Source: Thermodesulfovibrionales bacterium
Lineage (GTDB): Bacteria > Nitrospirota > Thermodesulfovibrionia > Thermodesulfovibrionales > UBA6898
Length of the DNA: 41,870 bases
NCBI GenBank assembly: GCA_044450345.1
Contig: JBIOIY010000023.1
Coordinates: 1-41,870 of the forward strand
Direction of reading: 5' to 3'
In this document: positions 1 through 41,870 of the stretch, in pieces
Position numbering within the stretch: position 1 is the stretch's first letter
Layout: every line of letters begins with the position of its first letter
Notes under the pieces: generated by a model
What the model saw: only the letters and a program-made list of their open reading frames with translations
Told to the model about the DNA's origin: nothing
Database searches by the model: none
Program-made: the position numbers and the translations under genes

Positions 1-110
1 CACCCCGGCGTCCCGCAGACATTCCACTGCTCACTGATGCTGCCCGGCAGGACCGGCCCAAGGTTCAGAAGCTTTTGCTTTAACTGCTCAACGCTTTTCT
101 TTGTTCTCAT
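1..110 (-). CDS. DUF6788-like small protein (IS-associated), N-terminal part only
   Basis: Manual translation gives MRTKKSVEQLKQKLLNLGPVLPGSISEQWNVCGTPG(C), with the GS-x6-CG-x-P-x-C pattern. RBS GAGGAGG lies upstream. Not in the ORF track because it runs off the window. Confidence 0.7.
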   Translation of the reverse strand, partial: MRTKKSVEQLKQKLLNLGPVLPGSISEQWNVCGTPG

Positions 111-126
111 GTGGTAATCCTCCTCA

Positions 127-162
127 TACCGATAGCATAATGCTGCTATCGGTACTATGCAA
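127..162 (-). promoter_or_regulatory. Sigma70 promoter overlapped by a perfect 11-bp inverted repeat
   Basis: TTGCAT (162-157), 17 nt, TATGCT (139-134). TACCGATAGCA-N6-TGCTATCGGTA at 127-154. Confidence 0.7.
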
Positions 163-195
163 GAAAAAAAAGCGGTCCGAAGACCGCTCTTTTTC
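163..195 (-). terminator. Intrinsic terminator (probably bidirectional)
   Basis: Minus strand reads AGCGGTC-TTCG-GACCGCT followed by a long T run. The plus strand also has a T tract after the stem. Confidence 0.85.
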
Positions 196-234
196 AATTC
201 CTTAAGTTAACACCTATGGGTTTAAAACCCGCCC

Positions 235-1869
235 TTACAAAGCCATCCCCAGCGCCTCTTTCGTCATCCGCTCCGCCGTCTCGAACACCGCCTTCTTTCC
301 CTCTTCAGTCCTCGACTCGATATAGAACCTCACCTTCGGCTCCGTACCGGAGGGTCTTATCATAAGCCAGGAGCCGTCGTCGAAGACGAGCTTGGTCCCG
401 TCTACCGTGATCACGTCCCTGATCTTTCTCTCACTCCCCCCTATTTCAAGCGACGTGCCCTTCTTGTACCGCTCCCTGATGACTGCCAGCTTTCTTATAA
501 GAGGTTCTCCTACTAGCGACTTGTCCACCGTTATCCCGGAACGGTCAGGATAGTAATGGCCAAATTCATCCATAATGTCCTTAAGATAATCGCCGAGGTT
601 CTTTCCGGTCACCGCCATCATCTCCCCCGCAAGGAGCAGTCCGAAGATCGCGTCCTTTTCGAGCGTATGGTTATACCCGGATATTCCGTCCGATTCTTCG
701 AAGACGACTATCGCCCTTTCCGTGGCCGACCTGAGCATATAGGGCCTGAAGTTCTTGAACCCGACCTTTGTCTCTCTTACCGGAATGCCGAGCTTTTCGG
801 CAATCGCATTTACAAGGTTGGACGTTCCGACAGACTTGGCAACGACGCCGGAAATGCCCTTGTGCACGTGAAGGAAATGTAGCGCCATGGCGCCGAAATA
901 GTTCATGGGTATCTGCATGTCCCCGTCGCCGAACCGTATCCGGTCGCCGTCAGGGTCCATGATGACACCCAATCTTAACCTCGCTGCGCTCTCTTTCAGG
1001 GTTCTCTCGACGCCCGCCATGTTCCTTTCGGACGGCTCCGGCGCGACGCCTCCGAAGAGATAATCGTCCCCGGTCCTGAGATATGAGATCTTTTCGCTCT
1101 CCCCTAGTATCCTCTGGACCCGTCCCCGCGTTGCCCCGTGGACATTGTCGATGCAAACGGCGCAGTCCGCTTCAGCGATGAAGTCGCGGATACGTCCAAT
1201 GTCGAGCGTCCCTCTTTCATTAACGTACCGGATGTACAGGGTAGTAAGATCGATCTTTTCCAACCCCGTGGGAGCAGCGGGCTGAAGCACGAGCGAGCGG
1301 GCCATCATACTGTTTGCGACCTCTTCTATCCTTGCAGTAATTTCCGATCCCGCCGGCCCGCCGTCTGAAGGATTGAACTTGAAGCCGGCATAATTGGCCG
1401 GATTATGGGACGGGGTGAGGTTTATCGAGCAGGCAGCATGCAGCATTTCGATGCCGGTCGAAAACTCCGGTGTAGGCGCCTCACCCGCATACCAGGTTTT
1501 TATCTCTTCTTTCTGCAGAAGTCCGAGGACCTCCATGGAGAAAGCTTCGCCGAGGAAACGGTTGTCATGACCTACTATGACGCCACGTCTCTTTATCTCT
1601 TCGAAATCCGAAACCCCCATTGCCTCCATAACGTCTCTGTCCCCTTTTTTAAACATCTCGATGATCGCCGCAGTCACAATGCGCACGTTATTGAACGTGT
1701 AATCCGTGCCTATCTCCCCGCGCCACCCGGACGTGCCGAAGACAATCTTTGCCGGGGCGGCATTTCCCCTGGCAAATCTCTCTATCTCGGACAGCAGTCC
1801 CTTATTCTTTGTGACATCCGATAAAATCACCCTCCAGCATGAGGAGGCATTTTCAAACTTCTGGGCCAT
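235..1869 (-). CDS. pgm: Phosphoglucomutase/phosphomannomutase family protein
   Basis: FGTSGWRG, catalytic TPSHNP, metal-binding DPDGDR, VGFK, EESDG and C-terminal RPSGTEP motifs. Confidence 0.93.
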   Translation of the reverse strand: MAQKFENASSCWRVILSDVTKNKGLLSEIERFARGNAAPAKIVFGTSGWRGEIGTDYTFNNVRIVTAAIIEMFKKGDRDVMEAMGVSDFEEIKRRGVIVGHDNRFLGEAFSMEVLGLLQKEEIKTWYAGEAPTPEFSTGIEMLHAACSINLTPSHNPANYAGFKFNPSDGGPAGSEITARIEEVANSMMARSLVLQPAAPTGLEKIDLTTLYIRYVNERGTLDIGRIRDFIAEADCAVCIDNVHGATRGRVQRILGESEKISYLRTGDDYLFGGVAPEPSERNMAGVERTLKESAARLRLGVIMDPDGDRIRFGDGDMQIPMNYFGAMALHFLHVHKGISGVVAKSVGTSNLVNAIAEKLGIPVRETKVGFKNFRPYMLRSATERAIVVFEESDGISGYNHTLEKDAIFGLLLAGEMMAVTGKNLGDYLKDIMDEFGHYYPDRSGITVDKSLVGEPLIRKLAVIRERYKKGTSLEIGGSERKIRDVITVDGTKLVFDDGSWLMIRPSGTEPKVRFYIESRTEEGKKAVFETAERMTKEALGMAL

Positions 1870-1929
1870 TAAATCCTCCCGAATCGTTAATCATATAATT
1901 GTAGTTTACCTTAAGCCGCATACAACGAC

Positions 1930-2062
1930 AAAAAAAATGGGTCCGGTGGCCACCCGATCTTCCCCGACCGGAGTTCATCGTAAGGACAATGCGCAGAGAC
2001 GCATCCTCCTGTGCATTTACTCGTAATCTTACCCGGGATTGCTTTATAAATACCCGACGCCT
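1930..2062 (-). ncRNA. Candidate structured small RNA or leader of unknown family
   Basis: GC-rich non-coding stretch with an imperfect long hairpin (AATGCACAGGAG / CTCTGCGCATT) and a 3' GC-rich region ending in a T run. A TAGTTT -10-like box lies just upstream. No family recognised. Confidence 0.35.
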
Positions 2063-2142
2063 TAAACTACCAGAAAATGTCTGATGTATACACTATGTCG
2101 GCTGATCCGGGATAAAAAAGGACGGACCTTTCTCCGAAGCGC

Positions 2143-3597
2143 ATGCTTAGAAAGAACGGCAAACTCATCGTATTGTGGCTGCTCTACTCGGTTGCCCTCA
2201 TCTACCCCAGCGTTGAGCGATATCGCGCCCTTCACAGTCATATCTGGGATATGGGCATGTATCAAAATGGCCTGTGGAATTATTCGATAGGTAGTATTGA
2301 TTTTCTCGTCGTTCGTCACCACTTCAGGCCGATACTCGGCCTTTACGCCTTGATCTATAAAATCATGCCTTACGGAGAAACCCTTCTCGTCCTTCAATCG
2401 CTGTCTATTTCCATCGCTGTTTTCCCTCTCTATGCGTATGCCTCCGAAATGCTCGGCAGGGAAAAAGCATCCGTCGTTGTGGCGTTGTATTGTCTCTTTT
2501 CCCCGGTATGGCTCATTAATCTGACAAATTTCCATCCTGATTCACTCATTATCCCGTTGGGTCTGTCTGCAATGTACTTTCAGAAAAAAGGAAGGACTGT
2601 CCCGTTCGTTCTTTCACTGATCTTGCTTTTGACTGTCAAGGAAATATCCTTCTTCATCGCAGCTCTCATCTGTCTCTCCGGCGCTTTACAGTATAAGAAG
2701 GGGATTTCCCGCTATGCCCTCGCAGCAGTGATTTTTGTGTCAGGTCTGCTCGTCGTCGATTTCCTCATGCCCGCCATGGAGGGACACGCCCTGATGAAAA
2801 TAGCAGGCGTTACATGGATGGGGAGGGACATGGGAGCGCTATTCAGGACGGTTCTCACAAACCCATGGAAAGTTGCCGCTACATTTATCAATTACTGGAA
2901 AGCCGCCTATTTTGTTATCCTCTTTGGATCTTTTCTATTCCTGCCGTTACTTGCTCCCCTCTCCTTGCTTCCCGCGCTCCCCGGCATATCTCTCGCACTC
3001 CTTTCCGATCTCTGGAGGATTCAGTCGCTGGCGTATCATTATCCGGCCACAGTTGTACCTTTTATCTTTGTCGCCTTCACAGAGGCTATAGGGAAAAGGC
3101 CTTCCCTTCATAAGAATTTTTTTAAAGTCCTTGTAGGAGTCTTTTTGCTCCTCAGCTCGCTGCATCTCGGGTTCTTCCTTTTCTACAAAAATGACAGCTA
3201 CCACTACTCGCGGTATCTGGTCACGCCGAGAGATGACAGGAACAGAAATGCGCTGGAGACATTAATTCCGACCGATCCATCTATCGTGGTTTCAAGTTCC
3301 AATTTGGTAAACCATGCGGTCCTGGCTAACAGGGCGCATTATCTCACATTCCCATCAGGGGTTACCTCTTCAGATGGATCAGCAGCGCCTGCGGACTATG
3401 TGGTGTATGACAAAAAAAGGGCAAGGGAACTGGTCGATTTTGTACTCCGCAGAGGTGTGTATGCGCTCAGGGAGCCGCTGGACGAATATGAACGTTCTCA
3501 AAAAGCGCTCGACTCGTCTTTCTCATCTTTCGCGACAATATATGAGTATGACGGCTTTATTATCCTTAAGAGGAAAGGTGGATCTGCGCATCCCTGA
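2143..3597 (+). CDS. DUF2079 family membrane protein (GT-C-like glycosyltransferase fold)
   Basis: DMGMYQNGLW, HHFRP, NFHP and KE motifs, multiple TM segments, and YHY near the last helices. Confidence 0.8.
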   Translation: MLRKNGKLIVLWLLYSVALIYPSVERYRALHSHIWDMGMYQNGLWNYSIGSIDFLVVRHHFRPILGLYALIYKIMPYGETLLVLQSLSISIAVFPLYAYASEMLGREKASVVVALYCLFSPVWLINLTNFHPDSLIIPLGLSAMYFQKKGRTVPFVLSLILLLTVKEISFFIAALICLSGALQYKKGISRYALAAVIFVSGLLVVDFLMPAMEGHALMKIAGVTWMGRDMGALFRTVLTNPWKVAATFINYWKAAYFVILFGSFLFLPLLAPLSLLPALPGISLALLSDLWRIQSLAYHYPATVVPFIFVAFTEAIGKRPSLHKNFFKVLVGVFLLLSSLHLGFFLFYKNDSYHYSRYLVTPRDDRNRNALETLIPTDPSIVVSSSNLVNHAVLANRAHYLTFPSGVTSSDGSAAPADYVVYDKKRARELVDFVLRRGVYALREPLDEYERSQKALDSSFSSFATIYEYDGFIILKRKGGSAHP

Positions 3598-3714
3598 CCC
3601 GTTTAGGGATCCGCGCTTTTTCTCCCGGACATAAGATAAGCCGGCCCGAAGAACTACTAAGAAACCTTGCCGATATGATAATATATCAGACTTTTTTGAT
3701 ATCGGGAGGAAGAT

Positions 3715-4782
3715 ATGTCAAAGACATATAAAATAGCGGTAATACCCGGAGACGGCACGGGTCCGGAGGTCGTTGCCGAGGGCATCAAGGTCTTAAATAC
3801 TGTTTCGCAGAGGTTCGGGTTCAGGACAGACCTGACCTATTTCGACTTCGGGGGCGACAGGTACCTGAAGACCGGCGAAGTGCTTCCGGCAAACGCAGTC
3901 GAAGAACTGCAGAAGTTCGATGCGATCTTCCTCGGTGCGATAGGCCATCCCGATGTAAAGCCGGGCATTCTTGAAAAAGGGATACTCCTGAAACTAAGGT
4001 TCGAGCTCGACCAATACATCAACCTCAGGCCGGTGAAGCTCTACCCGGGCGTAGAATGCCCGCTTAAGGACAAGAGGCCCGATGATATCGATTTTGTGGT
4101 GGTGAGAGAGAACACCGAAGGTCTTTACGCGGGGGCAGGCGGCACCCTCAAAAAAGGTACGAAGGATGAGGTTGCGATACAGGAGTCGATCAATACAAGA
4201 AAAGGCGTCGAGCGCTGCATACGGTATGCCTTTGAATATTGCAAAAAGAGAAACAAGGCGAACAAGCTCACCCTCTGCGGAAAAACGAACGTCCTCACCT
4301 TCGCCTTCGATTTATGGGAAAGGACCTTTTACGAAGTAGCAAAGGAATACCCTGAGGTAAAGGCCGATTATGCCCATGTCGACGCCATCACGATGTGGTT
4401 TGTGAAAAACCCCGAGTGGTTCGACGTAATCGTGACGGACAACATGTTCGGGGACATAATCACCGACCTCGGTGCGATGATACAGGGCGGGATGGGTATT
4501 GCAGCAGGCGGCAATATAAACCCCCAAGGCGTTTCGATGTTCGAGCCAATAGGCGGATCCGCCCCCAAGTATAAAGGCAAAAACGTCATCAACCCCCTCG
4601 CTGCTATATGCGCCGGCGGCATGATGCTCGAATATCTCGGAGAGGACATCGCGGGGAAAACGATCGAAAAGGCGGTGATGGAAGTCACCGGGAAACATAT
4701 CAAGAGCCTCGCTGCGGGCCAGATGGGAATGGGCACTGTCGAAGTCGGAGACCTGGTTTCAAAGCTCGCGGCAACCATCTGA
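3715..4782 (+). CDS. leuB: 3-isopropylmalate dehydrogenase
   Basis: IAVIPGDGTGPEV, LRPVKL, VRENTEG, NMFGDIITD and FEPIGGSAP motifs. Lies next to asd. RBS GGAGG. Confidence 0.85.
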   Translation: MSKTYKIAVIPGDGTGPEVVAEGIKVLNTVSQRFGFRTDLTYFDFGGDRYLKTGEVLPANAVEELQKFDAIFLGAIGHPDVKPGILEKGILLKLRFELDQYINLRPVKLYPGVECPLKDKRPDDIDFVVVRENTEGLYAGAGGTLKKGTKDEVAIQESINTRKGVERCIRYAFEYCKKRNKANKLTLCGKTNVLTFAFDLWERTFYEVAKEYPEVKADYAHVDAITMWFVKNPEWFDVIVTDNMFGDIITDLGAMIQGGMGIAAGGNINPQGVSMFEPIGGSAPKYKGKNVINPLAAICAGGMMLEYLGEDIAGKTIEKAVMEVTGKHIKSLAAGQMGMGTVEVGDLVSKLAATI

Positions 4783-4814
4783 CGAATGACATTGACACAG
4801 TAAAAATACGGCCC

Positions 4815-4854
4815 GCTTCACCCCGTTAGAGATTAATCTTTAACGGGGTGAAGC
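4815..4854. repeat. 40-bp near-perfect palindrome (CACCCCGTTAGA...TAACGGGGTG type); may also terminate leuB
   Basis: GCTTCACCCCGTTAGAGATTAATCTTTAACGGGGTGAAGC is self-complementary apart from one mismatched pair. Confidence 0.8.
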
Positions 4855-5016
4855 CTTTCGAATGCGTCCCCGCGCAAAGTTGATGGCGGATTGTGGTCTT
4901 CCTCTGTCCGTGTAAAGTTTCAGGATATTGGGTATAATAAAAAAAAATTATGTCTGCTTAACGCCCGGGGCGGCGTTATCGGCTATGAATAAGAATCCTT
5001 TATCAGGAGCGAGAAA

Positions 5017-6129
5017 ATGATGCGAGCAGGTTTTGTAGGTTGGCGCGGCATGGTGGGCTCGGTGCTCATGGGCCGCATGGCCGTAGAAAAAGATTTTAAT
5101 TTGGTCGAACCGGTCTTTTTCACCACATCGAATGTGGGGGGCAAGGCGCCCGAGATCGGTAAGAGCGCGCCGGCCCTTAAGGACGCAAGGAATATCGATG
5201 AACTGAAGGCGATGGATACAATCGTCTCCTGCCAAGGGGGCGAATATACTAGGGAAGTCTATCCTAAATTACAGGCCGCGGGCTGGAACGGCTACTGGAT
5301 CGACGCTGCCTCGGCGTTACGCATGGAAAAAGACGCGATCATCGTTCTGGATCCCGTCAATATGAAGGTGATCAGAGAGGGCCTCGTCAAGGGCGTCAAA
5401 AACTACATCGGCGGCAACTGCACGGTGTCGCTCATGCTCATCGCCCTAGGCGGACTTTACGAGCGCGGGCTTGTCCATTGGATGTCGGCAATGACCTACC
5501 AGGCAGCATCCGGCGCAGGGGCCCAGAACATGCGTGAACTTCTCACACAGATGGGTTCTGCGCACGACTCGGTAAAGGACCTTCTGGGGGACCCCTCAAG
5601 TGCGATCCTCGAGATCGACCGTACTGTGGCGGAGCATGTCCGTTCCGAAGCCTATCCCAAAAAATTTTTCGGAGTGCCTCTTGCCTGCTCCCTCATCCCC
5701 TGGATCGATGTACAGCTCGAAAACGGTCAGAGCAAGGAAGAGTGGAAGGGCCAGGCCGAGACAAACAAGATACTTGGCCGTGAAGAGAACCCGATCCCCA
5801 TCGACGGTATCTGTGTGCGCATCAGTTCGATGCGCTGTCACAGCCAGGCGCTGACGATCAAGCTCACGAAGGACGTGCCGCTCGACGAAATCAACGATAT
5901 GATCGCCGGCCACAACCAGTGGGTAAAGTTGGTGCCGAACGATAGGGAGATAACCATGCGCGAACTCACGCCGGCAGCGGTGACCGGGACTCTCACCGTG
6001 CCGGTAGGTCGCCTGCGCAAGATGAATATGGGGCCGGACTATCTTGCCGCTTTCACATGCGGCGACCAGCTCCTCTGGGGCGCGGCCGAACCGCTCAGGA
6101 GGATGCTCCGCATCCTGGTCGAAAGATAG
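5017..6129 (+). CDS. asd: Aspartate-semialdehyde dehydrogenase (E. coli/proteobacterial type)
   Basis: [16 protein letters not shown], catalytic [21 protein letters not shown] and [11 protein letters not shown] motifs. Confidence 0.96.
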
Positions 6130-6196
6130 TCATCATGCCCGCGCAGGCGGAAATGACATCTAAGGGCCGAAATGGAGTTTTTCAATAACCTGTTAG
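6129..6196. repeat. Degenerate GTCAT...ATGAC REP-like hairpin followed by an IS/MITE-end-like sequence
   Basis: GTCATCATGCCCGCGCAGGCGGAAATGAC (6129-6157) resembles the copies at 20776, 33917 and 35910. GAGTTTTTCAATAACCTGTTAG (6175-6196) resembles IS5/IS1182-type termini. Confidence 0.5.
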
Positions 6197-6212
6197 TCAA
6201 CAGAGACCGAAA

Positions 6213-7535
6213 ATGCAGGACATCGACATAATTGTAAAGGCTGACTATGTCCTTACAATGGACAAACACTTTGCCGTTATAAAAAACGGCGCAGTTGCCG
6301 TTGACAATGGCCGCATCGCTTCAGTCGGGGCTGCGGACGATATTCTCGGAAGATACTCCTCCAAACAAATCGTCGGCGGCGAGGGGTTTATCACATTCCC
6401 GGGCCTCGTCAACACCCACACCCATTCTCCTATGGTCTATTTCAGGGGGCTTGCCGATGATCTCCCACTGAAAGAATGGCTCGAGGACCACATATGGCCT
6501 GCCGAAAAAAAATGGCTCAGCCCGGAATTCGTTTCTGACGCCGCTGAACTCGCCTTCCTGGAGATGCTAAAATCCGGGATTACCTCCTGCAACGACATGT
6601 ATTTCTACGGAAATGAAATTGCATCCACTGCAAAAAAGATCGGGATAAGGGCGTCAGTAGGCGCAGGCATCCTTGATTTTCCGACGAGCACCGCTCAAAA
6701 CCCTGCCGAATACCTGGAGAAGGCCGAGGCGTTCATCATGAGGTGGAAAGGCGACGATCTGATCACTCCATGCGTAGCGCCCCATTCCGCATATGCGTGC
6801 GCCCCCGAGACCCTGCGCAAGGCTAAGGCATTGTCTGAAAAGCACGCCGTTCGCCTCCATATCCATCTGTCTGAGACCGAGTGGGAAGTGGAAGAGTTCA
6901 TGGCACTCCACCGGAGCCGTCCCGTCACATTTCTCGATTCCATAGGTTTTTTTGACGAAAGCGTGACCGCGGCACATTGTATCTGGGTAGATAAAGAAGA
7001 GCTCGAGACCCTGGCAAGACGCGGGGTGGGGGTCGCCCACTGCATGGAGAGCAACCTCAAACTGGCGTCCGGATTCGCACCGGTCACCTCGATGCTCGCC
7101 CAGGGGATCAGGGTCACCTTCGGTACCGACGGCGCGGCGAGCAACAACGATCTGAATATCCTGAGCGAGATGTCCACCACCGCAAAGGTCCATAAGGCCC
7201 TTTCAAAAGACCCCACGGTCCTCAATGCCCGCAGGGTGATGCTCATGGCAACACGCTGGGGGGCGGAGGCGCTCGGACTGGCCGATGTGACCGGGAGCAT
7301 CGAGGCGGGGAAGGCGGCGGATATCGTCCTTGCGGATGTGAGGAAGCCGCACCTGACACCGATGTATGACCTGTATTCCAGTATCGTCTATTCGATGAGC
7401 GCGGCGGATATCCACAGTGTGATCATTGACGGGAAATTGGTCATGAATGGACGGACACTGCTTACCGGGGACGAGCCGGAAATCTTACGCCGTGCAAATG
7501 AGTGGGGAAAGAAGATCAGGGGTAAGGGGCGATAG
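6213..7535 (+). CDS. mtaD: Amidohydrolase; 5-methylthioadenosine/S-adenosylhomocysteine deaminase-like
   Basis: PGLVNTHTH, APHSAY, HIHLSET, AAHC, SNLKLASG and GTDGAASNN motifs. Confidence 0.85.
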   Translation: MQDIDIIVKADYVLTMDKHFAVIKNGAVAVDNGRIASVGAADDILGRYSSKQIVGGEGFITFPGLVNTHTHSPMVYFRGLADDLPLKEWLEDHIWPAEKKWLSPEFVSDAAELAFLEMLKSGITSCNDMYFYGNEIASTAKKIGIRASVGAGILDFPTSTAQNPAEYLEKAEAFIMRWKGDDLITPCVAPHSAYACAPETLRKAKALSEKHAVRLHIHLSETEWEVEEFMALHRSRPVTFLDSIGFFDESVTAAHCIWVDKEELETLARRGVGVAHCMESNLKLASGFAPVTSMLAQGIRVTFGTDGAASNNDLNILSEMSTTAKVHKALSKDPTVLNARRVMLMATRWGAEALGLADVTGSIEAGKAADIVLADVRKPHLTPMYDLYSSIVYSMSAADIHSVIIDGKLVMNGRTLLTGDEPEILRRANEWGKKIRGKGR

Positions 7536-7538
7536 ATT

Positions 7539-8072
7539 ATGAGACTTTTGTTTATCGGCGATTCATTGATCGAGTTTTATGACTGGGAGCGGAGATTCCC
7601 GGACCACGAGGTATTCAATTACGGCATTGCAGGAGAGACCGTGGAGGGACTCTTTTCGAGACTCTCCGGTGTCCTCGAAAAAGTCTTAACCCCGGATTTC
7701 GTATTCATCATGACCGGCATAAATAACATGGCTATGGGAGACAAACACTTCCCGGGGACATACAGGAAGATAATCGGGCAGATCAAGGCAAAATCTCCTT
7801 CTTCGAAGATCTTCGTCCAGAGCCTGCTGCCGGTGTTCTTTCCATTTATTTCGAATGACGAAATCCTGGAGATGAACAATAAATTGCAGCACATGGCGGA
7901 AGAAGAAGATGTCTTCTATTCCGATATCCATGCCGTCTTCCTCGACTCCTCAGGCGCTCCGAATAAGTCGTATCTGCTCGACGACGGGGTCCACCTGAGC
8001 AGCGAGGGATACAGGGCCTGGTCGGCTGAAATAGAGAAACTCCTTCTCGGGCACGCGAATATCCGTGGCTGA
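7539..8072 (+). CDS. GDSL/SGNH hydrolase
   Basis: GDSL, G-x-N (GINN) and DGVH catalytic blocks. Confidence 0.92.
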   Translation: MRLLFIGDSLIEFYDWERRFPDHEVFNYGIAGETVEGLFSRLSGVLEKVLTPDFVFIMTGINNMAMGDKHFPGTYRKIIGQIKAKSPSSKIFVQSLLPVFFPFISNDEILEMNNKLQHMAEEEDVFYSDIHAVFLDSSGAPNKSYLLDDGVHLSSEGYRAWSAEIEKLLLGHANIRG

Positions 8073-8212
8073 GTTATTAATCGTCTTCACTTTTTGAAAA
8101 CTGAGGAATACAAACCGAAATCCCATATCCTTTGTACGCACCGTAACAAGCTGAAAGACTAGCAAAGGACGTTTAATGGTGCTATCCTTATTTCTATAGG
8201 GAGGGCAGTAGT

Positions 8213-9052
8213 ATGGCTAATCAATCAGCATCAGACTTGAAATCAACAGAACTGACCGACAAGATAATCTTCTATTTTGTAGATCACGGGCTGCAGATCC
8301 TTACCGCTATTGTCATGATTGGCGTTGGCATACTGATCGCCCGCTGGATCGGCAGGATCATACACCGCTGGCTGTCGGCAAAGGCATTTGGGGAACCAAT
8401 TAATTTACTCATCGTCAGGATTGCCAAGCTCCTGATAATAGGCTTCGTAGGGGTCATGGCGCTGGGCCAGATGGGAGTGCAGATCACCCCGCTCATCGCT
8501 GGAATCGGCGTGGCCGGTGTCGGAGCAAGTCTTGCAATGCAGGGAGTGCTTGGCAACCTTGTAGCTGGACTGACCATTATTTTTTCAAAGCCATTCACCA
8601 TTGGCGATTACATCGAACTTCTCGGGGTATACGGGCAGGTAACTGATATAGCGCTATTTTCGACCACGCTGCTGCATGTGGACAATTCCCGTGTCATCGT
8701 CCCCAACAGGAAGATCGTAGGAGAGATTCTTCACAATTACGGCAAGATCCGACAAATGGACCTGTCTGTGGGCATTGCATACGGGACGGACCTCACCTTG
8801 GCGCTCTCCGCGGTGAATGATATCCTGCAGCAAAAACCTTTTGTACTGAAGGAACCTGCGTCTGTTGTCGGTATAGCTTCACTGGGCGAATCATTTATTT
8901 CATTGGCCATTAAACCATGGGTAAAGGTTGAAGATCTTGTGATCGCGCAGGCTGAAATCTACCAGGGCGTGTTAGAGAGTTTCCGGGACAAACAGATCGA
9001 GATCCCGAGTCCCCGCCGTGAAATTCGTCTCATCAGCAGTCAGTCTTCTTGA
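8213..9052 (+). CDS. mscS: Small-conductance mechanosensitive channel
   Basis: Three TM helices, a Gly/Ala-rich TM3, and KPFTIGDYI, G-x-V and VPN motifs. Confidence 0.92.
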   Translation: MANQSASDLKSTELTDKIIFYFVDHGLQILTAIVMIGVGILIARWIGRIIHRWLSAKAFGEPINLLIVRIAKLLIIGFVGVMALGQMGVQITPLIAGIGVAGVGASLAMQGVLGNLVAGLTIIFSKPFTIGDYIELLGVYGQVTDIALFSTTLLHVDNSRVIVPNRKIVGEILHNYGKIRQMDLSVGIAYGTDLTLALSAVNDILQQKPFVLKEPASVVGIASLGESFISLAIKPWVKVEDLVIAQAEIYQGVLESFRDKQIEIPSPRREIRLISSQSS

Positions 9053-9149
9053 TTCCTTTTTCGGATCATTCATTTTATTTTGGGAATCAGCATTCTTGAC
9101 GAGATGTCTATTTTGAAGTCTTGCACCGTCATGACTTGCTAAAACCCAT

Positions 9150-12100
9150 CTATTTCAATTTAAAATCGACGCGGCTGTCTTTTAATTTTTCTTTTTTCTC
9201 GGGTGAGAGCGATTTCGGTTCAACCAGGAATATCCTCTCCTGTTCGACTTGATTTGATTTTAATATATGATCTTTCACCTTTAACGCCCGCTGTGAGGCG
9301 AGCAGTCTCAGGTCGTCGTTTTTCACCTCGATGTGGGTGAGCATCAATTTTTCCATTTCAGCCGGAGGCAGGTCTTTTGCAATACCTATGACGTTTCTCG
9401 GCTTCGGGAACCTTTCTTGTTTATAGGCCATCTTCAGGTATTTGGGATATTCTTCTTTTTCGATCTTCACCTCATCTACCGGAACAGGCGGGAGCCCCTT
9501 CTTTACCGACTCCTTCAACTTCTGGGCCCTGATCTTTTTATTGAAGAGATAATCTCTCAATCCTTCCCTGTCCTTTTCGATGTCAACGTATCCCTCTATC
9601 TCGAGTTTCAGAGCAGGCCTGTCGGCGAGCGCCTTAACAAGCTTATCGACCTTTTTAACTCCTTCTTCGTTTATGTCCGCGCTCCCGTAGCCGAAATCGA
9701 TGTAGCTGAGTTCCTCCCCGCCTCCGCCGAAGATCGCACCCAGGAGAGCAAAGGGCGACGTTGCAGCCTTTGCGAGCAGATTCACTATTATCTTGAGTAC
9801 TATCTTTCCGATGCTGAATTTGGGGTCGTCGATGTAGCCCGTTACAGGGATGTCGAGTTTGATCTCTCCCCTCCTGTTTTTGAGGAGCGCTATAGCTAGT
9901 CTAACCGGCAGCTTGGTGGCATCGGGGCTCTCAACCTTATCTCCGAGAGTGAACTGGTCGAGGAATATAGTGTTCTGGGAATCGAGCTTCTTTTTCACTA
10001 TAAGGTATTGCAAGTGGAGCGCGAGTTTGCCCTTCTGGATGGTATAGCCCGCGTATCTGCCTGCATAAGGCGTCATGGGGCCCAGGTCTATATCTTTGAA
10101 GTCGGCCTTCAGATCCACATAGAGGTCTTCCCTGAGCGGGTTTATCTTGCCTGTGATTTCGAGAGGGGCATAATTGTCGAGCTTCCCCTTGAGGTCTAGA
10201 TCGGCAAACTTATCTTCTTCCGAAGAGAGCCCTGAAATCCTGCCTCCCATTTCGATCAGGTTTGCGGAATAATTCGGTTCGATATGCCTGTCGGAAAAGT
10301 TGATCGTCCCTCCCTGAAGGGTAACTCTCTCGATCTTTATCGTCTTTGGCGCGGCGGTCTTTACGTCGGTCTCCGGAGGACTCTGGCTCTTAGCCGGTTC
10401 AGTGGCTGCTGTTGCCGGCGGCTCCGCTTCCACTATCCCCTGAACATTGAGTGAACCGTCGGGGTTGATGATCAGGCGTGAATAAAAATCTGTAAGGGCG
10501 ATCTCCTGTATATTGACGAAGAGAGGATTGTATCCCGCGTTTATGCCGTCGAAGTGTAGTGAGTCCCATTTCAGGAAATCGTCTGCATTTGCCTTGTCGA
10601 GGGAAGAGAACCTCGTAAGAGAGGCCTCGCCGGTGTATACAACTTTAGGACCGGCATCTTTTGCGTAAGACAGGGAAAGGTCGCCGTTTGCCGAAATAGC
10701 TCCCTCAGTCAGGACGACCTTTACCTTGTCGGTGAAGTAGGGCTGGAATGGGACGACATCCATGCCTTTCACATTAAACTTCAGATTCGCAGATGGGGGC
10801 GTGAGGCCCAACGTTCCGCTTGTCGAGAGGGTGCCCTTCTTGTTCAGGAGTAAAGAAAGCGAGACCCTGCCCCTGCCTTTTTTCGCCGTTGTGATATCCT
10901 TCCCTGTGACCCTGATGTTGTCGACAGCCATTGTGACCGGCTGCCGCGGAACGAGGTCGGCAACCTTCACGGCATACCCCTCAAGCGAGAAGGCCTTCAC
11001 AAGGACCAGCCACGGTTTTTCGGCCTGCACCTTTTTTCCCTTCAGGGGTTTTTCTTCCTTCACCGGTGCAGGGGGAGTGAGACCTTCTACGTTCAATTTT
11101 CCATCTTTGAAACGTTTAATAGATATCAGACCCTTTTGCGTAAGAAAATTGCCGACCACAAGCTCTTTTTTTGATAGATCGACGTCTGTTTCCTTTATTG
11201 AAATAATGGGTATCTTAAGAAAATCATCTTTATCATCCCTCTTTCTCAGCCTCAGGGAATTAAGGTCGGCCGACATCGCCGTAAGCCTGATTTCAGGCTC
11301 CTCCCCGGTTTTCGAGAAAATGTACCTAGTCTGCAGATCGAGTTGAGCGTCCTCGATATCGAAGAGCACTTTTTCACTGAAGTAAGGTATGTATTTCTTG
11401 AGAGGGACCCCTTTGACCTCCACGGTACCTTCCGTTGCCATAGGGGAGACAGAGAAATCTCCTGCGGCTTTCAGGCTCTCCTTCGCCTCCGTCTGTAAGG
11501 ACAAAGCCACCGCGGTCTTCATATTAGGCCTGTTGCTGAAATGATCTATGTTCAGGCTGATATCTTCTATCGTGGTTTTGAAGGTGGCGGTCTTCAGCGA
11601 ATCCGAAAAGGATATCCTGCCGCCGGCCACCTTGATCTCATCGGCGTCAATGGTCGCGGTCTTTGAAGCTTCTTTTTTCTCTGCGGGGCCCTGTTTCTCC
11701 GCCGAGCCCTGCGGGAACAGGGCCTCCAGATTTGTCTTTCCTGTCCTGTCTCTAACGATGACGATTTCGGGCGATTGAAAAAATATCCTTGAAAGATGTA
11801 CCTTTTGAGAGATCAGGTCGGAAGACGCAATAGATATGGCTGTCAGGGGCAGGCTGATTATACGGTTGTCCTTTTCATCGGCGACCTTGATCTGTTTGAT
11901 GGCGATGTCCCCGGTCAGTGCGAGGGTGGGGGCTTTTTCTTTGTGTTGAGTGTAAGAGACCGCGAGCTTGGTATCGACGTATCCCGAAAGGAGCTTCAAG
12001 TTCATTTTGAAGGGGACATATGCGAGATAATAGGGGATGTTGAAGTCCTTCATGTTTATATCGAAGGAAGTCTCCAGGGAATCGGTGAATGGCTTCGTCT

Positions 12101-12737
12101 TTCCCTTAAAAGAAACAAGGGTGTCGTTGAGTTTTGCCTCAAACAGGGGTTGGACAAATATATCTATATCGTGAGGGAGGTCCGATATGAACGGGATCTT
12201 TATGACAACATCCCGCGCTTTGTGTTTCGTGTGCTTCGGCCCGTCGAGAAAATCGGCGCTGCCGTTCACTATCTGGATATTGTTAAGAGAAAATCTCAAA
12301 GGTTTGGCCTCGGGTGCGGTCTTCGGCTTGCCTTCTTCCAGCAGATCGGAAAAATTATAGGTTGCGTCTTCATTCCGTATGACGTTAATGTAGGGGCGGT
12401 CGATCTTTATTTCCTTTATAACCGGCCCTCCCTTCCAGACAGAGGCGGTCTGGAGGTTCAGATAAAGTTCATCAAAAGAGACGAACGTCCCTGAATTCCC
12501 GCGGTCTTTTACGACGAACCCCTTTATATCGATAGAGAGCATAAAGGGATTGACCTTTATCTTCTGGATAGTGACTTCGCGATGGAGTTTTTCTGAAAGC
12601 TTACTGGTCAGGACAGATTTCAGGATGGGGGGGACAATGAAGAAACCTGTGATAGTAAAGAGGACGAGGAATATCAGCGCCCCGGTGAGGATCTTCCTGA
12701 GTCGCGGCCTCTCTTTGATCCCTCTCATCAGCTCCAT
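9150..12737 (-). CDS. DUF748 repeat (AsmA-like) protein with a C-terminal OmpA-like domain
   Basis: N-terminal TM anchor, repeated beta-rich units (INPDGSLN, PYAGRYAGY, LPVRLAIALLK, ATSPF), and an OmpA-like tail (F.YGS...IEGY.D...LASQRA...RVDF). Confidence 0.85.
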   Translation of the reverse strand: MELMRGIKERPRLRKILTGALIFLVLFTITGFFIVPPILKSVLTSKLSEKLHREVTIQKIKVNPFMLSIDIKGFVVKDRGNSGTFVSFDELYLNLQTASVWKGGPVIKEIKIDRPYINVIRNEDATYNFSDLLEEGKPKTAPEAKPLRFSLNNIQIVNGSADFLDGPKHTKHKARDVVIKIPFISDLPHDIDIFVQPLFEAKLNDTLVSFKGKTKPFTDSLETSFDINMKDFNIPYYLAYVPFKMNLKLLSGYVDTKLAVSYTQHKEKAPTLALTGDIAIKQIKVADEKDNRIISLPLTAISIASSDLISQKVHLSRIFFQSPEIVIVRDRTGKTNLEALFPQGSAEKQGPAEKKEASKTATIDADEIKVAGGRISFSDSLKTATFKTTIEDISLNIDHFSNRPNMKTAVALSLQTEAKESLKAAGDFSVSPMATEGTVEVKGVPLKKYIPYFSEKVLFDIEDAQLDLQTRYIFSKTGEEPEIRLTAMSADLNSLRLRKRDDKDDFLKIPIISIKETDVDLSKKELVVGNFLTQKGLISIKRFKDGKLNVEGLTPPAPVKEEKPLKGKKVQAEKPWLVLVKAFSLEGYAVKVADLVPRQPVTMAVDNIRVTGKDITTAKKGRGRVSLSLLLNKKGTLSTSGTLGLTPPSANLKFNVKGMDVVPFQPYFTDKVKVVLTEGAISANGDLSLSYAKDAGPKVVYTGEASLTRFSSLDKANADDFLKWDSLHFDGINAGYNPLFVNIQEIALTDFYSRLIINPDGSLNVQGIVEAEPPATAATEPAKSQSPPETDVKTAAPKTIKIERVTLQGGTINFSDRHIEPNYSANLIEMGGRISGLSSEEDKFADLDLKGKLDNYAPLEITGKINPLREDLYVDLKADFKDIDLGPMTPYAGRYAGYTIQKGKLALHLQYLIVKKKLDSQNTIFLDQFTLGDKVESPDATKLPVRLAIALLKNRRGEIKLDIPVTGYIDDPKFSIGKIVLKIIVNLLAKAATSPFALLGAIFGGGGEELSYIDFGYGSADINEEGVKKVDKLVKALADRPALKLEIEGYVDIEKDREGLRDYLFNKKIRAQKLKESVKKGLPPVPVDEVKIEKEEYPKYLKMAYKQERFPKPRNVIGIAKDLPPAEMEKLMLTHIEVKNDDLRLLASQRALKVKDHILKSNQVEQERIFLVEPKSLSPEKKEKLKDSRVDFKLK

Positions 12738-12748
12738 TGAAATATTCC

Positions 12749-13465
12749 TTACTTACCGAAAACGGTTTTGAGCAAGTCCGTGGCCCTCGCTGCAGGGTCG
12801 GTCCTGATCTTCTTCTCCTCCTGGCCGACCATGTAAAAGAGGCCGTCCAATGCCTTGTTGGTCACATAGTGGTCCAGATCGAGGGACTGCTTATCCATAA
12901 AGGGGACAGATTCATATTTCCCCATCATCTCCTTGTAAGAACGCGTACATCCGACCTCGTCCATGCTTGACGAGACAACAGGCTTGAATGCGCCATAGAG
13001 TTTGTCATGAGTCTTTTGTTTGAAAAACTCCGTTGCCGCAGTGTCGCCCCCGCCCAGGATATTCCTCGCATCTTCAAATGTCATCTCTTTGATCGCATCA
13101 ACAAAAAAAGAAACTGCCTTCGGCGCCGCTTTCTCGGCCGCCCTGTTCATGCTCAGCACAAACTCGTCGACCTGTTTCTGGTAACCGACTTTTCGGAGGA
13201 CATTTCCCACCTTCTGGATGGTATCAGGCATCAGAATTTTGATCGCCTGATTCCCGAAATAGCCGTCCATGCGGGAGACGTTGTCTACCGCTTTTTCGGT
13301 GCTTATAGACAGGGCCTCCTTGAGCCCTGATGCCGTGGTGCTTTCATCAGGACCCTCCTTCTGTGCACCGCCGAAACCCTTCATAATGTCTGCTAATCCG
13401 GCATAGGCCAGAGTTGATGAAAATACCAAAATCAGAATCAGACCAAGAAGAGATGTCCGTTTCAT
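12749..13465 (-). CDS. DUF4197 family exported protein
   Basis: Signal peptide plus [17 protein letters not shown] and ALDGLF...EE..IR.DP motifs. Confidence 0.88.
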
Positions 13466-13535
13466 ATTCTTTCCTCCTTTTAACCGCTGAACCCTTGCCC
13501 CCGTATTTATTCTGTTTCCGGGATAATAAATATAC

Positions 13536-13991
13536 TCATGTCATCTTGAGCTCAGAAGTGCAGTGTCCGCAGCGGACAGCCTTAACAGGAATGGCAGAGA
13601 GGCAGAAGGGACATTCTTTGGTTGTCGGAGCCCCAGTCGCGGCCTCCTGTTGTCTTTTGAGGTTGTTGATGCTGCGGACAAGCAGAAAAACCGAAAAAGC
13701 GATAACGAGGAAACTGATGATTGTATTGATGAAGAGCCCGTAATTAATTGTGACCGCACCGGCTGCCTTTGCCGCCGCAAGAGAGCCATAAGGCCCGGCG
13801 ACCTTGCCCTCTTTGAGTACTGCAAAGAGGTTTGCAAAATCGACATTCCCCAGGAGCAACCCTACGGGAGGCATAATAATATCGGCAACGATTGAATTTA
13901 CTATGGTCCCGAAGGCCGCGCCGATTACTATGCCGACAGCCATATCAACGACATTACCCCGCATTGCGAATTCCCGAAACTCTTTAAACAC
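13536..13991 (-). CDS. mscL: Large-conductance mechanosensitive channel with a C-terminal CxxC...CxxC ribbon
   Basis: [26 protein letters not shown] and YGLFIN motifs, then CPFC...RCGHC. GTG start with AGGAGG. Confidence 0.95.
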
Positions 13992-14198
13992 GTTCTCCCT
14001 CCTTTTCCTACAAGTATTGAAGCGCGCTTAATCCATGACTGTATCTTACCGCCCTTTACGCTAGGGGGCAACCTTATATTTTTTCGAGTTTCCTGCGTTT
14101 TTTTATAAGAAATCAGTTGCCCTCGGGAAAAGACTGGAAGTGAAAATCGCTTGAGTCCCGATTGAAACCGCTCGAAGACAGTCCCTCCTGCCGCTGTT

Positions 14199-17006
14199 TT
14201 ATTTCAGCTGGTTAAGAATTCTGCCTAGTTCCTCAAGCGCTTTTCCTGCCTCTTCGTATCTGCCTTTTCCCATGAGGCTGCGGTAAGACTCGAACGCTTT
14301 TGCTGCGGCGGCAACCAGGTTTTTTTTGTCCATTTTCTTTTCCTCTTTTACCGCTATGGGCCTTGAGGCGCTTTCACCCGCAGAACCTGAAATCTGCGGG
14401 AAGAACTTGTTCAGCGCTTCTTCGAAGGAAGCGCCGTAGGCGAGCTGATCCCCGAAGACCACCACGACCCTTCTGAGCTCGGGCATCTTCCCCACGGAGG
14501 CCTGGATATAGATAGGCTGTATGTACATGAGGCGGTATCCGGAAAGCGGCACGGCCAGGAGGTTTCCGAACCTCACCTGGCTGCCCTGCTGGTTCCAGAG
14601 AGTGAGGTCCTTGCTTATGGTCTCATCCTGATTTATGCGGATGCCGATCTGAAGCGGCCCGTAGACCTGGCGGTCTTTCGGGAATTTAAAAAGCATAAGT
14701 TTTCCGTAATTATTGCCGTCGCACCGGGCCATGATCATGGACACCATGTTGTTCCTCGGACTGTTCTTGTCGGTGCTGTATGGGGAAAACGGGAGGGTGA
14801 GGACAAACTCCTCCTTATCAGAGTCAGGCAGTTTGGAGATCAGGTAGTATGGCGTAATGGGCTGCGCCTCCCCTGCCGCCCCCGCGACCCGCGATATTTC
14901 CCAGGCATCTTCCCGGTTGTAGAAAACCCCCGGGTCAGCCATATGGTACATCGCAAAGACGTGGCTCTGGATGGTGAGGAGGTCTTCGGGATATCTCACA
15001 TGGGCCTTCAGTGATTGGGTCATGGCTTCGAAAGGCTTAAACAGAGCGGGAAAGGCCCTGGCATAGGCCCGAATGACTGGGTCGGTTTTATCGGCGATAT
15101 AAAAATCCACCGAGCCCTCATATGCGTCGACCACCACCTTCACGCTGTTTCTTATATAATTCGCCTTTTTCATGACCGGCTGGGAATAGGGGTATGTTGT
15201 CGCGGTCGTGTAGGCGTCCCAGATGAAATAGATCTTGCCATCGGCTATTACATGGTACATGTCGTTATCAAAGGTAAGAAAAGGTGCGATGGTGCGGACT
15301 CTCCGGCCGATGTCCCTCATAAAGAGGATGCGGCTTTCAGGAGTAAGTTCCTGGGTGGTAAAGAGCCTTAGTCCGTCGAAATTAATTGCGATGGCGAGTT
15401 TTTTCAGAAAGGTGTCGATCTTCACTCCTGCTTTTCCGTCGTAGGTATTTTGGGCGTTGGTGTCGCCTTTCGGAAAGTCGAATTCCTTCAGCTTCGTGTT
15501 GACGTAGACATGGTTATATGTCTCCTGGCCGAAGTAGATGCGCGGCTGGTTTATCGTAAGTTCGGGATACGACGAGACCACGGGGATGTCCTTCATATAG
15601 TATTCAGGCAAGCCTTCATGGGTGAACTTATTTACCGGAGCGGCCACATCACCGTAGCCATGGGTGTAGATCATTGTCTCGTTCTGGAAAGTCCGCGACT
15701 GGGCGGCGAGGCGATCTATGTTCAGCTCGCGCAGCGACAGCATGAGCTGCGTGAGCTTCCCGCTGAGCATGTAGCGGTCGACGTCCACATCAGGGAAATT
15801 ATAGTAAAGGCGTATGAACTGAGTCTGGTCGTTCACAGACTTCAGGATGTCCGGGGCCCAGAGGCGTATTCCGTTGATGATAGTCAGGTCCCCTGGTGCG
15901 AGGACGCCGCTGGGCGAGGGGTTGACAGGAAATTCTATCTCTTTGACATTCGTGAGTCCGTAGGCTTCCCTGGTGAACTCGATGTTCCTCTGCAGGTAAG
16001 GTTTTTCGAGGGGGAGTTCGTTCGGAGCGACCCTGAAGTGCTGGACCAACTCAGGGATCACCTGAAGCCCGATAAACCATACTCCGCCAAGGAGGGCTGC
16101 GCTTGCGAGATAGATGCCGACGGTCCGCCTCGTAGAACTGGTAAAAGATGCGTAGAGGAAAAGTATGAGGCAGCCTGTCAGGGCGACGAGGGCAACATTG
16201 TATGCGGGCAACTGCGCATGAAGGTCGGTCCATCCCGCCCCATAGACCACACCACGATGGGAATAAAGGAGTTCATAGCGGGCTATGAGGGTCCTGGCGA
16301 TGAAGACCAGGGTACCAAAAACGAAGTTCACCGAGATTTGCGTAACGAGACGATGGACAAAGGGGTTCCGGGTAAAATTGTCAAAGGCAAGGCGCGGGAG
16401 CAGCCGAAAAAGTGCATTCTCGACCGCATACAGCCCTCCGACGAGTAAGAGGTAAACCGTAAAGAGGCTGCTCAGCGAATCCACTACGAAACTCAGGAAG
16501 GGGAGCCTGAAAATGTAGAACCCCATGTCTCTCAGAAAGACTGGGTCTTCCTTTCCGAAGGGTACTGCATTGAAAAAAAGAAGCGCCTCATTCCAGTGTG
16601 CAGAGATTGCCGTGCCTGCGGCAATGAATAAAGGTATCTGAAAAAGAAGCGCGGCGAGGAAGATGATCTTGGAACGATAGTCCCCTGCGGCCGCCGGCCC
16701 TACGGGTCTTGCGCCACGGTGCCAAAAAAAGACATTCGTAATTCCAAAGGATATCGCGACAAAACCGCCGGCCATGAAAAGTTCGGCCTGGAGAAAGAGC
16801 ACCTTCCAGTAGCGGCTCTCGTATCCAAGGTCCCTGTACCAAAGCGAGGCAAGGTATACATCGCTCCAGATGTAGATACCGGCAAGCGTCGCAAATCCGA
16901 GCAATGCAAATGTCGCGGCACTTATATAACGTTTTTGTTTCAGGTTGCTTAGCGAAGGCAGAAAGAAGATTAGGGCTATAAAAACAAAGACGAGAAAGTT
17001 GAGCAT
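14199..17006 (-). CDS. UPF0182 family membrane protein
   Basis: LWY..LGY, DPVF.RD.GFYIF.LP, RLW, DVDRY, YTHGYG, PRIYFG, NYIRNSVK and RYPEDL motifs. Confidence 0.92.
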   Translation of the reverse strand: MLNFLVFVFIALIFFLPSLSNLKQKRYISAATFALLGFATLAGIYIWSDVYLASLWYRDLGYESRYWKVLFLQAELFMAGGFVAISFGITNVFFWHRGARPVGPAAAGDYRSKIIFLAALLFQIPLFIAAGTAISAHWNEALLFFNAVPFGKEDPVFLRDMGFYIFRLPFLSFVVDSLSSLFTVYLLLVGGLYAVENALFRLLPRLAFDNFTRNPFVHRLVTQISVNFVFGTLVFIARTLIARYELLYSHRGVVYGAGWTDLHAQLPAYNVALVALTGCLILFLYASFTSSTRRTVGIYLASAALLGGVWFIGLQVIPELVQHFRVAPNELPLEKPYLQRNIEFTREAYGLTNVKEIEFPVNPSPSGVLAPGDLTIINGIRLWAPDILKSVNDQTQFIRLYYNFPDVDVDRYMLSGKLTQLMLSLRELNIDRLAAQSRTFQNETMIYTHGYGDVAAPVNKFTHEGLPEYYMKDIPVVSSYPELTINQPRIYFGQETYNHVYVNTKLKEFDFPKGDTNAQNTYDGKAGVKIDTFLKKLAIAINFDGLRLFTTQELTPESRILFMRDIGRRVRTIAPFLTFDNDMYHVIADGKIYFIWDAYTTATTYPYSQPVMKKANYIRNSVKVVVDAYEGSVDFYIADKTDPVIRAYARAFPALFKPFEAMTQSLKAHVRYPEDLLTIQSHVFAMYHMADPGVFYNREDAWEISRVAGAAGEAQPITPYYLISKLPDSDKEEFVLTLPFSPYSTDKNSPRNNMVSMIMARCDGNNYGKLMLFKFPKDRQVYGPLQIGIRINQDETISKDLTLWNQQGSQVRFGNLLAVPLSGYRLMYIQPIYIQASVGKMPELRRVVVVFGDQLAYGASFEEALNKFFPQISGSAGESASRPIAVKEEKKMDKKNLVAAAAKAFESYRSLMGKGRYEEAGKALEELGRILNQLK

Positions 17007-17073
17007 TATGGTCTCCCTTTATCCCGTGAGAAGCCGAATGTCCCCATGGGGTTGTGGTTATCATTACCTCAAT

Positions 17074-17102
17074 AGCATAGACAGAAGTGCCTCCGCAGTC
17101 AA
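17074..17102 (-). promoter_or_regulatory. Sigma70 promoter for the UPF0182 gene
   Basis: TTGACT, 17 nt, TATGCT on the minus strand. Confidence 0.65.
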
Positions 17103-17239
17103 TGGCGAGACAGGATATATAGGTATTTATGCTGCACTGCCCGGGGCCGAAAGACGCGTCCCGGAGGCCCGACCCCGCGGAACGCCGGCTGCCCCGGCGG
17201 GGCGGACGAGAGACAGCGACGCCGGACGGTGGAGACAGG

Positions 17240-17884
17240 TCAGCTTCTTTCGGCTCCCGACGACCGCGCCAAATAAATTTCTCCCAGCGCCTGCAGAACC
17301 TTGCCGGCATAATAGGGATCTCCACCTACGTACTCAAACAGGGCCTTTTCGATATTGTTCGTCTTCGACAGGTACCTTTCGAAGATGTAAGCTCCGGAGG
17401 CCACATTGCTCGGTATTTCATACAGATCCCTTTTCTCTTTGACAAGTCCCTGCGCTATCAGCTCTTCAAGCCAGAAATTGGGCATTATACCCATAAGACC
17501 CATCGCGCCCTTCTTGCTTTTCGCGACCGGATTGAATCTGGACTCTACAAGACCGATCGCGATGATAATGTCCGGGTTATTGTTTTTCGCGGCAGCGTCA
17601 TAAATAGCTGAAAGGACCCGTTCGGGCATCTCCGACTTGTCCCTCATCCACCGGAGAATAACGGGCTTAAACGATTTACCCGCGTCAACCATCGGGGCCC
17701 CGACAGACAGCGAAAGAGCGTCCTTTACCTGTTTCGCCGGACTGGTAGCCTCTCCACCTGACAGCATAAGGAAGGGTATCACGATAAGACACAAGGCGGC
17801 AGACTTCGCCAACAATACCCACTTATACTCCACAAGCACATAGCCCTTCGTCATGTCTTTTACCATGTCTTCCAGCATATACAC
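17240..17884 (-). CDS. Lytic transglycosylase (SLT domain) with an N-terminal membrane anchor
   Basis: Catalytic VESRFNP, GAMGLMG (GLMQ variant), N...GA and a C-terminal Y...Y..KV. The start codon is uncertain. Confidence 0.85.
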   Translation of the reverse strand: MYMLEDMVKDMTKGYVLVEYKWVLLAKSAALCLIVIPFLMLSGGEATSPAKQVKDALSLSVGAPMVDAGKSFKPVILRWMRDKSEMPERVLSAIYDAAAKNNNPDIIIAIGLVESRFNPVAKSKKGAMGLMGIMPNFWLEELIAQGLVKEKRDLYEIPSNVASGAYIFERYLSKTNNIEKALFEYVGGDPYYAGKVLQALGEIYLARSSGAERS

Positions 17885-18175
17885 CTCCTGAACGCCTGGT
17901 ACCGGAACAGCAAGGTATCAGGCATTGATAAAAAACCGCCATCCTCTCTATATTCAGAAAGTTTATCACTGCTGCCCAGCCTGATGATGAAAAAGAGCTT
18001 AATAAACCAGTGTGGAGTTGTGGTAGATCTGTATGAAGTTTCTATTTTCTTATTACCACGGAAAGTGATGCATGTCAAGCGGATAAAATTAACCCATCAG
18101 CGTAATTAAGAGTTGCACGTTTCTATCTTTTGTGCTACAGTTTTCTAAAATCTTATAGAATGGGGGAATTAGAAG

Positions 18176-18772
18176 ATGAAAGCAACAATAAGTAGGGTCG
18201 TGGCCTTTCTTGTCATTTTTTTAATTATGGGGGTTTCAATGGCATATGCCGATCCCGCCCCTTCCGCAGGCTATCCAGCCGTAAGTTTCCTGAGTGCTCA
18301 ACTGGGTGCTCAACCCCTTCAAATAGGAGTTGTGAGCAAATTTGAAGCAGGGAGCTTTACTCAGGCCGAAGCGGAGAGTATGTCGGAGGAGGTTACCACG
18401 ATCGTGAGCACTTTGTTGGGGAGCACTCTCGGGACCTCCAGTACGTTGGTCTTATCGAAACATCTCACCCCTAACCAATTGGCCGCGAAGGGGTTTTCCA
18501 GTGCCGATGTATTGGCGGCTTTTGCATTAACTCATTATAAGAACTTTGGAGCACTAATATATATTTTTCTTGATGTAAGCAGAACGCAAGGCGTCGCCGG
18601 CTCGGAGATGGGAAATAATATCAGGATCGATGTCTGGATAGGGGATGCCGCCAATTTACTTTCAGGCTCTCCGATACTTTCGACGCTTGGGGTTACAGGA
18701 AACTATCTGTACGTGACTTCTCTTGAAATCCCCGAGAGCTTTCTGCCACTTGCCATCTCCTTAGGGCTGTAA
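18176..18772 (+). CDS. Hypothetical exported protein
   Basis: Signal peptide ending in AYA, RBS GGGGGA, and a TTGCAC-17-TACAGT promoter at 18113-18141. No family recognised. Confidence 0.7.
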   Translation: MKATISRVVAFLVIFLIMGVSMAYADPAPSAGYPAVSFLSAQLGAQPLQIGVVSKFEAGSFTQAEAESMSEEVTTIVSTLLGSTLGTSSTLVLSKHLTPNQLAAKGFSSADVLAAFALTHYKNFGALIYIFLDVSRTQGVAGSEMGNNIRIDVWIGDAANLLSGSPILSTLGVTGNYLYVTSLEIPESFLPLAISLGL

Positions 18773-18790
18773 TTATCGTGTTTTCTGTAA

Positions 18791-20086
18791 ATGCCCCATC
18801 TCCGGCGTGATCTTTCGGGTCCGCCGGAGACGGACGCTCGAAAGAAGTCATTTTATTTCGTAGCGGCGGCAGGTTGCCTCGCGCTGTTTTCGTTGCTTCT
18901 GACCCATTGCTCAGGGGGCGGAAGCGGCCCGGAAACGAACCATACGGGCCTTGAGAAAATCCAGCATATTGTTTTCATCGTCAAGGAGAACCGCACCTTT
19001 GACAATTACTTCGGCGCCTTTCCCGGCGCCGACGGTGCAACCTCCGGTAAGATCTCCACGGGCGGGGTGATTCAGTTCGGGCGGGCGCCGGACCGTCTGC
19101 CGCGGGACATCGGCCACTCCTTTCAGGCCACTCTCGCCGCCATAAACGGCGGTGCGATGGACCGGTTCGATCTCACCCCGGGCGCCAACGTAAACGGCGA
19201 CTACCTTGCGTATACGCAATACACCGAAGCCGGCATTCCCAACTACTTTGCCTACGCGCGCAACTTTGTTCTGGCCGATGCCTTTTTTTCATCTCTCAGC
19301 GGCCCGAGTTTTCCCAATCATCTTTATACCGTCGGAGCGCAATCCGGCGGAGCGATCAGTAATCCCACCAACACTCTGAACACATGGGGGTGCGACTCCC
19401 CTGAGGATTCGACCGTAGATGTTCTGGATGAACTCGGCAACATCACCCCCAAATATCCCTGCTTCGACTTCCAGACACTCGCCGACAGTCTGGAAGCAAG
19501 GGGGATGAGCTGGAAATACTATGCGCCGGGGCGGGGCCAATTCGGCTATTCCTTCTCCGCACTGAACGCCATCTCGCACATCCGTTTCACTTCGCTATGG
19601 AGCAAACACGTGGTGCCCACAGAGGACTTTGTTCAGGATGCGATCAACGGACAATTGCCCGCAGTGAGCTGGGTTGTCGGCGACGTCTTTGTGAGCGAAC
19701 ACCCTCCCTTTAGCGTCTGCGCGGGCGAGAACTGGACCGTGCAGCAACTGAACGCCGTAATGCAGGGGCCCGATTGGAACTCAACCGTGGTCTTTCTCAC
19801 CTGGGACGACTTCGGCGGGTTTTACGACCATGTTCCTCCGCCGGTAGTAGACCGATTTGGGTTCGGCCCGCGTGTTCCCCTCCTGATAATCTCACCGTGG
19901 GTCAAAAAGGGACATATCTCCCATACTCCGCTTGAATTTTCGTCGCTTCTGAAGTTTGTCGAGACGCGTTTCGGTATGAGTCCGCTCACGCAAAGAGACG
20001 CCGGCGCTCACGATATGTCCGACAGCTTTGATTTCAACCAGTCGCCGCTGTCCGCGCTGATTCTTCCGACCCGGCGCTGCCTGTAG
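18791..20086 (+). CDS. Phosphoesterase family protein (phospholipase C/acid phosphatase type), probable lipoprotein
   Basis: [33 protein letters not shown] and GPRVP motifs. Lipobox-like LTHC followed by SGGG. Confidence 0.9.
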
Positions 20087-20135
20087 CGGACATTCGTCCC
20101 GGCTGAGCTATCGAGACCTTTTCACAGGGGCCCGC

Positions 20136-20726
20136 CTACAGTTCCCTTCGCCCCTCCAGGGCCTTGCCGAGGGTGACTTCATCGGCAAACTCGATGTCGC
20201 TGCCCATCGGAAGACCGTAGGCAATTCGGGTCACCTTGACCTGAAACGGTGCGAGTGTTTCCTTGATAAACTGGGCGGTGATCTCACCCTTTGTATTGGG
20301 ATTCGTCGCGAGAATCACCTCTTTCACGCCGCCTTCCCTGACCCTCCCGACGAGTTCTTTGATCTTCAACTTCTCCGGGGTAATTCCATCCAGAGGAGAA
20401 AGTGCGCCCAACAGTACATGGTACCGGCAGTGGAAGCTCTTTACCCGCTCGATCACGTGTATGTTGCTCGGCTCTTCCACGACGCATATCCTGCTCCGGT
20501 CGCGTGACTCATCGCTGCAGATTTCGCAGAGATCGTTTTCTGTAATATTAAAGCATTGGCTGCAGAACCTTGCCTTCTCCTTCACCGCTTCTATCGCCTT
20601 CGCGATCGACAACGCCTCTGCCTCCGGCATCGAGAGGATGAAAAAGGCCAGCCTCTGCGCGGTCTTCCTCCCTATCCCGGGAAGCCGTGTGAGTCCGTTT
20701 ATCAGGTTATCGATAATTCCGTGCAT
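20136..20726 (-). CDS. recR: Recombination mediator RecR
   Basis: LPGIGRKTAQRLA HhH motif, C4 zinc finger, VVEE Toprim, and TRIAYG.P.G...EFAD. Confidence 0.97.
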   Translation of the reverse strand: MHGIIDNLINGLTRLPGIGRKTAQRLAFFILSMPEAEALSIAKAIEAVKEKARFCSQCFNITENDLCEICSDESRDRSRICVVEEPSNIHVIERVKSFHCRYHVLLGALSPLDGITPEKLKIKELVGRVREGGVKEVILATNPNTKGEITAQFIKETLAPFQVKVTRIAYGLPMGSDIEFADEVTLGKALEGRREL

Positions 20727-20775
20727 AATTATATAGCAGTCTGAGAATGGTATTTGCGTATCACGCAGACCGATT

Positions 20776-20845
20776 TGTCATTCCCGCAAGCAAAGCGCGT
20801 CGGGAATCCTTCCGGAAGAAAGATTCCGGACAAGCCGGAATGACA
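20776..20845. repeat. REP-like double hairpin (GTCATTCCCG...CGGAATGAC)
   Basis: TGTCATTCCCG...CGGGAATCC...GATTCCGGACAAGCCGGAATGACA. Near-identical to the copies at 33917 and 35910. Confidence 0.85.
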
Positions 20846-20902
20846 GATAAATACTTTCATTTCAACTCAACACCTAAAGTCGTAATTCAAACCCGTTCTG
20901 CC

Positions 20903-21244
20903 CTATCTTCCGAACATATTGCCCAGGCCGCCCATACCGGGAATCTGCAGTCCGCCTGTCAGCTTGGACATATCCTCGTTGACCAGGTCATGCGCCCTTC
21001 TGAGCGCCTCATTTGCGGCGGCGAGTATAAGGTCCTGGAGCATCTCTACATCGTCAGGATTCACGACATCCTTCTCTATCTTGATCGATACGAGTTCACC
21101 CGCTCCACTGGCAACAACCGCAACCATTCCGCCGCCCGATGTTGCCTCGATTGTCTTTTTCTTGGCTTCCTCCTGCGCCTTCACCATCTCTTCCTGTAGT
21201 TTCTGGGCCTGGCGCATCAAGTCCCCTAACATCTTTTTAGACAT
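20903..21244 (-). CDS. ybaB: YbaB/EbfC nucleoid-associated protein
   Basis: QAQKLQ, SGGGMV, D..MLQDLI.AA.NEA. Start reassigned to ATG 21244, which overlaps the end of dnaX and has a GGAG RBS. Confidence 0.95.
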   Translation of the reverse strand: MSKKMLGDLMRQAQKLQEEMVKAQEEAKKKTIEATSGGGMVAVVASGAGELVSIKIEKDVVNPDDVEMLQDLILAAANEALRRAHDLVNEDMSKLTGGLQIPGMGGLGNMFGR

Positions 21245-22991
21245 GATCTCCTCCGTTCTGTATTTTTTCAGTGCCCTCATCAGGGGTCACGTCGACTATC
21301 CTTCCTTCAAAGAGTTCCAGTGCCTCCCTGATCAAGGGTTCTTCGAGGACCTTTTCCTTGAGGTCCCTTTTCCGTACGCTTTTCTTATGGGCCGTCGTCA
21401 GCTTTATCCTGAGCCTTCTTCCGGCTTCCTCCGACGCTATATTTTCGAGCGTCTTGAGATTACTCTTAATGGATTCTTCAAATACGGCCTGTCCGCCGTT
21501 AAGGGTCAGGCAGAGTTCATCGCCCTTCAATACCGCCGCGGCGTGCGCGAGCTTAGACGCAAGAGGAGGCTCCACCCTCGCAACAGTCCTCCCCCATATA
21601 TCCTGCTCTGCCACGGAGGCCTCCGTACCCCCCTTTTCACCGGGAATAGCTTCCGGCTCTTTTTCAGTCGTGGAAGCAATAGCTTCCGGCTCTTTCTCAG
21701 CCCGGGGAGCAATTGTTTCCGTTGTCTCCTTCGCAGCGGAAAAATCGTGCCTCTTCTCCGTCTTCTTCGCTTCGGAGTTTCCCGAAGCCGGCCGTGGCCG
21801 TCCTTCCTCCGCCTTCGTACTCCCCACCGGTTTCCCGGGAGTAGTCCCTCCCTGCTGTCCTCTGAGCCTGCTGATGTTTTCCAGCGCTTCCTTAATGGGT
21901 TTGACCGTGCTCAGAAAACTCGCCCTGATGAGGGCCATCTCGAAAGCCAAACGGGGCGATGACGAATTCCTTACGTCTGCCTCAGACTTCATGATCTCAG
22001 AAAGCATCAGCGTCAACTGGTCTTCCGATGACGCCGAGACGATATCCTTGACAACGGCGATCTCCTCGGGGCCCAGATCAAGGACTTCCACGGGGTTCCT
22101 CATGACGCTTGCAACAAGGAGGTCCCTGAAAAACTGCACAAGTTCCTTGGAAAAGGCGCGTATGTCTGTCCCCTGTTCGGCAAGGTGGTCCACCGTCTCA
22201 AGTATCCTGACCCTGTCGCCGTTGATCAGGGCCTTCGACATGTCCGCCAACAGGCCGAAATCGGTGATCCCCAGCAGGTTCTTCACATCTTCTTCGTTTA
22301 TTTCGGCAGAGAAGGCGGATATCTGGTCGAGAATCGTCAGCGAATCCCGCATGCTCCCTTCAGCCGCCTTCGCGACAAGGCCGATTGCCGGCGAAGATAT
22401 CCGTATCCCCTCGGCCTCCGAGATCTCCTTAAGCCGCGCCCTGATCACACTGCTCGATATCCTACGAAACGGCATATGCTGGCATCGGGACAGCACTGTC
22501 GCAGGGATCTTTTTCATTTCGGTCGTTGCAAGGACAAAGATTACATGAGGGGGCGGTTCTTCGAGCGTCTTAAGGAGTGCATTGAAGGCCGAGCCGGAAA
22601 GCATATGCACCTCGTCGATAATGTAGACCTTATACCTGCCGCCGGAGGGGGCGTATTTGACTCTTTCCCTGAGGTCCCTGATATCGTCTACACTGTTGTT
22701 CGATGCGCCGTCGATCTCTGCAACGTCTACCGATGAGCCGTCTGTGATCGCAGTGCATGCGGCGCAGACGCCGCAGGGCGCGGCCGTCGGCCCATCCTTG
22801 CAGTTCAAGGCCTTTGCCAGTATGCGCGCAGTAGACGTCTTGCCCACACCCCTTGGGCCGGAGAAGATATAGGCATGGGCGATCCTGCCTTGCGAAATGG
22901 CATTCTTAAGGATCCGCATGATCGGCTCCTGGCCCACAAGGTCGTCAAACCCCCGGGGTCTCCACTTTCTTGCTAATACGAGGTAGCCCAT
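21237..22991 (-). CDS. dnaX: DNA polymerase III subunit gamma/tau
   Basis: LARKWRP, GPRGVGKT, Zn-binding cysteines, DEVHML, NALLKTLEEPP, SRC and GSMRD motifs. Confidence 0.97.
   Translation of the reverse strand: MGYLVLARKWRPRGFDDLVGQEPIMRILKNAISQGRIAHAYIFSGPRGVGKTSTARILAKALNCKDGPTAAPCGVCAACTAITDGSSVDVAEIDGASNNSVDDIRDLRERVKYAPSGGRYKVYIIDEVHMLSGSAFNALLKTLEEPPPHVIFVLATTEMKKIPATVLSRCQHMPFRRISSSVIRARLKEISEAEGIRISSPAIGLVAKAAEGSMRDSLTILDQISAFSAEINEEDVKNLLGITDFGLLADMSKALINGDRVRILETVDHLAEQGTDIRAFSKELVQFFRDLLVASVMRNPVEVLDLGPEEIAVVKDIVSASSEDQLTLMLSEIMKSEADVRNSSSPRLAFEMALIRASFLSTVKPIKEALENISRLRGQQGGTTPGKPVGSTKAEEGRPRPASGNSEAKKTEKRHDFSAAKETTETIAPRAEKEPEAIASTTEKEPEAIPGEKGGTEASVAEQDIWGRTVARVEPPLASKLAHAAAVLKGDELCLTLNGGQAVFEESIKSNLKTLENIASEEAGRRLRIKLTTAHKKSVRKRDLKEKVLEEPLIREALELFEGRIVDVTPDEGTEKIQNGGDHV
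21645..21733. repeat. In-frame 33-bp tandem repeat (about 2.5 copies) in the dnaX linker
   Basis: AATAGCTTCCGGCTCTTT at 21645 and 21678, with a degenerate third copy at 21711. Encodes EKEPEAI twice. Confidence 0.8.
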
Positions 22992-23053
22992 AGTTCTTAT
23001 AGATGCATACCATGCGGGATGATCGCCGCACCCATTCTGTCTTTTTGCAGGCC

Positions 23054-23150
23054 ACGAGCGACTTGCTGCGGCACACAGGAATAATGCTTATCGCTGCTTC
23101 CTTCCGGATCTGACGAGGTTCACACCTGCCTGTTGCGCAGGGCCGCTCGC
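23054..23150 (-). ncRNA. ffs: Signal recognition particle RNA (small bacterial type)
   Basis: GUCAGAUCCGGAAGGAAGCAGC apical motif within a long hairpin, in the canonical position upstream of dnaX. Confidence 0.95.
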
Positions 23151-23287
23151 GGCCTGCAAAAAAACATAGAATAATGCCGATACCAAGGTGGTATTTTCTC
23201 AGACACCATTCACCGGGAGCGTTGAAAAATGTTCTCTATTCTAGCATATTCATCCGTCATTTGGGCATGCGGAAAGCCCTTCCCGCA

Positions 23288-23316
23288 TTGACAATATAAA
23301 GGTATGGTGATAGCCT
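23288..23316 (+). promoter_or_regulatory. Sigma70 promoter
   Basis: TTGACA, 17 nt, TAGCCT with an extended -10 TG. Confidence 0.6.
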
Positions 23317-23357
23317 TGATTAAAATAGCACAACGAAAAAGAAACAGGAGGAACATC

Positions 23358-23621
23358 ATGAAAACAGACCTCTTCACAAAAGCCGTCCTTTCCGCCATCG
23401 CAGTGCTGCTGTGCATGAATCTCATCAGCGGTCTATTGTCTTCGAGACCAGCCACGGCAGAACAGGCCAACGACACGGTAAACAGATACCAGATATCCGC
23501 ATGGGCCTCCTCTATAGGGACATTCGGCCATCACAGCGGATATTACGTGATCGACTCGACAACCGGGAAAGTGGTCGACAAACATGAAGACGTCCATATC
23601 ATTACACCGCCGATACCCTAG
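23358..23621 (+). CDS. Small hypothetical exported or membrane-anchored protein
   Basis: AGGAGG RBS before ATG 23358, N-terminal D.FTK.VL..IA.LL hydrophobic helix, and a short beta-rich domain. Confidence 0.75.
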   Translation: MKTDLFTKAVLSAIAVLLCMNLISGLLSSRPATAEQANDTVNRYQISAWASSIGTFGHHSGYYVIDSTTGKVVDKHEDVHIITPPIP

Positions 23622-23659
23622 CTCGATTCATATATGCGCTTCGGACCTGGACATGCAGT

Positions 23660-23825
23660 ATGGGACTGTATTTGAGCGGCTTCAATTTCTCGTAGTGACC
23701 CGCCGCAGGACGGGTCGAGAAATTCCCTCGGAGCTCCGGGCTACCGGGGCGACCTGCCTGCCGGCAGGCAGGGAATGAGCGTCCGTCACAGACGGATTCG
23801 CCGGGGAGAAAAAATACGGTCCCAT
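23660..23825. mobile_element. MITE-like non-coding element with terminal inverted repeats and internal palindromes
   Basis: ATGGGACTGTATTT ... AAATACGGTCCCAT (14 bp, 1 mismatch). Internal AATTTCTCG/CGAGAAATT, TCCGTC/GACGGA and a perfect 20-bp CCTGCCTGCCGGCAGGCAGG (23753-23772). Confidence 0.6.
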
Positions 23826-23839
23826 GCCGCATTCGTAAA

Positions 23840-24856
23840 TTATCCGGGAGGCGGGACCAGCGTCTTGATCAACCTGAGCAATTTCAGATTTCTGTCATGG
23901 CTCATTACCGAAAGTCTCAGGAAAGACTTCCCCATCCCTGCAATATCTTTGCAGTCCTTTATTAAAAGACCCGCCCTAAGAAAAGAGTCCAATATCCGGT
24001 CGCCGGGACTTTCCACTTTCACAAGATATACGTTCGAATCAGAATCGTAACAGGTGACGCCCGAGACCTTACCCAGTTCCCTTGCAAGGAGTTCCTTCTC
24101 CCCGGCAATAAAACGGCGCGTGAGTTTCCCGTATGTTTTATCTTTGAGCGCAGTCCTTGCCGCCTCTACGGAGAGTAAGTTCAGGCTGCAGTCTTTCACA
24201 TTCCTTAGCTGCCGGATCGCCTGCTGATCAGAAACGGCATAGGCAAGCTCGAGCCCCGGCAGACCGTAAAAATGTGCGGTCGTTCTTATAATGATCACGT
24301 TCCGCCCTGCCGCGGCAACATGGTCGAAGCTGTCTTCGCCGGTAAACTCTATAAGCGATTCATCAATCACGACAAACAAGTTCTTTTGAGCAGATCCCTC
24401 CAGTATTCTGGAAAGCGTCACCGCGTCGACCGATCTCCCGGAAATGCGGTTCGGGTTGGCGATACACACCAGATCGACACCATCGAGTTCCTTGATAATC
24501 TTGCCGGCATCGGAAGCAAATCCCGATTCCTCAGAGAGATCGAGATATAGTACCTCCGCGCCTGTCTTAGATGCTGCCTCTTCATAAAGGCGCAATGCCG
24601 GGCCCGCGATAAGCACCCTCTTCGGTCCGAATGCCCGCATAATGCTGCCGATGACTTCTCTGACGGAATTTGCAAAAATGATCCTGTCGTTGAGGACCCC
24701 GAACTTCGACGAAAACAGCCTCTCCAGCCTCGCTATAGCCGCATCAGGGCAGTTCTTTATATCCTTAGCCGCTTTACGTATCGCGGCCTTGACCTTATTT
24801 GAGGGACCAAGAGGGCATATGCCCGGGCTGACGTCTATGATCTTATCTTCCTTCAT
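23840..24856 (-). CDS. HisC/CobD-like class I/II aminotransferase-fold protein lacking the PLP lysine
   Basis: Fold motifs (PLGPS, ANPN, IDES, FYGLPGL, IKDC, FLRLSV) are present, but the SxxK motif reads TTAH. Confidence 0.85.
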   Translation of the reverse strand: MKEDKIIDVSPGICPLGPSNKVKAAIRKAAKDIKNCPDAAIARLERLFSSKFGVLNDRIIFANSVREVIGSIMRAFGPKRVLIAGPALRLYEEAASKTGAEVLYLDLSEESGFASDAGKIIKELDGVDLVCIANPNRISGRSVDAVTLSRILEGSAQKNLFVVIDESLIEFTGEDSFDHVAAAGRNVIIIRTTAHFYGLPGLELAYAVSDQQAIRQLRNVKDCSLNLLSVEAARTALKDKTYGKLTRRFIAGEKELLARELGKVSGVTCYDSDSNVYLVKVESPGDRILDSFLRAGLLIKDCKDIAGMGKSFLRLSVMSHDRNLKLLRLIKTLVPPPG

Positions 24857-25054
24857 TCCCTGTCCGGATAAGTCCTGTTTTTGACATGCCGGGCTATTAT
24901 ATCATCAATAGCTTTTTCTTAAAACCGTGGTCTTGAAACCCTGACTTATAAACAGGCTGACAATTGCGAAATTTATCTTTACATGGTGGCCGTGCTCCCG
25001 TAGAATAAAGCTGTCTTCGCAGCAAAAAACATACTTCAAGAGGGGGAAAAAGGC

Positions 25055-25657
25055 ATGAATCTGGTTGAACGTGTCAAAGGCATTTTGCTCAGGCCTAATC
25101 AGGAATGGCAGACCATTTCAGGGGAAACTTCAAGCATCGCGGAGATTTACAAATCCTATATTGTTATTCTCGCGGCCATCGGACCGGTTGCATCGATCAC
25201 AGGGATGTCCATTGTGGGTATAAGCTTGCCGTTCGTAGGGTCATTCCGGATCCCGATAACGACTGCCGTGGCCTCGGCCATTGTGCACTACGTTCTTACC
25301 CTCGTCGGCGTATACGTCCTGGCCGCCATCATTGATGCGTTGGCACCCACCTTCTCAGGCGAGAAGAATATGAACCAGGCATTTAAGGTAGCTGCATATT
25401 CCTCTACGCCCGGCTGGCTGGTCGGTATTTTTACGATTATCCCTGCCCTAAGCATCCTCGGCATCCTGGGTCTGTACGGTTTGTATCTTCTTTATCTGGG
25501 ACTTCCCGTCCTCATGAAGTCATCAAAGGAAAAATCGACCGGATACACGGTCGCGGTCGTTGTTGCGGCCATTGTCATTTTTTTGGTTATCGGAGGCGTC
25601 TCCCGCGCCTTCATTTCCTACCCCACGGCGGGCATGTTTACACCGGGGATGCGATAA
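25055..25657 (+). CDS. Yip1 family membrane protein
   Basis: RVK.ILL.P..EW, IIDALAPTF.G, AYSSTP.W and LYLLYLGLP.LM motifs. Confidence 0.9.
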   Translation: MNLVERVKGILLRPNQEWQTISGETSSIAEIYKSYIVILAAIGPVASITGMSIVGISLPFVGSFRIPITTAVASAIVHYVLTLVGVYVLAAIIDALAPTFSGEKNMNQAFKVAAYSSTPGWLVGIFTIIPALSILGILGLYGLYLLYLGLPVLMKSSKEKSTGYTVAVVVAAIVIFLVIGGVSRAFISYPTAGMFTPGMR

Positions 25658-25687
25658 GAAAAGAGATACGGAAGGGAATATCCCGCA

Positions 25688-25715
25688 GTAGGGGCAATTC
25701 ACGGATTGCCCCTCC
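25688..25715. repeat. GTAG-family REP-like palindrome
   Basis: GTAGGGGCAATTCACGGATTGCCCCTCC: a GTAG head plus a GGGGCAAT/ATTGCCCC stem. Confidence 0.65.
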
Positions 25716-25810
25716 ACTTTCATGGGTAGTACCTGTTGGTCACAAATCTTTTTTGCGCTATAATTGGTGCGACAGGATTTCCAGTATGATAGAATCGATC
25801 CCGGGTTTAT

Positions 25811-26701
25811 GTGATGGATGAACTTCTTAAGGAATTAAGATCTCTGAATATGACACTGCGGAGGCTGGCTGATTCGCTTTTGCCCTCTCCCGACCCCGCG
25901 GTCTTCGATACCTTCAGGGCATTCCATGTATATTCCCGTCAGGATGTGCTCCTTTTAAAGGGGATCAAAGACCCTGATCCTATAAGGTTTCGAGAATTAA
26001 AGGGCGTAGACGCCGTGATAGAGGGGCTCAGGGCAAATACAGAGCAATTTCTCCAGGGCCTTCCCTGCAATAACGTATTACTTTACGGACCGAGAGGTAC
26101 CGGAAAGTCCTCGGCAGTAAAGGCGGTATTCAATGCATACGCCGACAGGGGACTAAGGATGATCGAGATGCAGAGGGACACGCTTGTGCATATCCTCGAA
26201 GTCGCGGAGGTGATAAAAAAGAGAAGGGAGAAGTTCATTATTTACTGTGATGACCTTTCCTTCGAGGAGGACGAAAAGTCCTACCGGCAGATAAAGACCA
26301 TTCTCGAAGGGGGACTCGAGAAACAGCCGGCGAACATGCTCATATACGCCACCTCAAACAGGCGCCATCTAATGCCTGAGAAGGCCGCCGATAACCTGCC
26401 GGTTTTTTCGGAGGGAGAACTTCATCCCGGTGAGACCATAGAGGAAAAACTCTCCCTCAGCGACAGGTTCGGGCTGAGGTTCGGATTCCCTCATTTCGAT
26501 GCGGACACCTATCTCTCCATCATCGATAACTATGCCCACCTTAAGAAGATCGGGCTATCGCAGCAGGAATTGAGAGAAAAGGCAATGCAGTGGTCTCTTT
26601 CACACGGAAGTTATTCCGGCAGGACGGCAAGGCAGTTCGTCGACGACCTGGAGGGCAGGACAGGGCGCGGGAAGCCGTCTCGGTCAGGGAAGGCGAAGTA
26701 G
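25811..26701 (+). CDS. DUF815 family AAA+ ATPase
   Basis: NTEQF..G.P.NNVLL, GPRGTGKSS, CDDLSF, YATSNRRHL, EEKLSLSDRFGL and SGRTA.QF motifs. Start is GTG 25811 or ATG 25814. Confidence 0.92.
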   Translation: MMDELLKELRSLNMTLRRLADSLLPSPDPAVFDTFRAFHVYSRQDVLLLKGIKDPDPIRFRELKGVDAVIEGLRANTEQFLQGLPCNNVLLYGPRGTGKSSAVKAVFNAYADRGLRMIEMQRDTLVHILEVAEVIKKRREKFIIYCDDLSFEEDEKSYRQIKTILEGGLEKQPANMLIYATSNRRHLMPEKAADNLPVFSEGELHPGETIEEKLSLSDRFGLRFGFPHFDADTYLSIIDNYAHLKKIGLSQQELREKAMQWSLSHGSYSGRTARQFVDDLEGRTGRGKPSRSGKAK

Positions 26702-26778
26702 GCCTGGCAATAGCAGGGTGGAAGGCGGATATTTTAATCTGAATCTCTTTAGACCGATTTTGTGGAGCAGGGCATACG

Positions 26779-27414
26779 ATGATTGAGTTGACAGGGTACA
26801 TAAAGATATTTACCGCGCTGCTTGCGATAGTAAATCCGCTTGGAGCGATTCCGATCTTTGTCAGCCTTACCGGGAGCCTGACCGAAGGGGAGCGCAGACG
26901 GATCGTACGGACCACAAGCGTGGCCTTTGCCGTAGTGTTGATTGCGGCCACATTAATCGGTGAGGCGCTATTGAACTTTTTCGGTATCAGCATCCCCTCG
27001 TTCAAGGTCGGCGGCGGCATCCTTTTAATGTTAATGGCGATCTCGATGATGCAGGCCAGATACACCCTGACCAGGCAGACCCCTGAAGAGGCCCGGGAAG
27101 CCGAAGACAAGCAAAGCATCGCCGTGGTGCCGATTGCGATCCCTCTTTTAGCAGGGCCGGGTGCAATATCTACGGTAATTATTTATGCGCACGCGTCGTA
27201 TCAGCCGGTGCATATTGCCTTGATCATCTCCATCGTCCTCATGGTAGCGCTCGTGACATGGGCCGCATTGCATGTAGCCAACCCCATCAGCAAACTGTTG
27301 GGCAAAACAGGAATCAATATCGCAACACGACTGATGGGATTGCTCCTGGCCTCGATCTCCGTCGAATTCATTGCCGGCGGACTGACTCAACTGTTTCCCG
27401 GCCTTGCGAAATAA
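26779..27414 (+). CDS. MarC/NAAT family membrane protein (YchE-like)
   Basis: IVNPLG, VVPIAIPLLAGPGAIST and RLMGLLL motifs. Confidence 0.92.
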   Translation: MIELTGYIKIFTALLAIVNPLGAIPIFVSLTGSLTEGERRRIVRTTSVAFAVVLIAATLIGEALLNFFGISIPSFKVGGGILLMLMAISMMQARYTLTRQTPEEAREAEDKQSIAVVPIAIPLLAGPGAISTVIIYAHASYQPVHIALIISIVLMVALVTWAALHVANPISKLLGKTGINIATRLMGLLLASISVEFIAGGLTQLFPGLAK

Positions 27415-27580
27415 GCATCCTGTTTACGAGGCATAGCCCCGAACAACCGTAATTGACTTCCAATAGAAACATGGAGTGAGCAGTTCTTCCTCTTGAACTT
27501 GACACCTTGCAACCTGATATAATGGTGCATAGTACAATTAGAAAGTAATGCCATCGTGAGCTTGCTTTAACGGGAGGATA

Positions 27581-29074
27581 ATGGAAAACCTGAATGTCCA
27601 GGATTTGCTGAGAATGATCGGGGCTGGAACCAGCTTATTTTATGCGGTTACCGATAACGAGCGGTACACGGAAGGAATTGTGGCGCAGGCCGCCGCGTGT
27701 GTGAAAGGGGTAGGGAGTCCCTATGTTTGGACCTGCACCGAAGGTTTCGTCCGGGAGGGATCGTCGTTCAAAGAGACGGTAGAACCTCTGCCGGCGCTCG
27801 ACTTCGCCATCGCGCAACCAGGACCCGCGATTTTTCTTTTCAAGGACTTATACAGATTTTGGGGGAATAACCCGTTTATTATCAGAAAGCTGAAAGAATT
27901 TGCCGTGCGGGCCCGATCAAAGATCCTGATTGTCATTGGTGAAGAGGAGGCTGTGCCGGAACCGTTGAGAGAAGACGTCGTTATTCTCTACCAGGGACTG
28001 CCTGCCATAGCAGAGATCAAGGCGCACCTGGAGTCCCTGAAAGGACGCATTCCGCTACTGGCGCAGGCCTGTGCCGCCGATCCCGAGCTGGCGGGGGGGT
28101 TGGTAGTGGCGGCCCAGGGGCTTCATCTTGAGGACATCGAGCGCAGCATCGGCGCTTTCAATCAGTCTCAGGTCGGCAGCGGCAACGAAATCGTTCGGGT
28201 GTTCTTCGAGACCAAACAGCAGATCATCAGAAAAAGCGGCATCATGGAGTTTGTCGTCAATGATACCGCTCTGGACCATCTGGGCGGGATAGAAAACCTC
28301 AAAAAATGGCTGGAGCGTCGTGAAACGGCATTCGGCCTGGATAACATTTCTGCCGGTGCAAAGATGCCGAAAGGGGTATTGGTCATGGGGATATCCGGCT
28401 GCGGCAAATCGCTGTTTGTAAAGGCGATCGCCACTCGGTGGCGCCTTCCCCTTATCCGGCTGGATATGGCGGTTGTGTTTGGGGGGGCGTTCGGCTCCCC
28501 GGAGACCAGCCTGCGCAAGGCGTTCAGGACTTCAGAGGCGATTGCGCCCTGTGTCCTCTGGATAGATGAGATCGAGTCCGGCATTTCATCGCAGGGATTC
28601 AAGGTTGAAGGAGGCGCCGCTTCACGGGTCCTTGGGTCGTTCCTGACGTGGATGCAGGAAAAAAATGCGCCTGTTTTTGTCGCTGCTACCGCCAATGCCA
28701 TCGAGATGCTTCCCGCGGAAGTGCTGCGTAAGGGACGCTTCGATGAGATATTTTATATGGGGCTTCCCGATGAAACGGCGAGGGAAGAAATATTCCGCAT
28801 TCATATGAAAAAGCAGAATATCGACCCTTCCGGGACTGATATCCCGCTACTGGCGCGAATGGCCAACCGTCTTTCCGGAGCTGAAATCGAGCAGGTGGTC
28901 AAATCAGCGGCTTTCGAGGCCCTTGCCGATAAGCGTCCCATTGTCGAAAAGGATTTCTTAGCAGCTCTGAGAGGGATCGTCCCTCTTTCGGTGACCATGG
29001 CTGAACAGATAAATAACATCGAGGCCTGGGCCTTTAAGCGCGCAGTGCCGGCCTCGGGGGAATTAAGGCGTTAG
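27581..29074 (+). CDS. AAA ATPase, Ycf46-like
   Basis: Degenerate N-terminal domain (FLFKDL), GG..NLK.WL, GISGCGKS, LWIDEIE, FLTWMQE and LRKGRFDE motifs. Confidence 0.88.
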   Translation: MENLNVQDLLRMIGAGTSLFYAVTDNERYTEGIVAQAAACVKGVGSPYVWTCTEGFVREGSSFKETVEPLPALDFAIAQPGPAIFLFKDLYRFWGNNPFIIRKLKEFAVRARSKILIVIGEEEAVPEPLREDVVILYQGLPAIAEIKAHLESLKGRIPLLAQACAADPELAGGLVVAAQGLHLEDIERSIGAFNQSQVGSGNEIVRVFFETKQQIIRKSGIMEFVVNDTALDHLGGIENLKKWLERRETAFGLDNISAGAKMPKGVLVMGISGCGKSLFVKAIATRWRLPLIRLDMAVVFGGAFGSPETSLRKAFRTSEAIAPCVLWIDEIESGISSQGFKVEGGAASRVLGSFLTWMQEKNAPVFVAATANAIEMLPAEVLRKGRFDEIFYMGLPDETAREEIFRIHMKKQNIDPSGTDIPLLARMANRLSGAEIEQVVKSAAFEALADKRPIVEKDFLAALRGIVPLSVTMAEQINNIEAWAFKRAVPASGELRR

Positions 29075-29194
29075 CGGAAATCACAGGCTGAATCCTTGAA
29101 CGGTCAGGTTCTCAAGTCATCAATAAGGTTATGCAGGAAAAAAAAGAAGGGCAGAGTTGGAAGAAACCATGCCCTTGATTGATGTTAATTTAGC

Positions 29195-29623
29195 TTAGTC
29201 TACTTTCTTCAAATCCATTCCACATTTACATTTGCCAGGTTTGTCGGAGACAGTATTGCACGTGCATGAGCCTCCGCAGTTACAGAAATAAATCCCTGTT
29301 CCCTTGAGGTTGATCCTCTTCACAGACTTGCCACACCCGCATTTCGTTGGGTCTTTTGCATCAAGGCTGCATTTACATCCCTCGTCACAAGTACAAACTA
29401 AAGCCTCGTTCCCCTCAATCTTCAGGACATGACCCCATTTCATCGGCTTGTCACACTTGCAATTTCCTGGATGGGTGCTTACAGAATTGCAGTTACACTC
29501 TGGACCACAATTACAGTAATAGAGAACATCTTGTCTTGGTTCATCCGCCTTTGCTGTAACCATAATTGAACTAATCAGAAAGACTGAAAAAGCAATAAAA
29601 AGCAAAATCCGAACGTTTCTCAT
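29195..29623 (-). CDS. Exported cysteine-rich (18 Cys) putative metal-binding protein
   Basis: AAAGGAGG RBS before ATG 29623, a signal peptide ending in AKA, and three CxC-x3-CxC-x9-CxC units. Confidence 0.8.
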   Translation of the reverse strand: MRNVRILLFIAFSVFLISSIMVTAKADEPRQDVLYYCNCGPECNCNSVSTHPGNCKCDKPMKWGHVLKIEGNEALVCTCDEGCKCSLDAKDPTKCGCGKSVKRINLKGTGIYFCNCGGSCTCNTVSDKPGKCKCGMDLKKVD

Positions 29624-30133
29624 TTTTTCTTCCTCCTTTCCATTCATTTTGACTTGCTGTTACACTTATAGCATATACATTGATTACCAGCAACAGATTT
29701 CATCCCTGCCCCCACCCATAAATCCCCTGTAAAACAAGTCCGTAACCTTCCAAGACCCTTTCTGGACCCTATGGAATGCTGACGTGCCTGTCCCGTATGA
29801 GAATTACCCCGGAGCGATTTGGGTTTTTGCCCTTTTTCGGTGGTTTATTGATATCCGATATCTTATCGACAAAAGTATTCCCCTTTTACCCTATGGAATG
29901 TTGTAAGCAAATCAAAACCTATGAGAACTTTTCTCCATCTTTTCTGAATGCCTGAATTCAGGAAGTGTGTCAATAATATGAGAAAAAAAGTTACAGACAG
30001 CACAGATTTTTCTACCCACCAAAAGAATAACGCTGTCCATTCTGGAGATTAACTCAATGTAACCCCTTAATTTCTAGAGTAATTCAACCTGCCTAGCCCT
30101 CTACGAGTTATCTTTGAGCGGAGGCTTGTTCAT

Positions 30134-30149
30134 TGGCATATATTTTGTA
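30134..30149 (+). promoter_or_regulatory. Possible sigma54 (-24/-12) promoter
   Basis: TGGCAT-ATATT-TTGTA against the consensus TGGCAC-N5-TTGCW, about 30 nt upstream of a small ORF. Confidence 0.4.
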
Positions 30150-30176
30150 GTAGATATTTCCGAGGTAAATAACGGT

Positions 30177-30317
30177 ATGGACATGGCAAACATGAGAATG
30201 CTGGTTTCTATCCTGAAGGAGTCGCAACTGTATATGACCATGACCCATGAGGAAAAGATCGCTCTTTTGTTTAAATTGTTAAAGGAGTACCCGTTTCTCG
30301 GCAAGTCGCAAAATTAG
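30177..30317 (+). CDS. Small hypothetical protein (46 aa)
   Basis: GAGGT RBS. MDMANMRMLVSILKESQLYMTMTHEEKIALLFKLLKEYPFLGKSQN looks like an amphipathic helical protein. Confidence 0.55.
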   Translation: MDMANMRMLVSILKESQLYMTMTHEEKIALLFKLLKEYPFLGKSQN

Positions 30318-30431
30318 CCCGCAGTAGCTACCCCTCTCACCAGGTATGTCACAGAATGATTTCTTGAGCAAATTGAAAATATAATCCTCAATTTCTTAGC
30401 TCCAGGGCAACAAGATAAAGTAAAATTCAAT

Positions 30432-30992
30432 ATGATTACGTTCAGGCAAGCAGATCCTTCAGACTTGCCCAAAATCCTGGCGTTACAGAAAGATAACCTG
30501 TTGAGAAATCTTGAACCCCAAGACCAACAAGATGGATTCCTTTCAATTGAGTACCCCCATGATCAGCTTGACAGCCTCAACAATCAGCTGGGGATATTTA
30601 TTGCGATAGATAATGACCGCCTATCTGGATACCTCATAGCCCAGTCTATGGATTTTGCCCTTCAGTCTCCGCTTATTAACACTATGGTCAAGAGATTTCC
30701 TGATGTTCCATACCGATCCCGCCCATTATCAGAATTTAAAACCTTTATCTATGGACCTGTCTGCATTGACAGGCAATCAAGGGGACAAGGCATATTGGAA
30801 GGACTATTCAACGTCATGCTCAGGACGGTGCAGCAATATGATTTGGGTGTTGCCTTTGTGTCTGAACGGAATCCCCGATCCCTCTATGCCCATCAGGTTA
30901 AACTGGGGATGCAGGTTGTAGATGAATTTGAGTTCGATGGGCAGAAGTATTGTACCCTTGTGTTTGGGGTAGAAAGAAACGCCAACAAATGA
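30432..30992 (+). CDS. GNAT-fold acetyltransferase-like protein
   Basis: FRQA...D...I..LQ, GPVCID...RGQG acetyl-CoA loop, and N.RS..AH..KLGM. Confidence 0.8.
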   Translation: MITFRQADPSDLPKILALQKDNLLRNLEPQDQQDGFLSIEYPHDQLDSLNNQLGIFIAIDNDRLSGYLIAQSMDFALQSPLINTMVKRFPDVPYRSRPLSEFKTFIYGPVCIDRQSRGQGILEGLFNVMLRTVQQYDLGVAFVSERNPRSLYAHQVKLGMQVVDEFEFDGQKYCTLVFGVERNANK

Positions 30993-31181
30993 CCCTAATC
31001 CACTGCACTCAGAAACTCCTCAAGGCGGAAACCCTCCCCCTCGGACTTATTCTGGTCAGTTGGAGATAACGTTGGAAGGGCATGGAAGGATGGAGCTAAG
31101 TACAGAGAGCAGTTAAATCAGAAGAAGTCCGAATAGATTCAGATATGGCAGATTGCCACATAATAAAAAGGAGACATCAAG

Positions 31182-31319
31182 ATGAAATATTTGATTGTTT
31201 ATGCACATCCGAATCCTGCAAGTTTCAACAACGCTATTTTGGCAACAATCTCGGAGGAATTAAAGAAAAGCAATAAGAATTTTGAAGTAAGAGACCTGTA
31301 TAAACTTCACTTCAACCCC
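31182..31319 (+). pseudogene. Truncated NAD(P)H dehydrogenase (flavodoxin-2 family), 5' fragment
   Basis: AAGGAG RBS. MKYLIVYAHPNPASFN...VRDLY..FNP matches the family N-terminus, then similarity stops after about 46 codons; the family is about 190 aa long. Confidence 0.8.
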
Positions 31320-31433
31320 AGCAGCCTCACGAAAGAAAACAAAACCCTGATTCCCTGCTCCTCCAATTCCTGTCACTTCACGCTTTCTGCAAATCTAGCC
31401 CCCATTGCAAAGGCTCGCATATCGTAAATAAAT

Positions 31434-31601
31434 CTATAACCAATTAGCTACTGTATAGCCAGCCCAAATACCGATAAAACCTCCAAGAGCGCCAAAGAAC
31501 AAAGAAGACATGGAAAACGCACTATCACCCCAAATTAGAGGAATATAACTGCCAGCGAATGACCCTACAACCATACCTACCATGATAAATTTTTTTGTCA
31601 C
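31434..31601 (-). CDS. Small glycine-rich membrane protein (55 aa)
   Basis: GTG start 6 nt after TATAAT. Two hydrophobic helices with GxxxG motifs (GM.VGS..GSYIPL.WG, GALGGFIGIW.GY). Confidence 0.7.
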   Translation of the reverse strand: MTKKFIMVGMVVGSFAGSYIPLIWGDSAFSMSSLFFGALGGFIGIWAGYTVANWL

Positions 31602-31748
31602 AATTATATTATACGTCCAGATAAGAAATATCAGATTAATTAAAAACGGATAAAGAATCTTGCTGACGTCTTTAACTACTATCAGGAAAAGCAACACATT
31701 AGAAGTCCATTAGAAGTATTGCGTTAAACCCTTACCAATAGGCATTCT

Positions 31749-32591
31749 TCAAGGCGTATTAGCCTTGTAATACATGAGTTGTCGGGCGTGGGGGGAAACG
31801 AAATCCACCAACTCTCCCTGTTGCTCGCCGGACATGGCTTTGAAGGATGCGGCAAACCTTACATTCTCGTTAAGCTGCCGAAGGTCGTCGCAACCAATGA
31901 CCGCAGTGGTTATTTGTTGTGAGAGGGCATACCGGTAAAAAGGCTCAAGGGACGTGACTCCGGGCAACCTCGTTGCAAGGCCCCTGAAATAGACCTTCAT
32001 GCCGATGATACCCATTCCTTTTTCTTTGGCAACCGGTATCACTTCGCCTATGAAATTCTTGTACCCGGGCTCCGCGGGATTCACCGGAATGAGTACGGTA
32101 TCGAATTGAAACATCTCGATGCATCCGAGGAGAATGCCCGGGTCGTGGTGGCCTGTGACACCCAGGAACCTCACAAGGCCTTTCTCCCTTGCCTCCTGAA
32201 ACGCCTCCAAAGCCCCCTCCGGACCGAATATCTCATCCACGTCCTCTTTAGTCCTCACATCGTGGACTTGCCAGAGGTCCAGATGGTCGGTCTTCATGTT
32301 CTTAAGCGTCTCGCCGAGGTGTTGAAGGGCCCCTTTTTTGTTCCTTGCGTGTGACTTGCTTGCAAGGAAGATCTCTTTTCTCCTCTCCCTGAGCGCCTTC
32401 CCGTAGTAGGACTCGCTTCCTGAATACGCCCTGGCCGATTCGAAGTAGGCAATGCCCAGGTCTATTGCCTTGTTGATCAGGTCATACGCCTCCCTCTCGT
32501 ATCCGGTAGTCCTCAGTATGCCTTCACCCCCAAGGCCAAGAATGGTGACATCGGTGCCTGTTTTGCCAAGCCTTCTTTTCGGAATGCCCAT
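31749..32591 (-). CDS. Aldo/keto reductase
   Basis: RRLGKTG, ESARAY, SK, DHLDLWQVH, GVTGH and IGMK motifs. Confidence 0.92.
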   Translation of the reverse strand: MGIPKRRLGKTGTDVTILGLGGEGILRTTGYEREAYDLINKAIDLGIAYFESARAYSGSESYYGKALRERRKEIFLASKSHARNKKGALQHLGETLKNMKTDHLDLWQVHDVRTKEDVDEIFGPEGALEAFQEAREKGLVRFLGVTGHHDPGILLGCIEMFQFDTVLIPVNPAEPGYKNFIGEVIPVAKEKGMGIIGMKVYFRGLATRLPGVTSLEPFYRYALSQQITTAVIGCDDLRQLNENVRFAASFKAMSGEQQGELVDFVSPHARQLMYYKANTP

Positions 32592-32644
32592 AGAAAAATT
32601 ATAGCAAAAAATAGAGGAGAGTACTTTCGACCCAATGCCCGGAT

Positions 32645-33358
32645 TTATCCAGCGCTTTCACGTTTTCTTATTACATAAATCCCGTCGCGGATGGTAAGGA
32701 ACAACTTCTCGGCCCGGTCGTCTCCCTTCACCAATTCGTTGAAGTCTGCCATTGCGCGACTTTCGTCGTCCTTCGGACCGAAGATCCTCCCGTACCAAAG
32801 GGCATTGTCGGCAAGTATCAATCCGCCATTTCGTAAAATCCGCATCGCTTCCCTGTAATATGCGCTGTAATTTTGTTTGTCGGCGTCGATGAAGACAAGG
32901 TCGGTCTTTGCATCCGGCAGGGTTTTAAGTATTTCAAGGGCGTCGCCCTTGCGCAGGGTGATCTTAAAGCCGCTGGGACTCCGGTCGAAAAAATCCTGAG
33001 CGAGCCTCGCGTGATCGGGATTATTCTCTATGGTAAGTATTTTGCCCCCATCAGGCAGGACCTCTGCCATGGCCAGGGCCGAGTACCCGGTGAAGGTACC
33101 GATATCGACGATCTGCTGCGCGCCGGACAGTTGAGCCGCCAGTTGCAGGAACCGGCCCTCGACCCGACCGGTGAGCATGCTGGGATAGGATGTCTTTGTC
33201 AGGGTAAAGTACTCGATCTCTTCCAAGAGTGCCGACAGCGGTGTTGTATGGTCCGATGCATACTCCTCCGCCTCCTTGGCCACCATATCCATAAAGGAGT
33301 ATATGCCGCCTGCGTTGCCGCCTTGCCTGTCAGGACCTTGATGATGATTTCGGTTCAT
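32645..33358 (-). CDS. Class I SAM-dependent O-methyltransferase (CCoAOMT-like)
   Basis: DIGTFTGYSAL, FIDADK and ADNALW motifs. The true start may be a downstream Met. Confidence 0.92.
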   Translation of the reverse strand: MNRNHHQGPDRQGGNAGGIYSFMDMVAKEAEEYASDHTTPLSALLEEIEYFTLTKTSYPSMLTGRVEGRFLQLAAQLSGAQQIVDIGTFTGYSALAMAEVLPDGGKILTIENNPDHARLAQDFFDRSPSGFKITLRKGDALEILKTLPDAKTDLVFIDADKQNYSAYYREAMRILRNGGLILADNALWYGRIFGPKDDESRAMADFNELVKGDDRAEKLFLTIRDGIYVIRKRESAG

Positions 33359-33371
33359 ACGATGCTATACG

Positions 33372-33833
33372 CTACTCTTTTACCTCGAAGATAAAGGAGA
33401 TCTCAACAGGCGAATTTAGCGGCAGGATATTTACGCCGACCGCCGTCCTTGTATGCAGGCCGTCCTCGCCCAGGACCTCGAACATGAAATTCGACGCGCC
33501 ATTTAAGACCTTCGGCTGGTCAGTAAAATCCTGAGCGGACGAGACAAACCCCTCGATCCTGACGCAACGCTTTACCTTATCGAGACTTTCGATAGCCGAC
33601 TTCAAGACCGCCAGAGCGTTTATCGCGGCCGTCTTTGCGGCTTCGGCCGCCTCCTCCAGCGTAACGGATTCCCCGACCCTTCCTGTCTTTGTGAGTTTCT
33701 CATCTTTCAAAGGAAGCATCCCGCTCAAATACACGAGGTTGCCCGTTTTCACAAATGGGACATACGCGCCCAAGGGCTTGGGGGCAGCGGGCAATTCAAT
33801 ACCAAGAGACTTCAGTTTTTCTTCCGGTGTCAT
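33372..33833 (-). CDS. RidA/YjgF family protein
   Basis: YVP, SGMLP, NGAS, HTRTAVG and LPLN.PVEI motifs. Confidence 0.92.
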   Translation of the reverse strand: MTPEEKLKSLGIELPAAPKPLGAYVPFVKTGNLVYLSGMLPLKDEKLTKTGRVGESVTLEEAAEAAKTAAINALAVLKSAIESLDKVKRCVRIEGFVSSAQDFTDQPKVLNGASNFMFEVLGEDGLHTRTAVGVNILPLNSPVEISFIFEVKE

Positions 33834-33888
33834 AAAGTTTCCTCCCTGATCCTGGATAAATGCGTGCCTATCTGCTTCCTCTATAGGT

Positions 33889-33991
33889 TAATGTCCTATG
33901 CGATTTCCTCTTAATCTGTCACTCCCGCTTGTCGGGAGTCCTTCTGAAGAAAGATTCCGGGCAAGCCGGAATGACAAAAAATAGGACATTA
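33889..33991. repeat. REP-like double hairpin (33917-33976) enclosed by 11-bp inverted repeats
   Basis: TGTCACTCCCGCTTGTCGGGAGTCC...GATTCCGGGCAAGCCGGAATGACA, flanked by TAATGTCCTAT (33889) and ATAGGACATTA (33981). Confidence 0.8.
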
Positions 33992-34005
33992 TTTTGCATC
34001 TTTCA

Positions 34006-34530
34006 TTAATATTTCGAATCCGCAAAGTCTACCCAGCCGCCGGCATTGACAAGGGCCTTGTCAAATCCGGAGATCGGATAGCGAAAGGTGTCTTTCCCCT
34101 TTCCGGATTCTATCGTCAGCGAATCATTCTCAAAGTCGATACCGACTTTCGCGTCACCGCCCTTATGCCTGAACATCTTTTCTATGACATCTTCGGGCAG
34201 TTCAATCGCAAGCATGCCGCAGTTGAACATGTTCTGTCTGAATATGCGGGCAAAGCCCGATGCGATCACCACGTTGATATCGTTCACCTCAAAGACCCAG
34301 GGGGCGTGCTCGCGTGAAGAGCCGCACCCGAAGTTCGCCCTCGTCACGATGACCTTCGATGTTTCGACATCCGCTGACTGTGGATCGAACCCATCGAGTT
34401 TCAGGTCTTCGAGCATGTGGGACTTCAACGCTTCCTTCGATATCTCGGTGAGATACTTTGCCGGTATTATCTCATCCGTATTGATGTCGGCCCTGTCGAG
34501 GAAAAGGACCTTGCCTCCGAATCTCTTCAC
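34006..34530 (-). CDS. leuD: 3-isopropylmalate dehydratase small subunit
   Basis: DINTDEIIPA, NFGCGSSREHA and FARIF..N motifs. Overlaps the leuC stop. Confidence 0.92.
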   Translation of the reverse strand: MKRFGGKVLFLDRADINTDEIIPAKYLTEISKEALKSHMLEDLKLDGFDPQSADVETSKVIVTRANFGCGSSREHAPWVFEVNDINVVIASGFARIFRQNMFNCGMLAIELPEDVIEKMFRHKGGDAKVGIDFENDSLTIESGKGKDTFRYPISGFDKALVNAGGWVDFADSKY

Positions 34531-35825
34531 TTCGCACCCCCTTTCCCGTGTTTCCTCGGGTCTGCTATTTTGCCCTCAATCGCAGTCACAGCCGCCATCG
34601 CGGGACTCATCAGATGCACCATGCCGCCCTTCCCCATCCTGCCGTTGAAATTGCGGTTCGTAGTCGATGCGCATACCTCGCCCGGCGCGAGCACGCCGTT
34701 TGACATCCCGAGACATGCACCGCAGGTAGGGTTCGTCACGCAGAAACCCGCATCCATGAATATCTTAATAATCCCTTCCTCGTCCGCCTGCCGGAAGACC
34801 TTCGGAGTCGCCGGCGAGATTATGCCCCTTACTGTCGGTGAGACCGTTCTTCCTTCCAGATAGCCGGCGGCAACTCTCAAGTCCTCAATCCTTCCATTGG
34901 TGCATGAGCCTATGTACACCTGGTCAACCGGCGTACCTTCCATCTCGGAGACGTTCTTCACTTCGTCCGGTTTATACCCGTGGGTGACCTGCGGCTCAAG
35001 ATCAGAAACGTCGATAGTAACGATCTTTACATAGTCGCAGCCTTCATCGGACCACCACTTTTTGAAATCCTCAAGCGCCGACTTCCTGTCACCGTATTCG
35101 GAGGAGATAAAGGGCCAGAGATAATCGACGGTCACCCCGTCGGGCATGCATATACCAGAGGTACCGCCCGCCTCTATAGCCATATTGCAAAGGGTCATCC
35201 TGGATTCCATCGACATCCTATCCACAACCTCGCCGCAAAACTCAATGACACAGTCCGTGGCCCCTTTTACCGTAAGTTCCCTGATAACCCTAAGGATAAC
35301 GTCCTTTGCATATACGCCTTCCGGCATCTTGCCGTTTACATTTACACGGATAGTCCTGGGCTCCCTGAATGCACATACTCCCTTAAGTATGCCGACCTCG
35401 AGGTCCGTAGTGCCGACGCCGGCGGCAAATGCGCCGAAGGCCCCGTGCGTACATGTGTGGGAGTCACCCATAATTACCGTATTGCCCGGCCTGATGAAGC
35501 CGTGCTCGGGGAATATGGCATGACAGACACCGTTCCTGCCTATATCAAAGAAATCCCTGATACCCTGCCTCCTGACCCAGTCCCTCAGGATCTTCCCCTG
35601 AGTCGCTGTTTTTGTGTCCTTTGCAGGGGTAACGTGGTCGATCACGACCTTAATCTTGCCGGCATCAAAAACCCTGTCCTTGCCCCTGGCCACGAGATCG
35701 TGTATCGCGATGGGCGTGGTTATCTCGTGGCACATCACCACATCTATGCCGAGCACCTTTGTGCCCGGGAACGGCTCGTCCCTCAAGTGCGATTTAAATA
35801 CCTTTTCCGCCAATGTCATTGCCAT
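34527..35825 (-). CDS. leuC: 3-isopropylmalate dehydratase large subunit (short, type-2-like)
   Basis: DH, GVCH, DSHTCTHGA, GSCTNGR, CGACLG and STTNRNF.GRMG motifs. Confidence 0.92.
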   Translation of the reverse strand: MAMTLAEKVFKSHLRDEPFPGTKVLGIDVVMCHEITTPIAIHDLVARGKDRVFDAGKIKVVIDHVTPAKDTKTATQGKILRDWVRRQGIRDFFDIGRNGVCHAIFPEHGFIRPGNTVIMGDSHTCTHGAFGAFAAGVGTTDLEVGILKGVCAFREPRTIRVNVNGKMPEGVYAKDVILRVIRELTVKGATDCVIEFCGEVVDRMSMESRMTLCNMAIEAGGTSGICMPDGVTVDYLWPFISSEYGDRKSALEDFKKWWSDEGCDYVKIVTIDVSDLEPQVTHGYKPDEVKNVSEMEGTPVDQVYIGSCTNGRIEDLRVAAGYLEGRTVSPTVRGIISPATPKVFRQADEEGIIKIFMDAGFCVTNPTCGACLGMSNGVLAPGEVCASTTNRNFNGRMGKGGMVHLMSPAMAAVTAIEGKIADPRKHGKGGAK

Positions 35826-35909
35826 ATTAACACCTCACAATAACTAATTTTAACACTAACATTTCTTCCCGTCACAACTTATTTCTTAGTACCTAGGTGT
35901 CCCGATGTC

Positions 35910-35990
35910 GTCATTCCCGCTTGCCGGGAATCTTTCTGCAAAGAAGGATGCCGGACCTGCTTACCGGACAAGCAGGCAAGCCTGCATGAC
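35910..35990. repeat. REP-like double hairpin with a nested 21-bp palindromic insert
   Basis: GTCATTCCCGCTTGCCGGGAATC...GATGCCGGA[CCTGCTTACCGGACAAGCAGG]CAAGCCTGCATGAC. Confidence 0.8.
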
Positions 35991-36126
35991 AAGCGGAAAC
36001 GACTATATGTTTAGTGTATGAGCAAACTCTGTCCGGGACCTTCTTGACTATCTTATGTATTGAGCTTATCATAATAATTATGCATTATTCAAATTCATTA
36101 TTTTCATCTAATATATAACTTTTGGT

Positions 36127-37005
36127 ATGAATTTTTACCAGCTCGTTTATTTCAGAAAAGTGGCCGAGACGAAGAGTATCAGCCGTGCGGCCGAAGAACT
36201 CTTCATCACCCAGCCGGCGGTAAGCAAACAGGTGCGTGCCCTTGAGGAGGAACTCGGGGAGAGGCTGTTCGACCGTATAGGGAAGAAGGTCTTCCTCACG
36301 AAAACCGGGCAGGTGCTTTCGGTCCATGCAGACAAGATACTGCGGTCGCTGGAAGAGGCAAAGACGGCTGTCCGTGACCTGTCCGAAGAATGTTCAGGGG
36401 AACTCGTCATCGGCACGAGCGACCATATAAGCCTGCACCGCCTTCCCGGCATTCTGAAGTCTTACATCTCTGCGTTTCCGAAGGTGGACCTGAAACTCCG
36501 CTGCCACAGGTCGGAAACGATCCTCCAGATGGTGGGTAAAAACCTCGTTGATATCGGGGTCATCACCCTGCCGAAGGTCTCAGCCAATCTCATCTCCAGG
36601 GTCATATGGAAAGACCCCATGTCCCTTGTTTTTCCCAGAGGCCATCCCCTTACCGGACTAAAAAAGGTCAGGTTGAAAAACATCACCCCTTACGGAATGA
36701 TACTGCCCGAAGCTGGCACAACTACGAGGGAGACTATCGATGCCGCCTTCACAAGAAAGAAGCTCATCCCCAACGTCACGATGGAGGTGGCGTATATCGA
36801 GACGATCAAGGGTCTCGTGAAAGTAGGACTGGGCATATCGATCCTCCCGGATAAGGCGGTTGAGCAGGAACTACAGTCGGGCGCACTTGTAAAGGCAAAA
36901 TTACGGGATGCGAATTTCTCGAGGGACCTCGGCGTCGTCTACCTCAAAGACAAATTCCTGTCGCGGCCAGCGGCGGAGTTCCTGAAGTTTCTGGAGAAAA
37001 AGTAG
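36127..37005 (+). CDS. LysR family transcriptional regulator
   Basis: SISRAAEELFITQPAVSKQVRALEEELG..LF.R HTH, followed by a substrate-binding domain. Confidence 0.96.
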   Translation: MNFYQLVYFRKVAETKSISRAAEELFITQPAVSKQVRALEEELGERLFDRIGKKVFLTKTGQVLSVHADKILRSLEEAKTAVRDLSEECSGELVIGTSDHISLHRLPGILKSYISAFPKVDLKLRCHRSETILQMVGKNLVDIGVITLPKVSANLISRVIWKDPMSLVFPRGHPLTGLKKVRLKNITPYGMILPEAGTTTRETIDAAFTRKKLIPNVTMEVAYIETIKGLVKVGLGISILPDKAVEQELQSGALVKAKLRDANFSRDLGVVYLKDKFLSRPAAEFLKFLEKK

Positions 37006-37024
37006 TATGTTTTGAGATGTCAAC

Positions 37025-37063
37025 AAAAACGGCATGGACTCCTTTTCCGTTCATGCCGTTTAA
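37025..37063. terminator. Bidirectional terminator between convergent genes
   Basis: AAACGGCATG ... CATGCCGTTT stem with A and T tracts on either side. Confidence 0.7.
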
Positions 37064-37084
37064 TCCCCGTCGTCCGGCCCCTGG

Positions 37085-37258
37085 CTATGCGTCATGGACC
37101 TTCGTACGCCATGATTCAAGATAATCTTTAGTGACCTTCTTAATATTATGGTCTTTCTTCGCATGTGCAGCCGCTTTTTTCAGGACCTCGTTTACAGTCT
37201 TGCCGCGGACCTGATAGTCGCAGTTTACGCCGACATCTTTGCAAGATAAGGTTTTCAT
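37085..37258 (-). CDS. DUF1059 family small metal-binding protein (57 aa)
   Basis: Manual translation gives MKTLSCKDVGVNCDYQVRGKTVNEVLKKAAAHAKKDHNIKKVTKDYLESWRTKVHDA, with the C..G..C...H....H motif. RBS AAAGGAGGT. Confidence 0.88.
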   Translation of the reverse strand: MKTLSCKDVGVNCDYQVRGKTVNEVLKKAAAHAKKDHNIKKVTKDYLESWRTKVHDA

Positions 37259-37302
37259 CTGGACCTCCTTTCAGTTACTCCTTCATTGCAGTGAGCGGAC
37301 TT

Positions 37303-37476
37303 TCAGTGCCAGGTGATCTTCTCGATGATCTTTTTTATCACAACTTCGTCATCGAGCAGGGCTTCCTTAAAGTCCCGTTTGTCTGTTTTCCCGATTTCAG
37401 TTCTCAACTCTCCCTCAAAGCTGTTGAGGGCGCGCTTTAATATCTCCTGTTCCTTATCATTCAGTTCGAGTACCAT
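37303..37476 (-). CDS. Small hypothetical protein (57 aa)
   Basis: Manual translation gives MVLELNDKEQEILKRALNSFEGELRTEIGKTDKRDFKEALLDDEVVIKKIIEKITWH. RBS AAAGGAGGT. Confidence 0.8.
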   Translation of the reverse strand: MVLELNDKEQEILKRALNSFEGELRTEIGKTDKRDFKEALLDDEVVIKKIIEKITWH

Positions 37477-37544
37477 GGCTTTACCTCCTTTCCATGGCGA
37501 GCGCTTTTACCCAAAATAAAAGGCCGGGCTCACCGTTTTATTCC

Positions 37545-37622
37545 TTCGGCAGCTCGGCCATCTTATTAAAGACCCGCCGCTTTCCGTCCCCCCCTTGCAG
37601 AGGGTTTGGCTTTGTCGGGACT
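37545..37622 (-). ncRNA. Cyclic di-GMP-I (GEMM-I) riboswitch
   Basis: CGACAAAGCCAAACCCUCU-GCAA-GGGGGGGACGGAAAGCGGCGGGUC...GAUGGCCGAGCUGCCGAA. An extended -10 TGATATAAT lies upstream, and a terminator half-stem AGCCCGGCC plus T tract lies downstream. Confidence 0.92.
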
Positions 37623-37777
37623 TCGCCTTTTCTAATAATATTATATCACCCTGCAGGTTGCCCTGCTATTTAATCTTTCTTATTAAATCGATTAAGGTAT
37701 TAAATAATTATTTAAATACAGCAGGATAAACCAGCATGGCCCCTTTTTGAAGGCATCCTGCCGGTGTGGCCCCCGCA

Positions 37778-38086
37778 TTACTTCCGCGGAGCTTCCCTGA
37801 TCCCTATCTCCTTCCCCACCTTTCTCACAAGCTTTTCGTCGTGCTTCAGAATGTTCATGCAGGGCGGGCCTTCGCAGGTCACCGCGTTGACGAGTTCATC
37901 GAGGGTACGGTATTTCGTCTTCATCTGTTCTTTATCTATTACGACATTTCCGTTGAGCACGGTTGAACCGTCATGGCAGGCCTCGCACATCCTTTCCCAT
38001 AAACTTATACGCGGAGATTTGTAGCTGAGACCGGCCAGCAGAGGGAAAAGCAAAATAATGATAATGCTCACGACCCTTTTAATCAT
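37778..38086 (-). CDS. Small monoheme c-type cytochrome
   Basis: Start reassigned to ATG 38086 (AAGGGG RBS). N-terminal hydrophobic segment, CEACH, and a distal Met in CEGPPCM. Confidence 0.75.
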   Translation of the reverse strand: MIKRVVSIIIILLFPLLAGLSYKSPRISLWERMCEACHDGSTVLNGNVVIDKEQMKTKYRTLDELVNAVTCEGPPCMNILKHDEKLVRKVGKEIGIREAPRK

Positions 38087-38369
38087 GACTTCGTCCCCTT
38101 TGTAAAATCGGTTCACAATGTTCGATCTCTTCCTGAAAATATTCACGACATTTGTCCTTTGTTTCATTATATCAATTATCCTCTGCGGTGGATATAGGAA
38201 GAACAGGAGATATACGGAGCGGAAATGAAGCACAATGGGATGCCGGGCCGCGTATCGATATGTAATAGTCTGCACTTTCCGGACATTATGCGTTAGAATA
38301 GTTTTTTAGCTCAGTGAGCGGAAGGTCGGCGCCTTCCCATATCTAATTCGGCGGAACAGGAGCCGCTTT

Positions 38370-39590
38370 ATGATTACAAGGATAATCGTATACAGCATCT
38401 TACTCTGTCTCATTATCTTGACAGCGTATGTTCGCGTAACCAAACACTCCGCCGAAAAAATATATGCCGATATTAAAGAACACAATGCCGGTCCCGTCAT
38501 CTCTCTCGTTCCTTCTTCTTCCTCCCTTAATAATCATCCTTCGCCGCCTCCTGAACCTTCTGAACTTCCGGCCCTCATGGCCGACAACTATGAGCAGGTG
38601 CAGCACCCTCGGGAAAACGAGGAGCGAGCAAGGAGCGGCATCGTCAAGCTGAGGGAGGGGGACTACGCAGGAGCAGCAAAGATCTTTGCCGAGCTTTCAG
38701 AGCATGACAAAGGCGCTCTCTCGGCCGCCGGCCTCTCCTACTTCAGGCTCGGCGACTTCGAAAAGGCCCTATTCTTTCTCGAAAAAGCGGTGGTAGACAA
38801 CGGCAATGACTTCGTTGCCAGAAAGTCCCTCGCCGTCATATACTATAAGACCAATAACCTCGAGAAGAGCCTTGAAAATACCGTCGCCGCCCTTTCGGTG
38901 CAAAGCGACGCCGAGCTCAAAACACTTCATGCCAAGATCACCAGAGATATGCAGGCCCAGGGAAACTACAACGAGGAAAGTTCGTCGCACTTCAAGGTCT
39001 TCTTTGACGGATATGAACACGGAAAAGTGAGCAGGGAAATCACCGGCATTCTGGAAGATGCATACAGGGCCGTGGGCAGAGAACTCGACTACTTCCCGTC
39101 AGAGATGATACAGGTGATCCTTTATACTGGAAAAAATTTCTTTGATGTAACCCAGACGCCCTCATGGACAGCGGGTTGTTACGACGGCAAGATCAGGGTC
39201 CCGATAAGAGGTGCGGACAGGCAAGGCCCTCTCCTCAAAAAGGTCCTCTTTCATGAATATACACACGCCCTCGTCCGCTCCATTACCCAGAGTTGTCCCC
39301 TTTGGATCAACGAGGGCCTTGCGGAATATTTTTCGACCAATTATCCCCGGAAGATAGGACAGGCCATACCGCTGCGCAATCTCGAACGCTCCTTTTCAGG
39401 CCTCGGCGGAAGGGATGTGGGGATCGCTTACATGGAAAGCTATTCGGCTGTCTCATACCTGATCGATAAGTACGGTCTTTACCGCACGAAGCAACTGCTC
39501 CTGTCGCTGTCAAAGGGAGCTGACATCAACCAGGCATTCAGGGACTCCTTCGGCATCACTTATGACGAATTTGTCTCGAAATGGAACTAG
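38370..39590 (+). CDS. Membrane-anchored TPR protein with a gluzincin (peptidase MA-like) domain
   Basis: N-terminal TM, Pro/Ser linker, TPR-like helices, and HEYTH...PLWINEGLAEY. Confidence 0.85.
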   Translation: MITRIIVYSILLCLIILTAYVRVTKHSAEKIYADIKEHNAGPVISLVPSSSSLNNHPSPPPEPSELPALMADNYEQVQHPRENEERARSGIVKLREGDYAGAAKIFAELSEHDKGALSAAGLSYFRLGDFEKALFFLEKAVVDNGNDFVARKSLAVIYYKTNNLEKSLENTVAALSVQSDAELKTLHAKITRDMQAQGNYNEESSSHFKVFFDGYEHGKVSREITGILEDAYRAVGRELDYFPSEMIQVILYTGKNFFDVTQTPSWTAGCYDGKIRVPIRGADRQGPLLKKVLFHEYTHALVRSITQSCPLWINEGLAEYFSTNYPRKIGQAIPLRNLERSFSGLGGRDVGIAYMESYSAVSYLIDKYGLYRTKQLLLSLSKGADINQAFRDSFGITYDEFVSKWN

Positions 39591-39608
39591 TGGTCAAGAA
39601 AAAGTACC

Positions 39609-40088
39609 ATGCTCATCGGCATCATTTCTGACACCCACGACAACATGCCGCAGATCAAAAGGGCGGTCGACCTCTTCAACGAAAGAAAAGTCGGGCACGT
39701 GGTACACGCAGGCGATTTTACATCGCCATTTACGTTTCGCATACTGAAGGATCTCAGCTGCGGTTTTACCGGCATCTTCGGCAATAACGATGGAGACAAA
39801 CTCCTCCTCCAAAAAATGTCCGGGGGACGGGTCTTTAGTCAGCCGCATATCTTTGAGCTGGAAGGCAGGAAGATTGTGGTCATACACGAACATCATATCG
39901 CCGATGCGCTTGCCGACAGCGGCCATTACGACGTTGTGATATACGGCCACACCCATAAGCCTGAAATCAGGAAGGTGAAAAACGCGCTGGTGATCAACCC
40001 AGGAGAGGCTGGCAGCTGGCTCTACGGAAAATCTACTGTGGCAATCGCGGACCTCACTCTGATGACAGCGGAGATAATACCCCTCTGA
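39609..40088 (+). CDS. Metallophosphoesterase (YfcE/MJ0936 family)
   Basis: SDTH, HAGD, GNND, GHTH and NPGE motifs. Confidence 0.93.
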   Translation: MLIGIISDTHDNMPQIKRAVDLFNERKVGHVVHAGDFTSPFTFRILKDLSCGFTGIFGNNDGDKLLLQKMSGGRVFSQPHIFELEGRKIVVIHEHHIADALADSGHYDVVIYGHTHKPEIRKVKNALVINPGEAGSWLYGKSTVAIADLTLMTAEIIPL

Positions 40089-40121
40089 ACTTATGCTGCA
40101 GCGGCGCGCCGCGGATTTTCA

Positions 40122-41870
40122 GTAGAGTAGAGGACTGGCGCGGTAGCAGAATGCCCCGTCTCCAATCCCCCCTCATCAATTCCGTGCATGCGGTTTTCCC
40201 GCACACGGCTTTCCGATTATCTTCTTCCGGCAGCATTCGCACTCTGAGTCCGAGGAGCCTTGGTCGGTACTTCATAGACACCTAAAGTCTCGAAGTAATA
40301 GCTGTTCGGATATGTCGTATATCCAAGACTGTGATAACGATGTTTCCGGCACAGGTATACTCGAATCCTATAGACCAGATAGTTTCTCAAAGCTGACAAG
40401 GCTTTCGTACAGTTGCCATAATGAAAATAACATGCCCACCCTCTTGCGACTGCATTAGCTCTCCGGATTACCTCTTCCGTCGATACAGCACTGTACCGCT
40501 CACTGGTCAACTGTTTGATTTCTGAGCGCACATGTTTGAGTGCCTTTTTCGACGGTTCGGTAAAAGGGTATGAGTATCCGGTTTTCAGCCCTTTCCTCAT
40601 CTTTATGCTGAATCCTAAAAAGGTAAAGCTCTCCTGCCATGCATCCACGACACGAGTCTTTTCCTCATTTAAGGTGAGGCCGAGGTCATTAAGAACCGTC
40701 ATTATCCCTTTCAGTATCCGCTCGGTATTGCCTTTGCACAATACAACAGCATCGTCGGCATACCGTACGAGTCGTGCCCCCAATTTCTCCTGCACTTTCT
40801 TGACCGCCCACAGCGTATCAAGTACGTTCAGGTAAATATTAGCAAGCAAGGGAGATATTACCCCTCCCTGCGGTGTCCCCTTATCGTTTCCCTTGTGCTC
40901 CGACTTCCCATCCTCACGCTCTTCCACAATCGGAGCCCTGAGCCACATCTTGATAAGCTTCAGTATGTGCTTATCCACAATGCGCTTGGCTACCAGTTGC
41001 ATCAGCTTGCCATGAGGAATCGTGTCGAAGTACTTTGAGATATCGGCATCGATAACATCCGTTTTGCCTTCACGAAGGTGCTTCTTTACATCGTCCACCG
41101 CCTGATGGGCGCTCCGTTTCGGTCTGAATCCGTAAGAGTTGTCCTGAAAGTCGGCTTCGAATATGGGCTCTATCACTATCTTTACAGCCATCTGTACTAC
41201 CCTGTCCTTGATTACCGGGATTCCCAGCGGCCTCTTGCCTCCACTTGCCTTTGGGATATACACCCGCCGAACAGGTTGAGGCTTGTAGCATTTCCGCTTA
41301 AGTTCCCCTGCAATCTCTTCAAGATACTTCTCGACTCCTCCTTCCTTCTCCTCTACGCTTTCAAAAGTCTCGCCATCAACTCCAGGCGCTCCTTTGTTCG
41401 CTTTGACAAGGCGATAGGCATGGTTCAGGATGTCCTGCCTGTATACCTTGTCATAGAGGAGATAGAAACGATACTCTTTCTCCTGCTTGGCTTTCCGGTA
41501 TAGTTTCCTCTGAAGTTCCCGAATCTTTTCTGGAGTTTTCAGCACTATGTGCAATCTCCTTTCCTTTGCTTCTTCGAAAACATGATAAAAGTATTGCCCC
41601 TTCCCTCTCCCAAGGTTATGTTGTCCTTGGAATACAATCGGTACACTATGGGCAAATCCGACTCCCTTACCGACCAAGTGAAATTTCGTTTCCTTATATC
41701 CACCGGTTGCTGTCCTGTACAGCATCGGTAAGGGTCTCCCGTGTTCATCGTCGTATGGCTTCCCCTGCGTGTCACCCCTGTTACCCCGGGAGCCCATCTA
41801 TCGGTTACGGTAGTTATTGTCAAGATAGATGCTGCGGTCTTCCCCCTTGTCGGACGGGGTCGACAACTCC
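40122..41870 (-). mobile_element. Group II intron (5' end outside the window), class E-like
   Basis: Domain V GAAAGCCGTGTGCGGGAAAACCGCATGCACGG..TTGATGAGG, domain VI ending CTACTCTAC at 40122, an RT ORF, and structured domain I sequence at 41550-41870. Confidence 0.92.
40217..41545 (-). CDS. ltrA: Group II intron reverse transcriptase/maturase, no endonuclease domain
   Basis: RT0 (LQRKLY.KAK..RFY.LYDK), GAPGVDG, RPLGIP..DR, SYGFRP, GTPQGG.ISPLLAN, RYADD and the X domain (GW..YF). Start is probably GTG 41545 or TTG 41554, after AGGAG. Confidence 0.95.

Follow-up and report, generated by a model that had tools for sequence, protein, structure and literature searches.

What is a protein with the fold of a pyridoxal phosphate (PLP) enzyme kept for once the residues that hold its cofactor have been replaced? 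The question is raised by one gene in the window, by which we mean the whole stretch of 41,870 nucleotides that was analysed. It encodes a full-length CobD-like protein without the hallmarks of cofactor binding, yet a whole bacterial family has kept it, and new residues have become fixed where the active site used to be. That some relatives of PLP enzymes are catalytically dead is already known, but the documented bacterial one adjoins its active partner, whereas here the gene is single-copy and lies away from any paralog.

The gene and its family

The gene is found on the minus strand of the window:

23840..24856, (-) strand: coding sequence of the Lys-less CobD-like protein (338 aa, P0001); from the ORF list, translation, PF00155, AF2 and Foldseek

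As the earlier note on this DNA had stated, the ORF is full length and uninterrupted, with an ATG start and no internal stop. The protein matches PF00155 (Aminotran_1_2) with 90.3 bits against a gathering cut-off of 19.7, the match spanning residues 5–327 and profile positions 2–358 of 361, and its nearest clusters in the ESM Atlas are all PF00155 or CobD-named. Judged by its sequence, it is a member of the HisC/CobD branch of the fold-type I PLP enzymes. Its scores stay well short of the equivalog level both for CobD (TIGR01140, 170.8 vs 290.55 bits) and for HisC (TIGR01141, 164.5 vs 276.55 bits), and the catalytic lysine is absent too. The earlier note had asked whether a canonical cobD or hisC exists elsewhere in the genome, and both do: the genome's own CobD scores 332.3 bits with TIGR01140, and two HisC genes score 341.9 and 339.3 bits with TIGR01141. 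Members of the Lys-less clade described below are named 'threonine-phosphate decarboxylase' at JGI and 'PLP-dependent enzyme' at NCBI; as functional calls for this clade these names are wrong. No fused forms were found at E ≤ 1e-20 among proteins of 593–2000 aa, which is weak evidence.

The cofactor site

Residue equivalences were taken from a HMMER alignment of the protein to Salmonella CobD (1lc5), with the numbering counted along the alignment, and residues were then counted in 138 clade sequences and 95 canonical relatives. The positions concerned are the following:

24749..24751, (-) strand: Cys36 where CobD has the YPD Tyr (Tyr56); HMMER alignment, clade counts
24665..24667, (-) strand: Ser64 where CobD has the second glycine of its phosphate-binding GNG turn (Gly84); alignment, codon computed from the start at 24856
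24446..24448, (-) strand: Arg137 (codon CGC) where CobD has the PLP O3' Asn (Asn157); HMMER alignment, codon check
24362..24364, (-) strand: Asp165 (codon GAT), kept counterpart of the pyridine-N1 Asp (CobD Asp185); HMMER alignment, codon check
24272..24274, (-) strand: His195 (codon CAT) where CobD has the Schiff-base Lys (Lys216); HMMER alignment, codon check
24248..24250, (-) strand: Glu203 (codon GAG) where CobD has the PLP-phosphate Arg (Arg224); HMMER alignment, codon check
23915..23917, (-) strand: Arg314, kept, where CobD has the substrate-binding Arg of its C-terminal part (Arg337); HMMER alignment, clade counts

Lys216, Arg224, Asn157 and Gly84/Thr86 of CobD, which we take to be its PLP ligands from the CobD and AAT structural literature, correspond to His195, Glu203, Arg137 and Ser64/Arg66 in the protein of the window. 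At the Schiff-base position all 95 canonical relatives have Lys and none of the 138 clade members does (N in 38, Y in 32, F in 26, H in 19, C in 11, L in 8, A in 2, and D and S in one each), which rules out a sequencing error or chance. Position 203 is Glu in 134/138 clade sequences and Arg in 95/95 canonical relatives; position 137 is Arg in 129/138 and Asn in 92/95, respectively. Covariation of Arg137 and Glu203 is not strict: five sequences combine Leu137 with Glu203, and three combine Arg137 with Gly or Ala at 203. In the glycine-rich turn, Ala62-Asn63-Ser64 aligns with CobD Gly82-Asn83-Gly84, and position 64 is Ser in 137/138 clade members and Gly in 95/95 relatives. The protein of the window also has Ala for CobD Thr215 and Gly for CobD Asn32.

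The counterpart of the pyridine-N1 Asp is retained in 137/138 clade members and 95/95 canonical relatives. Two positions are relaxed in the clade: that of the substrate-phosphate Arg (CobD Arg323) and position 36, where 14 different residues occur and Tyr is found in 23/138 vs 95/95. In canonical enzymes the Tyr at this place (CobD Tyr56) is given in trans to the PLP phosphate of the partner subunit, a role described for Tyr70 of AAT. Other positions have become invariant in the clade. Newly fixed pocket residues are Ser64, Arg137, Leu168, Thr192, Thr193, Ala194, Glu203, Ala205 and Ser316, and the clade, unlike the canonical relatives, conserves several lysines, namely Lys21 (132/138), Lys51 (121/138), Lys325 (137/138) and Lys23, whose entropy is 0.44 bits in the clade vs 3.33 bits in the relatives.

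These results bear out what the earlier note had read from the letters, namely the exchange of the Schiff-base Lys for His, that of the phosphate Arg for Glu, and the further motif changes, since CPD, ANSVRE, NPNRISG, DESL and RTTAHFYGLPGLELAY are all present. Its statement that the C-terminal Arg of FLRLSV is kept is right for this protein but does not extend to the clade as a whole, where Arg314 is found in 120/138 sequences (95/95 in canonical relatives). The general premise that fold-type I enzymes need the Lys was too absolute: in excerpts of PMC8987622, ColD, E1 and SpnQ are described as using His with PMP.

Distribution, phylogeny and selection

The Lys-less sequences form a monophyletic clade among CobD-like sequences (21 rows, SH-aLRT 100, stem 0.55) in a tree rooted with HisC of the window's own genome. 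The clade profile (A1) gives 509.6 bits to the gene of the window, 199.3 to the genome's own CobD, and 133.1 and 125.4 to its two HisC proteins. The gene is present, with one match each, in 42/54 genomes of one GTDB family, in 33/35 of the high-quality genomes of the family and in 15/16 genera; the family genomes without it include G340, which is 96% complete, and G327 carries a shorter form. Scores above 300 bits to the clade profile were obtained in only 6 of 301 sampled genomes of the phylum, all 6 from this family, and the gene was not found in the 295 phylum genomes sampled outside it. The best 20 matches outside the family comprise 19 canonical proteins with Lys and one with Phe at the Lys position. 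The gene is single-copy and vertically inherited within one GTDB family of Thermodesulfovibrionales-type Nitrospirota. The earlier note had named conservation of a Lys-less, Arg-to-Glu clade as a check and retention of the Lys in all close homologues as a refutation; the former was found, and the counts of Lys and Glu in the clade speak against the latter.

A scan of genome contigs with the single protein as query found no relative; the relatives came from an alignment-based contig scan. Four distant extra loci of that scan (L049–L052) are canonical HisC-like genes with Lys, L052 being a 128-aa fragment in which the Lys site is not covered. On a 77-row tree at least five changes between Lys and non-Lys were counted, and a separate Lys-less clade with the motifs PNPHD...RTFSxFH was also seen.

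The dN/dS of the gene is 0.20–0.27 at dS 0.26–0.44, the bootstrap 95% confidence intervals lie within 0.12–0.39 and 0/1000 bootstraps reach 1, so that the ratio lies below 1. This supports the proposal of the earlier note that the loss of cofactor residues was selected and was not simple decay. We find two features of a pseudoenzyme, namely the absence of essential catalytic and cofactor residues across a conserved clade, and purifying selection together with retention across species. Neighbouring genes have dN/dS of 0.05–0.29, which places this gene at the high end of the local range. It is also the fastest-evolving of four paralogs, and its orthologue identities to five family genomes are 68, 52, 47, 45 and 42%, compared with 77, 56, 60, 51 and 52% for CobD. 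The high-end dN/dS and the fast evolution would fit a weakly constrained role and count against the explanation that we favour below.

Predicted fold and dimer

The AF2 model of the protein (pLDDT 89.7, pTM 0.89) has the predicted fold of CobD, its best structural match in Foldseek being Salmonella CobD 1lc7 (TM 0.95/0.90, rmsd 1.9 Å, 23% identity). A homodimer was predicted with an ipSAE of 0.80 vs 0.48 for the best control, the mark used being reached in the calibration of the tool by 20/30 solved pairs and 1/23 single chains; the runs agreed in at least 91% of contacts with a partner pLDDT of at least 85. This pass may reflect likeness only, because CobD and HisC dimers have already been solved.

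The predicted interface is more conserved within the clade than the rest of the protein (1.54 vs 1.88 bits), and in the model the fold-type I dimer surface is conserved. Only the clade has Pro18, Lys23 and Arg27 as fixed residues; Lys23 and its neighbours map to a predicted dimer-interface helix and not to the pocket. Glu203 lies within the predicted interface stretch 198–203 and Cys36 within the predicted interface loop 32–37. The interface Trp has been lost (0/138 in the clade vs 95/95 in canonical relatives).

Gene context and cobalamin synthesis

The neighbours of the gene differ between genera and indicate no functional partner. Depending on the genus, a RidA-like gene, a DUF815 ATPase, a radical-SAM gene or ppdK lies upstream, and an HD-GYP sensor with der, a histidine kinase/response regulator pair or ffs-dnaX lies downstream. 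We judge these arrangements to reflect shared ancestry and not operon logic. No second PF00155-like gene occurs within 7 kb in 35 loci (clade cluster of 35 members in 35 loci), no cob genes were noted among the recurrent neighbour families in 37 loci, and neither sugar-nucleotide genes nor those of any other pathway are linked at the clade loci.

The gene is independent of the cobalamin synthesis genes. The own CobD of the window's genome lies between cbiB and cobB, and the gene studied here is not beside cob genes. Canonical CobD is above cut-off in 17/54 family genomes and co-occurs with the gene in just 15/42 carriers; the other 27/42 have no canonical CobD, and 12 of these are at least 96% complete (the overlap being tallied from two tables). 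No genomic or phyletic link of the clade to cobalamin (cbi/cob) genes was found. Orthologues of both HisC paralogs were found in 5/5 family genomes searched; since HisC is in every one of them, its co-occurrence is uninformative.

Between positions 20000 and 26000, Rfam at the gathering threshold returned the SRP RNA only, with no riboswitch or leader ahead of the gene, and no sigma-70-type promoter was found upstream of it on the minus strand. A text search of metaproteome files that accompany a paper on Ca. Sulfobium (PMC5812927) gave 0 occurrences in the files covered.

Discussion

The explanation that we consider somewhat the better bet is that of a CobD-derived paralog which has left PLP chemistry and which selection maintains as a folded homodimer. 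The protein of the window is probably, on the residue patterns described above, a binding protein without catalytic activity that belongs to a single family of uncultured Nitrospirota. Its ancestral cofactor pocket would still be the functional site, because the new invariant residues cluster there, and would no longer hold PLP, because an acidic residue occupies the place of the phosphate. Arg137 may fold into the pocket and pair with Glu203 or Asp165 as a built-in plug; alternatively, the pocket may take another, non-phosphate ligand. Most likely the protein would act alone, as a small-molecule-binding or regulatory dimer and not as a subunit of CobD. The earlier note had in addition conjectured that the charge reversal could fill the phosphate pocket and that the protein may be a ligand sensor.

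The comparison with CobD of Salmonella enterica (1LC5/1LC7/1LC8; TIGR01140) defines what was kept and what was given up. The two proteins are alike in length, in domain order, in the counterparts of Asp185, Glu186 and Arg337 and in the P-G-L loop, and the Lys-less clade nests among CobD-like sequences. Unlike CobD, the protein has no Lys216, has Glu for Arg224, Arg for Asn157, Ser for Gly84, Ala for Thr215 and Gly for Asn32, and is relaxed at Tyr56 and Arg323.

LCB1 (SPTLC1) of serine palmitoyltransferase is a Lys-less fold-type I paralog under selection that forms an obligate heterodimer with the active LCB2. A similar arrangement, in which our protein would be a non-catalytic partner heterodimerising with HisC1, HisC2 or CobD and tuning or completing their activity, spells out a suggestion of the earlier note (a partner subunit of an active paralog) and appears improbable to us, although its basis is not trivial: two HisC-type paralogs exceed the TIGR01141 cut-off in this genome, both have orthologues in 5/5 family genomes searched, and the dimer surface is conserved in the model. 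The proposal is weakened by the 27/42 carriers without canonical CobD, by the lack of a paralog within 7 kb in 35 loci, by the trans-acting Tyr being retained in just 23/138 sequences and the interface Trp in 0/138 (each in 95/95 canonical relatives), and by the homodimer prediction (0.80 vs best control 0.48). No adjacent or strictly co-occurring active paralog was found for the clade, and no LCB2-like partner is indicated. The bacterial precedent is Ser4 of Serratia sp. ATCC 39006, a fold-type I protein without the catalytic Lys that, in excerpts of PMC11726168, is functional with Ser5 as an active heterotetramer. Ser4, however, is truncated at both ends, its gene stands in tandem with that of the active partner, and it comes from the sugar-aminotransferase branch, whereas the protein of the window is full length, has no adjacent paralog and is predicted to form a homodimer.

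A neofunctionalised enzyme, either binding PMP or PLP non-covalently with His as acid/base or running a cofactor-independent reaction in a rebuilt pocket, is to our judgement similarly unlikely. The His of our protein occupies the very position of the Lys, as it does in ColD and E1, members with SpnQ of the PMP-dependent 3-dehydratases in which Lys is replaced by His on a fold-type I scaffold (excerpts of PMC8987622); Asp165 is invariant, and the newly fixed polar pocket set exceeds the needs of a mere scaffold. But those dehydratases bind PMP and have a conserved catalytic His, whereas in our clade His occurs in just 19/138 sequences, with N, Y, F, C and L equally accepted, which makes a ColD-like route through His and PMP unlikely. 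Instead of intact ligands of the B6 phosphate the clade has Glu in 134/138, and the exchange of the phosphate Arg for Glu, Thr215 for Ala, Gly84 for Ser and the O3' Asn for Arg should disfavour a B6 phosphate. Linked sugar-nucleotide or other pathway genes are also lacking at the clade loci.

That the protein is a canonical PLP enzyme whose Schiff-base lysine has moved elsewhere is much less probable still, even though Lys21, Lys23, Lys51 and Lys325 are conserved in the clade and not in the canonical relatives, and other pseudoenzyme candidates are known in which catalytic residues have migrated (excerpts of PMC10211241). The non-lysine PLP ligands have been replaced too, with a charge reversal at the phosphate site, and Lys23 with its neighbours is placed by the model at the dimer-interface helix and not in the pocket. 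A decaying copy or an assembly or sequencing artefact without function is hardly credible. The gene does evolve fastest among the four paralogs, and a few genomes of the family lack it or carry a shorter form, but intact full-length ORFs in 42/54 genomes and 15/16 genera, the dN/dS of 0.20–0.27 with 0/1000 bootstraps reaching 1, the many clade-specific invariant residues and the confidently predicted fold argue against it.

A bolder extension of the favoured non-catalytic reading, which we hold to be possible but doubtful, treats the rebuilt pocket as a new site. The protein would be a cofactor-free receptor or catalyst in which Arg137 replaces the pyridoxal ring and the ligand is read by Asp165, Glu203, Ser64, Thr192–193 and Arg314; the CobD scaffold would then be a recurrent route to non-PLP proteins, all of them now mis-annotated as threonine-phosphate decarboxylases. 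The clade provides a clean natural system for studying what the PLP fold does without PLP, and its database names would inflate predictions of the B12 pathway in Nitrospirota MAGs.

Lys-less CobD-like lineages have arisen several times, PDB 3FKD included, and such repeated loss of the Lys within the CobD branch suggests a broader class that has gone unrecognised. A full-text literature search of a limited collection found no paper on Lys-less CobD/HisC homologues, and the sole match of a text search on 3FKD was unrelated, the string there not being a PDB code. 3FKD, from Porphyromonas gingivalis and deposited as L-threonine-O-3-phosphate decarboxylase, is CobD-like with His at the Lys position and is a structural match to our model (TM 0.85), but unlike our protein it keeps the phosphate Arg (GLRIGY), and the identity between the two is just 21%.

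Results

The gene of the Lys-less CobD-like protein (X) is a single open reading frame of 338 codons from an ATG start, and the earlier note was right to describe it as full length (338 aa) and unbroken:

23840-24856, minus strand: X coding sequence

The product is a full-length fold-type I class I/II domain (PF00155, residues 5-327, 90.3 bits vs a cut-off of 19.7) that scores far under the thresholds of both equivalog models, TIGR01140 for CobD (170.8 vs 290.55) and TIGR01141 for HisC (164.5 vs 276.55). The residue pairs tabulated below were counted by hand on the HMMER alignment of X to Salmonella CobD (PDB 1lc5), and what each CobD residue does follows the general CobD and aspartate aminotransferase literature. 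The codons that had been named for the two most conspicuous replacements are correct, 24272-24274 being CAT (His) at the Schiff-base Lys site and 24248-24250 being GAG (Glu) at the phosphate-Arg site.

A word-indexed search with X, in which 8000 candidates were scored, yielded 192 proteins at E <= 0.001, the best 120 of them having 97% down to 44% identity to X. In the exhaustive representative search a score step separates the clade of X and its Lys-less orthologues (lowest 217 bits, 41% identity) from ordinary relatives (from 190.8 bits, 33% identity). From these searches 138 full-length clade sequences were compared with 95 canonical, Lys-bearing representatives.

Table. Residues of X, their Salmonella CobD counterparts and their state in the clade and in canonical relatives
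X; CobD; clade; canonical
position 12; Asn32; G 119/138; N 65/95
Cys36; Tyr56; Y 23/138, 14 residue types; Y 95/95
Ala62-Asn63-Ser64; Gly82-Asn83-Gly84; at 64, S 137/138; at Gly84, G 95/95
Arg137; Asn157; R 129/138; N 92/95
Asp165; Asp185; D 137/138; D 95/95
position 168; Phe188; L 133/138; F 89/95
Thr192, Ala194; Ser213, Thr215; at 194, A 133/138; at Thr215, T 91/95
His195; Lys216; N38 Y32 F26 H19 C11 L8 A2 D1 S1, 0 K (n=138); K 95/95
Glu203; Arg224; E 134/138; R 95/95
position 224; interface Trp; 0 W (n=138); W 95/95
Lys300; Arg323; R 50/138; R 95/95
Arg314; Arg337; R 120/138; R 95/95

The conserved Lys-less, Arg-to-Glu clade that the earlier note had proposed to look for is thus present. 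Since some canonical invariants are free in it while another set has become newly invariant, the site was not merely released from constraint; many of the new invariants occupy positions that contact the cofactor in canonical enzymes.

Canonical paralogs were found elsewhere in the genome, namely one CobD (332.3 bits, between cbiB and cobB) and two HisC (341.9 bits, and 339.3 bits behind pheA), all with every canonical motif including the Lys. Profile A1, built from 34 clade members, gives X 509.6 bits, the genome's own CobD 199.3 and the two HisC 133.1 and 125.4. On a maximum-likelihood tree of 77 rows (quick method, rooted on the genome's own HisC) the 21 clade rows are monophyletic (SH-aLRT 100, stem length 0.55) and lie in a polytomy among CobD-like sequences, with no one sister group singled out.

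Across 301 genomes sampled from the phylum, scores above 300 bits occur in only six, all of the window's GTDB family. Nineteen of the best 20 matches outside the family have the Lys and all canonical motifs, and the remaining one, in genome G199, is canonical except for a Phe in place of the Lys. Within the family X is present in 42 of 54 genomes (one match each at E <= 1e-85); these include 33 of the 35 genomes of high quality and span 15 of 16 genera. Of the two high-quality genomes without such a match, the complete genome G327 carries a shorter form (G327:C94:17574-18425), a single 323-aa open frame with profile matches at 4-76 and 132-335; profile positions 77-131 are skipped, so that the large domain seems to lack about 55 residues. 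The related loci are named in their records as Nitrospirae/Thermodesulfovibrionales MAGs and Candidatus Sulfobium; locus L014 corresponds by its coordinates to G332, a genome of the window's genus.

Only 17 of the 54 family genomes have a canonical CobD above the cut-off. Cobalamin synthesis in the family therefore looks patchy at the threonine-phosphate decarboxylase step, a pattern that automatic naming of X as CobD would mask. When the two per-genome tables were merged by hand, X and CobD occurred together in 15 genomes, X only in 27 (12 of them at least 96% complete), CobD only in two and neither in 10.

Gene neighbourhoods were surveyed in the window and 36 related loci by means of a crude, greedy ORF call, which recovered X in 35 of these loci and overlooked it in two. 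As the X cluster counts 35 members over those 35 loci, one per locus, there is no second aminotransferase-like gene within 7 kb in them. The neighbours vary between lineages. In seven loci the gene immediately upstream, on the same strand and 28-181 nt away, is RidA-like (PF14588) and is itself preceded by genes for aconitase-family large and small subunits; in others a divergent DUF815 ATPase (11 of 37 loci), a radical-SAM gene or ppdK is found upstream. The downstream side varies too: some loci have an HD-GYP sensor on the opposite strand with der and a BrkB/YihY gene behind it, some a kinase/regulator pair, and others the arrangement of the window, with a small ORF, ffs, dnaX, ybaB and recR. 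We read this as inherited synteny with little information on function.

20136-20726, minus strand: recR
20903-21280, minus strand: ybaB
21237-22991, minus strand: dnaX
23052-23149, minus strand: ffs, bacterial small SRP RNA (RF00169, 68.5 bits vs a gathering score of 40), between the X gene and dnaX-ybaB-recR
23304-23621, plus strand: small ORF of 105 aa, convergent with X, hydrophobic N-terminus
24896-24904, minus strand: TGATATAAT, extended -10-like motif noted by eye, 39 nt before the ATG at 24856
25055-29074, plus strand, divergent from X: Yip1-domain membrane protein, DUF815 AAA ATPase, MarC-family membrane protein and a further AAA ATPase

A consensus promoter scan requiring a -35 hexamer gave no minus-strand promoter upstream of X. 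The 105-aa ORF has no Pfam match; it is kept in five related loci (84-87 aa in the others) and looks like a real small protein, probably exported.

Nei-Gojobori omega for X against three metagenomic orthologues of 83-89% identity is 0.20-0.27 at dS 0.26-0.44, with bootstrap 95% intervals inside 0.12-0.39 and none of 1000 replicates reaching 1, which agrees with the dN/dS below 1 anticipated for a selected protein. In the same loci omega is 0.05 for ybaB, 0.06 for recR, 0.10 for marC, 0.11-0.14 for DUF815, 0.12-0.20 for dnaX, 0.15-0.21 for yip1 and 0.22-0.29 for the conserved small ORF.

Table. Orthologue identity (%) over five family genomes having all four paralogs
X; 68 / 52 / 47 / 45 / 42
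CobD; 77 / 56 / 60 / 51 / 52
HisC1; 85 / 70 / 69 / 71 / 66
HisC2; 90 / 71 / 68 / 72 / 70

By these figures X is clearly under purifying selection and is the loosest of the four paralogs, only slightly looser than active CobD.

The AlphaFold2 model of X made with the clade alignment has a mean pLDDT of 89.7 and a pTM of 0.89, and its best Foldseek match is Salmonella CobD (TM 0.95/0.90, rmsd 1.9 A), with 3FTB, 3FKD and HisC structures next; 3FKD has His at the Lys position, as X does. Homodimer modelling, which had been suggested earlier, predicts an X-X complex (0.80 vs 0.48 for the best control), a pass that may mirror likeness only, because CobD and HisC dimers are already solved. In the calibration of the method, 20 of 30 solved pairs and one of 23 single chains attain that mark; between runs contact agreement is at least 91%, with a partner pLDDT of at least 85. 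The predicted interface sets the 198-203 loop of one chain, with Glu203, against its partner's 32-37 loop and includes the N-terminal helix. Its columns are more conserved in the clade than the rest (1.54 bits vs 1.88 elsewhere), Pro18, Lys23 and Arg27 being fixed in the clade only, and Tyr56 and Trp, which are invariant at the canonical interface, are free.

Discussion

The alignments show that clade members cannot make an internal aldimine where canonical enzymes do. Their cofactor-phosphate site carries the opposite charge, an Arg is placed at the O3' site, and the residue by which each canonical subunit reaches into the cofactor site of the other is relaxed. Given established fold-type I chemistry, it would follow from these residue losses that PLP-dependent decarboxylation or transamination has been lost. 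The clustering of new invariants at former cofactor-contact positions, along with the retention of Asp165, suggests that the pocket remains the functional site. Arg137 may fill it, paired with Glu203 or Asp165, or it may take a ligand that has no phosphate, Arg314 still being there to bind a carboxylate. Among the 138 clade sequences five have Leu/Glu and three Arg/Gly-or-Ala at positions 137 and 203; the two positions thus do not strictly co-vary, which speaks against a salt bridge that the protein could not do without.

The idea in the earlier note that X is the partner subunit of an active paralog is weakened by the 27 family genomes with X and no canonical CobD, by the lack of an adjacent paralog and by the relaxation of the Tyr that acts in trans, although HisC may be such a partner. 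According to PMC8987622, a catalytic His with PMP substitutes for the Lys in ColD/E1; such chemistry fits X with its His195 but not the clade as a whole, of which only a minority (19/138) has His. The Ser4/Ser5 system (PMC11726168) is the closest bacterial parallel, with a fold-type I protein that functions although it has no Lys; there Ser4 is truncated and in tandem with its partner, whereas X is full length and has no adjacent paralog.

We rate the clade as probably belonging to the already known PLP-fold pseudoenzymes; as an evolutionary finding it is solid. Its members are publicly named "threonine-phosphate decarboxylase" (JGI) or "aminotransferase class I/II-fold PLP-dependent enzyme" (NCBI), and a full-text search of a limited literature collection returned no description of Lys-less CobD/HisC homologs. 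Among the top representative matches about 20 of some 120 non-clade rows are also Lys-less, including a group near canonical Thermodesulfovibrionales CobD and a separate monophyletic group of 10 (SH-aLRT 100), and the 77-row tree requires at least five changes of the Lys state. The group of 10 (P0155, P0172, P0215, P0222, P0224, P0227, P0234, P0254, P0258 and P0264) has a PNPH(D/N)xTG and R(S/T)FSxF(H/Y) signature with the phosphate Arg mostly kept. The G199 gene (contig C11; locus L079, 4802-5950, minus strand; also L054) is an independent Lys-less CobD-like gene from another family of the same order, with Lys replaced by Phe and GNGSTE, NPNNPTG, DEAF and GLRIGY intact; it is flanked by a DAGK/PAP2 gene and an Ogg glycosylase, outside any cob operon, and groups with four more Lys-less representatives beside canonical CobD.
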